Shown here piece by piece: positions 1-64,000 of a stretch of 64,000 bases of DNA. Origin of the DNA: Candidatus Latescibacterota bacterium (GTDB lineage Bacteria; Latescibacterota; UBA2968; UBA8231); assembly GCA_964291625.2 (NCBI GenBank), contig OZ220089.1, positions 2,432,001 to 2,496,000 of the forward strand, read 5' to 3'. Made by a program: the position numbers and the translations under genes. The notes under the pieces are model-generated. The model searched no databases. It was given only the letters and a program-made list of their open reading frames with translations, and was not told where the DNA came from. Numbering within the stretch: the stretch's first letter is position 1; the number at the start of each line of letters is the position of its first letter.

Positions 1-732
1 GCCAGCGACGACAACGGCGAGACCTGGTACGACTACGCGGTCTCCGACGGGAGCTTCAATCCCTACTCCATCGGCGGGGCCCGCGAGCTGACCGCCGACG
101 GCGCCATCGTCGGCACCTTCACCGACTACCGGACGGCCGAGGGCCGCGACGTCTCCCAGGTCCACTTCTTCCGCATCCAGGGCGGCCTGTCGAGGGCCCG
201 CCTCGAGATCGAGATGGACGCCGACGGAGGCCGGTCCCTGCGCTTCCACGAGGTGCGGGGGAACCCGGCGACCGTGCGCTTCCGCGACCGGTCGGGGGAC
301 TGGGGGGACTGGCGAGCCTTCGCGGGGACCATGCAGCCGGACCCCGGAGGGCCCCCGTCCCACTTCCAGCTGCGCAGCCACCTCGGCGTCGACTCGCGGG
401 TCTTCCCGGTGGAGGAGGGCACCGCCGTGGGACAGGGCCCCGTCACCCCCGGCGCCTTCGGCCTCGCCCAGAACTACCCCAACCCCTTCAACGCCTGGAC
501 GACCATCGGCTTCAGCCTGCCGTCCCGCGCCGCTTGCCTGCTCTCCATCCTCGACCTGCAGGGCCGCCGGGTGCGGGACCTGCTCCCCCGGGAAGACCTG
601 CCCTCGGGCTTGCACCGGATCGCCTGGGACGGCACCGACGACACCGGCGGCGAGGTGGCCTCCGGCGTCTACCTCTACCGGCTGCGGGCCGGATCCGAGA
701 TCCGCACGCGGCGGCTGGTGCTGGCGAAGTGA
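1..732 (+). CDS. Secreted protein, 3' part (5'-truncated by window): Asp-box/BNR repeat plus FlgD-Ig/T9SS-type C-terminal domain
   Basis: Frame 1 is open from base 1: ASDDNGETWY (S-x-D-x-G-x-T-W Asp-box). The C-terminus LAQNYPNPFN...WDGTDDTGGEVASGVYLYRL...RRLVLAK is the typical FlgD/T9SS-like sorting domain. Confidence 0.85.
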   Translation, partial: ASDDNGETWYDYAVSDGSFNPYSIGGARELTADGAIVGTFTDYRTAEGRDVSQVHFFRIQGGLSRARLEIEMDADGGRSLRFHEVRGNPATVRFRDRSGDWGDWRAFAGTMQPDPGGPPSHFQLRSHLGVDSRVFPVEEGTAVGQGPVTPGAFGLAQNYPNPFNAWTTIGFSLPSRAACLLSILDLQGRRVRDLLPREDLPSGLHRIAWDGTDDTGGEVASGVYLYRLRAGSEIRTRRLVLAK

Positions 733-764
733 GCCCTGGCGCCGGGCAGCCGCGCCCGGCCGCC

Positions 765-793
765 TTGACAGATTCTCCCCTGCCGGGTAGGGT
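765..793 (+). promoter_or_regulatory. Putative sigma70 promoter
   Basis: TTGACA (765-770), 17-nt spacer, TAGGGT (788-793), upstream of a GGAGG RBS and ATG 812. Confidence 0.5.
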
Positions 794-811
794 CCCGCCG
801 GGAGGTATCCG

Positions 812-1957
812 ATGAGCAGAGCGAACGCCTGTTGGCGAACCATGCTGATGGCCGGCCTGGCGGCCGCGCCGGGGGTGCACGCCGGCGAAGAGGGGGAGCT
901 GCGCTTCAACCGCGTCGAGGGGATCTACCTGGGCGCCCGCAAGGACCTCGCCTACCCCGCCGCCACCGGTCGGGGGTCGGCCAGCTACGGCCACCTGGGC
1001 TATGCCTTCGGCGCCCGCCAGTGGCAGTACCAGGTGGGCATCGAGGAGTTCTTCCTCCGGGGCTCGCCCCGGAGTCGGGAGAGTCTCGGCGTCGAGCTGC
1101 ACGACCGGATCGAGTCCCAGGACACCTGGCTGCTGACCCCCGAGGAGAACTCGGTCTACGCCGCCCTCTTCCGGCGGGACTATTTCGACTACTACCAGCG
1201 CCGGGGATGGAGCGTCTACTCCCGCTACGACCATGACGGCCGGGTGCGGGTGACGGGCCGCTGGAGCCGGGACGAGCTCTCCTCCCTCGAGTCCCGGTCG
1301 AACTGGAGCCCCGTGGACTGGCACCTGGGGCGCTGGCACCCGCTGCGCACGCGGCTGGCGCGCGACACCTTCAACGACAACCCGGCCGCCGACGAAGGCC
1401 GGGCCTACAGCCTGCGCCTCGACGTCCAGGCGAAGGGCCCGGAGTTCCCGTGGTGGTCGGGCCGCAAGTGGCGGGTCGACGGCCTGGTCGAGCACGGCGG
1501 CGGCCGCCTCGGCGGCGACTTCGCCTTTCGCCGGTTCCTGCTGGACGCCAGGCGATACCTGCGCCACGGGGGCAACGACCTGGACCTGCGTCTGCGCCTG
1601 GGGCGGGGCTCCGGCGAGCTTCCCCGCCAGTATCTCTACCACCTCGGGGGGTTCGCCACCCTGCGCGGCTACCCGCACAAGGCGTTCTCCGGCGACCGGA
1701 TGGTGCTGCTGAACGTCGAGTACTGGCACGGTGACGCCGGCGTCCTGCTCGACACCGGCGCCGCCTGGTACTCCCCCGAAGGCGCCCGGCGTGCCCTCGA
1801 ACGGGAAGACCCGGGGCCGGAGGAGGAGGCGCGGTTCCGGAGGAGCCTGGGCTTCGCCGTTCGGCTCGACGAGGACTTCCGCGTCGGCATGGCCCGCCCC
1901 CTGGACGGACCGCAGCGCGGCTGGCGCTACTTCGCCCGCTTCAGCCGGGCCTTCTGA
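812..1957 (+). CDS. Outer-membrane beta-barrel protein, BamA/TamA (Omp85)-like
   Basis: Signal peptide, RFNRVEG start, LGGFATLRGY motif, C-terminal Phe (FSRAF). Confidence 0.75.
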   Translation: MSRANACWRTMLMAGLAAAPGVHAGEEGELRFNRVEGIYLGARKDLAYPAATGRGSASYGHLGYAFGARQWQYQVGIEEFFLRGSPRSRESLGVELHDRIESQDTWLLTPEENSVYAALFRRDYFDYYQRRGWSVYSRYDHDGRVRVTGRWSRDELSSLESRSNWSPVDWHLGRWHPLRTRLARDTFNDNPAADEGRAYSLRLDVQAKGPEFPWWSGRKWRVDGLVEHGGGRLGGDFAFRRFLLDARRYLRHGGNDLDLRLRLGRGSGELPRQYLYHLGGFATLRGYPHKAFSGDRMVLLNVEYWHGDAGVLLDTGAAWYSPEGARRALEREDPGPEEEARFRRSLGFAVRLDEDFRVGMARPLDGPQRGWRYFARFSRAF

Positions 1958-1958
1958 G

Positions 1959-3113
1959 GTGGCCTACCACACCATCTGGTCCTACCTGTGGGACCTGGTC
2001 GACGACGGCATCGAGGACTCCGTCCGCTACCTCGGAGAGGAGCTCGGCCTCGACGCCATCAGCGTCGCCACCGCGTATCACACCTTTCAGCAGTTGCGCC
2101 CCCAGCGCCCCGGCGCCAAGCTGCTCACGGCCAACACCGCGGCCGTGTACTTCCAGCCCGACCCCGCCCTCTACCACGACACCGTGCTGCGGCCCCAGGT
2201 TGCGCCCCTGGCCCGCCGCGCCAATCCCCTGGCCCGCCTGGCCGGGGCCTGCCAGCGCCAAGGGCTCGACCTGATCTCGTGGACCGTGGGCCTGCACAAC
2301 ACCCACTTGGCCGTGAACTACCCCCGCTGCGCCGAGCGCAACGCCTACGGCGACAACCTCGGCTGGTCCCTGTGCCCGGGAGAGCCGGACGTGCGCGCCT
2401 ACCTGATCGCCCTGTGCCAGGACCTGGTCCTCAACTACCGGGTCCGGCGCCTGGAGCTGGAGTCCTGCGCCTTTGGCGGGTACGGCCACGCCCACTACCA
2501 CGTCAAGGACGGGGTGAACCTGGGCCCGGCGGGGCGCTACCTGTTCGGTCTGAGCTTCTCCCCCGGCTGCCTGGACCGAGCGCGCGAGCGGGGGATCGAC
2601 GGCGAGGGCCTGCAGCGGTGGGTGCGCGGCCGGCTCGACCAGGTCTTCGCCGGCGGCCCTCCCCTGGAAGGCAGCCTCGAGGAGCTCGTCGTCGCCCATG
2701 CCGAGCTGCAGGCCTACCAGACCCTGCGCGAGGACCTGGTCGTCTCGCTGGTGGAGGAGATCCGCCAGGCCACCGGCGTCGAGGTCTCCTTCCTGCTCAT
2801 GGGCGACCGCTGGGGCGCGGGCATCGACGCGGCGCGCATGGCCGCCACCGCGGACCTGGTGGAGATCCTGGCCTACGTCGATGCCCCGGAGAAGATCACC
2901 CAGCGGCTGGCGGCCATGAGAGAGACCGTGGCCGATCTGCGGCGCCTGGTGGTGGGCCTGCAGGCCTACTATCCCTGCGCGGTCGACGCCGACGGGCTGC
3001 TGGCCCAGGTGGAGGCGGCCCGGCGCGAAGGTGTGGAGCAGTTCTCCTACTACAACTACGGCATCATGCCCCGCCCCAACCTGGGGTGGCTGAGACGCTG
3101 CATCCTCGCCTGA
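1959..3113 (+). CDS. TIM-barrel glycoside-hydrolase-like hypothetical protein
   Basis: GTG 1 nt after the upstream stop; host-like codon usage; motifs YLWDL, GLHN, LCP, YYNYG. Confidence 0.65.
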   Translation: MAYHTIWSYLWDLVDDGIEDSVRYLGEELGLDAISVATAYHTFQQLRPQRPGAKLLTANTAAVYFQPDPALYHDTVLRPQVAPLARRANPLARLAGACQRQGLDLISWTVGLHNTHLAVNYPRCAERNAYGDNLGWSLCPGEPDVRAYLIALCQDLVLNYRVRRLELESCAFGGYGHAHYHVKDGVNLGPAGRYLFGLSFSPGCLDRARERGIDGEGLQRWVRGRLDQVFAGGPPLEGSLEELVVAHAELQAYQTLREDLVVSLVEEIRQATGVEVSFLLMGDRWGAGIDAARMAATADLVEILAYVDAPEKITQRLAAMRETVADLRRLVVGLQAYYPCAVDADGLLAQVEAARREGVEQFSYYNYGIMPRPNLGWLRRCILA

Positions 3114-3191
3114 CGCTCCAGGCGAAGCACCCCCGGCAGGCGCCCCTCGACGTGCATCCCTAAATTGACACCGATGCGCAACGAATCGGCG

Positions 3192-3503
3192 ATGACCGAG
3201 AGGCTTCTCGGATGCCGGCGGTACGGCTTGAGCGGCGGCATCGTGGCTCTCGCCGCCCTCGTGCTCGCCCTGTCCCTCTCCCTGCCTCTGCTGCACCACC
3301 TGCACCACGGCGGGCAGCTCGAGATCGAGGAGTGCCCGGTATCGGCTCTCTCCACGGTCCTGTCCCTCGCCGTCCTTGCCGTCTTCGGCCTGCTGCCGCT
3401 GGCGGCGCCGCCCCGCGATACCCCTCTCTGCCATCCCGAGGTCGTCGCGCCCTGCGCCATCCACCTGGCCACGCAGGGCCCCCGCGCACCTCCCCGCTCC
3501 TGA
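3192..3503 (+). CDS. DUF2946/CruR-like small membrane leader peptide ending in a RAPP motif
   Basis: Hydrophobic segment, then HHLHH, ECPVS, a second hydrophobic stretch and C-terminal QGPRAPPRS*. Lies upstream of a TonB receptor. Start uncertain (3165, 3192 or 3228). Confidence 0.75.
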   Translation: MTERLLGCRRYGLSGGIVALAALVLALSLSLPLLHHLHHGGQLEIEECPVSALSTVLSLAVLAVFGLLPLAAPPRDTPLCHPEVVAPCAIHLATQGPRAPPRS

Positions 3504-3560
3504 GCATCCGCACCTGATCGACTGAAGTCGCCTCGGCGGTCCACCGCCGGGTGCGGATGC
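3504..3560 (+). promoter_or_regulatory. Multi-stem RNA structure directly after the leader ORF stop (attenuator/terminator-like)
   Basis: Perfect 11-bp stem GCATCCGCACC (3504-3514)/GGTGCGGATGC (3550-3560) enclosing two small hairpins, CGAC-tgaa-GTCG and GGCGG-tcca-CCGCC. Confidence 0.55.
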
Positions 3561-3641
3561 GTTCTCCTGCCGTACCTCCGGGATCAGACCGGCAAGGGGC
3601 CGGCTGTCCCCTTCCCTCAACTCAGACGGAGAACCCAGGAA

Positions 3642-4199
3642 ATGCTCAGGAAATTCACCACCTTCAGCACCGCTCTCCTCTTCCTCATCCTGACGGGATG
3701 CGGCGACGACGACAACCCCGTCGATCCCGACCACGGTGAGGAAGATCACGCCGAAGCCGTCGGTCTGATCATCCGCAGCAGCGGCGAGGAGCTCGTCCGC
3801 TACGAGAACGGCGAGGTCGACGGCGTCATCGAGGTCGGACACGACCGGGAGACGCCCCTGCTCACGGTGCGCTTCATCGCCGAGGACGGCGACCTCTTCG
3901 TCCCTGACGCGGACGACGACTTCTCCCTGGGCTGGGAGATCGGCGACGAGGAGATCGCCGAGGTGGAGCAGCACGAGATGGACGGCCCCTGGGCCTTCCA
4001 CATCGTCGGCCTCGGAGAGGGTGAGACCACCCTCGTCCTCAAGCTCAACCACGCCGGACACGCCGACTTCGTCTCCAAGGAGATCGAGATCCACGTCGAG
4101 GAGGGCGGTCCGGGAGAGGACCCCGACCAGGACCACGACCACGACGACGAGGACGAGGATGAGGAAGGCCACGACGACGAAGGCGACGACGACGGCTAG
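3642..4199 (+). CDS. His/Asp/Glu-rich lipoprotein, putative metal-binding
   Basis: Lipobox LTGC, DHGEEDHAEAVG motif, H.GH.DF motif, acidic His tail DQDHDHDDEDEDEEGHDD. Confidence 0.8.
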   Translation: MLRKFTTFSTALLFLILTGCGDDDNPVDPDHGEEDHAEAVGLIIRSSGEELVRYENGEVDGVIEVGHDRETPLLTVRFIAEDGDLFVPDADDDFSLGWEIGDEEIAEVEQHEMDGPWAFHIVGLGEGETTLVLKLNHAGHADFVSKEIEIHVEEGGPGEDPDQDHDHDDEDEDEEGHDDEGDDDG

Positions 4200-4202
4200 A
4201 CC

Positions 4203-6407
4203 TTGCGTCTCGTCCCTCTCTCCCTTCTCCTCCTGGGTCTGGCCGCGGTCCCCGCCCGCGGCCGGACCGGCGCCCTGGCCGGCCACGTGGTCGACAACGA
4301 GAGCGGCCAGGCCGTGGGCTGGACCACCGTGGTCCTCGAGGGCCTCGACCGGGCGCGGACCAGCGACGCCGGGGGGTACTTCTTCTTCGCCAACGTACCC
4401 CCCGGCGTCCATGTCCTGCGCAGCCTGCGCATGGGCTACCACGAGGCCCGCTTCGAGGTCGAGGTAACCGCCGGGGACACGACCCACGTCGATCTGCAGA
4501 TCGGCCACGAGACGATCGCCGTGAGGGCCGTGGTCGTCGAGGGCGAACGGGTCCACCTCTCCCCGCTCCAGGAACCGGAGGTGGTCTTCAGCAGCAGCAA
4601 GCTGCGCCAGAACCTGAGCCGCACCATCGCCGAGACGATCGACTACGAGCCGGGCATCGCCCAGCGCTCCATGGGGCCGGCGCCGTCGCGGCCGGTGCTG
4701 CGCGGCCTGGGAGGCGACCGCCTGCTGGTGCTCGAGGACGGGGAGCGCACCGGCGATCTCTCGGCCACCTCCTCGGACCACGCCGTGGCCATCGAGCCGA
4801 TGACCACCGAGCGCATCGAGGTCGTGCGCGGGCCCCGGACCCTGCTCCACGGCTCCAACGCCTTGGCCGGGGTGGTCAACGTGGTCCGGGGATACGTGCC
4901 CTCCGAGCTGCCCGAGGGCCTGAGGGGCTCCTTCACCTGGCAGGGGGAGAGCGTCAACCGGGGCCTGGCCGGCGGCCTGGCCCTGGAGCATGCTCTCGGG
5001 CCGGTGGCGGTGCGGGCCGACGGCAGTCTGCGCGACGCCGACGCCATCGGCACCCCGCGCGGGGAGCTGCCCAACACCGAGATCCGCACGGGCAACACCT
5101 CCGTCGGCGTCGGGCTGGTGCGGCCCTGGGGGCACGCGGGCGTCTCCGGCAGCCTCTACGACTCCGACTACGGCATCCCCCCCGACCCCGAGGGCGGCCA
5201 CCCCCACGGCGTCTCCGTCGAGCTGTTGCGCCAGCATCTCGAGGGGCGGGGCGAGATCCTCACCGGCCCGGCTTGGCTCCAGCGCCTGGAGCTGCACCAC
5301 TCCTTCTCGCGCTACCAGCACGGCGAGTTCGAGGCGGACGGCTCCCTCGGCATGGAGTTCGGCGTCCTCTCCCATCACCTCGGCGCCCTGGCCCACCTCG
5401 AGCCCCTGGGGCCCGTGGCCGACGGCGCCGCCGGCGTGTGGTACGAGTACCGGAACTACGCCGCCGCCGGGCTCAACTTCACCCCCGCCGCCGATGAGTA
5501 CGCCGGGGCCCTCTACACCTACCAGGAGACGGAGGCCGGGCCGTGGTCCGCCAGCGCCGCCCTGCGCTTCGACGCCCGCCGCGTCGAGCCCCGTGAGGAG
5601 CGGGAATCCCGGACGGTGGGCCGCATCCGCAGCCGCGACTTTGGCGGCTTCTCCGCCGGCCTGTCCGGCCACTACCGGGCCACCTCGAGCCTGACCCTGG
5701 GCTCGACCCTGATGCGCACCTTCCGGGCCCCCGGCATCGAGGAGCTGTTTTCCGAGGGGCCCCACCTGGCCGCCTATTCCTACGAGGTCGGCAACGGGAA
5801 CCTGGACAGCGAGCGCGGCCGGGGGCTGGAGGTCTTCGCCGAGTACCGGCGCCAGGACGGCCAGATCCACCTGGCCTTCTTCCGCAACGCCATCGACGGC
5901 TACATCTTCCCCAAGAACACGGGCGAGCGCAGCCTGCGCCGGGCCGATCTCTTCCTCTACAGGATGGTGGGGGAGCCGGTCCTCATGCACGGTGCCGAGG
6001 TCGCCTTCGACTGGTTCCTCGCCCGTCACTGGAAGGGGGCCGGAACCCTCAGCTACGTGCAAGGCCACCTCACCGACCTCGACGACGAGCCCCTGCCGCG
6101 CCTCCCCCCCCTGCAGGGGCGGGTCACCCTCAGCTGGGAGCCGTCCGAGGCCCTGAAGGCGGCGGCCGCCCTGCGCCTGGCCGCCGACCAGGACCGCCCC
6201 GGGGAGTTCGAGGAACCCACCGAGGGCTACGCGGTCCTCGACCTCTCGGGCGAGCACCACGTGCACTGGGGAGGGCGCCTGCACACCCTCTCCCTGACCC
6301 TGGAGAACGCCACCGACGCGGTCTACCGCAACCACCTCAACCGCGTCAAGGAGATCCTGCCCGAGCCGGGCCGCAACCTCCGTCTGCTCTACAAGATGTT
6401 CTTCTGA
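4203..6407 (+). CDS. TonB-dependent receptor (ZnuD-like metal uptake)
   Basis: N-terminal carboxypeptidase-regulatory-like domain, plug motifs SRPVLRG, SSDHAVAIEP and RIEVVRGP, GPHLA loop, PGRNLRLLYKMFF end. Confidence 0.92.
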   Translation: MRLVPLSLLLLGLAAVPARGRTGALAGHVVDNESGQAVGWTTVVLEGLDRARTSDAGGYFFFANVPPGVHVLRSLRMGYHEARFEVEVTAGDTTHVDLQIGHETIAVRAVVVEGERVHLSPLQEPEVVFSSSKLRQNLSRTIAETIDYEPGIAQRSMGPAPSRPVLRGLGGDRLLVLEDGERTGDLSATSSDHAVAIEPMTTERIEVVRGPRTLLHGSNALAGVVNVVRGYVPSELPEGLRGSFTWQGESVNRGLAGGLALEHALGPVAVRADGSLRDADAIGTPRGELPNTEIRTGNTSVGVGLVRPWGHAGVSGSLYDSDYGIPPDPEGGHPHGVSVELLRQHLEGRGEILTGPAWLQRLELHHSFSRYQHGEFEADGSLGMEFGVLSHHLGALAHLEPLGPVADGAAGVWYEYRNYAAAGLNFTPAADEYAGALYTYQETEAGPWSASAALRFDARRVEPREERESRTVGRIRSRDFGGFSAGLSGHYRATSSLTLGSTLMRTFRAPGIEELFSEGPHLAAYSYEVGNGNLDSERGRGLEVFAEYRRQDGQIHLAFFRNAIDGYIFPKNTGERSLRRADLFLYRMVGEPVLMHGAEVAFDWFLARHWKGAGTLSYVQGHLTDLDDEPLPRLPPLQGRVTLSWEPSEALKAAAALRLAADQDRPGEFEEPTEGYAVLDLSGEHHVHWGGRLHTLSLTLENATDAVYRNHLNRVKEILPEPGRNLRLLYKMFF

Positions 6408-6496
6408 AGCATCGGCGATCTCCCTCGCCCGAAACGGGCCCGCCGGCCTACATTTGCCGTCGAGGTTCGGCCCCCAAACGTCACCCGGAGGATCCC

Positions 6497-7504
6497 ATGC
6501 CCGCCCTCAGCCGCGAGCAGGTCGAGCACTTCGAAGAGCAGGGCTACGTCGTCGTCGACAACGTCATCGACCCGGAGAAGACCCTCGATCCCGTGATCGA
6601 GGAGTACGCCGAGGTCCTCGACCGGCTCGCCGGCGAGCTCCACGAGCGCGGCGAGATCCCCTCGCGCTACGAGGACCTCGAGTTCGGCGACCGCTACATC
6701 CGGATCTGCATCGAGACCGGGGCCGTCCACAGCCAGTACTTCGACTTCTCCCTGCCCTTCCAGAACGTCAGGCCCGACACCCCCTTCTGGGCCGGCCCCG
6801 CCGTCTTCCGGGCCCTCACCGACGAGGACCTGCTCGACGCGGTGGAGTCCCTCATCGGCCCCGAGATCTACTCCAATCCCGTGCAGCACGTACGCATCAA
6901 GCCGCCCGAGCGCCACCTGCCCACCAATGCCCACGGCAACGCCATCCTCGGGGCCACCCACTGGCACCAGGACCACGGCGTGGTCACCGAGGAAGCCGAC
7001 GAGACCCGCATGCTCACGGTCTGGTTCTCGCTCGAGGACACGCCCATGGAGAAGGGGCCCCTCCACCTCGTGCCGGGCTCGCACCGCACCGGCCTGCTGC
7101 CCCACTGCCCCAACTACATGGGCAACGGCCCCAAGTCCGCCGGCAGCACCCAGATCCCCGAGAAGCTCTTCGACGCCGAGCACTCGCGGGCCCTCCCGGT
7201 GGCTCCGGGCGCGGTCATCTTCATGCACAAGCAGACCGTCCACGGCTCGCTCTCCAACGTCAGCGACGAGGTCCGCTTCAGCTTCGACCTGCGCTACAAC
7301 CCCACCCACGAGCCCACCGGCCGCACCGCCTTCCCCGGCTTCGTGGCCCGCAGCCGCGCCAACCCTTCGACCGAGCTCCGCGATCCCGAAGCCTGGCACA
7401 GCTCCTGGCTCGAGGCGCGCGCCAACATGTCGATGATCAACCAGGGCGGCAAGATCGACATCCCCTTCCGCCGCCCCAAGACCGAGCACCCCCTCTGCGC
7501 CTGA
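6497..7504 (+). CDS. Phytanoyl-CoA dioxygenase (PhyH) family Fe/2OG oxygenase
   Basis: F.EQGYVV, WHQD, LVPGSH, VHGS.SN...RFSFDLRY. Confidence 0.9.
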   Translation: MPALSREQVEHFEEQGYVVVDNVIDPEKTLDPVIEEYAEVLDRLAGELHERGEIPSRYEDLEFGDRYIRICIETGAVHSQYFDFSLPFQNVRPDTPFWAGPAVFRALTDEDLLDAVESLIGPEIYSNPVQHVRIKPPERHLPTNAHGNAILGATHWHQDHGVVTEEADETRMLTVWFSLEDTPMEKGPLHLVPGSHRTGLLPHCPNYMGNGPKSAGSTQIPEKLFDAEHSRALPVAPGAVIFMHKQTVHGSLSNVSDEVRFSFDLRYNPTHEPTGRTAFPGFVARSRANPSTELRDPEAWHSSWLEARANMSMINQGGKIDIPFRRPKTEHPLCA

Positions 7505-8838
7505 TGGAGGATCTGGGCGGTCTCCACGCCGACCCCGGCGCGCTGCTGCAGCACCTCCTTCGCTTCGACACGACGAATCCCCCGGGGCGCGAGCGCCCCT
7601 GCATCGAGTGGGCGGCCGGCCTGCTCGACGCCTACGGCATCGACTCCCGTCTCTTCGCCCTCGACCCCGAACGCCCGAACTTGGTGGCCCGCGTCCGCGG
7701 CGGCTCCGAGCCGCCGCTGCTGCTCTACGGACATGTGGACGTCGTCACCACCGCCGGTCAGCCCTGGAGCCGCGATCCCTTCGGCGGCGAACGCTCCGGC
7801 GGCGTGATCTGGGGCCGGGGCTCCCTCGACATGAAGGGAGGCGACGCGATGATGATCGCCGCCTTCCTGCGCGCCGCCCACGATGGGGACGAGCTGCCGG
7901 GAGACGTCATCCTCTGCCTGCTCTCCGACGAGGAGGCCGGGGCCGAGCACGGCGCCCGCTTCATGGTCGAGCAGCATCCGGAGCAGTTCGCGGGGGTGCG
8001 CTTCGCCCTCGGGGAGTTCGGCGGCTACCGGGAACGGGTCCTGGGCAGGTCCTTCTATCCGATCCAGGTCTCGGAGAAGACGGTGGTCCGCCTCACCGGC
8101 CGCCTGCGCGGTCCCGGCGGTCACGGGGCCATGGTCCACCGCGGCGGCATCATGGCCCGGCTGGGCCGGGTGCTCACGGCCCTGGACCGCAACCGGCTCC
8201 CGGTGAACGTGACCCCTGCGGCGTCGGCGATGATCGAGGCCGTGGCCGCCGGCCTGCCGGAGCCGGAAGCGGCGACCGTCCTCGGCCTGCTCGACCCCGC
8301 CCGCACGGATGCCACCCTCGACGGCATGGGGCCCGAGGGCGACGCCTTCGACTGCATCCTCCACGACACGGTCAACGTGACCGTGATCGACGCCGGGGAG
8401 AAGTTCAACGTCGTCCCCAGCACCGTGGAGCTGGGCTTCGACGCCCGCATCCTTCCCGCCTCCAGCCCGGAGAAGCTCCTCTCCGACCTGAAGGCGCTGG
8501 TGGGCGACGACGTCGAGTTCGACCCGCCCCAGGCATTGGGCGAGCCCATGGGGGAGCCCGACCTGGGGCTGCTGCCCCTCCTGGAGCGGGTGCTGAAGGA
8601 CCGGGACCCCGAGGCGCGGCCCATGCCCATGCTCATGGTGGGCGCCACCGACGGGCGCGAGTTCCGCCGCCTCGGGATCCAGACCTACGGGTTCCTCCCC
8701 CTCGACCTGCCCGTGGAGATCGAGGTCTTCCGGCTGATTCACGCCGCCGACGAGAGGGTCCCGGCCCGCTGCCTCGAGTTCGGCACCCGGTGCATCCACG
8801 AGGTCCTCCGGCGCTTCGACGAGGTGGACGGCCCATGA
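7504..8838 (+). CDS. M20/M25/M40 family metallopeptidase
   Basis: TGATG overlap with phyH; DTTNPPG, GHVDVV, GRGSLDMKG, DEE, GATD, IHAADER. Confidence 0.92.
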   Translation: MEDLGGLHADPGALLQHLLRFDTTNPPGRERPCIEWAAGLLDAYGIDSRLFALDPERPNLVARVRGGSEPPLLLYGHVDVVTTAGQPWSRDPFGGERSGGVIWGRGSLDMKGGDAMMIAAFLRAAHDGDELPGDVILCLLSDEEAGAEHGARFMVEQHPEQFAGVRFALGEFGGYRERVLGRSFYPIQVSEKTVVRLTGRLRGPGGHGAMVHRGGIMARLGRVLTALDRNRLPVNVTPAASAMIEAVAAGLPEPEAATVLGLLDPARTDATLDGMGPEGDAFDCILHDTVNVTVIDAGEKFNVVPSTVELGFDARILPASSPEKLLSDLKALVGDDVEFDPPQALGEPMGEPDLGLLPLLERVLKDRDPEARPMPMLMVGATDGREFRRLGIQTYGFLPLDLPVEIEVFRLIHAADERVPARCLEFGTRCIHEVLRRFDEVDGP

Positions 8839-8913
8839 GCCGCGCGCCGGGGGCCGAGGGTCCCGACACCTCGGTGCGGCCGAGGCCTGACGACGGATCC
8901 TGCTGAGCGCGGC

Positions 8914-9270
8914 TTGTCAGCGCGGCGAGTGCTTCTGGCGATCCTGTTGCTGGCAGGAGCCGGCTATCTCGGCCTCCGCGGCATGCGCTCCCCGGAGGAA
9001 GGGGCCTCGCCACCCGCTCCGGCCCCGGCCCGAAGCCACTACGCCCTCTACTGCGCCGACTGCCACGGCTCCGACATGGACGGCGGCATGGCCAGCAGCC
9101 TGGTGGACGGCCGCTGGGCCTTCGGGGACAGCACCGCCGCCATCTTCCGGGCCGTTGCCGACGGCCTCGAAGCCGACGGCATGCCCGCCTTCGGCGCGGT
9201 CCTGACGCCGGCCGATATCGACGCCCTCGTCGCCCTGATGCGGGCGGCCGAGGCTGAACCCGCTCCATAG
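8914..9270 (+). CDS. Membrane-anchored monoheme cytochrome c
   Basis: N-terminal TM helix, CADCH heme motif, GMPAFG distal Met. Confidence 0.85.
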   Translation: MSARRVLLAILLLAGAGYLGLRGMRSPEEGASPPAPAPARSHYALYCADCHGSDMDGGMASSLVDGRWAFGDSTAAIFRAVADGLEADGMPAFGAVLTPADIDALVALMRAAEAEPAP

Positions 9271-9282
9271 AGAGGATCCTTC

Positions 9283-10422
9283 ATGAGCAGCCTGGCGCGG
9301 CTGTCATCCTGCGCCCTGCTCGCCCTGGGCTGCGCCTCGGGCGATGTCACCGATCTCGTCGTCGAGTCGGAGGAGCATCCCTTCCGGGTCGAGACCTTTG
9401 CCACGGGGTTCGGGGTGCCCTGGGGCCTCGCCTTCCTTCCCGACGGCCGGCTGCTGGTGACCGAGCAGGAGGGGCTCCTGCGCATCGCTGCAGAGGATGG
9501 GTCGGTCTCCGAGCCGATAGAGGGAGTGCCCGCCGTCTTCGCCCGGGGACAGGGCGGCCTGATGGACGTGGCCCTGCACCCCCGGTACGCCGAGCAGGGC
9601 TGGATCTACCTGAGCTATTCGGAGCCTCTGCGGGGCCCGGAGGGTTCGACCGTGGGCCACACGGTCATCGCCCGGGCCCGCTTGCGGGAGCACCGTCTCG
9701 CCGACCTGGAGATCGTCTACCGGGTGCCGGAGCGGTTCTACACCCGGCGCGCCCACCACTACGGCTCGCGCATCCTCTTCGACCGCGCCGGCTTCCTCTA
9801 CTTCGCCATCGGCGACCGCGGCCAGCGCGACCTCGCCCAGAGCCTGGAGTGGCCCAACGGCAAGATCCACCGCCTCCTCGACGATGGCGCCCTGCCGGCA
9901 GACAACCCCTTCGCAGGACAGCCGGGAGCCATCGAGTCGATCTGGTCCTACGGGCACCGCAATCCGCAGGGTCTGGCCCTGCATCCCGTCACCGGTCAGC
10001 TGTGGTCCGCCGAGCACGGCCCCAAGGGCGGCGACGAGCTCAACCACATCCGCCGCGGCCTCAATTACGGCTGGCCGGCGATCACCTACGGCATCAACTA
10101 CGACGGCACCCCCATCACCGATGTCACCCACGCCGAAGGCATGGAACAGCCGGAGACGTACTGGGTGCCCTCCATCGCCGTCTGCGGCATCGACTTCTAC
10201 ACGGGCGACCGCTTCCCCCGGTGGCGGCACGACCTGCTGGTGACCTCCCTGCGCTTCAACCGCCTGCACCGCCTGCGGCTGGAGGGCCGCGAGGTGGTCC
10301 ACGAGGAGATCGTCTACCAGGGGGATTCGCGCGTGCGCGACGTGCAGACCGGCCCCGACGGGGCCGTCTACCTGGCGGTGGAAAAGCCGGGGCGGATCCT
10401 GCGGCTGGTCAGCCTGGAGTGA
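9283..10422 (+). CDS. PQQ-dependent sugar dehydrogenase (GSDH/YliI family) lipoprotein
   Basis: Lipobox ALGC, PWGLAFLPDG, GQGGLMDV, HYGSR, YGHRNPQG, EHGPKGGDE. Confidence 0.92.
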   Translation: MSSLARLSSCALLALGCASGDVTDLVVESEEHPFRVETFATGFGVPWGLAFLPDGRLLVTEQEGLLRIAAEDGSVSEPIEGVPAVFARGQGGLMDVALHPRYAEQGWIYLSYSEPLRGPEGSTVGHTVIARARLREHRLADLEIVYRVPERFYTRRAHHYGSRILFDRAGFLYFAIGDRGQRDLAQSLEWPNGKIHRLLDDGALPADNPFAGQPGAIESIWSYGHRNPQGLALHPVTGQLWSAEHGPKGGDELNHIRRGLNYGWPAITYGINYDGTPITDVTHAEGMEQPETYWVPSIAVCGIDFYTGDRFPRWRHDLLVTSLRFNRLHRLRLEGREVVHEEIVYQGDSRVRDVQTGPDGAVYLAVEKPGRILRLVSLE

Positions 10423-11617
10423 CCGGGGGCCGCCGCGATCGGAAGGAAAGCCCCAGGTAGGAGTGGCCCTCCGCCGGCCAGTCCGGGTTGTTGGCGAACC
10501 GCGACCAGCTGATGGACAGGTGCCTGGCGACGAACAGGAGCGCGTCCCGGGAGGTGCCGGGGGGTGCTCTCTCCAGGTGGTGCGCCATGTACCTGAAGAG
10601 ACCATTGGACCGCACGGTCTCTCCCGACGTCCTGAAGTGGACCTCCCCATCGTAGTCGTCGTACTCGCCTCGGCGGAAGGAGATCGTCTCGAGGATCGAG
10701 ACCTCGTATCCCCTCTTGTCGTCCTCGGCAAGGCTCGTGACCTGGACGCCCTCTATCTGGGGGCGGTAGGTCTCCGTTGCCAAGGTCACTTTCCCGATCG
10801 TGATCCGGAGGGCGTCGGAATGCCAGTCCATGGCAAGGCTGCCCGACCATCCGTGGCGTCTGTTCGCCGGCAGAGGGTCGTCTTCCGCCGCGATCCTGGA
10901 GCCGCGATTGTGCCAGGCGATGCCGTATCCGATGTCGAGCCTGGGCTGGAGATGAGGACCCAGGGCAAGCTCGCGGCCGGTCAGACGCTTCAGGAGACCG
11001 TCCACGGGTGCCACCGCCATGATACCGTAATCCTGCGCCCTGGCTGACCCCTCCCAGCCACCGAGGTCGGAGGAGATCCACTTGGAGGTCGCACCGACCC
11101 CCACCTCCACGAAGGACCTCAGGGCGAGGCTTACGCCGATATTGTTGGACGCGTCCGCGCTGGGGGAGGTGCCGAGCTGCTCGCCGAGATCGATCCTGGT
11201 GCGGTAACCGTAGAATGCCGCTTCAACCCTTGCCGGGCCCTTCCAGGAGAGAGCCGGGACTACGCCTCCGGCCGAGGCCTGAACGGCGTGATAGTCGTAG
11301 CTCATGTCGTCGGCCAGGGCGCGAAGCCACGGCATCTCGCTCAGGTAGAGGCGGCTCTGGAACGTGTGCGCGGGGGAGGATAGGGCCGCCGCGCCGGGAT
11401 TGTAGTAGCCCGCCGGCTCGTCGGGCAGGGCGACCCCTGCCTGGCCCATCCCGTTGACCCGCACGGAGGGGGAGATCAGCAGGAACAGCGCTGCGGCGTT
11501 GCTCTCGGGAGTCGCTTCGGCCGGTCCACCCTTCACCACCAGAAGGGCCAGCGCCAGGACGACCGAGAGTCTGGCGGCCCCTGCGGGACGGTTCACGCCG
11601 GCCGTTTGTCTCTGCAT
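10409..11617 (-). CDS. PorV/PorQ-family outer-membrane protein
   Basis: RBS GAAAGGAGG before ATG 11617; signal peptide; FLLISPSVRVNGMGQAGVA...YYNPG matches the PorV N-terminal signature. Confidence 0.75.
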   Translation of the reverse strand: MQRQTAGVNRPAGAARLSVVLALALLVVKGGPAEATPESNAAALFLLISPSVRVNGMGQAGVALPDEPAGYYNPGAAALSSPAHTFQSRLYLSEMPWLRALADDMSYDYHAVQASAGGVVPALSWKGPARVEAAFYGYRTRIDLGEQLGTSPSADASNNIGVSLALRSFVEVGVGATSKWISSDLGGWEGSARAQDYGIMAVAPVDGLLKRLTGRELALGPHLQPRLDIGYGIAWHNRGSRIAAEDDPLPANRRHGWSGSLAMDWHSDALRITIGKVTLATETYRPQIEGVQVTSLAEDDKRGYEVSILETISFRRGEYDDYDGEVHFRTSGETVRSNGLFRYMAHHLERAPPGTSRDALLFVARHLSISWSRFANNPDWPAEGHSYLGLSFRSRRPPVTPG

Positions 11618-11692
11618 GGCACAGTCCCTCCTTTCGGGGTCATTCCCTTTTGAACTCTCGCGGGTGCCACAGGTTCCTCTCATTGCTCACGT

Positions 11693-11757
11693 CGCTCCAC
11701 GAAGATCGGGCTGCTCCAGGCGCGGTGCTGGTCGACCTGGGTCACCCGCACCCAGTA
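11693..11757. repeat. Direct repeat copy 1 (duplicated 3' end of the DUF3604 gene; att-like)
   Basis: 65 bp identical to 13393-13457 except one base (11702 a vs 13402 t); encodes YWVRVTQVDQHRAWSSPIFVER on the minus strand. Confidence 0.95.
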
Positions 11758-11788
11758 GGGGTGTCTCCGACTAAGCGCAAGCCAACAG

Positions 11789-12127
11789 TCAGAACCGTCC
11801 CGCCAGAGACTCCAGTCGTTTGCAGATCTCGTCCCTTGGGAGGAAGACCGAGCCGTCGGATTTCCAAGCCCGCAGAGCCTCCACCAGCAGGGATATGTCG
11901 CAGGTTTCGGCACGTGCCAGCTCGTCAATTACCCAAAGCACGCCGTGGACCCGAAGCCCCCTGTCGGTTGCCACTTTCCGGAGGAAGGCGTCGCCGGTCA
12001 GCAAGATGCCCCGGTTCACATGTGCGGTAACGAGACAGAAGCAGTCGTTCGCAGACAGGGCACGGTGGCGGCCCTTGAGTGCGAATGCCTGCGCGACCTC
12101 GTCAGCTGTCAGATTGACACAGGTCAC
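11789..12127 (-). pseudogene. PIN-domain protein, apparently N-terminally truncated
   Basis: GTG overlaps the upstream stop. The PIN C-terminal half is present (LSANDCFCL...ILLTGDAFLRK...VHGVLWVIDEL), but the N-terminal strand with the first catalytic Asp is not seen. Confidence 0.6.
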
Positions 12128-13202
12128 TGAATGGGCGGACCGCTGATCTGCTGCTCGACCGCGTCGAGGGACTCGTCGAGAAGAGTGGCCGCACGCACCG
12201 GCGAGATCAGCTCTTCGCCGACGGCACGCCAGACAAGTCGCTCGAAGCGCTGGGGCTTCTCGAATGCCCCGAATCCTTGATCGGAGCCGATCGGTTCTGG
12301 TTCCGACTTTCGCCAGGAGCGGGCAAAGGTCCTGAAGGCGCGCTCGACGGCGGAAGGACGCAGGATGCCGACTTGACCGAGGCGGACCAACATTGCGGCT
12401 GCTGAGACGCCGTAGGTGTGCTTGAGGCGGATGATTTCGTAGTAGGTGACGCGGTGACGGCTTGTTCCGGCTTCCTCCAGGAGATGTTTGCGTGGGACGA
12501 GGAAGGCGCCTGCGAAGCGGTTCATTGCCGCCTCCAGCTTGATGGCAGGGTTTCCGGTGGAACGGATGATTCTGTGTGCGAGCTCGTGGGCCAAGGTGAG
12601 GCGTTTGCGCTCCACCGTCGTCCACTTCGATACCGCTACTGCATCGACGACCACCCTGCCGTCTCGCATGACGTGGCAAGCCAAACCGCTGATGCGCTCA
12701 GGGAGGTCTCCTTCGACCACCTTTATTCCCTTCTCCTCAAGGAGGGCGCACAGGCTGGGCACTGGATCGTTGCCAAGGTCCCACGCGTTGCGGACCTCAT
12801 CGGCCTGGTGTCGATCTCTTCTTCGGTGGCGACGCTGTCGCAGCGGCGATCCGCGAACGAGTCGCCTGGCGGCGATAGTTCGAGGACTTCCTCGATTGTC
12901 AGGTACCGCTCGAGGTTTTCGATGAGGACGGCTTCGGCCCTGGCGCGGTCGCTGGGGGAAGTCCTGGAGTGCTTGCGGAACTCAAGGCCGTCGACCGCCT
13001 CGACTTGGGTGCTCATCAGGAAGTCCAGCGAGACATCGAGCGCCTTGCCGAGGCCCACCAGAACCGCCGAAGAGGGCATCATCTTGCCCGCCTCGTACTT
13101 GCTGATGGCCTGCGCGGTGACTCTCGGCTCCGTCCGCTCCGCAAGTGACCGCATGGAAAGGCCTGCTCGCTTACGGGCGAGCCGAAGTCGTCTTCCAAAC
13201 AT
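12124..13202 (-). pseudogene. XRE-family HTH plus ImmA/IrrE (peptidase M78) regulator, frameshifted near 12806
   Basis: HTH MFGRRLRLARKRAGLS...AISKYE in one frame. ADEVRNAWDLGNDPVPSL...RLTLAHELAH (HExxH) continues in another frame. One base appears to be missing at ACC-AG-GCC. Confidence 0.8.
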
Positions 13203-13221
13203 GCCACCCTCTCCTTTCTCG

Positions 13222-13275
13222 CAACTGATGGTTGACAGCGCAAGCGTCACTGTCGACATCGTCAACCATGAGTTG
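13222..13275. promoter_or_regulatory. Inverted repeat, probable XRE autoregulatory operator
   Basis: CAACTGATGGTTGAC (13222-13236) / GTCAACCATGAGTTG (13261-13275), 14 of 15 complementary, just upstream of the XRE start. Confidence 0.55.
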
Positions 13276-13379
13276 ATGTAGCGTGGTCCAGAGCGGACCG
13301 TCGATGCCCTGCGTGCTCGCTGACCATGGGATAGCTGCCGGCTCTGACCCCAGATGAGTCGATCTGGGAGTGACCGCGG

Positions 13380-15590
13380 TCAGCCGCGCCGGCGCTCCAC
13401 GTAGATCGGGCTGCTCCAGGCGCGGTGCTGGTCGACCTGGGTCACCCGCACCCAGTAAGGGCACAGGCCGCTGACGGCGCGGGTGTCCCGGAAGGAGAGC
13501 TCGACGCACGAGGCCAGTTCCGGGTCCGGCGCCGGCCCGGCGATGACGTGACGGCTGGCGCCGCCGGCATCCACCCGCATCGGTTGCTCCCGCACCCGGG
13601 ACAGGGCGAAGTCGAACGTGGCGTGGCCGGACTCGAAGCGGCATGACGTCGACGGCCCCCCTTCGATCTTCAGACACATGCCCATGCGGTTGCCGGCGGT
13701 GACCGTGTCGAACCGGACCGTGCGGGCGTCGGTCTGCTCTACCCGGTCGAAGGGGGTGACCAGGGCGACTGGCTCGACCCCGGCGATGCTTCCGTCGTCG
13801 ACGGTGAATCGCCCCTTCCACGGGGCCCGCTGCCGGGGCGCGCCACCGTGCCTCTCGGTCCCGCCCCAGAGGACCCGCACGGCGCCCTCGACTGGGGCCG
13901 CCGCCGGACGCCAGGTCCACAGCGGCTCGGTCCCGCACAGCAGATCGACCTGCTCGATCCCCGCCGTCCCCTCGGCCTCGATGGCCACCAGGGGACAGCG
14001 GTCCGTGGAGTATTCGCTCCCCATGGGATGGCCGTCGGCCGTGACCGCCAGCCGGATGCGGGGTCCGTCGGTGGCGTAACACCGCCTCTCCGCCATCGCC
14101 TCCCACAGCGCCTCCCGCGTGAGGTCGGCGGCCAGGAAGGCGGTGACCCCGCCGCGCACGTTGCGGATCAGCCGGCTGCCGGGATGGTCGCACCCCGGCC
14201 GGCCGGCGACGCCGTCAGTACCGCCGGTGATCCCGACCCGGTAGCCGCGTCTCAGGGCGTCGAGGACGAACCAGTCCGATGTCCCGTGGGTCGAGTGGAT
14301 CTCGGCCAGGGTCTCGATGCGCGGCTCGTGGAAGTCCAGATTCGTGGGCCGGCCGCCGGCGTGCATGTTGATGAGCACGTCCTCGTCTCGCATCACCTCG
14401 AGGAACTCGGCCGCCGTCTCCAGGTCGGGCTCCGGGTCCGGCACGTCCTCGGTGAAGAACCGTCCCGACCTCCGCAGGCGGGGCTCGTCGCGGCGGTAGA
14501 AGACGTTGCGGTCACCGCCCTCCGGCGTATTGGCGCTCCACTCGCACCCGAGGAAGGCGACGAACCGCCCCTCCTCGTCGGCGGCGGCCGTCTCGCGGCG
14601 CGTCCGTTCCCACAGGTCCAGGCTGACGTGGTGGTCGTTCCCCTGGTGCGAGCAGAGCTGCAGTCCGGCCACGTGGCGGGCCCAGTCGAAGTGGTGGCGG
14701 ACGGAGCCGACGCCGCAGCCGATCTCTCCCTGCCCGGCGTGCAGGTCGCCCCAGAAGACGCGCAGGGCCGGGTGCTCGCGCGCTACCCGCAACGGGTTGG
14801 TCACGGCCTTCAGTCCCCAGGCGGGGAGGGCCGCCTCGATGCGGTGGACGCCGGGGCTGTCGATCCGCACCCGGGCGCGGTAGGCGGGCATCTCCCCGGC
14901 CGGCTCGACGGACACGGCACTCACCCCGTTGGCAGGCACCACCTCCGGGCCGGAACCATCGACAAGCGCCGGGTTCCCCCACTCGTCCTCGACGCGCAGG
15001 GTCAGCTCCAGCTCTTCGCCGACCAGCCCGTCCGCGGGAGCCAGGGCGAACAGCCTCACGGGCTCACCCGCCACCACGGGGAATCCCTGCACCGGCGGCA
15101 GCTGGATCCAGCGGCGGCCCCCTTCGGGGTTGAGCAGGAAGAGCAGCTCCGCCTCCGCAGCGACGAAGGTCGGGGCCCGCCACTCCCGGCAGGCCAGCTC
15201 CACCCGGTCGCCCGGGGTCAGCTCGCCCGAGACCACCTCCACGTCGATCTGGTGATTCCACGGCACGAGGTCGCCCCGGAAGGCGCAGGTGACCCGCAGC
15301 TCGACGCCGCGCTTCGAGCAGGTCGCGTGCACGTGGTCCGGCGCCCCCGGATCGTCCGCCTGCGGCGTGGCCCAGTCGAAGGGCCACAGCCAGACGACGC
15401 GCAGGTGTCCTCCCGCCGGGACCGCGGTCTCGCCGAGCTCGAAAGCCAGGTTCAGCTCAAGGCGCTCTCCGGCCCGCACCGGGGCCGACCGGTCGATGCG
15501 GCCCCTGCCGTGCCGGCGGCGGCGCTCTTCGAGGTCGACGCCGGGGAAGTGATGGATGTGCGGGCCCCCGGGGAAACCGCTGGTCAGCAT
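13380..15590 (-). CDS. DUF3604-domain (PHP-like) protein
   Basis: FWGDLH, GCEWS...GGDRNVFY, EIHSTHG, GGTD, LTREALWEAMAERRCYAT, YWVRVTQ...AWSSPI C-terminus. Confidence 0.85.
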   Translation of the reverse strand: MLTSGFPGGPHIHHFPGVDLEERRRRHGRGRIDRSAPVRAGERLELNLAFELGETAVPAGGHLRVVWLWPFDWATPQADDPGAPDHVHATCSKRGVELRVTCAFRGDLVPWNHQIDVEVVSGELTPGDRVELACREWRAPTFVAAEAELLFLLNPEGGRRWIQLPPVQGFPVVAGEPVRLFALAPADGLVGEELELTLRVEDEWGNPALVDGSGPEVVPANGVSAVSVEPAGEMPAYRARVRIDSPGVHRIEAALPAWGLKAVTNPLRVAREHPALRVFWGDLHAGQGEIGCGVGSVRHHFDWARHVAGLQLCSHQGNDHHVSLDLWERTRRETAAADEEGRFVAFLGCEWSANTPEGGDRNVFYRRDEPRLRRSGRFFTEDVPDPEPDLETAAEFLEVMRDEDVLINMHAGGRPTNLDFHEPRIETLAEIHSTHGTSDWFVLDALRRGYRVGITGGTDGVAGRPGCDHPGSRLIRNVRGGVTAFLAADLTREALWEAMAERRCYATDGPRIRLAVTADGHPMGSEYSTDRCPLVAIEAEGTAGIEQVDLLCGTEPLWTWRPAAAPVEGAVRVLWGGTERHGGAPRQRAPWKGRFTVDDGSIAGVEPVALVTPFDRVEQTDARTVRFDTVTAGNRMGMCLKIEGGPSTSCRFESGHATFDFALSRVREQPMRVDAGGASRHVIAGPAPDPELASCVELSFRDTRAVSGLCPYWVRVTQVDQHRAWSSPIYVERRRG
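13393..13457. repeat. Direct repeat copy 2 (inside the DUF3604 3' end)
   Basis: Matches 11693-11757 at 64 of 65 bases. Confidence 0.95.
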
Positions 15591-15594
15591 GCCC

Positions 15595-16749
15595 TCACCC
15601 TCGCAGCGCCCCCACCGGGTCCCCCAGCGCCAGCGCCCGGATTCCCCCGGCCATGTCGAAGGTCCGGGTTCCCGCGTGGATCACGTCGAGCCGGTCCAGG
15701 CGCAGGTCTTCGCGGGCGATGTGCATGCTCCGGGTCAGGCGCGGGGCCGAGGTGAGCTGCACCTCGAAGCCAAGCCGCCGGCCGCCCCGATGGACGAGGA
15801 GATCCAGCTTCGCCCCGGCGTGGGTGGCCCAGAACCAGCACTCTTCCGGAGACGCGTCCAGAAGGCGGATCACCTGGTCGATCACGAAGCCCTCCCAGGA
15901 CGCGCCCACCTTGGGGTGGCCTTCCAGGTCCCGCTGCGACGGCAGGTTCAGCAGGGCGTGTAGCAGGCCGCTGTCCCTCAGGTAGACGCGCGGCGCCTTG
16001 ACCTGCCGCTTGGAGATGTTCTCGTGCCAGGGCTGCAGCTGCCTCACCACCAGGGCCGACTCGAGATGCTCGAGGTAGGACCGGACCGTGGTATCGGCCA
16101 CGCCGAAGGAGCGTGCGAACTCGGAGGCGTTCCACACCTGGCCGTGGTAGTGGGCGAGCATGGTCCAGAACCGGCGCATGGTGCGAGCGCTCACGTTGAC
16201 TCCGAGCTGGGGCAGGTCGCGTTCGAGGAAGGTGCGGAGGAACTGACGCCGCCACTCGAAGCTCTGACCCTCCCCCCGCGCCAGGTACGAGCGCGGGAAT
16301 CCGCCTCGCCGCCAGAGCCGCGCGGGGGTGTCGCGGCCGGTCTCGTCTAGGCAGAACCCGCCCAGCTCGCGGTAGGCGATGCGCCCCGCGAGGGTTTCCG
16401 ACGACTGCCGAAGCAGATCCGGCGAAGCGCTGCCCAGGATCAGGAACCTGGCGGGCGCGTCCGGACGGTCCGCCAACACCCGCAGGGCCGGAAAGAGCCC
16501 GGGCACGCGCTGGATCTCGTCGAGCACCACCAGTCCCGGCAGTGGCCGCAGGGCCCGCAGCGGATCGGCCAGCCGCGCCAGGTCGGCCTCGTCTTCCAGA
16601 TCGAAGCGCTCGACGGGTCCCTCCCAGGCCGACGCGATGAGCCCAGCCAGGGTGCTCTTGCCCACCTGGCGGGCACCGATGATGGCGGCCACCGGATGAT
16701 CCCGCAGCAGCGCGAGCAGTCTCTCTTGTTCTCGATCGCGGTTGTTCAC
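15595..16749 (-). CDS. AAA_14 ATPase with DUF4143 domain
   Basis: Walker A GARQVGKS, Walker B VVLDEIQ, LGSAS, SETLAGR, RGGFP, KRQVKAPRVYLRDSG, GASWEG. Confidence 0.92.
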   Translation of the reverse strand: MNNRDREQERLLALLRDHPVAAIIGARQVGKSTLAGLIASAWEGPVERFDLEDEADLARLADPLRALRPLPGLVVLDEIQRVPGLFPALRVLADRPDAPARFLILGSASPDLLRQSSETLAGRIAYRELGGFCLDETGRDTPARLWRRGGFPRSYLARGEGQSFEWRRQFLRTFLERDLPQLGVNVSARTMRRFWTMLAHYHGQVWNASEFARSFGVADTTVRSYLEHLESALVVRQLQPWHENISKRQVKAPRVYLRDSGLLHALLNLPSQRDLEGHPKVGASWEGFVIDQVIRLLDASPEECWFWATHAGAKLDLLVHRGGRRLGFEVQLTSAPRLTRSMHIAREDLRLDRLDVIHAGTRTFDMAGGIRALALGDPVGALRG

Positions 16750-16762
16750 AAACTCAATTTAC

Positions 16763-16797
16763 ATTGAAATCTCTGCGGCGACCACAGAAATTTCAAT
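16763..16797. promoter_or_regulatory. AT-rich inverted repeat upstream of the DUF4143 ATPase
   Basis: ATTGAAATCTCTG-N9-CAGAAATTTCAAT, 12 of 13 complementary. Confidence 0.55.
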
Positions 16798-16810
16798 ATG
16801 TGCAGGGATA

Positions 16811-16846
16811 AGAAAAGAGCCGGACCCCCGTCGGGAATCCGGCTCT
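16811..16846 (-). terminator. Rho-independent terminator of the sigma factor gene
   Basis: AGAGCCGGA/TCCGGCTCT stem followed by a T-run on the minus strand, about 30 nt after the stop at 16878. Confidence 0.7.
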
Positions 16847-16877
16847 CCTCAAAACAGGTTCGCGGGTCAGGCGCCGC

Positions 16878-17750
16878 TCAGAACACCTCCGTCTCGTCGC
16901 AGATCGCCATCAGCGCGTGGTAGCGCTGGGGGTGCCGCAACTTGCCCAGGGCGCGCTCCTTCAGTTGCCGGACGCGCTCGCGGGTCAGGTTCATCAGGCC
17001 GCCGATCTGCTCCAGGGTCATGGCCTCGGCGCCCTCGAGCCCGAAGTAGAGGCGGATGATCTTGAACTCCCGCTCGTCCAGGGCCTCCAGCACGTTCTCC
17101 AGCTGGCGCCGCGCCGTCTCCTCCATCACGTCGCCGTCGGGCGGTGCCTGGTCGTCGTCGCGCAGCACGTTCATCAGGCTGCGCTCGTCGTCCTCCTCGA
17201 AGCTCTCGTCGAGGGAGCGAACCGAGCGGGCGCTCAGGATCGTGTCCTGCACCTCCTGCGGAGAGACCTGCAGCTCGGCGGCGATCTCCTCGATCTCGGG
17301 CTCGGTGTCACGGCCCTGGCCGAGCTTGTGCGACGCCCGCGAGATGTCCTTGAGCAGGCTCAGCTTGTTCAGCGGCAGGCGCACGGTGCGGGCGTGGTCG
17401 GCGATCGTCTGCAGGATCGACTGCTTGATCCACCAGACGGCGTAGGAGATGAACTTGAAGCCCTTGGTGCCGTCGAACCGCTCGGCGGCCGTCATCAGGC
17501 CCACGTTCCCGGCGCTGATCAGGTCGGCCAGCGACAGGCCGCGGTTCTGGTAGTTCTTGGCCACGTCGATGACGAAGCGCAGGTTGGCCTGCACGAGCTC
17601 GTCGCGGGCCCCCATGTCGCCGGCGTGAATGCGAGCCGACAGCGCCACCTCCTCCTCCCGCGACAGGGGGGTGGAATCGGCGATGTCGTCGAAGTAGAGC
17701 CTGAGAGTGCTCTCTTCCTTGTTGAGGACCTCATGTAGAGGGTAAGCCAT
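16878..17750 (-). CDS. RNA polymerase sigma70 factor, RpoD/SigA family (lacks region 1.1)
   Basis: LVQANLRFV, DLISAGNVGL, GFKFISYAVWWIKQSI, TLEQIG...LTRERVRQ; AAGGAG RBS. Confidence 0.95.
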   Translation of the reverse strand: MAYPLHEVLNKEESTLRLYFDDIADSTPLSREEEVALSARIHAGDMGARDELVQANLRFVIDVAKNYQNRGLSLADLISAGNVGLMTAAERFDGTKGFKFISYAVWWIKQSILQTIADHARTVRLPLNKLSLLKDISRASHKLGQGRDTEPEIEEIAAELQVSPQEVQDTILSARSVRSLDESFEEDDERSLMNVLRDDDQAPPDGDVMEETARRQLENVLEALDEREFKIIRLYFGLEGAEAMTLEQIGGLMNLTRERVRQLKERALGKLRHPQRYHALMAICDETEVF

Positions 17751-17800
17751 CACAACTCCTTGAATCGGTTAGGGATATCTCTTCCGGTTCGGCGCCGCGC

Positions 17801-18337
17801 TCAGGACTCGATCCATCGCGCCCGGTCCACCAGCAGGAACTGCATCTCTTCGGCCGTCTCCGCGTGCTCCATGGCCGAGACGAAGTCCGCGTCTCCGAAG
17901 ACGCGGGCCAGCGCCCCCAGCAGCCTCAGGTAGAGGCCGGGGGCATCGAACGGCACGGCGATCAGGCAGATCATGCCCACCTCCTGGCGATCGTCGCCCG
18001 AGGGGAACTCGATCGGCGCCCTCGTGCGGGCCATGGCCAGGCCCAGGCGGCGCACCATGCGGCCCCGGGCGTGGGGCAGCGCGATGCGGCCCTCCGCCAG
18101 GACCGTGCTGCTCAGGTTCTCGCGCTCCAGGACCGCCTGCATGAAGGCGAGGCTGTCCTCGACCACCTCCTGCCCGCGGAGACGGTCGGCCAGCTCCTTG
18201 ATGGCAGCGATCTTGCTGTCCGCGGCCAGGTCCGGGACCATCAGGGCGGGGTGAGAGACGATGTCCGCCAACTCACCGGCAGCGGCGGGCGCATATTCTG
18301 CACCCACCCCCCGATCACTGGTCAAAGTGCCGTACAT
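17801..18337 (-). CDS. Stand-alone PTS EIIA (PtsN/fructose-mannitol type) protein
   Basis: VLERENLSST, IALPHAR phospho-His motif, YLRLLGALAR. Confidence 0.88.
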   Translation of the reverse strand: MYGTLTSDRGVGAEYAPAAAGELADIVSHPALMVPDLAADSKIAAIKELADRLRGQEVVEDSLAFMQAVLERENLSSTVLAEGRIALPHARGRMVRRLGLAMARTRAPIEFPSGDDRQEVGMICLIAVPFDAPGLYLRLLGALARVFGDADFVSAMEHAETAEEMQFLLVDRARWIES

Positions 18338-18526
18338 CAAGCCGCAGGTCGTTGTTTTTCAACATCTTGCAGGACAGCTCGAGGGTGCCGGACGAGGGCT
18401 GCAATTCTTGCGCTCCGGGAAACGGGTGGAACTGCGGAACGTGTCGCATCGATGATCCCGACCCCGGTAGGGGTCCGGCGTCGCGGGCTGCCTTGGGGCG
18501 TCTGGTCTGCCGCCCGCAGTGTCATA

Positions 18527-18542
18527 TGCAAAGTCGGTGCCA
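18527..18542 (-). promoter_or_regulatory. Sigma54 (-24/-12) promoter
   Basis: Minus strand reads TGGCACCGACTTTGCA, matching TGGCAC-N5-TTGCA. It faces the PTS-IIA/sigma genes and sits next to an NtrC-family gene. Confidence 0.8.
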
Positions 18543-18660
18543 TAGACACCGAGAGCACATGTATCTGACGGTTATTACTGGAGTTATGGAATGAAGGCCG
18601 CGGCCCTGGCGGCCCTGGCCGGCGAGCGTTCCAGCGCTGGCGTGCAATTCCTGCAGCAGA

Positions 18661-20049
<1,389 letters not shown>

Positions 20050-20071
20050 GTGAGGATGAGGCGGCGAGGGC

Positions 20072-21172
20072 TCAGGAGGGGTTGGGAGAGCTGGTGGGCA
20101 GGAGAAGGGAGACGGTGGTTCCGCCTTGGGGGCGGCTGGTCAGATGCAGGCTGCCGCCGTGCTGCCGCAGGATGCCCTGGGCGATGGACAGTCCCAGGCC
20201 GGTGCCGCTGTCCTTGGTAGTATAGTAGTACTCGAAAACCCTCTCCAGATCCTCGGGGGACACCCCGCAGCCGTTGTCCTTCACCTGGATCCGCACCTCC
20301 GCCGGCTGCGCCTCCCCGAGAGTCAACTCCACGAGGGGATCCCCGCCCGCCTCCTCCACCGCCTGGAAGGCGTTGATCAGCACGTTCAGCAGCGCCTGGC
20401 TGAGCATGTTCTCGTCGGCGTGCACCGGGGGGATCTGCGGCGGCAGCTTCAGCTCGAGACGGATGCCCCGCTCCCGGGCCTCGGGAGCCACCAGATCGTG
20501 CATGCGCTGCACCACCAGGGCCGGGTCCGTCGGCGCCAGGCGCACCTCCGGCGGGCGCGAGAACCGGAGGAAGTTCTGCACGATGCCGTCGAGGCGGCGG
20601 ACCTCCGCCCGGGCCCGGCCGACGCGCTCGCGCACCCGGTCGGCGGTCTCCTCCCCGAGGGACTCGGCGTCGCGGGCCAGCAGCTGAAGCTGGATGTCCA
20701 CCGCGCCGAGGGGATTGCGCACCTCGTGGGCCACCGACCCGGCCAGCCGCCCGAGGGCGGCCATCCGCTCCGCCTGCCACAGGTGGCGGTCGGGGGGGTC
20801 CCCCGTGGACTCGCGCAGAATGAGCAGGCAGCCCCCGTCGAAGGGGGTCACCCAGGCCTGCAGGCGGCGGCCGTCGCAGGGCACGTGCACGGCCGTGCGC
20901 GGGTTGCGGCTGCGCCAGGCCTGGCTCACCAGGTCCGCCAGGGGGGCGGACCGCCGGAGAGCGGCGCTCCGGCTCGCCCCGGCCTGCGCGGCTTCCCCAA
21001 GCAACTCGGAAGCCGCCGAATTGGCCAGGCTGACGCCGCCGCCGCCATCGAAGATCACCACGGCGTCCGGCATGGCCCGCAGGGCCTCCCAGGCCAGGAG
21101 AGCCGGCCCCTCGTCCGATTGACACCGGTCCCGGGAACCGGTAGGCTCGCGCTCACTCATGGCTACGTCCAC
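20072..21172 (-). CDS. Cytoplasmic PAS sensor histidine kinase
   Basis: PAS-like N-terminus, H-box VAHEVRNPL, N-box NVLINAFQA, DNGCG, TTKDSGTGLGL; no TM helix seen. Confidence 0.92.
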   Translation of the reverse strand: MDVAMSEREPTGSRDRCQSDEGPALLAWEALRAMPDAVVIFDGGGGVSLANSAASELLGEAAQAGASRSAALRRSAPLADLVSQAWRSRNPRTAVHVPCDGRRLQAWVTPFDGGCLLILRESTGDPPDRHLWQAERMAALGRLAGSVAHEVRNPLGAVDIQLQLLARDAESLGEETADRVRERVGRARAEVRRLDGIVQNFLRFSRPPEVRLAPTDPALVVQRMHDLVAPEARERGIRLELKLPPQIPPVHADENMLSQALLNVLINAFQAVEEAGGDPLVELTLGEAQPAEVRIQVKDNGCGVSPEDLERVFEYYYTTKDSGTGLGLSIAQGILRQHGGSLHLTSRPQGGTTVSLLLPTSSPNPS

Positions 21173-21200
21173 GGAAAGGGCCGCGAAGGATCACCCCTAG

Positions 21201-21941
21201 ATGACCGGCAAAGAGGTGTATCGGCGCAAGCGGGCCGTCCGGGACATGTTCAACGCCATCGCCCGCCGCTACGACCTGCTCAACCACCTGCTGAGCGCCG
21301 GCGTCGACATCTACTGGAGGCGGCGGGCCCTGTCCCTCGTGCGCCACGAGGCCCCCCGGAGCCTGCTCGACGTGGCCACCGGCACGGGCGATCTCGCCAT
21401 CGCCGCCCGGCGGCTGGGCGCCGAGCGCATCGTGGCCGCCGACGTCGCACTGGAGATGGTCCGCCTGGGAGTCCCCAAGGCGGCGGCGAGGGGCATCCCC
21501 ATCCACTGGCTGGGGGGCGACGCCGAGCGCCTGCCCTTCGCCGGCGGCTCCTTCGACCTGGTCACGGCGGCCTTCGGCGTGCGCAACTTCGGCGAAATCC
21601 CCGCGGGTCTCGCCGAGGCCCGCCGCGTCCTGCGGCCCGGCGGTGAGCTGGTCGTCCTCGACTTCACCGAGCCCACCCTCTTCGGCTTCCGCCATCTCTA
21701 CCGGCTCTATTTCCGCCGCCTGCTCCCCGTTGTCGGGGGCCTGGTCTCCGGCAACCGCAAGGCCTACTCCTACCTGCCCCGCTCCGTGGGGGATTTCCCC
21801 CAGGGCCGGGCCTTCCTGGAGCTCATGGAGGAGGCCGGCTTCGAGGACAACCGGCATGTGCCGCTGACCCTCGGGATCTGCGCCGTCTACCAGGGGCGGG
21901 TGCCCCGGTCCGGGGTTGTCGCGCCCGGAGGGCAGGGGTAA
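21201..21941 (+). CDS. ubiE: Demethylmenaquinone methyltransferase UbiE/MenG
   Basis: MFNAIARRYDLLNHLLS.G, LDVATGTGD, AFGVRN, RVLRPGG, AYSYLP.SV. Confidence 0.93.
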   Translation: MTGKEVYRRKRAVRDMFNAIARRYDLLNHLLSAGVDIYWRRRALSLVRHEAPRSLLDVATGTGDLAIAARRLGAERIVAADVALEMVRLGVPKAAARGIPIHWLGGDAERLPFAGGSFDLVTAAFGVRNFGEIPAGLAEARRVLRPGGELVVLDFTEPTLFGFRHLYRLYFRRLLPVVGGLVSGNRKAYSYLPRSVGDFPQGRAFLELMEEAGFEDNRHVPLTLGICAVYQGRVPRSGVVAPGGQG

Positions 21942-21983
21942 GTTGGGTACCACCATCCTCGTACGAGTTGCCGCGGAATCCCC

Positions 21984-23111
21984 ATGATCCTCGAACAGCA
22001 GATCGAGCGCGCCGGCCTGGCCGGCGTCCACGCCAAGGTCCTCGGCGGCGAGCGCCTGTCGGCCGACGACGGGCTGCTGCTCTACCAGTGCCCGGACCTG
22101 CCCGTCCTCGGGTACCTCGCCAACCTGGTGCGCGAGGCGAGGCACGGGGACACCACCTACTACGTGCGCAACCAGCACATCAACTACACCAACATCTGCA
22201 ACAAGCTGTGCAAGTTCTGCTCCTTCTACGTCAAGCCGAAGGACGACCGGGGTTACGTCCTCGATCCGGAGCAGGTGGCGCGGCGCATCCACGACTACGG
22301 CGATGCCCCGATCACCGAGATCCACATGGTGGGAGGCGTCAACCCCAAGCTGCCCTACCAGTACTACCTCGACCTGATGCGAGCGATGAAGGCGGCCCGG
22401 CCCGAGGCACACCTCAAGGCGTTCACCATGATCGAGATGGCCCAGATCCAGAGGGTGGCGCGCAAGCCGATGGAGGAGGTCTTCGCCGATCTCCGCGAGG
22501 CCGGGCTGGAGTCGCTGCCCGGCGGCGGCGCCGAGGTGTTCTCCGACCGGGTCCAGGAAGACCTGTTCTGGACCAAGGCCGACTCCGAGGACTGGCTGGA
22601 GATCGCCGCCGCCGCCCACCGCACCGGCCTGCCCTCCAACGCCACCATGCTCTACGGCCACGTGGAGAACACGGAGGAGAAGGTCTACCACCTGGCGAGA
22701 CTGCGGGAGGTCCAGGACGAGACGGGCGGCTTCCTGTGCTACATCCCCCTCTCCTTCCATCCCGAGCGTACCGAGATCGACCACCTGCCCGGCCCCACCG
22801 GGCAGCTCGACCTGCGCGAGATCGCCGTGGGCCGGCTCATGCTCGACAACTTCCCCCACATCAAGACCTTCTGGATCATGAACACCATCGAGATCTCCCA
22901 GGTCGCCCTGTGGTACGGCGCCAACGATCTCGACGGCACGGTGATGGACTACGAGATCACCCGCGAGAGCTTCGAGGCGACCCGCCAGCGGCTGACGCAG
23001 CGGGAGCTGCTGGGCCGGATCGTGGAGGCGGGGAGGAAGCCGGTCGAGCGCGACAGCCTCTACAACGTCGTGGCCGGCACCGAGGAGCTGCTGGGCGAGG
23101 CCGCGGGATGA
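21984..23111 (+). CDS. mqnE: Aminofutalosine synthase MqnE (radical SAM)
   Basis: HINYTNIC...CKFCSF, LPGGGAE, SNATMLYGH, RLMLDNFPHIK.FW, YGANDLDGTV. Confidence 0.92.
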   Translation: MILEQQIERAGLAGVHAKVLGGERLSADDGLLLYQCPDLPVLGYLANLVREARHGDTTYYVRNQHINYTNICNKLCKFCSFYVKPKDDRGYVLDPEQVARRIHDYGDAPITEIHMVGGVNPKLPYQYYLDLMRAMKAARPEAHLKAFTMIEMAQIQRVARKPMEEVFADLREAGLESLPGGGAEVFSDRVQEDLFWTKADSEDWLEIAAAAHRTGLPSNATMLYGHVENTEEKVYHLARLREVQDETGGFLCYIPLSFHPERTEIDHLPGPTGQLDLREIAVGRLMLDNFPHIKTFWIMNTIEISQVALWYGANDLDGTVMDYEITRESFEATRQRLTQRELLGRIVEAGRKPVERDSLYNVVAGTEELLGEAAG

Positions 23112-24265
23112 ACGGGTCCCGGGGGATCGCCGACATCGGCGAGAAGGTCGGCCGGGAACAGCGGCTGACGTTGGACGACGCCCGCCGGCTCCTGGCCCAT
23201 CCCAACGTGGCGGAGTTGGGCCTGCTGGCCCACGCGGTGCGGATGCGGAAGCATCCCGACCCGGTGGTCACCTACAACGTGGGCCGCAACATCAACTACA
23301 CCAACGTCTGCTGGGTGCGGTGCGACTTCTGCGCCTTCTACCGGCCCCCGGGGTCCGACGAGGGCTACACCCTCCCCCACGAGGAGATCTTCGCGAAGAT
23401 CGACGAGCTCGTGGACTTCGGCGGCGACGAGCCCAAGTCGAACGAGATCCTCATGCAGGGAGGGCTCAACCCCAAGCTGCGCCTCGACTACTACGAGGAC
23501 CTGCTGAGCCAGATCCGCGACCGCTACCCCTCGGTGCAGCTCCACTGCCTGTCGGCCACCGAGATCATCTACATCGCCCACCTGTCGAAGCTCTCCCTGG
23601 AGGAGACGATCCGCCGGCTGCGCGACGCCGGCCTCGACTCGATCCCCGGCGCCGGCGCCGAGATCCTGGTGGACGAGGTGCGGGACGTCATCGGTTTCCG
23701 CAAGGACCGCACCGACGAGTGGCTCGACGTGCACCGCGTTGCCCACGGACTCGGCATGCGCACCACGGCGACGATGATGTACGGCCACGTGGAGAGTGTC
23801 GAGGACCGCCTCGAGCACCTCCGCCTGCTGCGCGACCTGCAGGACGAGACCGGCGGTTTCACCGCCTTCATCGCCTGGAACTTCCAGCCCGACGAGACCG
23901 ACCTCGGCGCCGACGCCTCCCGCTGGAACGGGGTCAAGGCCAGCGGCTACGACCACCTGCGGACGGTCGCGGTGAGCCGCCTCTTCCTCGACAACTTCGA
24001 CCACTTCCAGGCCTCGTGGGTCACCCAGGGGCCGCGGATCGCCCAGGTCAGCCTGCGCTGCGGGATCGACGATTTCGGTAGCACCATGCTCGAGGAGAAC
24101 GTGGTCAGCGCCGCCGGCACGAGCCACACCAACGAGATGGACCTGGCGAACATGGAACGGCTGATCCGCGACGCCGGGTTCGATCCTGTGCGGCGCAACA
24201 CCCGCTACGAAAAGGTGGCCGCCCGGCCCCGGTTGCAGGCCTTGGGGCACGCCGCCGCTTCATGA
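23108..24265 (+). CDS. mqnC: Cyclic dehypoxanthinyl futalosine synthase MqnC (radical SAM)
   Basis: RNINYTNVC...CDFCAFYR, ILMQGG, SIPGAGAEIL, TTATMMYGH, QASWVTQG, DFGSTMLEENVVSAAG. Confidence 0.93.
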   Translation: MNGSRGIADIGEKVGREQRLTLDDARRLLAHPNVAELGLLAHAVRMRKHPDPVVTYNVGRNINYTNVCWVRCDFCAFYRPPGSDEGYTLPHEEIFAKIDELVDFGGDEPKSNEILMQGGLNPKLRLDYYEDLLSQIRDRYPSVQLHCLSATEIIYIAHLSKLSLEETIRRLRDAGLDSIPGAGAEILVDEVRDVIGFRKDRTDEWLDVHRVAHGLGMRTTATMMYGHVESVEDRLEHLRLLRDLQDETGGFTAFIAWNFQPDETDLGADASRWNGVKASGYDHLRTVAVSRLFLDNFDHFQASWVTQGPRIAQVSLRCGIDDFGSTMLEENVVSAAGTSHTNEMDLANMERLIRDAGFDPVRRNTRYEKVAARPRLQALGHAAAS

Positions 24266-25071
24266 ACGCCCCCCGCCGCGTCCGCCTCGGCGCGGTGAGC
24301 TACCTCAACTCCCGGCCTCTCACCTACGGTCTCGACCAGGACGACCTCTTCGAAGTGCACTACGGAGTGCCCGCGGCCTGCGCCGAGGACCTGGCCGCCC
24401 GCCGCATCGACGTGGGCATGATCCCCATCGTGGAGTACGGACGCCGGGCCGCCGGCCTCCGGATCGTCCCCGGCCTGGCCATCGGCTCGCAGGGCGAGGT
24501 GCTCACCGTGCGCCTGTTCTGCCGGGGGCGGCTCGACCGTGTGCGCCGGGTCGCCGCCGACACCAGCTCCCGGACTTCGGTGGTGCTGCTTCAGCTCCTG
24601 CTTCGCGAGCGCTACGGCATCGACCCCGAGATCGCCGCGGCCCCCCCGGACCTCGATACCATGCTGCACCGCGCCGACGCCGCCCTGTTGATCGGGGACC
24701 CCGTGCTGCCCCTGGTCGGAACCGGCCGCGACACCGGCCTCTCCAGCCTGGACCTGGGCCGGGAGTGGCACGAGCTTACCGGCCGGCCCGGCGTCTTCGC
24801 CTTCTGGGCGGGACCGGAGGGGGCGGCCGGCGCCGAGCACGTGGCGCGCCTGCAGCGGGCCCACCGCGAAGGAGTTGCGCACATCGCCGAGATCGCCGCC
24901 GGCTTCCAGCGCGAGCACGCCGGCTCCGCCGTGCTCTACGAAGGCTATCTCCGCGATCGCATCTGCTACGACCTGGGGCCGGCCCAGATCGCCGGGCTCA
25001 CCGAGTTCTACCGCCTCGCCCACCGGCACGGTCTGATCGAGTCCGTCCCCGAGCTGCGCTTCTTCCCATGA
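24262..25071 (+). CDS. mqnA: Chorismate dehydratase MqnA
   Basis: [40 protein letters not shown]. Confidence 0.9.
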
Positions 25072-25955
25072 ACGCCCTCTCGCCGGTCCTCCTCTACGGC
25101 CGGCTGATCAGGTTCTCCCACAGCATCTTCGCCCTGCCCTTCGCCCTCAGCGGCGCCGCCCTGGCCGCCGCCGTCACCGGCTTTCACCCCCGGCAGCTGC
25201 TGTGGATCGTGGTCGCCATGGTGGCGGCGCGCTCGGCGGCGATGGGCTTCAACCGCATCGTCGACCGCCGCATCGACGCGGACAACCCGCGCACGGCGCA
25301 GCGGGAGCTGGTCACCGGCGCCCTGTCGGCGGGAGCCGCCGCCGCCTTCGTCGTCCTCTCCTCGGCGCTGTTCGTGGTGGCCGCGTGGCAGCTGAACCAG
25401 CTCTGCCTGGCCCTGTCGCCGGTGGCCCTCGCCGTGATCCTCGGCTACTCCTACACCAAGCGCTTCACCTGGACCTCCCACCTGTTTCTCGGGGCCAGCC
25501 TCGGCCTGGCGCCGCTGGGCGCCTGGATCGCGGTGACCGGCGGCTTCGCCCTGCCCCCGGTCCTCCTCGGCCTGGCGGTCCTGGCCTGGGTGGCCGGGTT
25601 CGACGTGCTCTACGCCTGCCAGGACCACGACTTCGACATCGGCGCCGGCCTGCACTCGATCCCCGCGCGCTTCGGCCTGGCCGGGGCCCTGCGCCTGGCG
25701 CGGCTCTTCCACCTGCTGGCGGTGCTGCTCATGGCCTGGGTCGGCGCGGCCGCCGGGCTGCACCTGGTCTACTTCGCCGGCGTCGCCGCCATCGCCGCCA
25801 TGCTCGCCTGGGAGCACCGCCTGGTGAAGGCCGACGACCTCACGAAGGTGAACACCGCCTTCATGACCATGAACAGCCTCGTCAGCGTCGCCTACTTCGC
25901 CTTCACCCTGGCCGACCTGTTGATCCTCGGCGACGCGCCCCGGCTGCTGCCATGA
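25068..25955 (+). CDS. mqnP: UbiA-family polyprenyltransferase (MqnP)
   Basis: [49 protein letters not shown]. Confidence 0.92.
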
Positions 25956-27943
25956 CCGCGGCCCTGGACCTGGACGGCCTCCTCGGGGGCGGGGGCGAGG
26001 AGCTCTACGAGGTGCGCACCCGCGCACCGGGCCCTCCCGGGCGCCTGAACCTCGACGAGGAGACGGTGATCGGGTCGCCGAGCGGCGACATCTTCGCCTA
26101 CAGCCAGAACGCCGGCATGGGCTGGAACCCCGCCCATCTCGGGCGCAAGGAGTTCCTCATCGTCAGCACCCTCGGCGGCATCCGCGCCCCCGACGGCACC
26201 CCCGTGGCCCTCGGCTACCACACCGGCCACTGGGAGGTGGGCCTGCTGATGGAGGAGGCCGCCCGGGAGATCACACGCCTCGGCGGCATCCCCTACGCCG
26301 CCTACTGCTCCGACCCGTGCGACGGCCGCTCCCAGGGCACCACGGGGATGTTCGACAGCCTGCCGTACCGCAACGACGCCGCCATCGTCATCCGGCGGCT
26401 GATCCGCTCCCTGCCCCGGCGCCGCGGGGTGATCGGCGTCGGCACCTGCGACAAGGGGCTGCCGGCGGTCCTGATCGCCCTGGCCGGGGCCCGCGGCCTG
26501 CCGGTGGTCGTCGTCCCCGGGGGGGTGACCCTGCCCCCGGAGCACGGCGAGGACGCCGGCAAGATCCAGTCCGTGGGCTCGCGCCTGGCCCGCGGGGAGA
26601 TCACCATCGACGAGGTCAACGACCTCGGCTGCCGCGCCTGCGCCACCCCCGGGGGCGGCTGCCAGTTTCTCGGCACAGCGGCCACCTCCCAGGTCGTGGC
26701 CGAGGCCCTGGGCCTCACCCTGCCCCATGCGGCCCTGGCCCCCTCGGGCGAGCCGGTCTGGCGCGACATGGCGCTGCGCTCCGGCCGGGCCATCGTCGGC
26801 CTCGAGGCCCTCGGCCTCACCTCGGCGGACGTGCTGACCCAGGCCGCCGTCGAGAACGCCATGGTCGTCCACGCCGCCGTCGGGGGCTCCACCAACCTGC
26901 TCCTGCACGTGCCCGCCATCGCCCACGCCGCCGGACTGCGGCGGCCGACCGTCGAGGACTGGGACCGCGTCAACCGGCAGGTCCCGAGGCTGGTCGACGT
27001 GCTGCCCAACGGGCCGCGGCACCACCCGACGGTGCGGCTCTTCCTGGCCGGCGGCGTGCCGGAGGTCATGCTGCACCTGCGGGGCATGGGGCTTCTCGAC
27101 CTCGACGCGTTGACCGCCACCGGCCGCAGCCTCGGCGACAACCTCGACTGGTGGGAGGACAGCGAGCGCCGTCGGCGGTTTCGCCACCGCCTGCAGGCGC
27201 TGGACGGCGTCGATCCGGCGGACGTGATCCACGACCCGGACGGCGCCCGGGCCAAGGGCATGACCAGCACCGTCTGCTTCCCCACGGGCAACCTGGCCCC
27301 CGAGGGCTCGGTCGTGAAGAGCACGGCCATCGAACCGTCCCTGCTGGACGAGGACGGCGTCTACCGCCTGCGGGGGCCGGCCAGGATGTTCACCACCGAG
27401 CGTGACGCCATGGCCGCGATCAAGGAGGGCCGCATCGCCGCGGGCGAGGTCATGGTGCTGCTCTCCTGCGGCCCCATGGGCACCGGCATGGAGGAGATCG
27501 CCCAGGTGACGATCGCGCTCAAGTACTGGGAGTCCGGCGGCCAGGTGGCCCTGCTCACCGACGCCCGGTTCTCCGGGTTCTCCAGCGGCCCCTGCATCGG
27601 CCACCTGGGCCCCGAGGCCCTCGCCGGCGGACCGGTGGGGCGGCTGATCGAAGGCGACGTGGTGGAGGTCCGGATCGACACGCGCAACCTGGGGGGCCGC
27701 GTCGATCTGGTTGGGCACGGAGAGGAGATCTTCGGTGCGGAAGAGGGAGCACGGGTGCTGGCCGGCCGCGATCCCCGGCCCGACCTGGCGCCCGAGGAGG
27801 AGCTGCCCGACGACACCCGCCTGTGGGCGGCCCTGCAGCAGGCCGGCGGCGGCACCTGGGGCGGCTGCGTCTACGACCCCGACGAGATCGTGAAGCTCCT
27901 CGACGCCGGCCGCCGGGCGCTGAACGGGGACGGTTCCCCGTGA
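25952..27943 (+). CDS. YjhG/YagF family D-xylonate dehydratase (IlvD/Edd superfamily)
   Basis: [56 protein letters not shown]. Confidence 0.92.
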
Positions 27944-28551
27944 GGCAGCCGAAGTCCTTCGTCGTCGGGGTCACGGGGGCCAGCGGCGCCCTCTACGGAG
28001 CGCGCGCTCTGCGGGCGCTGCTGGCCTCCGGGCACCACGTGCACCTGGTGATGTCGCGGTACGGCCGCTACGTGATGCACGAGGAGCTCGGCTGGGAGCC
28101 GGACCGCGAGCCGGTCTTCGACTTCCTGGCGCGCACCACGGGGGAAGAGGTCCGCGAGGGGACTCTCGAGGAACACGGTGTCAACGACATGACCCGCGAG
28201 ATCTCCTCCGGGTCGGCGCCGATGGACGGCATGGTCGTCGTGCCGTGCTCGGTGAAGACCCTTTCCGGCATCGCCCGCGGCGCCTCGTCGAACCTCATCG
28301 AGCGCTCCGCCGACGTCTCCCTCAAGGAGAGGCGGCCGCTCGTGCTGGTGGTGCGCGAGACCCCCCTGAACCTGGTCCAGCTGCGCAACCTGGTAGCCGT
28401 CGCCGAGGCCGGAGCCTCGGTGGTCCCGGCCATGCCGGCCTTCTACCAGAAGCCGCGGACCTTCGAGGATCTGGGGGACTTCGTGGCCGGCCGCATCCTC
28501 GCCCTCCTGGGGCTGGAGCACGACCTGTTCCCGCGCTGGGAGGGGGGATAG
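27940..28551 (+). CDS. ubiX: Flavin prenyltransferase UbiX
   Basis: [25 protein letters not shown]...[26 protein letters not shown]. Confidence 0.95.
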
Positions 28552-28558
28552 AACAGGT

Positions 28559-28594
28559 GCGCCGGACGGTCTCGGGGAGCGGACCGCCCGGCGC
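28559..28594. terminator. GC-rich hairpin after ubiX (possible bidirectional terminator)
   Basis: GCGCCGGACGGTC / GACCGCCCGGCGC stem with one mismatch, 7 nt after the TAG. Confidence 0.45.
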
Positions 28595-28683
28595 GGGACC
28601 CGGGGCCGGGGGACGGCCGCCGGGATCGTGAGCGGGCGGCGGGGAGGACGCAACGCCCGGTCACGAGGTGTTGGCCGTCTTCT

Positions 28684-28699
28684 GGCAAGGCTCGTGCCA
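28684..28699 (-). promoter_or_regulatory. Sigma54-type -24/-12 element (near-palindromic)
   Basis: Minus strand TGGCACGAGCCTTGCC fits TGGCAC-N5-TTGC; plus strand TGGCAAGGCTCGTGCC also keeps GG-N10-GC. Confidence 0.5.
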
Positions 28700-28747
28700 G
28701 AGCATGATGTGGGGTCGGGGGCTGCCTGGTTCCACCAGATATGGTGG
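28700..28747. promoter_or_regulatory. Tandem NrdR-like boxes
   Basis: Minus strand CCACCATATCTGGTGG (28732-28747) and ACCCCACATCATGCTC (28700-28715), 32 bp apart. Both resemble the NrdR consensus acaCwAtATaTwGtg; the second is weaker. Confidence 0.5.
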
Positions 28748-28815
28748 TCCCCATCCCGCCCTCCGCGCACGCGTCCGGGAAAAGGCTGCCGCCGGAAGGA
28801 AGGGGTTTCCCGTTT

Positions 28816-29925
28816 CTAGCGAGGGGGGCGAACCGGGGTGGGGGGCACAGGCCGGAGACGCTGGTACCACTCGGTGAGGACCTTTTCGGCGGGCTTGCCG
28901 AGGGGCGTGAATCCGCCCTGCTCCTCACCACCACGCAGGTCGGAGTGCCACTTCCACCAGTACATGCCGTGGAACCATGGGCGCGGCCAGAACGCCTCCA
29001 GCACGGCTTGGTAGCACAGGGCCTGCTCCTCCATCGACAGGTCCGGCTCCGGCCGGCGCGTCCACTCCCAGGGCCGCAGGCTGGCGCCGCGCACCGACTT
29101 GTAGCCGATCTCCGTGAGCAGCACCGGGCGCCCGGTGAGCTGGTGGAGCGCCTCGATCTCGTCCGCGATCCTCACGGCGCCGGCGCGCAGCTGCTCGAGG
29201 GTGGGGTCCGGCTGCTCGAGGCCGGGATCCGGTGGCTCCGCGAGGGGGAAGAAGGCGTTGATGCCGATGTAGTCGAGAGCATCCCAGAACTCGACCCGGT
29301 CGTACTCCTCCCACCAGTTCGCCGCGTACGTCAGCGGCCCCGGGTAGGCCTCGCGCACTCGTGCGATCAGCCGCCGCCAGTCCTCCGGCCGCTCCCTGGC
29401 GACGCGGGTGAGCTCGACGCCGACGCAGAAGATCTCCACCCCCTCCTCCGCCGCGATGCGGGCGTAGTGGAGGACGAAGCTCTCGTAGTGGCTCCACCAC
29501 TGCTGCCAGGCCTCCTCCGTGGCCATGCCGATGGTGCCACGCCAGTGATCGCTGCTCTGCCGGCGCACCCAGACGTGGGGCTTGAGCATGACCTTGAAGC
29601 CGAGCCGGCGGGCCTCGCGGATGCCGTGGCGCAGGTGGTCGTCGGGCGGGTCTCTCCCGAAGCGCAGGTCCGCGTCGTCCACCGTGCGCTGGTAGGCGAA
29701 GGGATTGAGGGCGGCCCACTCGACGTTGACCCGGCGGAGATGCTCCAGCGCGGCCGTCGAGGTTCCGGACATCAGGTTGTCGTCGCTGCCGTAGCCATGG
29801 GTGAAGGTCATGCCCTTCTGAAAGACGGGCCGGTGCGCCGAGGGCTGGGCCCGGAGGGGCAGGGCCCAAACCAGGCAGACCCAGGCCAGGAAGAGCGCGA
29901 ACGCGGGACGGGCGGCGGCGCTCAC
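28816..29925 (-). CDS. Glycoside hydrolase family 113-like TIM-barrel protein
   Basis: Signal peptide, KVMLKPHVW, WRGTI, FCVGVEL, LTYAANW, FWDALDYIGINAFFP, LTEIGY, YWWKW. Confidence 0.85.
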   Translation of the reverse strand: MSAAARPAFALFLAWVCLVWALPLRAQPSAHRPVFQKGMTFTHGYGSDDNLMSGTSTAALEHLRRVNVEWAALNPFAYQRTVDDADLRFGRDPPDDHLRHGIREARRLGFKVMLKPHVWVRRQSSDHWRGTIGMATEEAWQQWWSHYESFVLHYARIAAEEGVEIFCVGVELTRVARERPEDWRRLIARVREAYPGPLTYAANWWEEYDRVEFWDALDYIGINAFFPLAEPPDPGLEQPDPTLEQLRAGAVRIADEIEALHQLTGRPVLLTEIGYKSVRGASLRPWEWTRRPEPDLSMEEQALCYQAVLEAFWPRPWFHGMYWWKWHSDLRGGEEQGGFTPLGKPAEKVLTEWYQRLRPVPPTPVRPPR

Positions 29926-31439
29926 CGAAACAGCCCCTGGAGACGGTCGGTACGCGAGACTTTGGGCAGGTACCCCCGCAAGCGGCCCTCGCCGACCGGC
30001 ACGGCCCGGCAGACGGGGTGGCTGCCGTAGAAGCAGATGACCTCTCCCGCCGGCGGCGAGGGCAGGGCCACCTCCTCCCCGCGGAAGAGCCCCGCCACCT
30101 GCGGCCAGGAGAGGTCCAGGCGCCGCTCCGGCACGAGGTGCCCCCAGAGAGCCACGGCCTGCTGCGACAGATGCAGGGCCCCCTTGTGCAGACCGGCCAC
30201 GCGCATCCCGGTACGCACGAACCACGGGAATTCCCCCTGGAGCCGGGCGGCCCCCGCGGGCCTCAGGTGGAGGTGCCGCCGGCCGGCGACCAGCTCCTGG
30301 CCGGCGGGGACCTCCGGCGCGAATCCCCAGCGCTCGACGATCCTGTCCGCCATGCCGGCGGGATCGGGGTCAGGGGGAGGCCCGGCCAGCCGTCGACCCG
30401 CGTCGCCCTCGACCGGCTCCCACTCGGTGGCCCCCCGCTTGCCCACGGCCGCGACGAAGGCCCCCTCGGTAGCGTGCTCGTGGGGCCACACGCGGACGCA
30501 CCCTCCGAAGGCGGGGGGATAGCGGGCGGCGGCATCCGCCGCCAGGCCGGATGCCGCCACCGCGGCTGCCGGCTCGATGTGGACGAGCTCCCCGTACCTC
30601 TTCACCAGCCCCAGGAGGACGTCCTCGTTCTCCTCCGTCGACAACGAACAGGTCGAGTAGACGAGACGGCCCCCCGGCCGCAGCATGTGGAATGCGGCCC
30701 TCAGGAGGCCGACCTGCTGCACGCTCTTGCGGCGGGCGTCCTCGGGCGACCACCAGGCGAGCATGTGCCGGTCCTTGCACAAGATGCCGTCGCCGGAGCA
30801 GGGAGCGTCCAGCAGGACGCGGTCGAAGACGTTGTGGAACCAGCGCGCCATCATCGACCCCGGGGCCCCGGTGATCAGAGTGTTGTGGGCTCCGCAACGC
30901 TCGAGGTGGCCCACGAGCGCCGGCCGGCGCCGGGCGCCGGGCTCGTTGGCGACCAGGAGCCCGCTGTTGCCGAGGGCCGCGGCGATCTGCGTCGCCTTGC
31001 CGCCGGGGGCCGCGGCCATGTCGAGGACGAGCTGGCCCGGGCGGGGATCGAGGACGACGACCGCGAGGGTGGTGGCCTTGGCCTGGACGTACAAGCCTCC
31101 GAGGCGGTACTCCAGGCTGTGGCCGACGGCGGCGGACATGTCCGCCGGCAGGGTGAAGGCGTCGGGGGACCAGGGCACTCCTTCGGCCTTCTCCACCAGC
31201 GATCCACGCAGGCCCTCCGCCATCGGCAGCAGGGAGTTGAGCCGTACGCACGTGGAGGGCTCGGCCACCATCGCGGCTCGGAAGGCCGATGACCGCCCCG
31301 GGTCGGGCAGGAGTCGCTGCAGATGGGCCAGCAGCGCCTCCTGACGTTCCTCCTCCGGGCGCTCCAGGCCCCGCCGGCCCGAGCCTTCTTTGCACCTGCC
31401 CTGTGTTGTCGCGTTATTCATCGGTGACGCGCACCCCAC
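29922..31439 (-). CDS. RsmB/NOP (RsmF-like) RNA cytosine-C5 methyltransferase
   Basis: YVQ, VLDMAAAPGGKAT, ANE, FDRVLLDAPCSGDG, VYSTCS..EENE; start uncertain. Confidence 0.92.
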   Translation of the reverse strand: MGCASPMNNATTQGRCKEGSGRRGLERPEEERQEALLAHLQRLLPDPGRSSAFRAAMVAEPSTCVRLNSLLPMAEGLRGSLVEKAEGVPWSPDAFTLPADMSAAVGHSLEYRLGGLYVQAKATTLAVVVLDPRPGQLVLDMAAAPGGKATQIAAALGNSGLLVANEPGARRRPALVGHLERCGAHNTLITGAPGSMMARWFHNVFDRVLLDAPCSGDGILCKDRHMLAWWSPEDARRKSVQQVGLLRAAFHMLRPGGRLVYSTCSLSTEENEDVLLGLVKRYGELVHIEPAAAVAASGLAADAAARYPPAFGGCVRVWPHEHATEGAFVAAVGKRGATEWEPVEGDAGRRLAGPPPDPDPAGMADRIVERWGFAPEVPAGQELVAGRRHLHLRPAGAARLQGEFPWFVRTGMRVAGLHKGALHLSQQAVALWGHLVPERRLDLSWPQVAGLFRGEEVALPSPPAGEVICFYGSHPVCRAVPVGEGRLRGYLPKVSRTDRLQGLFR

Positions 31440-31487
31440 GCGCGGGATGTTAATTTCCGCCCTCTCCCAGATTCAGCAAGGACCCCG

Positions 31488-32159
31488 TTGGCAGCCGGCG
31501 ATACCTACATCGTCAGCGACCTCCACCTGGGCAGCGCCTACTTCCGCCACGAGAGTTTCCTGCGCTTTCTCAGGGAGCTTCCGGAGGGGGTGCGGCTCGT
31601 CCTCAACGGCGACACCATCGACGACCCGGCCGATCCGCTGCCGCCCGAGCACGAGCAGGTGCTGCACCGCCTGGTGGAGGAGTCCTCCCGGCGCCCCGTG
31701 GTCTTCGTCTACGGGAACCACGACGAGGGCTTCGGCCTCGACGAGCCCGGCGGGATCGAGTTCGTGCACCGGCTGACGGTGGACGGGCGGCTTCTGGTCG
31801 TGCACGGCGACAAGCTCGACGGAGTGATGCCGCGCCATCCCTGGTTCATCGCGGCCTTCAGGCGCTTCCACCGGTTGCGGGTCCGCCTCGGGCTGGAGGA
31901 TGTCCACGTGGCCCACTACGCCAAGAGCTGGCGCCTCCTGTACCGGGTGCTCAACGACCACGTCGCCCACCGCGCCCTGGACACCGCCCGGGCCCAGGGG
32001 CTGCGGGCGATCACCTGCGGACATACCCACGCTCCGATGGATCTGGAGCACGACGGGCGACGCTATCTGAACACCGGGGCCTGGACCGAAGAGCCCCACC
32101 ACTACGTCGCGGTCTCGGGCGGCCGGATCGAGTTGAAGGTCTATCCGAATGGCGCCTGA
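31488..32159 (+). CDS. Metallophosphoesterase, LpxH-like UDP-2,3-diacylglucosamine diphosphatase family
   Basis: SDLHLG, LNGD, GNHD, VHGD, CGHTH, YLNTGAW. Confidence 0.85.
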   Translation: MAAGDTYIVSDLHLGSAYFRHESFLRFLRELPEGVRLVLNGDTIDDPADPLPPEHEQVLHRLVEESSRRPVVFVYGNHDEGFGLDEPGGIEFVHRLTVDGRLLVVHGDKLDGVMPRHPWFIAAFRRFHRLRVRLGLEDVHVAHYAKSWRLLYRVLNDHVAHRALDTARAQGLRAITCGHTHAPMDLEHDGRRYLNTGAWTEEPHHYVAVSGGRIELKVYPNGA

Positions 32160-34431
32160 CCGGCGCCGGGGCGGCACCATCCCACGACTCCGCCGAACCC
32201 GCCGGGCGCTCTTCCTCCTCTCGCTGATCTGCGCCTCCTCCACGACGGCGCAGCCCGCGCCCCTGCGCTGGCCCCTCGACCTGAAGCCGGCGGCCCTCTC
32301 CTCCACCTTCGGCGAGACCCGCAGCTCCTCCTTCCACGCGGGGGTGGACCTGAAGACCTGGGGCAAGACCGGGTTCCAGGTGCACGCCGTGGCCGACGGA
32401 TGGGTGGAGCGGCTGCGCACCAGTCCATGGGGATACGGCCTCGCCCTGTACCAGCGGCTCGATGACGGGCGCGTCGTCGTCTACGCCCACTTGGAGAGGT
32501 TCTTCGCGCCGGCGGCCGAGCGGGTCCGTGCCGAGCAGCGCCGCACCCGGCAGTACACCGTCGATCTCTGGCTCGAGAAGGGGGACATCCGGATTCGCCG
32601 GGGCCAGGGGATCGCCTGGACCGGCCAGAGCGGCGCGGGCCCGCCGCACCTGCACCTGGAGATCCGCGACGCCGCCAACGCACCGGTGAACCCCCTGCTC
32701 CAGGGTATCGGACCCGTGGCCGACACGACGCCGCCGGTGCTCCGAGGCCTGATGCTCCTGCCCATCGGGCCCGGGTCCACCGTGGACGGCGGCCACCTCC
32801 GCCGGCAGGTTCCCCTGAGCGCCTCCGGCCGAGGCCGCTTCGTCGCCGCGCGGGAAGTGTCGGCCTGGGGGCGTCTCGGGATCGGGGTGAACTCCCACGA
32901 CCAGGCCGACGAGGCGCCCAACAAGCTCGCCGTCCTGGTCCACGAGCTGCACGTCGACGGCCAGCGGCTCCTGCGCTCGCGCTACCGCCGCTTCACCTAC
33001 GCCGACAGGCACCAGATGGCCCTCGACCGCCTGCGCCTCGAGGGCGGAGTCTACAGCCTGCTGTACCGCCGGCCCGGCAACCGGCTCTCCTTCTACGAGA
33101 CCGACGGTGGCGGCGACGGCACCGTCACCTGCGGCCCCGGAGGCCTGGAGGCGGGTACACACCGGATCGAGGTGCGGGCGAGCGACGCCGCCGGCAACGA
33201 GAGCCGCGCCGCCTTGAGCCTGCGCTGCTCCCCACCGCCGAGGGTCCGCTGGGCACGGCTGACCGAGTCGTCGGAGGGAGGCTTCCTGGACGCCGACCTG
33301 GCCATGGACGGCGGCGGCCGGCTCGCCGTCACCCTGTCGAGCTCCCCCGACGGCGAGGGCTGGAACGAGGTCCTCGTCGGGGAGGTGCCGGGCAGCGACG
33401 GCCCCTTCACCTGGGAGCTGCCCGGCCGGTCGCCGTTCTGGCGGCTGTCGCTGCGGGCCGGCGATGCCCCCTCGGAGTCCGTGGTCCTGGCCTTTGCTGG
33501 CGAAGCCGCCTCCCCCCGGCCCCCGGCCCTGCAAGTCACGGCCGAGGCGAGGACCGAGCACGCCCTGATCGACATCGAGGCCGGCGGTCCTGTCTCCGGC
33601 CTTCCCCTCGTCCAGATCGCGGGTTCGCCGGCGCAAATACCCGTCCGGCAGGTCGGCGAGTGGACCTATCGGGCGGTCGTACCCCTGCCCGGGCCGGAAG
33701 TGCACCCCGTTCTGGTGAGCGTCACCGCCAGGGGCGCCGGCGGCAACCGGTCGCGGCAGGACCTGGCCCTCTCCGGCCAGCGTCTGCGCCCCGGGGCTCG
33801 GGCGACCCTGAGCTACCTGGAGGACCACGTGCGGCTCCAGGCCTCGGCGGGCTCCGCCTACCAGCCCCTCGCTCCCCAGGCCCGGCGGTTCACCCCGAAG
33901 GCGTCCAAGGGCCTGCGCGCCACCGCTCTCGGCTGCCGGCTCGGTCCCGCCGACGCCGCCTTCGACGAGCCCCTTCGATTGTCGTTGCGGGTTCCGGCGG
34001 GCGTTCCGCTCGAGAAGGCCGGAGTCTACTCCTCCGCCAACGGCCGGGGGCGCTGGGGGTTCCGGGGCAACGACCGGCAGGAGGGAGGGCGCTACGTGAC
34101 GGCGAAGGTTCGCGCTCTTGGGCACTTCGCCGTGATGATTGACGAGACGCCGCCGGAGGTGAGCAGCGTGCGGCCGACACAGGGCTCCACCGTGACGACC
34201 CCCCGGTTCTCGGCGCGGGTCCTCGACCACGGCTCCGGCATCGGCCGCGAGAAAGATCTGGTCCTCGAGCTCGACGGGAAGCGCCTCATCTCGGAGTACG
34301 ATCCCGAGGCGGCCCGGGTGACGGCCGTACCCGACGCCCCCCTCGCGCCGGGACCCCACACGCTCGTGATCACGGTGCGCGACCGGGTCGCCAACGAGAC
34401 CCGGCGGCAGGTGACCTTCACCTCGCGGTAG
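32149..34431 (+). CDS. M23 family metallopeptidase with long C-terminal extension
   Basis: SSTFGE.R..SFHAGVD, GYG, YAHL, PHLHLEIR. Confidence 0.88.
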   Translation: MAPDRRRGGTIPRLRRTRRALFLLSLICASSTTAQPAPLRWPLDLKPAALSSTFGETRSSSFHAGVDLKTWGKTGFQVHAVADGWVERLRTSPWGYGLALYQRLDDGRVVVYAHLERFFAPAAERVRAEQRRTRQYTVDLWLEKGDIRIRRGQGIAWTGQSGAGPPHLHLEIRDAANAPVNPLLQGIGPVADTTPPVLRGLMLLPIGPGSTVDGGHLRRQVPLSASGRGRFVAAREVSAWGRLGIGVNSHDQADEAPNKLAVLVHELHVDGQRLLRSRYRRFTYADRHQMALDRLRLEGGVYSLLYRRPGNRLSFYETDGGGDGTVTCGPGGLEAGTHRIEVRASDAAGNESRAALSLRCSPPPRVRWARLTESSEGGFLDADLAMDGGGRLAVTLSSSPDGEGWNEVLVGEVPGSDGPFTWELPGRSPFWRLSLRAGDAPSESVVLAFAGEAASPRPPALQVTAEARTEHALIDIEAGGPVSGLPLVQIAGSPAQIPVRQVGEWTYRAVVPLPGPEVHPVLVSVTARGAGGNRSRQDLALSGQRLRPGARATLSYLEDHVRLQASAGSAYQPLAPQARRFTPKASKGLRATALGCRLGPADAAFDEPLRLSLRVPAGVPLEKAGVYSSANGRGRWGFRGNDRQEGGRYVTAKVRALGHFAVMIDETPPEVSSVRPTQGSTVTTPRFSARVLDHGSGIGREKDLVLELDGKRLISEYDPEAARVTAVPDAPLAPGPHTLVITVRDRVANETRRQVTFTSR

Positions 34432-34443
34432 CGGTGCGCGCGG

Positions 34444-35238
34444 CTAGGACTCCAGCCTGTCGATCAGCTCGCGGGCGACCCCCCGAAGGGCGATGGCCGC
34501 AGCAGCCTCTGGATGGGAGAGGACGGTGGGCGCGCCCTCGTCCGCATCGTCCCGCAGACGCGGATCGAGGGGGATCTCCCCGAGGAAGGGGATGCCCCGT
34601 CCGGCCGCGGCCGCCGCCCCGCCCCCGTGCCCGTAGGGATGGCTGTCGCCGCCGCAGGAAGGGCACTCGAAGGTGCACATGTTCTCGAGCAGACCGAGGA
34701 TGGGGACGTCGGTCTGGCGGAACATCTGAACGCCCCGGGCCACGTCTTCCAGGGCGAGGGTTGACGGCGTGGTGACGATGACGGCGCCGGTGAGAGGCGC
34801 GGTCTGCGTCAGGGTGAGCTGCACGTCCCCGGTGCCGGGAGGCAGGTCGAGGAGGAGGACATCGAGTTCCCCCCACTCCACCCAGAACAGAAACTGGGTG
34901 ACCATCTTGGCCAGCATGGGGCCCCGCCAGATGACCGGAACCCCGGCTTCGACAAGCAGTCCCATGGAGATGACGCGCACACCGGCGGCCTCGGCCGGGC
35001 GGATGCGCTGGGTGCGGGGAACCGCCTCGGCGCGGCCGGATACGCCAAGCATGCCGGGGATGTTCGGCCCGTAGATGTCGGCGTCCATCAGCCCGACGCG
35101 GCGGCCCTCGGCGGCCATGGCCACCGCCAGGTTGGCGCTCACGGTGGACTTGCCCACGCCTCCCTTGCCGCTCGATACGGCGAGCATATCTTTCACGCCT
35201 TCAACGACTTGACGATTGTGGGTCTGAATTTGAGCCAT
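34444..35238 (-). CDS. mrp: Mrp/NBP35 (ApbC) Fe-S cluster carrier ATPase
   Basis: SGKGGVGKST, DADIYGP, WRGP, DLPPGTGD, ENM..F.CPSC. Confidence 0.95.
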   Translation of the reverse strand: MAQIQTHNRQVVEGVKDMLAVSSGKGGVGKSTVSANLAVAMAAEGRRVGLMDADIYGPNIPGMLGVSGRAEAVPRTQRIRPAEAAGVRVISMGLLVEAGVPVIWRGPMLAKMVTQFLFWVEWGELDVLLLDLPPGTGDVQLTLTQTAPLTGAVIVTTPSTLALEDVARGVQMFRQTDVPILGLLENMCTFECPSCGGDSHPYGHGGGAAAAAGRGIPFLGEIPLDPRLRDDADEGAPTVLSHPEAAAAIALRGVARELIDRLES

Positions 35239-35264
35239 CCCTTGTACCGCCGGGGAATATCCCT

Positions 35265-36128
35265 TTGAGCCGGGGCCATGGCAAGACACTCCGGCCGCTG
35301 ATGGCCCTCGCCGCCATGGGACTGCTGTCCACCTGCCTCCTGTGGACCGCCTGCACCAGCGTCTCCCAGATGAAGAACCGCTACGAAGCGGGCGACGAAA
35401 GCCAGTACGACAAGATCCTCGAGGTGGCCGGCCGCCCGGATTATCCGTACGCCACCCGCAAGAGTGCGGTCAAGGTCCTTGGCGAGATCGGCGATCCTCG
35501 CGCCGTGCCCACCCTGATCAACATCCTGCGCGAGCTGTCCCAGCGCACCACCCTTCAGCAGGAGGCCATGATCGCCCTCGGCAGCATCGGCGACAGCTCG
35601 GCCGTCGCCGAGATCGGGCGCCTCCTCGACCGCAGCCTCAGCAGCTCCGGCGAGGAGTTGCGCATGGTGGCCATGCAGGTGCTGGGGCAGATCGGGGGGA
35701 CCGAGGCGGCCGAGATCCTGCTCAACGCCCTGTCCTACTACGACCGGGCCATGCTGATGGAGGAGAGCCGCAGCCTGAGAGGCGTGTTCACCGGCGACGA
35801 TCAGGGCCTCCGCGCCCTGCAGGACTCCCTGCGCCGCCCATTCGGCCTCACCGGCCAGGGCCCGGGCCTCCTCCCCGGCCAGCAGGGTCCAGTCGGCGGC
35901 TTCTTCGGTCCCGGCAGCGGCCCTTCCGGGCTGAGAGCCGAGGACACGACGCCCAAGGAGCGGGATCTCGCCCACCAGTCCCTGGTACGCGTCGGCGACC
36001 CCGCTCTCCCCGTCATCGAGCGGCACATGGCGCAGCGCGAAACCACGGTTACCCTGCGCAACGAGCTGGTCGAGATCGTCGAGCAGATCCGCCAAGGGCA
36101 GGATTCCGCCCCGGGTGAGGCAGGTTGA
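35265..36128 (+). CDS. HEAT-repeat lipoprotein
   Basis: Lipobox WTAC; repeated LGEIGDPRAV / LGSIGDSSAV / LGQIGG PBS-lyase HEAT units; start uncertain. Confidence 0.8.
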   Translation: MSRGHGKTLRPLMALAAMGLLSTCLLWTACTSVSQMKNRYEAGDESQYDKILEVAGRPDYPYATRKSAVKVLGEIGDPRAVPTLINILRELSQRTTLQQEAMIALGSIGDSSAVAEIGRLLDRSLSSSGEELRMVAMQVLGQIGGTEAAEILLNALSYYDRAMLMEESRSLRGVFTGDDQGLRALQDSLRRPFGLTGQGPGLLPGQQGPVGGFFGPGSGPSGLRAEDTTPKERDLAHQSLVRVGDPALPVIERHMAQRETTVTLRNELVEIVEQIRQGQDSAPGEAG

Positions 36129-36154
36129 CTTCGGCCGGGGTGCCCGGCTATAAT
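36125..36154 (+). promoter_or_regulatory. Sigma70 promoter
   Basis: TTGACT-N18-TATAAT, 66 nt upstream of ATG 36221. Confidence 0.65.
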
Positions 36155-36220
36155 AGCGCGTCTTTTTCCGGCGGATCCCCCTTCGCCCACCGCCGAGCCG
36201 AGCCGCCCCTTCCGACCTTC

Positions 36221-36991
36221 ATGACCGACGACATCAGCCGCATCCTCAAGGCCTGGACCTACGAGCCCGGGGAGTTGTGCGTCCGCAAGATCACGTCCGA
36301 GGACGGGCGCGACCTGATCCAGATCCGCATGGATCTGGGCATCATGCAATTGGAGTGGTCGGGGCGCCCCGACGGGGCCATCGTGCACGACCAGCCGTCG
36401 CTGCTCGACCACTACCGGGCCGAGCGTCGGCGCCACCACTCCTCGGGGAGCTCGGAGCCCTTCGTGTTGGGGCGGGAGGACTGCTGGGCCCTGGGCCAGG
36501 AGGCCATGCAGTACTACTGGCGCCGCATCAGCTTCTTCGAGCTGAAGCAGTACGAGCTGGCCGAGCAGGACGCTGTGCACAACCTGGGCATTCTCGACCT
36601 GTGCGGGGAGTTCGGCGAGCACGAGGAGGACCGGCAGATCCGTGACCAGTACCGGGTCTTCGTCACCGCCCACCGCATCCAGGCGCGGGCCCTGAAGCAT
36701 CTGGAGGAGGAGGACCACGGCAAGGCCCTTGCCGTCATCCGCGCGGGCATCACCGAGGTGGAAGGCATCCTGAGGAATAGCGGCGGCCCGGAGGCCATGG
36801 AGACCTGCACCGAGCTGGTCTTCCTGCGAGACTGGGAGCAGGAGGTCGAGGACAACCGGCCCCGGTCGCGAAGCGAGCAGTTGCGGGTCGACCTGGAGGC
36901 CGCGGTGGAGGAGGAGGAGTTCGAGCTGGCCGCGTCGCTGCGGGACAGGCTCAGGGAGATGGATACCGGCCGGGCCCACGGGCCACGGTAG
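36221..36991 (+). CDS. UvrB/UvrC-motif-containing protein
   Basis: IQIRMDLGIMQLE..GRPDG, EAMQYYWR, C-terminal AVEEEEFELAASLRDRL (UVR motif). Confidence 0.8.
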   Translation: MTDDISRILKAWTYEPGELCVRKITSEDGRDLIQIRMDLGIMQLEWSGRPDGAIVHDQPSLLDHYRAERRRHHSSGSSEPFVLGREDCWALGQEAMQYYWRRISFFELKQYELAEQDAVHNLGILDLCGEFGEHEEDRQIRDQYRVFVTAHRIQARALKHLEEEDHGKALAVIRAGITEVEGILRNSGGPEAMETCTELVFLRDWEQEVEDNRPRSRSEQLRVDLEAAVEEEEFELAASLRDRLREMDTGRAHGPR

Positions 36992-37008
36992 GGGGAGAGG
37001 CGGGGGAA

Positions 37009-37497
37009 ATGGCGAAACGGGTAGCACTGAACAAGCGGGACCGCGAGAAGATGAAGAAGTACCTCCTCGCGCGGCGGTCCGACATCCTGGACGACCTCGA
37101 CGGCACCGAGCAGGAGATCGACACCCTGCAGGACCCCAAGGCCGACGACCTCGACCGGGCCGTGGAGGCCGGCGCCATGGAGCTGCTCGTCGCCCTTGGC
37201 GATACCGAGCGCCGCGAGCTCGAGGAGATCACCCTGGCCCTGGAGAAGCTGGAGACCGGCACCTACGGGGAGTGCGAAGCCTGCCTGGAGACGCCCCTGA
37301 ACCTGTGCGAGGGATGCCCCTTCATCCCCAAGTTGCGGCTCGAGGCATTGCCCACGGCGCGCCTCTGCGTCGCCTGCCAGGAGGCGCAGGAGCAGAACCG
37401 CATCCCCACCTACACGAAGCTGCGGCCTCGGCGCGCCATCTTCCAGGACGGCGAGGAGTTTTCCCACCCCCTGATGGACAACAACGACAAGGACTGA
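37009..37497 (+). CDS. DksA/TraR family C4 zinc-finger protein
   Basis: Coiled-coil tip DDLDRA (DxxDxA), GTYGECEAC, RLEALP.ARLCVACQ. Confidence 0.88.
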   Translation: MAKRVALNKRDREKMKKYLLARRSDILDDLDGTEQEIDTLQDPKADDLDRAVEAGAMELLVALGDTERRELEEITLALEKLETGTYGECEACLETPLNLCEGCPFIPKLRLEALPTARLCVACQEAQEQNRIPTYTKLRPRRAIFQDGEEFSHPLMDNNDKD

Positions 37498-37521
37498 GGG
37501 TCCGCCTCCGGTAGGGGACGG

Positions 37522-39027
37522 CTATCCGTCCCCGGCCACCAACTCCTTCGGTTCCGCCATCGTCGCCAGGCGCAGATCCTGCAGGGCCCTCTGGTAGGAG
37601 ACCACGGCGTTGAGCGCCGAGGTACGCGCCTGGGTGAGATCGGTCTGCGCGTCGAGAAGCTCCTGGCTGTTGGCCAGGCCGAGCTCGAACCGGCTCTGCT
37701 CAACCTCGAAGGTCCGCTCCGCCACCTCCAGGGCTGAATTCAACAGCCGGATCTGGCGCTCCGCTTCCTGCACCGAGCGCACCGCCTCCCGCACCTCCAG
37801 CACCACCTGCTGGCGCACCTGCTCCGCCGTGAGCTCCCTCTGTTCCAGGTCGATCTCCGCCTGGCGCACCACGCCCCGGCGCCGACCGCCGTCGACGAGG
37901 GGCAGGCCCACGCGGATGTTGGCCGAGATGAGGCTGCGCTCCAGTGTCCGCCCCACGTCGTAGGGGTCGGGTCCGCGGCCGGTCAGGTTGACCCGGGCGC
38001 TCAGGGAGGCGGACGGACCCATGCTCTGGGCGGTTCGCTTCAAGTCCAGATGGGCGATTCGCTGCCGCAGGCGCTGCTGCTCCATGTCGGTGCGCCGCAC
38101 CAGGGCGACGGCGACGGCGGTCTCCTCGTCGACGGCCAGGATGGTGAAGTCGACCCTGGTGCTCACCGCCAGGGGGGCCTCGACGTCCATGGCCAGCACC
38201 TGCCGGAGGGCGTCGCGCCGGGACTCGATCCGGGTCGTCGCCTCGGCGTACTCTGCCTGGGCGCGCAACTCGTCGACCTCGAGCCGCAGCGCCTCGACCT
38301 CGGCGATGAGGCCGATCTCGAACTTGCGCCGGGCCAGTTCGAGGGCCGCCTGGGACTGATCCAGCCGCTGTTTCTGGATCTCCAGCTGACGGACGCCCTG
38401 GACCAGGTCGTAGTAGACGTTGACCACCCGGGACTCGAGCTGCACCCGTTGCCGTTGCAGGGTGGACAGCCCCGCGGCGTAGGACAGCTCGGCCGTGCGC
38501 AGTTGCAGCTCCTCCTCGGGATCGGTCAGGATCTCCTGCTCGTAGGCGAGGCTCAAGTCGGCGCTGTACTCCCGAAAGTCCTGGCGCCGATTGGAGCTGA
38601 AGTCGTTGCGGAACCCGGAACCGATGAGCGAGAACTCGCCGATGTTCCGGAACCGCTGGGACAGGCTGACCCGCCCCTCGTAGTCGAGGCGCGTGTCCTC
38701 CTGGCGGATGCGGGCCAGCAGGGCCTCGTTGTCGATGACGTCCCGCCTCTCGCTGTAGCTGGGCAGGGTCAGGTCGGCGTTGACGTTGGCCTCGAAGGGT
38801 GCCCGGGCGGCGCGCAGGCGCTCCCGGCCGGCGGCCAGAGTCGCCCGGTCGATCCTGTGGTCGAGGTTGTTCCGGTAGGCCAGGACCAGGCACTCCGGCA
38901 ACGTGAGGGTATCCGGAGTCGCGGCGACGGCGCCGGAGGGCTCCTCCCCGTGGGCGGCCGCGCTGAGCAGGCACACCAGAAGGGCCCCCATGGCCAAGGG
39001 CCGCACCGAGTTGCGACGGGCTCGCAT
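37522..39027 (-). CDS. TolC-family outer-membrane efflux protein
   Basis: LTLPEC.LAY.NN, YYDLV, RKFEIGL, LPLVDGG, RFELGL...ELLDAQ. Confidence 0.9.
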   Translation of the reverse strand: MRARRNSVRPLAMGALLVCLLSAAAHGEEPSGAVAATPDTLTLPECLVLAYRNNLDHRIDRATLAAGRERLRAARAPFEANVNADLTLPSYSERRDVIDNEALLARIRQEDTRLDYEGRVSLSQRFRNIGEFSLIGSGFRNDFSSNRRQDFREYSADLSLAYEQEILTDPEEELQLRTAELSYAAGLSTLQRQRVQLESRVVNVYYDLVQGVRQLEIQKQRLDQSQAALELARRKFEIGLIAEVEALRLEVDELRAQAEYAEATTRIESRRDALRQVLAMDVEAPLAVSTRVDFTILAVDEETAVAVALVRRTDMEQQRLRQRIAHLDLKRTAQSMGPSASLSARVNLTGRGPDPYDVGRTLERSLISANIRVGLPLVDGGRRRGVVRQAEIDLEQRELTAEQVRQQVVLEVREAVRSVQEAERQIRLLNSALEVAERTFEVEQSRFELGLANSQELLDAQTDLTQARTSALNAVVSYQRALQDLRLATMAEPKELVAGDG

Positions 39028-39162
39028 ACTGTTTCGATATAAGCAAAAGGGTGGACTTCCTCAATCGGGTTCCAGCTTGACTTGCCGTTCGCCGGCCGTG
39101 TTGTTTTTTCGGTACCCCGCCCGCTTCAGCGGCTCCGCCAAACCCGAAACGACGATGGACCC

Positions 39163-40119
39163 ATGGCCCTGTACGTAGTCACCGGAGGCGCCGGCTTCAT
39201 CGGTTCGCATCTCGTGGAGGCGCTGCTCGAAGGCGGGGACCGCGTCCGCGTGTTCGACGATTTCTCCACGGGCCGGCGCGAGAACCTGGAGCCTTTCCTC
39301 GGCCGCATCGACCTGATCGAGGGGGATCTGCGCCGACTCGACGACCTGCGCCGCGCCTTCGACGGCGCCCACTACGTCCTCCACCAGGCGGCCCTGAGCT
39401 CGGTTCCCCGGTCGGTCGACGACCCGCTGTCCACGAACGAGGTCAACGTGGGCGGCACCCTGAACGTGCTCCAGGCGGCCCGGGAATCGGGAGTGAGGCG
39501 GGTGGTGAACGCGTCGTCCTCCTCGGTGTACGGCGATCTCGACGACTTCCCGCTGCGGGAGGAAGCCGGCACCGAACCGATGTCGCCGTACGCGGTCTCG
39601 AAGCTGGCGGGGGAGAAGTACTGCAAGGTCTTCACCAGTCTCCATGGTCTCGAGACCGTCTCCCTGCGCTACTTCAACGTCTTCGGCCCCCGCATGGATC
39701 CCATGTCGGACTACGCCGCCTTCGTGGCCATTTTCACCGCCGGGCTGCTCCAAGGCCGGCCCCTGACGGTCTTCGGCGACGGGTCCATCGCCCGGGATTG
39801 GACTTTCGTCGACAACGTGGTCGACGCCAACCTGCGCGCCGCCACCGCCGAGGAGGCATCGGGCGAGTCCTTCAACGTCGCCTGCGGCGCCTGCTGGTCG
39901 CTGAACGAGGTGATCGAGGTGCTCCGTGACCTGACCGACGTGGACGGCGACATCCGCTATGGGCCGGGGCGGCCGGGAGACGTGGCCAAGACCCTGGCCT
40001 CCACCGAGAAGGCGCAGCGGCTGCTGGGCTACGAGCCGGCGGTGGCCGCTCGCGAGGGACTCGAGCGCACCGTGGCCTGGTTCCGCGTGCACGGCCTCAA
40101 CGGCCGCCTGGGAACCTGA
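39163..40119 (+). CDS. NAD-dependent UDP-sugar epimerase/dehydratase (extended SDR, WbpP-like)
   Basis: VTGGAGFIGSH, HQAA..SVPRSV.DP, ASSSSVYG, SPYAVSK, LRYFNVFGPR, R.GDV. Confidence 0.93.
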   Translation: MALYVVTGGAGFIGSHLVEALLEGGDRVRVFDDFSTGRRENLEPFLGRIDLIEGDLRRLDDLRRAFDGAHYVLHQAALSSVPRSVDDPLSTNEVNVGGTLNVLQAARESGVRRVVNASSSSVYGDLDDFPLREEAGTEPMSPYAVSKLAGEKYCKVFTSLHGLETVSLRYFNVFGPRMDPMSDYAAFVAIFTAGLLQGRPLTVFGDGSIARDWTFVDNVVDANLRAATAEEASGESFNVACGACWSLNEVIEVLRDLTDVDGDIRYGPGRPGDVAKTLASTEKAQRLLGYEPAVAAREGLERTVAWFRVHGLNGRLGT

Positions 40120-40158
40120 AGAGGCCGCCGACGCCGCCGGGCATGGGGAGAGTGACGC

Positions 40159-40793
40159 GTGATCGAGCAGGCCCGGAGGGTACTGGTCCTCGCCCCGCAT
40201 ACGGATGACGGTGAGTTCGGTTGCGGAGCCACGATGGCGCGGTTGATCGGCGACGGAGTCCGGGTCAAGTATGTCGCCTTCTCCATCTCGGAGGAGTCGG
40301 TCTCCGACGATCTGCCGCGGGACATCCTGGCCACGGAGGTATCGAAGGCGGCCTCCGTCCTGGGCATCGGGCCGGAGGACCTGGTCGTGGAGAGATTCCC
40401 GGTGCGCCACTTCCCCAGCCACCGGCAGGGGATCCTCGAACGGATGGTGGACCTCAACAACGAGTACGATCCGGACCTCGTCTTCATCCCTTCGCCGAAC
40501 GATACCCACCAGGACCACCAGGTGGTTGCCCAGGAGGGCTTTCGTGCCTTCAAGAAGACCAGCCTCCTCGGCTACGAGGTGCCTTGGAACAACCTGACCT
40601 TCAACACCAACGCCTTCTGCGTCGTCACCGAGGACCACATGCGGACGAAGCTGAAGGCTTGAAGTGCTACTACTCCCAGCTGGGGCGCCACTACGTCAAC
40701 GACGAGTTCATCCTGAGCTGGGCTCGGACCCGGGGAGGACAGATCGGCGAAGCCTTCGCGGAGAGCTTCGAGGTGATCCGGTGGAGACTCTGA
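40159..40793 (+). pseudogene. PIG-L family deacetylase, frameshifted near 40658
   Basis: LAPHTDDGEFGCG, DTHQDH, YEVPWN. After KLKA the conserved tail LKCYYSQ...RGGQIG..FAESFEVIRW continues in another frame. Confidence 0.8.
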
Positions 40794-40829
40794 TCCCCGA
40801 CCGGATGCCCGCGCCGGGGTGACGCCGCC

Positions 40830-41975
40830 TTGACCCGCTGGACCGCCAGGGCCGGCGTCGCCCTCCTCTCCGCCGCGGTGGTCCTGATCCTGGCGGAAAT
40901 ACTGCTGCCCCTGATCCTCACCCTCGAGCAGGCGACGTTGCGGTACGACGCGCTCCTCGGCTTCCGCGGGCGGCCTCACCTCGACATCGCCTGGACCCGG
41001 GAGATGGAAGGGGCAGAGAGCCGGGTGAGGACCAACCGCCTGGGATTCCACGATCACGAGCGCGACATGGCCCCGTCCCCCGGCACCCGGCGGATCCTCT
41101 TTCTCGGCGACTCGTTCCTCGAGGCCTACCAGTCAGGCATCGACGAGAACTTCTCCCAGCGCCTGGCGCGGAACCTGGCGCGCGGCGGCGAGGTGAGGGT
41201 GGAGGCCCTGAACTGGGGCGTCCACGGCTACGGCCTCGGTTCCCACTTCCTCAGCGTCCGCGAACATGTCGCGGCCTGGAAACCGGACACGGTGGTCCTC
41301 GTCCTGTTCCTCGGCAACGACCTGCAGGACAACTACGCTCCTCTCGCCTCGGCCTCGGTCCCCCGTTTCGAGGTTGTGGCCGACTCCCTGGTCTACTCCC
41401 CGGCGCCGCCGTACACCCTGCGGTTCTGGCTGCGCGACAACGTCCTGGCGCGCTCCGCCACCGCCCGGCTGGTCTGGATGTACGGGGTCAAGAGCCGCCC
41501 GGAGATCGCGGCCGTGGCCCGCGGGGCGGGCCTGATCGCCTCGCCGGAGAGCAGGACCACCGATGACCACCTGGCGGGGATGACCGCCCTGGCCCGGCCG
41601 CTGCTGGACGGGATCGCCGCCCACCTGCGGATACAGGGGATCGGCCTCTTCGTGTACCTGATCCCCGATCCCCTGCTGGTGCGGGACGTCATCGACATCC
41701 GCCGCCACCGCCGCGACCCGGGCGCCCCCGTGCCCGTCTACCGCAGGGACAGGGAGTTCATCGAGTCCCGGGTTCTGGACGCGCTGGCGCAACTGCGGAT
41801 CGATCACGTCCATCCCCGGGAGCGGTTCATCGAGCACATCGAGGCGGGCCGGGAGATCTACCGGGGCGGCTACGGACACTTCACAGCCCTCGGCCACGAA
41901 CTGTCGGCGCGGATCCTGACCCGCCACCTCGCCCCGTCCCTCGACCCCTCTAGCCCCGCCCCCGTCCGGAGATGA
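40830..41975 (+). CDS. SGNH/GDSL hydrolase-family protein
   Basis: N-terminal TM, RTNRLGF.D, FLGDSF, NWGVHGYG, FLGND, GHFT.LGH. Confidence 0.85.
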   Translation: MTRWTARAGVALLSAAVVLILAEILLPLILTLEQATLRYDALLGFRGRPHLDIAWTREMEGAESRVRTNRLGFHDHERDMAPSPGTRRILFLGDSFLEAYQSGIDENFSQRLARNLARGGEVRVEALNWGVHGYGLGSHFLSVREHVAAWKPDTVVLVLFLGNDLQDNYAPLASASVPRFEVVADSLVYSPAPPYTLRFWLRDNVLARSATARLVWMYGVKSRPEIAAVARGAGLIASPESRTTDDHLAGMTALARPLLDGIAAHLRIQGIGLFVYLIPDPLLVRDVIDIRRHRRDPGAPVPVYRRDREFIESRVLDALAQLRIDHVHPRERFIEHIEAGREIYRGGYGHFTALGHELSARILTRHLAPSLDPSSPAPVRR

Positions 41976-42829
41976 ACATGCCGCGGTCAGCCCACAGAAT
42001 CATCGACGCCCACATCCACGTCTGGACCGACGACTTCGCCCGCTACCCGCTGGCCCCGGGGATCAAGGAGGAGGACCTCTGGCTCCCTACCTTCACCCCC
42101 CAGGAGTACTTCCGCTACAGCCGCGCCGTCGGCGACGTTCGCGTCAACCTCGTGCAGATGACCTGGTACGGGACGGATCACAGCTACATCCTCGACCTGA
42201 TCGCCGCCGACCCCGAGACGTTTTCCGGCACCGGGATCGTCAGCCTCGACGACCCCGCCCCGGACCGGACCATGCTCGACCTCGCGGGGAAGGGATGCCG
42301 TGCCTTCCGGGAGCCTCCGTCGCACCTCGAACACCCGGCCTTCGAGAAGCTGTTCTCCACCGGGGCGGACCAGAACCTCGCCATCAGCTTCAACATGCGC
42401 GTCGACCGGCTGCCCGCCCTGGACCGTCTGTGCACCCGCCACCCCGAGACCCCGGTGATCCTCGACCACGTCTGCCACGTCGGCATCAGGGAAGCTGACT
42501 ACAGCGAGGACGATCTCGAGGCCCTGCTCCGCTTCGCCAGGCACAGGAAGGTGATGGTCAAGATCGGACCGCTTCAGGCACTATGCTCCCGGCGTGCTCC
42601 CTACCTCGACGCGCTCCCCCTCATACAGCGCGTCGTGGAGTCCTACGGGGCCGATCGCTGCATGTGGGAGAGCGACAGCGGCGGACCGATCACAATGGAG
42701 GATCCCATGACGGACTATCCGGCGGCGGTGGCCCTCATCCGGGATCACGCCAGCTTCCTCAGCCAGGCCGAGAGGGAGGCGCTCCTGTGGGGGACGGCGG
42801 AGGGCTTCTTCTTCCGCGGGAGGAGTTGA
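41972..42829 (+). CDS. Amidohydrolase_2 family protein
   Basis: IIDAHIHVW, VILDH, VKIG, YGADRCMWESD. Confidence 0.9.
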   Translation: MNMPRSAHRIIDAHIHVWTDDFARYPLAPGIKEEDLWLPTFTPQEYFRYSRAVGDVRVNLVQMTWYGTDHSYILDLIAADPETFSGTGIVSLDDPAPDRTMLDLAGKGCRAFREPPSHLEHPAFEKLFSTGADQNLAISFNMRVDRLPALDRLCTRHPETPVILDHVCHVGIREADYSEDDLEALLRFARHRKVMVKIGPLQALCSRRAPYLDALPLIQRVVESYGADRCMWESDSGGPITMEDPMTDYPAAVALIRDHASFLSQAEREALLWGTAEGFFFRGRS

Positions 42830-42833
42830 ACCC

Positions 42834-44027
42834 ATGGCCGCCGAAACGATGCCGAGGAACCCTCTCCTGGCCGTGGTGAGCGACCCCGACGCGGCGCGCG
42901 TGCTCGACGGACCGTCGCACGTGCTCGCCCGGGCGACCCGTCCTGACTTCCTCGACAACCCACGCTCCCCGGTGGAGTGGTCGGCGGGCGACTGGAGCGA
43001 CCTGGAGGCCGAGCGGGACGACCTGCTCGACCTGGCGGCGGTGGAAGAGCAGTTCGACCGCGGCGACTTCCTCCTGGATGGGTACGCTGTCTTCGAAGGG
43101 GTCGTCAGGCCCAGGGCCCGCGAGCGCTGGCTGGCGGCGCTGGCACGGGGACAGTTCCTCAACGACACGCTGCTCCGGGCCGACTGGTCGGCGATCGACT
43201 GGCACGGCCTCGGCCGCCGGCCGCCGTGGGAGAAGGTCCCCGCCGCGCACCTGGAGAAGGCCCTCGGGGGCAGTCAGAAAGTGCCCCAGGGCACCGACGC
43301 CGCGGGGGTCCTCACCCTGAGGCTGCACTCGGTCTTCGCCGAGTATTTCCCGGCCGGCCACCTGCCCTTCCTGGCCGAGGTCCTCACGCACCCGGACATG
43401 CTTGCCCTGCAGCGCCTCTGCCTCGGCAGCGATACCCTCTTCTTCGACCACAACCAGCTGCTCTCGCGTCCACCCGGCTACGCCGGCGGGGCCTGGCACA
43501 GCCATCGGCTTGGCGCCGGCTGCGACCTCGGCACGGTCCTCCCCGACGAGTACGACCGCCAGCCGAACCTGCTCCTGACCCTCTGCTATCTGAACGGCTT
43601 CGACGCCGGGGACGACGGCGGCCTCAAGATCATCCGCGGCAGCCACCTCTTCCGCGACCCGGAAGGATGCCGTGCGGAGACGGACGCGGAGATGGCCCGC
43701 GGCTGGCTCGACGGCCGGGCCCACCCGGTCACCGGCCGACCCCTCGAGATGGAGCATCTCGCCCTGCCGGAGGGATCGGTGGTCTGCTGTCTGTCCCACG
43801 CGGCCCACGGGGTGGCGCCCAAGGCTGCCGGAAGGCAGACCCGCCTGTGTTCCCTGTTCTGCTACCGGAAGCCGTGGACCGACGGGAGCGCCCAGCCCCC
43901 CTGGGAGGTGCCCCCCGTCTGGGCGGTGAAGGCCCGGCGCGGGGAGCTTCCCCCCGTCCTGACGGAACTGCTCCGCCCCAGCTTCGACCGCGCTCTGACC
44001 CGCGGCAAGACTCGTTCGGACGAGTAG
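42834..44027 (+). CDS. PhyH-like dioxygenase with atypical HxH motif
   Basis: F.LDGYAV, FDHNQL, AWHSH, GGLKIIRGSH, SHAAHGV. Confidence 0.75.
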   Translation: MAAETMPRNPLLAVVSDPDAARVLDGPSHVLARATRPDFLDNPRSPVEWSAGDWSDLEAERDDLLDLAAVEEQFDRGDFLLDGYAVFEGVVRPRARERWLAALARGQFLNDTLLRADWSAIDWHGLGRRPPWEKVPAAHLEKALGGSQKVPQGTDAAGVLTLRLHSVFAEYFPAGHLPFLAEVLTHPDMLALQRLCLGSDTLFFDHNQLLSRPPGYAGGAWHSHRLGAGCDLGTVLPDEYDRQPNLLLTLCYLNGFDAGDDGGLKIIRGSHLFRDPEGCRAETDAEMARGWLDGRAHPVTGRPLEMEHLALPEGSVVCCLSHAAHGVAPKAAGRQTRLCSLFCYRKPWTDGSAQPPWEVPPVWAVKARRGELPPVLTELLRPSFDRALTRGKTRSDE

Positions 44028-44247
44028 CAGCCGGGGTGCGGCGATTGCCAATCCGAGGGAATTCCTTACATTCGTGCTCAAGCCGTCACGGGCCCGAGCT
44101 TCTCCCCTCGAAGGCGGTGGCGAGGAAACCGGGCGGCTTTGTCGAGTTGGCAGCAGCAGATTGCGGTAACTGAAGTTCCATCAGCTTGAGTCCGTTGCGC
44201 GCTCTGTCCAACGCTTTGTTTCACCCTTCTTGCGAAGGAGCCGGTAA

Positions 44248-44463
44248 GTGGCCGAGCGCGAAGTCGGAACCGTAAAATGGTTCAACGACGCCAAGGGCTA
44301 CGGCTTCATTCAGCGGGCGAACGGCACCGACGTCTTCGTCCACCACTCCGCGATCCAGATGGATGGGTTCCGGACGCTGGCCGAAGGTCAGCAGGTGGAG
44401 TTCGACGTGGTGCAGGGCCAAAAGGGCCCGGCCGCTGAGCGGGTGACGGCCGCCTCTGCCTGA
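44248..44463 (+). CDS. cspA: Cold-shock protein
   Basis: [31 protein letters not shown]; AAGGAG RBS. Confidence 0.96.
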
Positions 44464-44496
44464 GGAGGCACGTCGCCCGGCGAAGTCCGAGCGAAG

Positions 44497-44528
44497 CGGG
44501 GTCGGTGGTTTCACCGGCCCCGTTTTCT
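44497..44528 (+). terminator. Rho-independent terminator after csp
   Basis: CGGGGTCGGTG/CACCGGCCCCG stem followed by TTTTCT. Confidence 0.7.
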
Positions 44529-44552
44529 CGTTCTGCCCCGGCGACCAGGCGG

Positions 44553-45482
44553 TCAGGCTTCCACCGACCCCTCCGCCCAGTCACGGGGCCGCAGGAACTC
44601 CTCGTAGAGCCGCGCCTCCGGTGTGCCGGCCTCCGGCCGCCAGTCGTAGCGCCAGCCCACCTTCGGCGGCATCGACACCAGGATCGACTCGACTCGCCCG
44701 CCGGACTGCAGCCCGAAGAGGGTGCCGCGGTCGTAGAGCAGGTTGAACTCGACGTAGCGCCCCCGCCGGTAGAGCTGGAAGTCCCGCTCGCGCCGGCCGT
44801 GGGGCGTGTCCTTGCGTCTATCCAGAATCGGCCCGTACGCCTTCATGTAGTGGTCGCCCACGGAGCGGGTGAAAGCGAAGGCCCTGTCGAAGCCGCCCTC
44901 GTCGAAGTCGTCGAAGAACAGGCCGCCGATGCCCCGGGCCTCGCCGCGGTGCTTCAGGTGGAAGTACTCGTCGCACCACTTCTTGAAGCGGGGGTACAGC
45001 GCGGGTCCGAAGGGCTCGCAGGCCGCCCGCGCCATCCGGTGCCAGTCCACCGCGTCGGCCTCGAACCCGTAGAACGGAGTCAGGTCGAAGCCGCCGCCGA
45101 ACCACCACGCCGGCTCGGAAACCCCCTGGGGATCGGTGGCGAGAAAGAACCGCACATTGAGGTGGGAAGTCGGCGCGTAGGGGTTGAGGGGGTGTACGAT
45201 GACGGAGACACCCATGGCCTCGAAGGCCCGTCCCGCCAGTTCCGGGCGCCGCGCCGAGGCCGCGGGGGGCAGCCGTCCGCCGGTCACGCGCGAGAGGTTG
45301 ACGCCGCTCTTCTCGATCACGGCCCCGCCCTCGAGCACGCGGCTCACCCCGCCGCCGCCGTCATCGCGGCTCCAGGCGTCCTCGCGGAAGGCGGCCCCCC
45401 CTCCGTCGATCTCCTCGAGGTGGGCGCAGATGCCGTCCTGCAACCCTCGGAGATAGGAGAAGACCTCTTCGACCTCGGGCAC
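44553..45482 (-). CDS. hemF: Oxygen-dependent coproporphyrinogen III oxidase
   Basis: [55 protein letters not shown]. Confidence 0.97.
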
Positions 45483-45592
45483 CTTGACCCTCCCAGTCGC
45501 TTTGGGGAGATTCCGCCGCCACAACCTGCCCGCCTCTCCAGCAGGTGTCAATCCGCCGCCCGCACGCCCGAGTTCACCCAGGATCCGCCCCC

Positions 45593-46579
45593 ATGCTGAT
45601 CGGCACCCGCATCTCCCCGGACTGGCTCGAGCGACCCGACGACCTGCGTTTCCTCAAGCAGATCGGCGTCGACGTGGTCGACATCACCATGTCCCTGATC
45701 CCGGGCTACGACGAGACCGGCCGCCTCGGCCGCGAAGGGGTCGAGCGGGCCGTCGAGCTCCTCGCCGCGGCCGACCTGCGCATCGAGCGCATCAACAGCA
45801 CCGGCGACATGACCCGCAGGACCTTCCTCGGACTACCCGGCTCCGAGGAGGAGCTGGACAACCTGGCCCACAACACCCGGGTCTGCTGCGACTTCGGCCT
45901 GCCCGTCCTCGGGGTGCAGTGCTTCCAGGGCGGCAGCTTCGGTCACTTTGCCGGGCCCGCCCACAGCTGGGTCGAAGGTCGGGGCGGCTACCAGTACCTG
46001 CGCTCCGACCTGTCGGAAGCGCTGCGGGACCGCCCGCCGCCGGAGGGCGCGCCCACGGCCGATCAGCTCTGGGAGCGGACCCTGCGCATCTTCGAGCGGG
46101 TCGTGCCGATCGCCGAGAGCGGCGGCGTGCTCGTCGCCATGCACGGCAACGATCCCCCCGTGCCCGCCCTCTACGGCGTACCCCAGATCCTCTACGACTT
46201 CGACTGCTTCGACCGCCTCTTCCGGGAGATCGACTCGCCGAACATGGGCATGACCTTCTGCGTCGGGACCCGCTACGAGTCGGGCCAGGACGTCTTCGAG
46301 GGCATCCGGCGTTTCGGTGAGCGCGGGAAGATCTTCCACGTCCATTTCCGCAACGTCCACGGCCGCATTCCGGTCGATGGCTGGTACGAGGAGCGCGCCC
46401 CCGACGAGGGCGATCTGTCGATGTTCGAGGTCGCCCGGGCCCTGCGGGGCGTCGGCTACGAGCGCGCAATCGATTATGACCACATCATGCGCCTGGTCGG
46501 AGACGAGGCCGGCAAGGCCTACATCGCCTTCTGCGTCGGCCACAGCAAGGGGATCCTCGAAGGGTTGCGAGGCCCGTGA
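45593..46579 (+). CDS. Mannonate dehydratase (UxuA)-like protein
   Basis: [38 protein letters not shown]. Confidence 0.8.
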
Positions 46580-48099
46580 AGATCGCCCTCGGCTCGGTCC
46601 TGACCGAGTGCAACCAGTTCGGGGGCTCGCCGATCGACCTCGACTGGTTCGCCCGATACGAGCTCTGCCGCGGCGACGAGGTCCTCGGCCTGGAAGCCGG
46701 CGTCGTCGGGGGGGCGCTGCAGTTCCTGCACTCGGCCGGCGCCGACGTCGCTCCCCTGATCTCGGCCAGCACCTGCCCCGGCGGCTGCATCACCGCCGAC
46801 TGCTACCAGTACCTGCGGGGTGAGCTGCTCAGCCGGCTCTCGCGGGCCCTGCCCGTCGACGGGGTCCTGCTCGGCCTCCACGGAAGCGCCGTCGCCGAGG
46901 GCGCCGAGGACGTCGAAGGAGATCTGATCTCCGCGGTACGGGCCCTCGTGGGCCCCGCTGTCCCCGTGGCGGCCACCCTCGACCTGCACGCCCACGTGAC
47001 CCGCGCCATGGTCGAGAACGCCCACGGCCTGGTGGCCTGGTCCACCTACCCGCACCGGGACGCCGCCGGCACCGGAGAGCGCGGCGCCCGCCTCCTCCTC
47101 GACATCGCCGGGGGACGCTGCCGCCCCGCGATGGCACTGGCCAAGGTGCCCGTCATCGTCGGGGGCATCAACGGCTCCACCGACGGAGACGGCCCCTTCG
47201 CCCGCATGATGCGGGATCTGCGCCGCGACGAAGCCGGGGCGGGCGTGCTGTCGGCCAGCCTGTTCCTCGTGCATCCCTTCCTCGACCAGCCGGACCTGGG
47301 CGGCGGCGGCCTCTTCGTCGTCGACGGCGACATGGACCGCGCCCGGCGCCTGGCCGTCGGGACGGCGCGGGACTACTGGCGCCACCGCCGCGAGCTCGAA
47401 GCCGCCGCCCTCTCGCCGGAGGCGGCGATCCGTGCCGGCCTGGAGAGCGGCGGCCGGCCCGTCGTCCTGATCGAGGCCGCCGACTGCGCCGGCGGCGGCG
47501 CATCGGGCGACAGCGTCGCCTCCCTGGCCGCCCTGCTCGCCTTGGACGACCCGCCGCCGGCCCTCCTGCCCGTGGTCGATCCCGAGGCGGCCGCGGACTG
47601 CCATCGGGCCGGCCCCGGAGCCGAGGTCTCCACTTCCCTCGGCCACAAGCTCGACCCCGCCTGGGGCCGGCCGATCAAGGTGCGCGGCCTCGTGGAGAGC
47701 CTCCACGACGGACGCTTCCGCTACACCGGCGGCATCTGGGACGGCGTGGAGGGAGAGATGGGGCCGACGGCCGTGCTGTCCATCGGAGTGGTGCGGGTGC
47801 TGGTCACCAGCCACGCCACCTACGATTGGGCCGACGAGCAGTGGAGGGCCGTGGGGATCGACCCGAGGCAGACGAAGTTCGTCGTCGCCAAGAATCCGAT
47901 GAACTTCCACAACGTCTACGACGACGTGGCCGCCGCTTTCCACGTCCTCGACACCCCGGGCCCCACACCGGCCACCATCCGCAACCATCCTCTGCGGCGC
48001 ATGCCCCGCCCCTATTTCCCCGTGGACGAAGAGATCCCCGGTCTGGAGCCGACGGTCTGGACGAACGCCGCTCTGCTGGCCGCGGGGACCGGCCTCTGA
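46576..48099 (+). CDS. M81 family metallopeptidase (MlrC-like)
   Basis: LTECNQF, LGLHGS, DVEGD, TLDLHA, TYPH.D, D.AGGGA.GD, VVAK. Confidence 0.9.
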   Translation: MKIALGSVLTECNQFGGSPIDLDWFARYELCRGDEVLGLEAGVVGGALQFLHSAGADVAPLISASTCPGGCITADCYQYLRGELLSRLSRALPVDGVLLGLHGSAVAEGAEDVEGDLISAVRALVGPAVPVAATLDLHAHVTRAMVENAHGLVAWSTYPHRDAAGTGERGARLLLDIAGGRCRPAMALAKVPVIVGGINGSTDGDGPFARMMRDLRRDEAGAGVLSASLFLVHPFLDQPDLGGGGLFVVDGDMDRARRLAVGTARDYWRHRRELEAAALSPEAAIRAGLESGGRPVVLIEAADCAGGGASGDSVASLAALLALDDPPPALLPVVDPEAAADCHRAGPGAEVSTSLGHKLDPAWGRPIKVRGLVESLHDGRFRYTGGIWDGVEGEMGPTAVLSIGVVRVLVTSHATYDWADEQWRAVGIDPRQTKFVVAKNPMNFHNVYDDVAAAFHVLDTPGPTPATIRNHPLRRMPRPYFPVDEEIPGLEPTVWTNAALLAAGTGL

Positions 48100-48201
48100 C
48101 GGTTGCTGTCCCCGGGCGGCGTCGGTTAGCTTACGCGCCACCATGGGAATCGACTGGGTCCGCTCTCCCCGACGCCCGCGCCGGCCATCGGAGGCTGCCT
48201 G

Positions 48202-49305
48202 ATGGCCGCGGCCCTCGGCGTCGCCATCATCGGCACCGGCCGTGTCGGCTACCAGTTCTCCTTCGGGGACCTGCCCGACAACCACGCCGAAGCCGTGGCC
48301 GCCTGCGAGGACGTGCGCCTCGTGGCCGGGGTCAATCGCGGCCTCGACAAGCTCGAGGCCTTCGGGCAGCGCTTCGGCGTCGACGCCCTCTTCCACGACT
48401 ACCGGCAGATGCTGGAGCGGGCGGCGCCGGAGATCGTCGTCGTCGCCACCCATCCCGAGCTGCACTGCGAGATGGTCCTCGACTGCGCCGCGGCGCCCTC
48501 GGTGCGCGCCATCATCTGCGAGAAGCCGATGGCCCTCTCCCTGGAGGAGTGCGACCGCATGATCGCCGCCTGCGAGCGCGAGTCCGTCCTCCTGCAGGTC
48601 AACCACAACCGGCGCTGGCACCCGGAGTGGCAGCTGGCCGGCCGGCTGCTCGGCGACGGCGCCATCGGCGAGCTGATCCACATCGACTGCTTCATGGACG
48701 GCTGCAAACCGGAGCCCTCCTGGCGCTCGGAAAACGAAGGGCCCCTGCTCCACGACTACACCCACTACTTCGACCTCATGGACCTCTACGGTGGGCCCGT
48801 GACCTGGCTCTGCGGCACCGCCGAGCAGAGGACCCGCCCCTGGGCGGTGGAGGACTACGCCGCCGCCTTCCTCAAGTTCGAGAGCGGCGTCACCGGGACG
48901 ATCCGGGGCGCAGAACTGACCACGTATTCTGACCACGGCTTCGAGCTGCGCGGTTCCACCGGCCTGATCCGCATGGTGGGGGAGCAGGTTCATCTGCAGC
49001 AGTCGCAGCAGGGCATGTACGAGCCCGACTCCGGGTTCCAGTGGAGCGACCTCGAGGCCGCCGAGGTCGAGCGGCCGGCGCCGGCCAGCACCTACGTCTC
49101 CGCCCTCCGGGAGTTGACCTCCGCCCTCGACGGAGAGGGTACCCTGCGCTCCGACGGCCGCGTCGGCCGCCGCTCCATGGAGCTGGTGACCGCCGTGTAC
49201 CAGTCGCAGCTCACCGGCAACCGGCCCGTCACCTTCCCGCTGAACAGGCTCGACAACGGCGTCGTGGCCCTGCGACAGGCCGGCACCTTCCGCGAGCGCG
49301 GCTGA
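48202..49305 (+). CDS. Gfo/Idh/MocA oxidoreductase
   Basis: IIGTG, ICEKPMA, VNHNRRW, THYFD. Confidence 0.92.
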   Translation: MAAALGVAIIGTGRVGYQFSFGDLPDNHAEAVAACEDVRLVAGVNRGLDKLEAFGQRFGVDALFHDYRQMLERAAPEIVVVATHPELHCEMVLDCAAAPSVRAIICEKPMALSLEECDRMIAACERESVLLQVNHNRRWHPEWQLAGRLLGDGAIGELIHIDCFMDGCKPEPSWRSENEGPLLHDYTHYFDLMDLYGGPVTWLCGTAEQRTRPWAVEDYAAAFLKFESGVTGTIRGAELTTYSDHGFELRGSTGLIRMVGEQVHLQQSQQGMYEPDSGFQWSDLEAAEVERPAPASTYVSALRELTSALDGEGTLRSDGRVGRRSMELVTAVYQSQLTGNRPVTFPLNRLDNGVVALRQAGTFRERG

Positions 49306-49309
49306 CCAC

Positions 49310-50335
49310 GTGGCCCGGACCAAGAGAAGGGCCCCGGCCCGCCCGGCGGCCCCGAAGAGGCCCAGCCGGCGGCGCCCGGTTCGGGTGGCCGTCATCGGCG
49401 CGGGAGGCCGCGCCACCAGCGCCCACTACCCGTGCCTGGTGGAACTGCCCAACTGCGATCTCCTGGCCGCCTGCGACCTCGACGAGGCCCGGCTGGAGCA
49501 GGTCTGCGACCGCTTCGGCATCCCCGGGAGGTACGGCAGCTACGAGGAGATGATCGGCGCCGAGCGGCCCGACGCCGTGTACGCCATCATGCCGCCCCAG
49601 CACCTCTACGACGTGGCCGCCACGGTGCTGGACATGGGGTGCCACCTCTTCGTCGAGAAGCCCCCCGCCGTGACCACCGAGCAGGTGCGCCAGCTGGCTG
49701 CCATCGCCCGTCGGCGGAAGGTGCTCACCGGGGTCACATTCCAGCGCCGATTCTCGCCCCTGATCCGCCAGGGCAAGGCGCGCTGCGAGGAGCGCGGACC
49801 CGTGCACACGGCCCATGCTTCGTTCTACAAGAACCAGGTCGGCGGCGACCCCTACTACAAGGGGGCCATGGACATGCTCACCTGCGACGGCATCCACGCC
49901 GTCGACACCCTGCGCTACCTGTGCGGGGGAGAGGTGGTCAGCGTGGCCTCCGACAACCGCCGCCTCGACGCCGGCCACTGGAACATCCACCTGGCCCTGG
50001 TGCGGTTCTCCTCCGGCGCCACCGGCCTGCTGCTGAACAACTTCATGGCCGGCCGGCGGAGCTTCTCGGTTGAGATCCACTCCGCCGGCGTCAGCTTCTA
50101 CGGGGATCCGGAGGAGGGCGGCCAGCTCTTCGCCGACGACCGCGCCGACCCCATCGAGCGGCTCGACCCGGCGGAGCTGGCCGGCGGCAGCGAGCCCTGG
50201 CGCGCCTACGGCGCCTGGGACACCAACGCCCACTTCCTGGAGTGCCTGCGCCGCGGGGTGGCTCCCGAAACGAACTTCGAGGACGCCATCCGCACCATGG
50301 AGCTGGTGGACGCCGTCTACGGCAGCCAGATCTAG
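49310..50335 (+). CDS. Gfo/Idh/MocA oxidoreductase
   Basis: VAVIGAGG, FVEKPP, FQRRFSP, DGIHAVD. Confidence 0.92.
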   Translation: MARTKRRAPARPAAPKRPSRRRPVRVAVIGAGGRATSAHYPCLVELPNCDLLAACDLDEARLEQVCDRFGIPGRYGSYEEMIGAERPDAVYAIMPPQHLYDVAATVLDMGCHLFVEKPPAVTTEQVRQLAAIARRRKVLTGVTFQRRFSPLIRQGKARCEERGPVHTAHASFYKNQVGGDPYYKGAMDMLTCDGIHAVDTLRYLCGGEVVSVASDNRRLDAGHWNIHLALVRFSSGATGLLLNNFMAGRRSFSVEIHSAGVSFYGDPEEGGQLFADDRADPIERLDPAELAGGSEPWRAYGAWDTNAHFLECLRRGVAPETNFEDAIRTMELVDAVYGSQI

Positions 50336-51831
50336 GGAGACCCGACCTGCACGAGGTCGGCGGTGATCTCCGCCTCCACCTCCTCGTCGAGGGGGTAGAT
50401 CGGCCGGGTCACGTTGCGGTAGGGCAGGGACCGCAGGTTGGCGCTCGTCGACCCCGGGCAGTCGACGGGGACGATGCGGTCGGCGATGGCCTCGTAGTAG
50501 GTGCGGAACCCGTTCGGGCTCTTGCAGACTACGAGGTCGAAATCCACCGGGTTCAGCCCTCTCGACTCGAAGACGCGGCGGCCCATGATCGAGACGGGAA
50601 ACTCCGTCGTCATGACGACCGTACCGCCGCTCACCAGGACCGCCGTCCGGCCCGCCCTCGAGGCCTCCCCCGACTCGGTGCGGAAGTGGCCATCGTGGAG
50701 GCTCTGCACGTAGACCTCGCACTCCACCGGCTGGTGCCGCTCGCGGTCGACCGTGCCGCCCAGGGGCACGGTGAGGCGGCTGCCGACGCCGCGCGCGAAG
50801 GCCGCCTCCACGGCGGGAGCATCGACCAGGGGCAGCAGGGCCCGCTTGCGGTACCCGGCCTCGATGAGACACCTCAGGATCCAGTTGCTGTCCCCCGAGG
50901 CGCCGCTGGAAGTCGCGTCCGCCGCGTCGGAGAACACGGTCAGCCCGGGCTCGCGGGCAGCCGCGGCCACGGCCTCTTCCACCGAGACCAGCTCGGCCTG
51001 CATGCTCCCGCGGTGCTCCCACATGAAGCGGGCCAGTTCCTCGGCCAGGTCGCGGGCCATCTGCGGCTCCCCGTCGCTGGTGACGAGGGTGTTGGAGCGC
51101 AGCTCCGGCACGTCGGTGAAGGGGTTGCCGATGTTGACCAGCGCCGACAGCCCCTTCTGCCCGGCCTCGAAGGCCTTGCAGCGGTCGATGGCCCGGCCGA
51201 AGAGCCCGGTCTCCGTGATCAGCTCGTCGCCGCGCACCAGCATGGGAAGCTTCACCCGGGCCGTCGCCGGCCGCACGCCGCCACGCAGCAGCCGCACCAG
51301 CACGGCCGCAGCACGCTGTCCCGTCCGGCGCATGTCGGTATGCGGATAGGTGTGGAGGGCCACGGTGACGTCGGCCGAGCGCACCAGGCGGTCCGTCAGA
51401 ATGGCGTGCAGGTCGTAGGAGGCGACGATCGGCTTGTCCCCCATCATGCTCCGCACCTGCTCCAGGATCCGGCCCTCCGGGTCGTGCTCCTCGCAGCCGG
51501 CCATGGCGCCGTGGAAGGCGATGTAGGCCCCGTCGGCGTCCTTCGCCGCGGCGATCGCCTCCAGCATCTCGTCGGTCATGCCGTCGAGGTCAGGGGCCGG
51601 CACGGGCCCGCCCGAGGTCACGGAGGACGCCCCGTAGGTGGGGACCACGTCGACCCCCTCCCGGCTGAAGACGTCGAGGCCGCCGGCGATGTAGGTGTTG
51701 GTCCCCGCGTAGCGCTCGATCAACTCCCCGCCTTGGGAGATGTCGAAGCGGTCCCGGGTGGTGAGGCCGGGGTTGAAGTGGGACGTCTCCTGGAAGAAGA
51801 AGGCGGTCAGGACCTTCCGGCGCGCCGTCAT
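50332..51831 (-). CDS. M81 family metallopeptidase (MlrC-like), second paralog
   Basis: FQETSHFNP, AFHGAM, DPEG, SYDLHA, TYPHTD, DATSSGASGD, VCKSP. Confidence 0.9.
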   Translation of the reverse strand: MTARRKVLTAFFFQETSHFNPGLTTRDRFDISQGGELIERYAGTNTYIAGGLDVFSREGVDVVPTYGASSVTSGGPVPAPDLDGMTDEMLEAIAAAKDADGAYIAFHGAMAGCEEHDPEGRILEQVRSMMGDKPIVASYDLHAILTDRLVRSADVTVALHTYPHTDMRRTGQRAAAVLVRLLRGGVRPATARVKLPMLVRGDELITETGLFGRAIDRCKAFEAGQKGLSALVNIGNPFTDVPELRSNTLVTSDGEPQMARDLAEELARFMWEHRGSMQAELVSVEEAVAAAAREPGLTVFSDAADATSSGASGDSNWILRCLIEAGYRKRALLPLVDAPAVEAAFARGVGSRLTVPLGGTVDRERHQPVECEVYVQSLHDGHFRTESGEASRAGRTAVLVSGGTVVMTTEFPVSIMGRRVFESRGLNPVDFDLVVCKSPNGFRTYYEAIADRIVPVDCPGSTSANLRSLPYRNVTRPIYPLDEEVEAEITADLVQVGSP

Positions 51832-52202
51832 CCTCCGCTCCGTTTCACCCGCCAGCCCCGCTCCTCCAGGGCCCGCACCAAGCGGTCCCGGTGGTCCCCC
51901 TGGATCTCGACGATCCCGTCCCGCACGGTGCCGCCCGCCCCGCACAGGGCCTTCAGCTCCCTGGCCAGCGCCTCCAGCTCATCGCCGCGGACCGTCAGGC
52001 CCGTCAGGATCGTCACCCCCTTGCCCTTGCGGCCTTTGGTCTCCCGGCCGACGCGGACGATGCCGTCCGCCGGTGCAGCCTGCGCGGCTGGCCTCCCCGT
52101 GCCGCCACGCCGCGTGTCCCTCCGACCCTTGGGCCTCTCCCCGCGGACGTCGCCAGTGCCGGTGGAGTAGACCAGCTCCGAGTTGCGGTTCCGCGCCTTC
52201 AT
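51828..52202 (-). CDS. yciH: Translation initiation factor Sui1/YciH
   Basis: LVYSTG, RETKGRKGKGVT, LK..CGAGGTV.DG.VEIQGDHR, KRSGG. Confidence 0.95.
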   Translation of the reverse strand: MKARNRNSELVYSTGTGDVRGERPKGRRDTRRGGTGRPAAQAAPADGIVRVGRETKGRKGKGVTILTGLTVRGDELEALARELKALCGAGGTVRDGIVEIQGDHRDRLVRALEERGWRVKRSGG

Positions 52203-53027
52203 CGGAAGTAGAGCCTCCGGGCCGTGCCGCCGAGGATGTGCTCGCGGTCCTCTGCGGTGAAGTAGTCGATCATCTCCGCCATGATCAGGTACTCGTAGTA
52301 GTTGGCCCACAGCATCCGCTCGGGGCCGAAGGCGTCGTAGACCCGGCGCAGGTACGGCCACATGTCGCGGAAGGGCAGCCCCTGGCGGGACGGGTTGTGG
52401 AGCGAGGTGCGGATGTGGACGTTCGGCAGCCGGTGCAGGTCCAGGAGGGGGCCGATGCCCTCCTCGTCCGGGCGCCCGATGTCCATCATGGCGAAGTGGT
52501 CGATGACGACGTCGACGCCGGGGTGCCGGTCCGCCATGTCGGCCACCTGGCCGATCTGCTCCGGGGCGAGGAAGATGTTGAAGGTGGCGCCGAGGTCGGC
52601 GGCCTTGCGCCACAGGGGATCGCAGACCGGGTCGTTCAGCCAGACGGCCTCGCGGTCGTAGATCGGGCTCAGCCGCAGCCCGGCGAGCCCGCCTTCGGCG
52701 ACCAGCTCCTCCAGCCGCTCGGCGTTGCGCCTCTCCATCGGCGGGGGGAAAGAGCCGGGCGCCGACGAGGAGGCCGATCGCCGCGAACCGTTCCGGCCAG
52801 CGCTTCACGCAGTGCACGGCGTAGTCGTTGTTGCGGCCGTAGTAGCAGACGTGGCTGATCACGGTGCGGTCGACGCCGTGTTGCTGCATCAGCGCGATCA
52901 GGTCCTCCCCCGACTGCTCGTGATCGGGCCTCGCCCGCGGGCAGCTGGAGACGGCCGGATCGATGGGGAAGCGGTCGTCGTGCAGGACCCAGGCGTGCTC
53001 GGCGCCGTCGATGACGGGCGCGCTCAC
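52199..53027 (-). pseudogene. Amidohydrolase_2 family protein, frameshifted near 52735
   Basis: N-half VIDGAEHAW...YYGRNNDY and C-half GLRLSPIY...VIDHFA...FGPERMLWAN are in different frames; both ends are coupled to neighbours by start/stop overlaps. Confidence 0.8.
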
Positions 53028-54883
53028 CCGCTCACCCCCCAGGAGTAGACGTGGGAACCGCTGCCGAAGTAGACGCGGCCGTCGAGGTGATCGCCGCCGG
53101 GACCGATGGGCACCGGCGACTCGGCCCGCATGCGGATGCCGAAGCGCTCGGCGCCCGCCCCCTCGTCGACGATCTCGGCCACGCCCCGCCGCAGCAGCGC
53201 GAAGCGCTCACCGGCCGGGCCGGTGACGAAGACCCGCGGCCCCTGCTGGCCGCAGGTCCGCCCAAGCTGCGCCTCCACGTCCAGCTCCTGCACAATCTGC
53301 CGCGACCCCGGGTCGAAGGCGAAGAGCCGCGCCGAGTCGGCGAACCCGAGGACCAGGCCGTCCGGCCCCAGGGACAGGTCCGTGTACGACGAGACCCCTT
53401 CCAGGACCACCCCGCGCCAGGTCACCGCTCCCTCGTCGAGGTCGACGATGACCATCTCCGCCCGCTCCGCCTTCTGCTCGCCGCCGGTGCCGGGGGCCAC
53501 CGTCATGCCCACCAGCACCTGCCCGCCGGGCAGCTCCGCCAGACTGTGGGGCGCCTGCTCCGGCACCAACTCCGTGTGCTCCAGAAGCTTCCCCTCCTTC
53601 GCGATGCGGTCCCAGATCAGCAGGCCGCCGCCGGTGTACCCGTACCCCGGGGTGCCGCCGAGGACGACCCGCCGGCCGTCGGCCGTGGCCAGCAGGCAGT
53701 GGGGGCGGTTGATCGCCGGCGAGCACTGGGTCCACCAGCGCGGGTTGCCGCTCTCGTCGCCCTTCTCGGTGGCCACCCATTCCCGCGCCGGCTCCCACTC
53801 AAGCAGGAAGCCGCCCCCATAGCCGCCGACGAAGAAGCGGTCGGCGGTGGCGCGCACCGTGTTCCACTGGCCGTAGGCTTCGCGGTTCGTCCACTCGTCG
53901 GCGGCGGGGTCGTAGCGGAAGAACCGCATCGGAAAAGCGGTGCCGCCGCAGATCGTGCCGTCCGGCGCCGCCGCCAGGCCCATGATGTGGGCCCCCTCGC
54001 TGGTGTAGTCGAAGGCCATCTCGCGGCGGCTGCCGTCCGTCTCCTGGACGACCATCCGCTTCTCCACGGTGTCGCAGACCAGCAGCTTCGCCCCGTCCGG
54101 GAAGTCGCGGTGGAACAGCCCCTGGCTGCCGGTGATGATCGCCTTCGGCCGGCGGTTCTCGTGGCGCCCGATCGCCTCGGCCTCTCCCCGGTAGAGCCGC
54201 AACCACTCCCCCTCGGCGCCGGCCCTCGCCTGGCCGTAGACGCGTCCGTCCTCGTCGCGGTAGACGTGGGCCGAGCCCTGGTGGCGCTCCTCCTCGGCCA
54301 GCAGCGGCCTCGCCTCGCCGCCGTCCGGCTCGAGGGCCACGATCTGGCTCGAGGTGTTGCCCACGGCGAAGTAGATCCAGCCGCTGTCGTCGGCGGCGAT
54401 GGTGCGCTGGTACTGGCGCCAGTTCTGGTGGTACACGTGTCCGTAGTCGCGGAAGGCGCGCACCGCCGGATCGAAGCAGGCGACGCCGGAGTCCGGGTAG
54501 CTGGCCAGCCAGATGCGGCCGTCGTCGTCTTCGGTCATGCCCATCGCCATCTGCGGCACCGTGCGGTGGTGGAAGGTGAACTCTCCGGCCGCCGGATCGT
54601 ACTCGCAGAAGTGGCTGTTGAAGTGGGTGTAGAACCGGTTCCGGGTCGACAGGATCGAGGCGAAGGGGCAGTCGCCGCCCGGGTCGAAGGGCACGGGCAC
54701 CTCCAGGGACTCGCCGGTGCCCGCGTCGATCTGCAGCAGCGCGTAGCAGCCGCGGTGGTCGTAGAGCCAGAGCAGCACCACGTTGCGGCCGCCGCCGTCG
54801 ACCGTGGCCGCCGTCCCGCGGTGGTTGCTCACCGGTGTGGCCACCCCGTGGTGGAGGAAGCCGTTGCCCAGATCTTCTCTCAT
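53024..54883 (-). CDS. Beta-propeller repeat hypothetical protein
   Basis: Repeated DDGRIW / DSGWIY / EDGRVY / PDGTIC / PDGLVL / DGRVYF blades; ATGA coupling. Confidence 0.7.
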   Translation of the reverse strand: MREDLGNGFLHHGVATPVSNHRGTAATVDGGGRNVVLLWLYDHRGCYALLQIDAGTGESLEVPVPFDPGGDCPFASILSTRNRFYTHFNSHFCEYDPAAGEFTFHHRTVPQMAMGMTEDDDGRIWLASYPDSGVACFDPAVRAFRDYGHVYHQNWRQYQRTIAADDSGWIYFAVGNTSSQIVALEPDGGEARPLLAEEERHQGSAHVYRDEDGRVYGQARAGAEGEWLRLYRGEAEAIGRHENRRPKAIITGSQGLFHRDFPDGAKLLVCDTVEKRMVVQETDGSRREMAFDYTSEGAHIMGLAAAPDGTICGGTAFPMRFFRYDPAADEWTNREAYGQWNTVRATADRFFVGGYGGGFLLEWEPAREWVATEKGDESGNPRWWTQCSPAINRPHCLLATADGRRVVLGGTPGYGYTGGGLLIWDRIAKEGKLLEHTELVPEQAPHSLAELPGGQVLVGMTVAPGTGGEQKAERAEMVIVDLDEGAVTWRGVVLEGVSSYTDLSLGPDGLVLGFADSARLFAFDPGSRQIVQELDVEAQLGRTCGQQGPRVFVTGPAGERFALLRRGVAEIVDEGAGAERFGIRMRAESPVPIGPGGDHLDGRVYFGSGSHVYSWGVSG

Positions 54884-56157
54884 GATGTCCTCCCGGCGCG
54901 CACCACGCCGCCGTCCTTGACCCGCTCCCAGAGACCTGCCCACTCCTTGGTGCCGTCGTCCTCCCGGGCCGGCTCCACCCGCACGCCCTCCGACCATCCC
55001 GGGCCAGCCTCCGCCATCCCGGCGCCCATGACGCCGGTGTGCACCCGGGTCCCGTCCGGGAAGACCACGGTGTTGATGATCCGAGGCCTCGGGTGGACGT
55101 AGACCTGCCCCGGCGCCAGCGCGTCGAGCGCCTGCCCGGGCACGCGGAACCGCTCCACCGCCTCCTCGTCGATCTCGACGCCCAGTCTCGGGCCCTCGGG
55201 CACGGGCTGGTAGCCGCCGCTCACGGTCACCGGCTTCGTCAGCAGATGATCGGTGTAGAGGTTGATGCAGCTGATCGTCGGCCAGGTGGCGTGGCTGAGC
55301 ACGGCGCCGAGATGGGCGGCCCAGGTGGTGGTCAGGCCGTTGCCGACCAGCTGCAGCCAGAACGGCATCTGGGCCCCGGCGGCCAGCGCCCCCTGGCCCA
55401 TCACCCGGGAGGCCCCGCCGTTGATCACGAAGCCGTCGCAGACCTCCTCGCGAACGGCCGTGACGTAGGGCGGATTGCCGAAGTGCATGGCGATGGGCCG
55501 CGGCACCGAGCGGCGGATCTGGCGGTTCCCGGCCACGTCGTTCTGGGGGATCGGCGTCTCGAACATGGCCACCCGGTCGCAGGCGGCCAGGCGGGTCAGC
55601 ACCGGCACGGCCTGGGCGGCGTTGACCAGCATGCCGTTGGGGTCCAGATCCAGCTTGAAGTGGGGCGGCGTGGCCCCCGTCACCGCCTCGACCTGGGCGT
55701 ACACGTCCCACCAAGGGCGCGGCTTGTTCTTGAAACTGGTGTACCCGGCGGCCACCGCGTCCCGGGCCTCGGCGGCCCAGTCCTCCGGCGAGGCGTGGCT
55801 GCACCACCACGAGATCGGCGTGGCATCCCGCACCCTGGCGCCCAGCAGCCGGTGCACCGGGACCTCGGCGATCCGTCCCACGAGGTCGAAGAGGGCCATC
55901 TGCAGGCCGGCGCCCAGGCCGTCGTCCCACAGCAGCTCCGCCGCGCTGCCGCCGGTGACGCGGCGGACGCCTGCGTCGGTCACCCGCTGATGGGTGTAGT
56001 GGACGACGGTCTCGCCCCAGCCCACGTGGCCGCTCTCGGCCGTGACGCGGCACAGCTCCAGGATCGACCAGTTGTACACGGTGCGCTGCGTGATGCGCTG
56101 CTGGCGTTCGGTGAACGGCACGTCCACCAGGATCCGCTCCACTTCTCTCACTCTCAT
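54880..56157 (-). CDS. Mandelate racemase/muconate lactonizing (enolase superfamily) enzyme
   Basis: VGWGET, MALFDLVG, GYTSFKNK.RPW (KxK), LDPN, ETP, VP.GP.LGVEIDE. Confidence 0.88.
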   Translation of the reverse strand: MRVREVERILVDVPFTERQQRITQRTVYNWSILELCRVTAESGHVGWGETVVHYTHQRVTDAGVRRVTGGSAAELLWDDGLGAGLQMALFDLVGRIAEVPVHRLLGARVRDATPISWWCSHASPEDWAAEARDAVAAGYTSFKNKPRPWWDVYAQVEAVTGATPPHFKLDLDPNGMLVNAAQAVPVLTRLAACDRVAMFETPIPQNDVAGNRQIRRSVPRPIAMHFGNPPYVTAVREEVCDGFVINGGASRVMGQGALAAGAQMPFWLQLVGNGLTTTWAAHLGAVLSHATWPTISCINLYTDHLLTKPVTVSGGYQPVPEGPRLGVEIDEEAVERFRVPGQALDALAPGQVYVHPRPRIINTVVFPDGTRVHTGVMGAGMAEAGPGWSEGVRVEPAREDDGTKEWAGLWERVKDGGVVRAGRTS

Positions 56158-57440
56158 GGGATCAACCTCCCGACGTCGTCGCCGCTGGCCTGGCACCAGG
56201 CCCGCAGCCGCTCGCGGCAGGCCTCCAACTCATCGCCGTGGCGGGCCTCCACGGCGAGGTTGACCATCTCCCCCGGGTCGGAGTCCAGGTCGACGAGCTG
56301 CTCCCGGCCGCGGCCGAGGGCGTAGACGCTGTACTTGCGGCGCTCGCCCACCAGGGCCCGGGCCAGCGCCGGTCCGCCGGGGCCGTCGCCGATGCCTGTG
56401 ATCGTCTCCACCACCAACTCCCGCCGCCAGTCCGGGGGCGGCTCTCCCGCCAGCAGGGGCCCGAGGCTGCGCCCCGCCAGGTCCTCGGGGGCCTCGGCGC
56501 CGGCGGCCTCGCAGATCGTCGGCAGCAGGTCGAGTCCGTTGGAGACCAGCCGCTCCTCCACGCGGCCTCCTCCCCGCACGCCGGGGCCGCGGGCCAGCAG
56601 CGGCACCCGGATCACCTCCTCCCACAAGGCCGTCTTGCCGTTCCAGCGGTGGGCGCCGTGACCGTCGCCGTGATCTGAGGTGAGCAGGATCAGGGTGTCG
56701 TCCCACCGCCCGGCGTCGCGCACCGCCTCCAGGAGGCGGCCGATCTCGGCGTCCACCTTCTCCACGATGCGGAAGTACTGGTGCCGGAAGCGCCGCCACT
56801 CCTCGGCCGTGAATCCCGCCGCCGCGTAGACCCGCCGCGTGTGGGCCTGCACCCAGCGGAGGATCTCCGGGCCGTACGGCGGCTCCTCGAGGTTGGCCGG
56901 CAGGTTCGGGCACTCGGCCAGCGACGCCGGCCCGGGCACCGGCCCCTGGGGCAGCGGCTGCGAGCGCGCCAGCTGGCAGACGTCGTGGGGATTCAGGAAG
57001 GAGGCGAAGAGGAAGAAGGGCTCCCCGCCGGACCTCAGGAACCCGGCCGAGGCCTCGGGGATCTCGTCGTCCCGGGGCCCGCACAGCACCTCCAGGCCGG
57101 CCTCCTCCGGCGTGATGCCGGGGACGTGCCACTTGCCGGCCAGGGCGCCGCGGTACCCGGCGCCGCGCAGCAGGCGGCCCAGCGTCTGCCCGTGGAGGGC
57201 CTCGCGCAGCGGCTCGTGGTTGCTGGTGACGCCCGTCTCGTGGGGCATGCGGCCGGTGACGTAGCTCGACCGAGCCGGCGCGCACAGGGGATGGGTGCAG
57301 TAGGCCCGGGAGAAGCGCACCCCTTCAACCGCCAGGAGATCCATGTTGGGCGTGCGCAGATCCTGGTTGCCGGCGCAACTGATGGCCGAAGACGACTGCT
57401 GATCGGTGCTGATCAGCAGGATGTTGGGCCGCTCCTTCAA
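56154..57440 (-). CDS. Cys-type sulfatase
   Basis: RPNILLISTDQ, TPNMD.LA, CAPARS (CxPxR), GKWH, NPHD, TSDHGD. Confidence 0.93.
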   Translation of the reverse strand: MKERPNILLISTDQQSSSAISCAGNQDLRTPNMDLLAVEGVRFSRAYCTHPLCAPARSSYVTGRMPHETGVTSNHEPLREALHGQTLGRLLRGAGYRGALAGKWHVPGITPEEAGLEVLCGPRDDEIPEASAGFLRSGGEPFFLFASFLNPHDVCQLARSQPLPQGPVPGPASLAECPNLPANLEEPPYGPEILRWVQAHTRRVYAAAGFTAEEWRRFRHQYFRIVEKVDAEIGRLLEAVRDAGRWDDTLILLTSDHGDGHGAHRWNGKTALWEEVIRVPLLARGPGVRGGGRVEERLVSNGLDLLPTICEAAGAEAPEDLAGRSLGPLLAGEPPPDWRRELVVETITGIGDGPGGPALARALVGERRKYSVYALGRGREQLVDLDSDPGEMVNLAVEARHGDELEACRERLRAWCQASGDDVGRLIP

Positions 57441-58195
57441 GCGACGCCGACGCTCTTCAGGTGGTTGACGCAGCGGGCCACCTTGGCCGCCAGGTCGTCC
57501 GGGGCCCGGCGATCGAAGACGGGCCCCTCCAGCTCCATGCAGCAGGCGGACCCGTACCCGGCCTCGCCGAGGACCTCGTAGACCTCGGCGAAGTCGACGA
57601 CGCCCTCGCCGAAGACCGGGAAGTCGTGGTCGTGGTAGCCGCCGCTGGTCTCCTTCAGGTGCACGCCGCGCACGTGGGAGACGCAGCGGCGAAGCTGATC
57701 GACGGTGTCGATGCCGTGGTTGTAGTAGTGGACGTTGGCCGTGTCGTAGTTGACGCCAACCCAGGGGTGGTCGACGGCGGCCATGGTCGCCTCCATGCGG
57801 TCGGCGTTGGTGCACAACTCCGGGTGGGTCTCCAGGGCCAGGTACACCTCGTGGGGGCCGACGGCGTCGCCCAGCCTGCGCAGCCGCTCGCCGGCCTCGG
57901 CCAGGGAGATGCCCTCGCCGCCGGCGCTGGCGAACAGGTAGTCGGCCCCGAGATCGGCTGCCACCGCCGCCTGGGCGGCCATCCGCGCCGGCAGGCCGTC
58001 GTCCTCCAGAGGACAGAGGACGCTCAGGGAGGTCACCCGAAGGCCGTGCGGCTCCAGCGCCGCCGACGCCGCCGGCGCCGTGAGGCCATCGCTCCAGACC
58101 ATCTCGATGCCCTGCACCCCGGTCTCGGCGATGCGGGCCCAGGGCAGACTCGGGCCCTCCAGGGTTCCAGCGCGGTAGGACAGCAGGTTGCTCAC
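57437..58195 (-). CDS. Sugar phosphate isomerase/epimerase (xylose isomerase-like TIM barrel)
   Basis: GIE, ALETH, NYDTAN, VHLKE, FGEGVVDF, MELE. Confidence 0.9.
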   Translation of the reverse strand: MSNLLSYRAGTLEGPSLPWARIAETGVQGIEMVWSDGLTAPAASAALEPHGLRVTSLSVLCPLEDDGLPARMAAQAAVAADLGADYLFASAGGEGISLAEAGERLRRLGDAVGPHEVYLALETHPELCTNADRMEATMAAVDHPWVGVNYDTANVHYYNHGIDTVDQLRRCVSHVRGVHLKETSGGYHDHDFPVFGEGVVDFAEVYEVLGEAGYGSACCMELEGPVFDRRAPDDLAAKVARCVNHLKSVGVA

Positions 58196-58375
58196 GGATC
58201 TCCCTCCCTCTCTTCGCCCGGACCGGGATTCGGACCGGCGGCAGCCAAAGAAGCGGCCCTTCCCACCCGCCCACAACCCGTGAGGTTGCCGCCGCAGTGC
58301 CCGCCGGGTTTCCTTTGCCGATGGCCGTCCCCCTGATCGCGCCGCCCGTTCCGTCCCCGGACCCAAGGAACCCCG

Positions 58376-59116
58376 ATGAGCCCTCTCGACCCCGGACAGA
58401 TCGACCTCTTCAAGCGCCAGGGATACCTCGTCCTCGAGGGGCTGGTCGACCCGGAGACGCTCTCCGCCTGGCGCGACCAGTTCTGGTCCCATGTCGGCGC
58501 CGACCGCGGCGACCCGGCCACCTGGCCCGAGGACTACGTGATCCAGGGCTTCTCCGTCGACCCGCCCCTTGGACAGTTGCCGCGCATGCGGGCGATCATC
58601 GAGCAGCTCGGCGGCGGCATGTTCGGCGGCGGCGGCGGGTCGATGCTGGTGAAATGGCCGGGCCCCGAAGACGCCGCCTGGCAGATGCCGGACTCCGGCC
58701 ATATCGATGGCTACGGCCCGGGCGGCTGGAGCGGCGGCTTCATGCTCGGCGCGACCACGTACATGGACGACGTCGAGCCCGGCGGCGGCGGCTTCGTCTA
58801 CTGGCCCCGCAGCCACGGGCCGGTGCAGGCCTACTTCCGGGAGCACCCGGAGCAGATCGACGGCACTTTCCGTGACCGGGACGACTGGGAGGAACGGCAG
58901 TGGGGGCTGTTCTCGGACGAGTCACCCGACCCGCCCGCCGAGTTCACCGGCCGGGCGGGCGACGTCATCCTCTGGCACTGCTTCCTCTGTCACACGGGAT
59001 CGGGGAACGTGCGGAATCGCCCCAGGCTGGGCGTCTTCGCGCGCTGGCACCGCACCGACCGGGAGGAGATGAAGTACGACGTGCCGGAGGACCTGTGGAA
59101 GTACTGGGCGGTCTGA
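58376..59116 (+). CDS. PhyH family dioxygenase
   Basis: FKRQGYLV, GHIDGY, WPRSH, AGDVILWH..CHTGS.N. Confidence 0.88.
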   Translation: MSPLDPGQIDLFKRQGYLVLEGLVDPETLSAWRDQFWSHVGADRGDPATWPEDYVIQGFSVDPPLGQLPRMRAIIEQLGGGMFGGGGGSMLVKWPGPEDAAWQMPDSGHIDGYGPGGWSGGFMLGATTYMDDVEPGGGGFVYWPRSHGPVQAYFREHPEQIDGTFRDRDDWEERQWGLFSDESPDPPAEFTGRAGDVILWHCFLCHTGSGNVRNRPRLGVFARWHRTDREEMKYDVPEDLWKYWAV

Positions 59117-59129
59117 GCCGCGGCCCGGA

Positions 59130-59918
59130 TCAGGCCGCCAGGGCGCCCTCCCCGAAGACGACCGGATAGGCGGCGCCGCTGCTGCACACGGTGGCCGCCT
59201 CCATGTAGCAGACGCTGAAGGCGCGCCTCGACTGCCGCGTGCGGTTCACGCCCGAGGAGTGCAGCAGGTGGTTGTGCAGCAGCGCCACCTCCCCGGCCTC
59301 CATCACCAGGGGCTCGATGTCGGAGCGGGATGCGATCTCCGCCGCCATCTCCTCGGTGAGGAACCCGGATCCGTGCTCGGGGTTGAGCAGCCGCCGGTGC
59401 GACCCGGGCACGATCTGCACGCAGCCGTTCTCCGGGGTCGCCGGGTCCAGCGCCGTCCACACCGTGACCAGGGGATCCCGGTCGAGGGCCGTCCACCGGT
59501 CCTGGTGCCAGATCAGGTGCGACCCGAGGCCGGAGGGCTTGTTCATGAACATGGCGCGGTAGCAGGCGACCGCCGTCTCCTCGCCGTAGGTCCTCCCGCA
59601 GACGTGGCGGAACAAGGGCTTCTGCAGGTAGGCGAGGAACAACGGATCGATCTCGAGATTCTGGATCTTGCGATAGGCCAGGGTGGCTCCCTTGTGGCCC
59701 TTGGACTGCGGACCGGGCCTCGAGTCGGGGCCGTCCGAGCGGTCCAACTGCATCATCACCTCGTCGTAGTCGATCCCGGCCGTGCCCAGCATGATCTCGT
59801 CGATTCGCCGCTGCAGGCCGGCGATCTCCGCGGCCTCGGCCCGGCCCAGGCGCAGGTACCCCCGCTCCTGGAAGTCGATCCACTGTCGGTCGGTGATGCG
59901 GTCAGCGAGCATGGTCAT
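59130..59918 (-). CDS. PhyH family dioxygenase
   Basis: FQERGYL, MNKP, WHQD, ENGC.IVPGSH, LLHSSG.N, RRAFS. Confidence 0.92.
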   Translation of the reverse strand: MTMLADRITDRQWIDFQERGYLRLGRAEAAEIAGLQRRIDEIMLGTAGIDYDEVMMQLDRSDGPDSRPGPQSKGHKGATLAYRKIQNLEIDPLFLAYLQKPLFRHVCGRTYGEETAVACYRAMFMNKPSGLGSHLIWHQDRWTALDRDPLVTVWTALDPATPENGCVQIVPGSHRRLLNPEHGSGFLTEEMAAEIASRSDIEPLVMEAGEVALLHNHLLHSSGVNRTRQSRRAFSVCYMEAATVCSSGAAYPVVFGEGALAA

Positions 59919-59996
59919 CCTCCATCGACTCAGGGCCAGGCCCGGGAAGGGCGAGCCTCCGGAATCTAAGTCGCCCCGGGGTCAGCGCACCTCCCG

Positions 59997-60830
59997 TCAG
60001 CCCACCAGCTTCCCGTCGTCGCCGAGCACAGGCCGGTTCAGCCGCGAGTGGTACGGGGGCTCGAGGACGGCCCGCTGCTCGGGGGTCATGCCGGCCAGAA
60101 TCTCCTTGGGCCAGGGGTTGTAGCCGGTGGCGTAGGCCAGGTTTCCCGGCGACATGCGGAACAGCACGCTGCGGCGGTCGTGTTCCGCCGTCCAAGGCAG
60201 GGTGCCGTGGGTCACCGCCTCGGTGAAGATCACCACGTCACCGGCCCTGCACGCGACCTGGCGCACGATCTCCCGGTGGGCCAGCCACTTCCTCACCTCC
60301 TGAGGGCAGGCGTAGTTGCCCTTGTGGCTTCCCGGGATCAGGCACAGGCCGCCGTCTCCGGGGTTGCTGTCGGTCAGCTGCCAGGCGGCCACGGTCAGGC
60401 CGTTGTGCATCCGGCCGTCCTGGAAGTGGTAGTACTGATGGCGGTCGAAGCCGGGGCCCGAGGAGCCGTGGAGGAGGTGCCCCTCGGCCCCCTTGCGCAT
60501 GGAGATCAGGCCGCCGTTGTGGTCGAGGCGCCACCCGGGCCCGAGGACGACGTTCAGGCAGGCGACGACGCGGGGGTGGACGAGCATCTCCCGGAAGGGC
60601 TCGCACCACGGCTGCTCCCAGCCCAGGAGCCCGCCCAGGTCGCCGCGCCCCGTGGTGCCCTTCAGGGCGGCGGAGTCCCCCGACAGGGAGAGCTCGCCGG
60701 TGCGCTCGCGGATGAGGTCCGCGTGCCGGTCGACGGCCTCGTTCGCCCGGGCGACCTCGGCCTCGGACAGCACCCCCTCCAGGACGATGTAGCCCTGCAG
60801 GTCGAAGAGGTACTTCTCGATCTCCTTCAC
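59997..60830 (-). CDS. PhyH family dioxygenase lacking the HxD/E carboxylate
   Basis: KYLFDLQGYIV, RLDH, LLHGSSG, GG..LIPGSHK, AGDVVIFTEAVTHGTLPW, RRSVL. Confidence 0.88.
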   Translation of the reverse strand: MKEIEKYLFDLQGYIVLEGVLSEAEVARANEAVDRHADLIRERTGELSLSGDSAALKGTTGRGDLGGLLGWEQPWCEPFREMLVHPRVVACLNVVLGPGWRLDHNGGLISMRKGAEGHLLHGSSGPGFDRHQYYHFQDGRMHNGLTVAAWQLTDSNPGDGGLCLIPGSHKGNYACPQEVRKWLAHREIVRQVACRAGDVVIFTEAVTHGTLPWTAEHDRRSVLFRMSPGNLAYATGYNPWPKEILAGMTPEQRAVLEPPYHSRLNRPVLGDDGKLVG

Positions 60831-60928
60831 ACTCGCCTCGATTCGGAAACGGCCTGACCGGCCTTGAGCCTGCTCTTCCCTATGCGTACGATGCGCGGCC
60901 CCTCGGAGAAGCCCCCAGGAACCCGCCG

Positions 60929-61798
60929 ATGATCGTCGACGCCCACATCCACGTCTGGAGCCCCGACCGCGACCGTTACCCCTATGCTCCCGGGTTCGGT
61001 CCCTCCGACCCCTGGCTGCCCTCCTTCACGCCAGACGACCACCGCCGCTGGAGCGAGGCCGGCGGCGAGCCGATGTGCCTGAACCTGATCCAGATCACCT
61101 GGTACGGGCTCGACCACAGCTACATCGTCGATCTCATCGCTTCCGACCCCGACCGCTATGTCGGCACCGGCATCGTTCCCGCCATCGCCGACATCTCCCT
61201 GGGGCGGCCGGACCGGGCCATGCTCGACCTGGCCGACCGCGGGGTGCGCGCCTTCCGCATCCGGGGCCGCGGCGCCCGGTCCGCCTTCGGCCAGGGAGAG
61301 CGCTGGCTCGATCAGGATGGGTACGAGCGCATGTTCGCCGCAGCCTCGGAGCACGGCCTCGTCCTCAGCTTCCTCCTCGGCCCCCCTGACCTGGCCGAGG
61401 TCGACCGCATGTGCGGGCGCTTCCCGGAGGCGCCCGTCGTCCTCGACCACTTGGGCGGCGTCCGCATCCGCGACGGCCACATCGACCCGGCGGACCTGGA
61501 GGGCCTGACCGCCCTCGCCCGGCACCCGCGGGTCTACGTGAAGCTCGGGCCGATCCACGCCCTCGGCGGAGGGGGCCGCCCCTTCGCCGGCGCCGAGCCG
61601 CTGCTGCGCGCCGTGGTCTCCGCCTACGGCGCCGACCGCTGCATGTGGGAGAGCGACAGCGGTGGTCCCGTCCTGATGGCGGACCCGGCCCGTGACCTGC
61701 CGGCCGCCGTCGACGTCATCCGCAAGGCCGGAGTCCTCACCGACGCCGAGAAGCAGTCCATATTGTACTCCACCGCGCGCCGCCTGCTCTGGCCCTGA
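60929..61798 (+). CDS. Amidohydrolase_2 family protein (close paralog of 41972-42829)
   Basis: IVDAHIHVW, QITWYG.DHSYI.DLIA, VVLDH, YGADRCMWESD. Confidence 0.9.
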   Translation: MIVDAHIHVWSPDRDRYPYAPGFGPSDPWLPSFTPDDHRRWSEAGGEPMCLNLIQITWYGLDHSYIVDLIASDPDRYVGTGIVPAIADISLGRPDRAMLDLADRGVRAFRIRGRGARSAFGQGERWLDQDGYERMFAAASEHGLVLSFLLGPPDLAEVDRMCGRFPEAPVVLDHLGGVRIRDGHIDPADLEGLTALARHPRVYVKLGPIHALGGGGRPFAGAEPLLRAVVSAYGADRCMWESDSGGPVLMADPARDLPAAVDVIRKAGVLTDAEKQSILYSTARRLLWP

Positions 61799-61893
61799 TG
61801 GCCCGGGGCCCGCAGGCGCCCCGGATCTTCCGGATCTGCGGGCGCGCCGGTCCGCCTCGACCCGAACCATTCACAACCGGAGAAGCTCCCCCC

Positions 61894-62778
61894 ATGATTC
61901 CCATCATCGACACCCACCAGCACCTCTGGGACCTGTCGCGCTTCCGGCTCCCCTGGCTCGACGAGGTGGAGCCCCTGAACCGCAGCTTCCTGCCCGCCGA
62001 CTACGCCGCCGCCGCCGAGGGCTGCGGCGTGGAACGAACGGTCTACATGGAGGTCGACGTGGCGCCGGAGCAGATCGCCGCCGAGGTCGACCACGTGGGG
62101 CGGCAGTGCGCCGACCCCGCCGACCCGATGGCCGCCGCCGTGGTCTCGGGCCGTCCGGCGGACCCGGGGTTCGGCGACTGGGTCGGCCGTCTGCGGGACG
62201 AGCCCCACGTGCGCGGCGTGCGCCGGATCCTGCATGCCGACGCGCCGCCCGGAACCTGTCTGCAGGAAGCCTTCGTGGACGGCGTGCGCCAGCTCGGCGA
62301 CGCCGGCCTGAGCTTCGACCTGTGCATGCGGCCCGGTGAGCTGGTCGACGCGGTGAGCCTCGCCGAGCGCTGCCCCGGGACCGTGCTCATCCTCGATCAC
62401 TGCGGCAACGCCGATCCCAACATCGTCGCCGGCGCCGCCGGGCCCGAGGAGGGACCCTTCGGCCACACGGCCGGCCAGTGGCGGGACGGCATCTCCGCCC
62501 TCGGGCAGCAGCCCAACGTCGTCTGCAAGATCTCCGGCATCGTCGCCCGGGTGACCGAGGGCTGGTCGGCCGACCTTCTGGCACCGACCGTGGACCACTG
62601 CCTCGACGCCTTCCCCCCCGACCGCGTCGTATTCGGCGGCGACTGGCCGGTCTGCACCCTGGGCGCAAGCCTCGGGGAGTGGGTGCGGGCCCTGCGCCGG
62701 ATCATCGCCTCGCGCTCCGACGAGGACCAGCGAGCCCTGCTGCACGCCAACGCCGGGCGCCTGTACCGGCTGGACTGA
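61894..62778 (+). CDS. Amidohydrolase_2 family (L-fuconolactonase-like)
   Basis: IIDTHQHLWD, GVRR, FDLC, ILDHCG, VVCKISG, RVVFGGDWPVC. Confidence 0.9.
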   Translation: MIPIIDTHQHLWDLSRFRLPWLDEVEPLNRSFLPADYAAAAEGCGVERTVYMEVDVAPEQIAAEVDHVGRQCADPADPMAAAVVSGRPADPGFGDWVGRLRDEPHVRGVRRILHADAPPGTCLQEAFVDGVRQLGDAGLSFDLCMRPGELVDAVSLAERCPGTVLILDHCGNADPNIVAGAAGPEEGPFGHTAGQWRDGISALGQQPNVVCKISGIVARVTEGWSADLLAPTVDHCLDAFPPDRVVFGGDWPVCTLGASLGEWVRALRRIIASRSDEDQRALLHANAGRLYRLD

Positions 62779-62783
62779 GGCCT

Positions 62784-63776
62784 TCAGCGCTCCTCGGGGA
62801 TCGTCACCGGCCGATGCCCTTCCTGCTGGGACTGCAGGAATCCGGCGATCACCTCGACCACGCGCTGCGCCTCCCGCCCGGTCGAGGTCGGAGGACGCCC
62901 TTCGCGCACGGCTCTCACCAGGCTCTGCATGCCGGCCTCGATCCCCGTCACCGGCCACTCCGGAACCTCGAGGGGTTCCGCCTCCTCGCCGCGGAAGATC
63001 AGCCCGTCATCCGTGCCCGACATCAGCAGGCGGCCGGTGGAGCCGATGACCTCGGTGGTCGACTTCGGCCCCGGCGTCGTCTTCGAGCCGCCGGCGTAGA
63101 AGGCGCGGACCCCGTTGGCGAAGCGGATCAGGCCGTAGGCGCCCGGCTCGGTGGCCGGGTCGTGGCCGCCGTCGCCGCGGTACTCCTTGTAGTCCTCGTA
63201 CCCGGTCTCCAGCTCCGCCACCACCCACTCGGGGGCCGCGTCGGCGTACCAGCAGATGGCGTCGATGGAGTGGGTCCCGTTGCGGTAGAGCATAGCCCGG
63301 CCGCCGCGCAGGGAGCCGACGATGTACTGCACCTCGCCGATCTCCCCCGCCTCGATCAGCTCCTTGGCGTGGGCCCACATGGGCATGAACCGCCGGGTGT
63401 GGTCGACGGACAGGACGGTGCCGTTCCGCTCGCAAGCCTCCAGCATGCGGGCCCCGTCCTCGACCGTGGTCGCCAAGGGCTTCTCGCAGAAGATGCCCCT
63501 GGCGCCGGCCTCGGCCGCATCGACGACCAGCTGGGCGTGGGCGTTGTCCCCCGTGGCCACGGAGACGATGTCCAGGGACTGCTCGTCGAGCATGCGGCGA
63601 TGGCTGGTATAGCGCTTCAGGTCCGGCCAGGTCTCCTGGAAACGCTGTCCGAACTCGTCCAACCGGTCCGTGGACAGGTCGCAGGCCGCCACGACCTCCG
63701 CGTCCTCGAGCCCGGCGATGCCCTGGGCGTGCCGCGCGCCGATGCCGCGGCAGCCGATCACTCCCACTCGGTCCAT
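62784..63776 (-). CDS. Gfo/Idh/MocA oxidoreductase
   Basis: VGVIGC.GIG, IFCEKPLA, DHTRRF, GTHSID. Confidence 0.92.
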   Translation of the reverse strand: MDRVGVIGCRGIGARHAQGIAGLEDAEVVAACDLSTDRLDEFGQRFQETWPDLKRYTSHRRMLDEQSLDIVSVATGDNAHAQLVVDAAEAGARGIFCEKPLATTVEDGARMLEACERNGTVLSVDHTRRFMPMWAHAKELIEAGEIGEVQYIVGSLRGGRAMLYRNGTHSIDAICWYADAAPEWVVAELETGYEDYKEYRGDGGHDPATEPGAYGLIRFANGVRAFYAGGSKTTPGPKSTTEVIGSTGRLLMSGTDDGLIFRGEEAEPLEVPEWPVTGIEAGMQSLVRAVREGRPPTSTGREAQRVVEVIAGFLQSQQEGHRPVTIPEER

Positions 63777-63798
63777 CCGTCTCTCCTCCTCGTTGGGG

Positions 63799-64000
63799 TT
63801 AGCGCGGCGGCGCCACCGGCAGACGCAGCCGGCTCGGCCAGGCCCGGCAGTGATGTACCGTCTGGTGCGCCCGCCGCAGCTCCGCGTCCATGCCGTAGGG
63901 GTTCCCGGTGTTGGGGTTGCGGTCGAAGCGGGGGAAGTTGCTCGACGAGATCTCCAGGCGGATGCGGTGCCCCCGCCGGAAGACGTTAGCCGTCACCCCG
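63799..64000 (-). CDS. CocE/NonD family hydrolase, C-terminal end (5'-truncated by window)
   Basis: TANVF..GHRIRLEISSSNFPRFDRNPNTG...PSRLRLPV. Confidence 0.9.
   Translation of the reverse strand, partial: GVTANVFRRGHRIRLEISSSNFPRFDRNPNTGNPYGMDAELRRAHQTVHHCRAWPSRLRLPVAPPR

Follow-up and report, generated by a model that had tools for sequence, protein, structure and literature searches.

Identification of a putative arrest-peptide leader

The window (the whole stretch of Latescibacterota DNA analyzed, 64 kb in length) contains a short open reading frame (ORF) followed on the same strand by genes coding for a lipoprotein and a TonB-dependent receptor. The ORF terminates at a TGA codon (3501-3503, + strand) and presents three candidate starts (TTG 3165, ATG 3174 and ATG 3192), which result in products of 103-112 aa; leader residues are numbered here from ATG 3192. 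The features of the locus are the following:

3192..3503, + strand: leader ORF, 103 aa from ATG 3192, two-helix membrane hairpin with a C-terminal RAPP
3237..3293, + strand: transmembrane (TM) helix 1, residues 16-34 (best 19-mer, mean Kyte-Doolittle 2.47)
3294..3308, + strand: HHLHH, residues 35-39 (HxxxH or HxH in relatives)
3333..3344, + strand: CPVS, within ECPVS (residues 47-51); C48 is conserved and lies 46 residues before the RAPP Arg
3345..3401, + strand: TM helix 2, residues 52-70 (mean Kyte-Doolittle 2.27)
3483..3494, + strand: predicted RAPP arrest motif, residues 98-101, in a GPRAPPRS terminus, two residues before the stop
3498..3506, + strand: 5' arm of helix P1, last codon and stop, which a stalled ribosome would cover, 9-bp complement of 3643-3651 or 5-bp complement of 3636-3640
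3504..3560, + strand: hairpin of helix P2, in which 3504-3513 pairs with 3551-3560; compensatory changes occur among Latescibacterota
3561..3567, + strand: internal anti-SD, 5' arm of helix P3, complementary to 3628-3634
3628..3651, + strand: lipoprotein initiation region (SD 3628-3634, ATG 3642), occluded when the mRNA adopts the predicted off fold
3642..4199, + strand: lipoprotein gene, Big_2/Ig-like domain, conserved H36, H137, H140 and D142, His/Asp/Glu tail
4203..6407, + strand: ZnuD-like TonB-dependent receptor gene, CarboxypepD_reg domain at the N-terminus

A previous sequence-only reading had described a TM helix, HHLHH, ECPVS, a second hydrophobic stretch and a terminal GPRAPPRS (RAPP at 3483-3494) in the ORF, with a His/Asp-rich lipoprotein and a ZnuD-like receptor downstream, and all these elements were recovered. 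The loop between the helices is acidic (computed mean charge +0.16/-3.16) and its flanking segments are basic, a charge bias from which we infer that the N-terminus of helix 1 lies inside. An AlphaFold model (mean pLDDT 70.7, pTM 0.39) placed helix 1 at residues 9-38, but is too weak for analyzing His/Cys geometry or for a fold search. By analogy with the toeprint reported for CruR (PMC12992588), the P-site Pro codon of the stall is predicted at 3489-3491. No second leader of the same kind was found within the window.

The lipoprotein (185 aa, lipobox Cys20) contains 11 His, 30 Asp and 28 Glu, and belongs to an unnamed family with 533 clusters at 50% identity. Fold searches returned generic Ig/Big_2 domains only (best Z 9.7, rmsd 2.6, 89 aligned residues) and no match to a metal protein. 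It is a probable metal-scavenging partner of the receptor, and this Ig-fold, His-rich family is a candidate zinc-scavenging partner of ZnuD-like receptors.

ZnuD topped the 24 NCBIfam families matching the receptor (NF038289, 8e-44, 150 bits against a cut-off of 950), and was also matched in the PDB (4rdr, 3e-31) and in profile comparisons (1.6e-61 vs 1e-21 for OprC). Receptor residues D192, H193, E375 and H521 align to the four high-affinity zinc ligands (D99, H100, E340 and H499) of Neisseria meningitidis ZnuD (PMC4557270), its best structural and family match. All four ligands are present in 77 of the 78 listed related loci, the remaining receptor being truncated; the D-H pair belonged to the search pattern, leaving E375 and H521 as the sole free tests of this conservation. 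Unlike ZnuD, the receptor carries an extra CarboxypepD_reg domain, and its operon is headed by the leader, whereas ZnuD is regulated by Zur. The operon encoding lipoprotein and receptor probably imports zinc. A PhyH gene (6497-7504) was rejected as an operon member, since it lies directly behind the receptor only in loci L002 and L003.

Conservation of the leader in related loci

The R[AG]PP motif yields 64 six-frame matches in the window, which has 70% GC. Given this frequency by chance, the motif by itself is no proof of function, and the proof lies in its conservation. Related loci were drawn from 80 of 284 confirmed genome-scan matches, and the ranges and frequencies given here are hence non-exhaustive. 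A motif-only screen detected an R[AGS]PP-tailed ORF directly upstream in 58 of the 78 listed loci, and a Cys at the family spacing in 67 of 68 distinct matches. With KAPP tails and one long-tailed case taken in, a RAPP-, RGPP-, KAPP- or RSPP-tailed ORF heads the operon in 66 of the 78 listed FCB loci, against a chance expectation of 0.37 loci. This upholds the earlier proposal of a CruR-like arrest-peptide leader heading a metal-uptake operon.

Among 75 listed leaders, the tail is RAPP in 35, RGPP in 30, KAPP in seven and RSPP in three, and the relatives between them use the full set of six Arg and four Pro codons. The Cys lies 44-47 residues before the Arg in all 58 two-helix leaders, and 41-46 residues before it in the 17 others, which lack helix 2. 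In 25 leaders of one clade, a pN of 0.10 against a pS of 0.25 reveals purifying selection spanning both helices. In the listed loci, the leader gene is always first in the operon and is re-duplicated along with each lipoprotein copy. Taken together, the leader is very likely a regulatory arrest leader. The alternative of a small, stable membrane protein that works in trans, as a metal chaperone or receptor accessory with RAPP as a relic, would fit the selection on both helices and a potentially stable hairpin, but is highly improbable given that the gene keeps its first position and re-duplicates with each lipoprotein copy, and that RAPP/RGPP, reported among the most avoided tetrapeptides of bacterial proteomes (PMC12992588), are nonetheless retained here with a fixed spacing to the Cys.

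The relationship with named families is distant. Pfam and NCBIfam searches with the window leader returned nothing relevant, and in particular no match to DUF2946 (PF11162), the family of Bordetella pertussis CruR. The DUF2946 search suggested by the sequence-only reading was thus negative for the window leader, but 17 of the 53 relatives scanned matched at E <= 0.31, including nine two-helix leaders below the cut-off and, as the only one above it, a one-helix leader (L072). In the Atlas, DUF2946 was the closest named cluster to the leader (0.91; family on 48% of members). In protein searches, the leader and alignment A4 (19 and 27 matches, respectively) retrieved members of the same clade only, and no named family. 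When profiles of two-helix and one-helix leaders were compared, the alignment was confined to the RAPP tail (probability 31%), so their homology rests on position, architecture and common weak DUF2946 matches.

Base pairing of the predicted stall region with the downstream start

The earlier description had included neither the position of helix 2 nor the pairing of the mRNA around the predicted stall site with the start of the following gene. Across 35 groups, the predicted ribosome footprint pairs more strongly with its own lipoprotein start site than with mismatched ones (-12.0 vs -9.2 kcal/mol; 0/20000 permutations), and this excess is maximal at the P-site codon. Pairing of at least 9 bp occurs in 9 of the 35 groups, against frequencies of 0.3% for mismatched pairs and 1.4% for upstream windows. 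The cleanest helices are those of L045, L074, L033 and L070, the last from Rhodohalobacter sulfatireducens, a cultured carrier of the leader. Masking the footprint made the opening of the start site cheaper by a mean of 2.1 kcal/mol, vs 0.2 kcal/mol with the ribosome 20 codons upstream (p 8e-5); among 38 leaders of the Latescibacterota clade, the mean gain was lower with a footprint reaching +21 than with one reaching +15 (13.0, 9.3, 10.7 kcal/mol). The gain calculated for the window's own start site amounts to no more than 0.5-3 kcal/mol, with the SD still paired in the equilibrium fold. The own partner ranked best in only 5 of the 35 groups, the footprint did not favor the lipoprotein start significantly over that of the receptor gene in the same genome (p 0.31, 0.08), and neither most Balneolaceae nor the Calditrichota loci with long spacers show the pairing. 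An Rfam search of 2900-6600 returned a single chance match and no riboswitch. On balance, the helix sequestering the SD and AUG probably belongs to the regulatory output.

The same sensor could instead act solely through Rho-dependent termination of the CruR type, with the SD/AUG pairing being incidental. Over its last 75 nt, the leader has more C than G in all 35 groups (mean skew +0.34, vs -0.06 in the lipoprotein coding sequence), resembling the C>G bubble with a rut site in cruR (PMC9426467). In addition, neither a sigma-70 promoter nor an intrinsic terminator was called in 3050-3700, the latter in line with Rho, and the helix is missing from many groups. However, the Pro codons partly force the skew. 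At four-fold sites it is +0.26, higher than elsewhere in the leader (-0.06) but no different from the value for the lipoprotein gene. Furthermore, a helix of at least 7 bp recurs in about 13 of the 35 groups, with sequences and registers that differ between lineages. An output limited to Rho is hence rather unlikely, and Rho termination and SD occlusion are in any case compatible with each other.

The putative metal site and the sensed metal

The sequence-only reading had postulated a site of five His and a single Cys. The leader contains six His and four Cys, and the HHLHH cluster provides four of the His. In 38 aligned leaders, H35 and H39 are each conserved in at least 90%, and C48 is also kept, whereas no other His of the cluster and no other Cys is widely conserved. 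The five-His site was therefore rejected: H36 and H38 are clade-specific, and H91 would sit within the tunnel. The fourth position of the Cys motif varies in relatives (C, Y, H, S, R, F, N or T).

A sensor that responds to metal, with the stall corresponding to an active operon, appears likely. The earlier reading had favored Zn, Ni or Co over Cu, invoking the reduction of CxxC to CPVS and the presence of a His cluster. The argument from Cys loss is not supported: 35 of the 75 listed leaders have CxxC and 40 a single Cys, with CxxC in 19 of the 58 two-helix leaders. The two types intermingle in the receptor phylogeny and precede receptors that share the four ZnuD ligands, and a switch of metal through Cys loss was accordingly rejected. 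One operon carries tandem CPAY and CPAC leaders. The receptor and neighboring genes do, on the other hand, point away from copper, and suggest zinc as the probable sensed metal. Genes of ZIP, COG0523, ZnuA/ZnuB-like or Fur-family proteins occur in 23 of the 78 listed loci; most of these 23 are close Latescibacterota relatives, and about six independent cases can be counted. Overall, the neighboring metal genes are predominantly of zinc type. ZigA (above cut-off) directly follows the receptor in L042, and FolE2 is present in L034. No zinc gene adjoins the operon in the window.

A site for Ni, Co, Mn or Cu, or a promiscuous one, is less plausible and on the whole improbable. His/Cys sites bind several metal ions, and COG0523 proteins serve Co too. 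The ABC binding-protein neighbors score on both AztC and MntC models, all below cut-off, which keeps Mn in play, and the surroundings of some loci include an SO_0444 Cu/Zn efflux gene (above cut-off) and CzcCBA-like genes. Moreover, His-only CutF-like clusters are reported to precede HupE/UreJ Ni/Co genes (PMC9973294). Weighing against these metals are the closer match of the receptor to ZnuD than to OprC, its four retained Zn ligands, the ZigA and FolE2 neighbors, and the absence of any copper chaperone or multicopper oxidase family among 111 neighbor proteins scanned.

Proposed mechanism

Judging from sequence features, the ORF probably encodes a metal sensor that acts in cis as a nascent chain, belongs with CruR/CutF (DUF2946-like) and controls a zinc-uptake operon. 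As in CruR, ApdA and ApdP, the translating ribosome would arrest at RAPP. The computed geometry suggests that at this point helix 1 would be in the membrane and helix 2 entering the translocon, and the charge bias would place the acidic loop bearing H35, H39 and C48 in the periplasm. At low Zn, the arrest would persist and the operon would be expressed, the stalled ribosome masking part of a C-rich, rut-like tract and the last leader codons, which could otherwise pair with the lipoprotein SD and AUG. In the least certain step, Zn binding to H35, H39, C48 and nearby acidic residues would close the helical hairpin and add to the insertion pull on helix 2. The arrest would then be released, translation would terminate two codons on and the mRNA would fold over the start site, switching off the operon; Rho may complete the shut-off.

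The pull exerted by a TM helix is half-maximal when its N-terminal end lies about 45 residues from the peptidyl transferase center (PMC7886326). Helix 2 starts 48 residues from the P-site Pro in the window leader, and at a median of 47 residues in 58 relatives, close to the onset of this pull. Helix 2 is a possible transducer on this modeled geometry, but the 17 of 75 leaders without it imply that the model is not general, and the CruR-like Cys-to-Arg spacing, which coexists here with helix 2 whereas CruR works without such a helix, counts against it.

A pair of TM helices, the second of which lies at pulling distance, would also suit a SecM/MifM-type monitor of membrane insertion. In this alternative, the leader would sense insertion capacity or periplasmic thiol redox, and zinc control would fall to a Fur/Zur repressor. 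Fur-family genes are present in several loci, and a perfect palindrome (TGCAAC-N3-GTTGCA) that could at a guess be a Zur box precedes the leader in L037, L042 and L057. This scenario is nevertheless quite unlikely. A monitor has no need for conserved His, His and Cys residues, the downstream genes are not sec, yidC or dsb, and the four palindrome patterns, none of them present in the 64 kb, are candidate sites only. Within the metal-sensor model, the leader may be interchangeable with repression by Fur/Zur, and tandem one-Cys and three-Cys copies may provide two thresholds.

Relation to known arrest peptides

The leader class (CruR, CutF and DUF2946-like proteins) is already known, and metal-dependent self-stalling has so far been demonstrated only for copper, which is sensed by both tested members, CruR and CutF (PMC9426467, PMC12992588, PMC9973294). 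CruR (Bp2923) was described in PMC9426467, and its arrest is reported in PMC12992588. Like CruR, the leader has an N-terminal export signal, is the first gene of a TonB-receptor uptake operon and is followed by a long intergenic region (138 nt, vs 162 nt in CruR) after a C>G-rich 3' end. In CruR, 45 residues separate the Cys motif from RAPP and this spacing is required (PMC9426467); the window leader has 46. By analogy, metal would relieve the stall and turn uptake off. In contrast to CruR and its CxxC, the leader carries one conserved Cys and two His, has a second TM helix between Cys and RAPP, and falls below PF11162 detection. Its operon interposes a lipoprotein gene and encodes a ZnuD-like rather than a copper-linked receptor, and a helix from the stall site to the SD/AUG recurs.

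Rhodobacter capsulatus CutF is reported to combine co-translational export, a periplasmic metal site and a proline-rich stall, with the stalled ribosome opening a stem over the next SD (PMC9973294; bioRxiv 10.1101/2025.02.05.636593). An equivalent opening is predicted here, strong family-wide and weak in the window, and an SD-sequestering stem is also known in SecM (PMC10987492). Copper induces the reported CutF stall and turns on a detoxifying oxidase, whereas the target here is uptake, which implies the opposite sign; CutF also has CxxxC, unlike the HxxxH...C of the leader. The CutF-like survey, which lists 5,334 proteins, contains His-containing clusters, TonB neighbors and Bacteroidota (PMC9973294). 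The distant phylum and the His-rich, not Cu-specific character put forward in the earlier reading had already been published for CutF-like proteins in that survey. Fujiwara et al. (PMC12992588) likewise report small proteins, secreted or with a TM segment, that carry RAPP/RGPP at the C-terminus and are encoded upstream of TonB receptors in many Gram-negative phyla. Published source data already include RAPP uORFs ahead of zinc-annotated receptors; in the study of Fujiwara et al., zinc has no occurrences in the main text, and six peptide motifs of the two-helix family had no match in its searchable supplements.

How a metal bound outside the ribosome alters the stall inside it is an open question in the CruR and CutF literature (PMC9426467, PMC12992588, PMC9973294). 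The family described here provides a likely example for zinc, together with an explicit force model in which a metal site directly precedes a TM helix at the onset of insertion force. We tentatively propose that the two-helix FCB subfamily may be the first zinc-sensing arrest peptide, in which a periplasmic His-His-Cys site gates the insertion pull of helix 2 and the stall drives an SD/AUG-sequestering switch that re-evolved, with sequences that differ, in several phyla. If so, the translocon would transduce force from outside zinc to the RAPP stall, joining the sign of CruR to the RNA output of SecM and CutF, and a post-transcriptional layer would be added, in uncultured FCB phyla, to a bacterial zinc homeostasis usually credited to Zur. 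The coupling question is made testable by naturally occurring leaders with one, two or three Cys, with RAPP, RGPP or KAPP, or in tandem copies. The window leader also conforms to the rules for CutF-like proteins, being shorter than 150 aa, with PP at residues 100-101 in its last 15 residues and a same-strand neighbor 138 nt away (<1 kb).

Leader and operon

The operon comprises three genes in the window:

3192-3503, + strand: leader ORF (103 aa; residues numbered from the ATG at 3192; RAPP, residues 98-101)
3642-4199, + strand: lipoprotein gene, downstream of the leader
4203-6407, + strand: ZnuD-like TonB receptor gene, beginning 3 nt after the lipoprotein gene

The sequence-only reading had described a leader ORF with two hydrophobic helices, HHLHH, ECPVS and RAPP codons at 3483-3494, all of which are present in the window. 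Its title of a His5/single-Cys sensor set the count too high, the cluster holding four His and the whole ORF six His and four Cys. The closest named relatives of the receptor carry the label Ca. Latescibacterota, and a receptor 96% identical to that of the window, labelled Gemmatimonadaceae, was placed within the same clade.

Upstream of the leader, TAAATT (3161-3166) lies 7 nt before an ATG at 3174, and no good -35 element accompanies it. Pfam has no name for the lipoprotein family, which presents 1-5 domain repeats with a Big_2/Ig-like fold; H36, H137, H140 and D142 are kept, making it a candidate surface zinc-binding domain. The ORF list also includes an XRE/IrrE-like regulator split in two frames (12124-13265), adjoining a PIN-like gene (11789-12679 region).

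Conservation of the leader

In the window, at 70% GC, a six-frame count gives 64 occurrences of R[AG]PP; the motif is prone to chance, so that a conservation test was needed. A GTDB genome scan with a receptor alignment (29 sequences) returned 284 confirmed matches, the best 80 of which defined 78 loci in Latescibacterota, KSB1, Calditrichota, Rhodothermota, Balneolota, Gemmatimonadota and other groups. A motif-only screen took every ORF that stops just ahead of the lipoprotein or receptor gene and asked for R[AGS]PP among its 20 C-terminal residues; it was positive in 58 of these 78 loci, and 67 of the 68 distinct ORFs carry a Cys at the family spacing, the remaining one being a shadow frame. 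A wider screen, which allowed KAPP and one long-tailed case, demanded a Cys and a His and had two Cys assignments corrected by hand, identified 75 leaders in 66 of the 78 loci against a background expectation of 0.37 (3 of 17 background hits were themselves extra leaders). The motif conservation proposed as a check is observed for RAPP and its variants. Among the matches listed, the 12 leaderless loci include five cut upstream, three receptor copies behind a ZIP remnant, one retaining only the leader tail (L016) and three without any leader.

Across the leaders, the arrest motif is written with each of the six Arg and four Pro codons, and pN/pS is ~0.4 among 25 leaders of one clade. The window leader yields ~0.4 against L002 and L003, and ~0.84 against L001, a relative that has lost the lipoprotein. 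In this close relative (L001:6508-7001) the lipoprotein is deleted and its start fused to the receptor, H38/H39 are changed to Asp and the P1 helix partner is altered; its sequence is that of a putative decaying switch.

In an alignment of 38 leaders, 37 of them from the set of 75, H35, H39, C48 and the arrest motif are conserved, and the rest of the proposed His cluster is not; the invariance of C and PP is partly by construction, because the screen demanded Cys and His. The suggested DUF2946 search gave no PF11162 match for the window leader; 17 of the 53 relatives scanned (from the 75) matched weakly, one above cut-off, and the nearest named neighbour of the leader in the Atlas is a DUF2946 cluster. 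Judged by its sequence, with no HMM match and no CxxC, the leader is not a formal DUF2946 member.

A second TM helix is predicted in 58 of the 75 leaders (39 single-Cys, 19 CxxC) and absent from 17, 16 of them CxxC, at loci among the matches listed. The AlphaFold model of the leader, of modest confidence, presents a helix (9-38), a loop and a second helix (49-71). Charge counts reveal an acidic loop and two basic flanks. By the positive-inside rule this bias would place the His/Cys loop in the periplasm. In two-helix leaders, helix 2 starts a median of 47 residues from the P-site Pro; force-profile work reports half-maximal pull at about 45 residues, shifted by upstream loop residues (PMC7886326). 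The spacing between Cys motif and Arg is 44-47 in 58 of 58 two-helix leaders; it is 45 in CruR, the Bordetella pertussis copper-linked leader, where insertion of five residues is reported to abolish regulation (PMC9426467).

Predicted RNA pairing with the next gene

The final codons of the leader and the start region of the following gene are complementary in sequence. Among 35 de-replicated groups from 75 leader-start pairs, window included, own pairs average -12.0 kcal/mol and mismatched pairs -9.2, a difference reached in 0 of 20000 permutations. This excess is maximal (-3.1) in the stretch starting at the P-site codon, and lies between -1.1 and +0.5 for stretches starting 12-150 nt upstream. 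Perfect helices of at least 9 bp, differing in sequence and register group by group, occur in 9 of 35 groups; the corresponding rates are 0.3% for mismatched pairs and 1.4% for 210 upstream stretches. In only 5 of the 35 rows does the own partner rank first. Footprint pairing was also compared with that to the receptor start, a control that gave p values of 0.31 and 0.08, and the helix is absent from most Balneolaceae (no SD) and from long-spacer Calditrichota.

The predicted off state in Latescibacterota is a junction of three helices:

P1: stall site paired with the AUG region
P2: hairpin after the leader stop
P3: anti-SD paired with the SD

In P2, 97% of cells are paired and 15 carry two-sided changes (0 of 500 shuffles), which largely separate two clades. 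Masking the ribosome footprint lowers the start-opening cost by a mean of 2.1 kcal/mol versus 0.2 for an upstream ribosome, with gains of at least 2 kcal/mol in 14 versus 4 of 35 groups, and in 28 of the 38 related leaders from the Latescibacterota clade; the gain for the window itself is only 0.5-3 kcal/mol. SD-sequestering stems are described as standard under arrest peptides (PMC10987492). A C>G skew marks the 3' end of the leader in 35 of 35 groups, as in cruR; at synonymous sites this skew exceeds that of the rest of the leader and equals that of the lipoprotein gene. Rho may act in addition to, or instead of, the RNA helix.

Probable metal and proposed mechanism

The receptor profile matches ZnuD at 1.6e-61 versus 1e-21 for the copper porin OprC. 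The ZnuD zinc ligands D99, H100, E340 and H499 (PMC4557270) align to D192, H193, E375 and H521, under a 14-residue offset between chain and paper numbering that fits all four, and are kept in 77 of the 78 loci (best 80 of 284 matches); the D-H pair had been built into the search pattern. At 23 of these 78 loci there are ZIP, COG0523, ZnuA/ZnuB-like or Fur-family genes; most of these loci are close relatives, and the 23 reduce to about six independent cases. ZigA scores above cut-off 18 nt after the L042 receptor, and the L034 locus has FolE2. No zinc gene adjoins the operon in the window. Among 111 neighbour proteins scanned (21 chosen from recurring clusters, plus the 90 of 157 flanking ORFs left once apparent shadow frames, near-duplicates and proteins scanned earlier had been removed), no copper chaperone or multicopper oxidase was found; an SO_0444 Cu/Zn efflux gene and CzcCBA-like genes are present. 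The suggestion that Cys loss signals a metal switch was not borne out: on the receptor tree the CxxC leaders are intermingled with the single-Cys ones, and Cys count is therefore no marker of cargo. The tested members, CruR and Rhodobacter capsulatus CutF, are both reported as copper sensors (bioRxiv 10.1101/2025.02.05.636593; PMC8456105). For the leader described here, zinc is the most likely ligand.

Leader conservation, spacing, receptor ligands and base-pair potential are shown. We take the ORF to be a real regulatory leader working like CruR/CutF. As in CruR, whose arrested ribosome has Pro-Pro in its P and A sites (PMC12992588), the ribosome would arrest at RAPP. The stall would turn the operon on, because the targets import metal and the stalled ribosome covers the inhibitory strand. 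Zinc bound by H35/H39/C48 would release the stall, possibly adding to the pull of helix 2. Taken as a whole, we regard this mechanism as somewhat probable.

RAPP/RGPP uORFs before TonB receptors are reported throughout Gram-negative bacteria (PMC12992588), and at least nine rows of the source table carry a downstream gene annotated as a zinc-regulated TonB receptor. The two-helix family may be part of a list of 5,334 CutF-like proteins, the survey of which describes His-only clusters ahead of Ni/Co genes as well as TonB neighbours and Bacteroidota (PMC9973294). A literature search, with most subscription papers outside its reach, found neither a zinc-responsive arrest peptide nor a description of this family. 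Among the PMC12992588 table rows listed, 16 of 26 'zinc' rows are RAPP ORFs before TraR/DksA C4 zinc-finger genes, mostly short and many with a common GLDVLRRSxDRAPP tail; these form a separate leader family, apparently undiscussed.

Variant loci

Paired tandem leader-lipoprotein cassettes precede the receptor in L004 (4851-6855), L006, L010, L014, L017, L018, L019, L020 and L023. The first leader presents [HQ]LFH...CPAY and one loop Cys, the second LCH...CPAC and three; the two extra Cys co-occur (12 CPAC versus 12 CPAY compared), and three FH leaders carry CxxC but lack the third Cys. These are two paralog lineages, not independent events, and could respond at two thresholds, or form a disulfide so that a single thiol stays free.

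In L016:5167-6340 the sensor half of the leader is gone, and the RGPP tail and RNA elements remain, downstream of a Fur-family gene and a GATAAT-N2-ATTATC palindrome. Similar palindromes precede leaderless receptor copies (L009:6510, L012:6608, L044:3468 and 6811), a pattern that suggests that leader control and Fur/Zur repression can replace one another. In three Calditrichota, whose leaders all end in KAPP, a perfect TGCAAC-N3-GTTGCA palindrome lies ~70-90 nt before the leader (L037:6071, L042:5356, L057:6045), and again at L042:13489, adjoining a Fur-like gene; it is a possible regulator box.

Five Rhodothermales (L065-L069, L072 range; e.g. L066:9276-9566, - strand, after the receptor) encode, convergent to the receptor, a small membrane protein of no named family that carries HGDHVH and has no Pfam match. 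Further leaders occur at the loci studied. In L034 a CxxC leader with an RSPP tail (733-1014) lies between folE2 and the main leader; in Rhodothermales a second TonB receptor region is preceded by duplicated leaders (L065:2892-3326, L067:3159-3593); and a small His-containing ORF stands before a second receptor-like gene (L033:4240-4624). A TTGCGT-N17-TAAAAT-like promoter lies ~11 nt before the leader ATG in L004-L029 and L047, implying a nearly leaderless mRNA.
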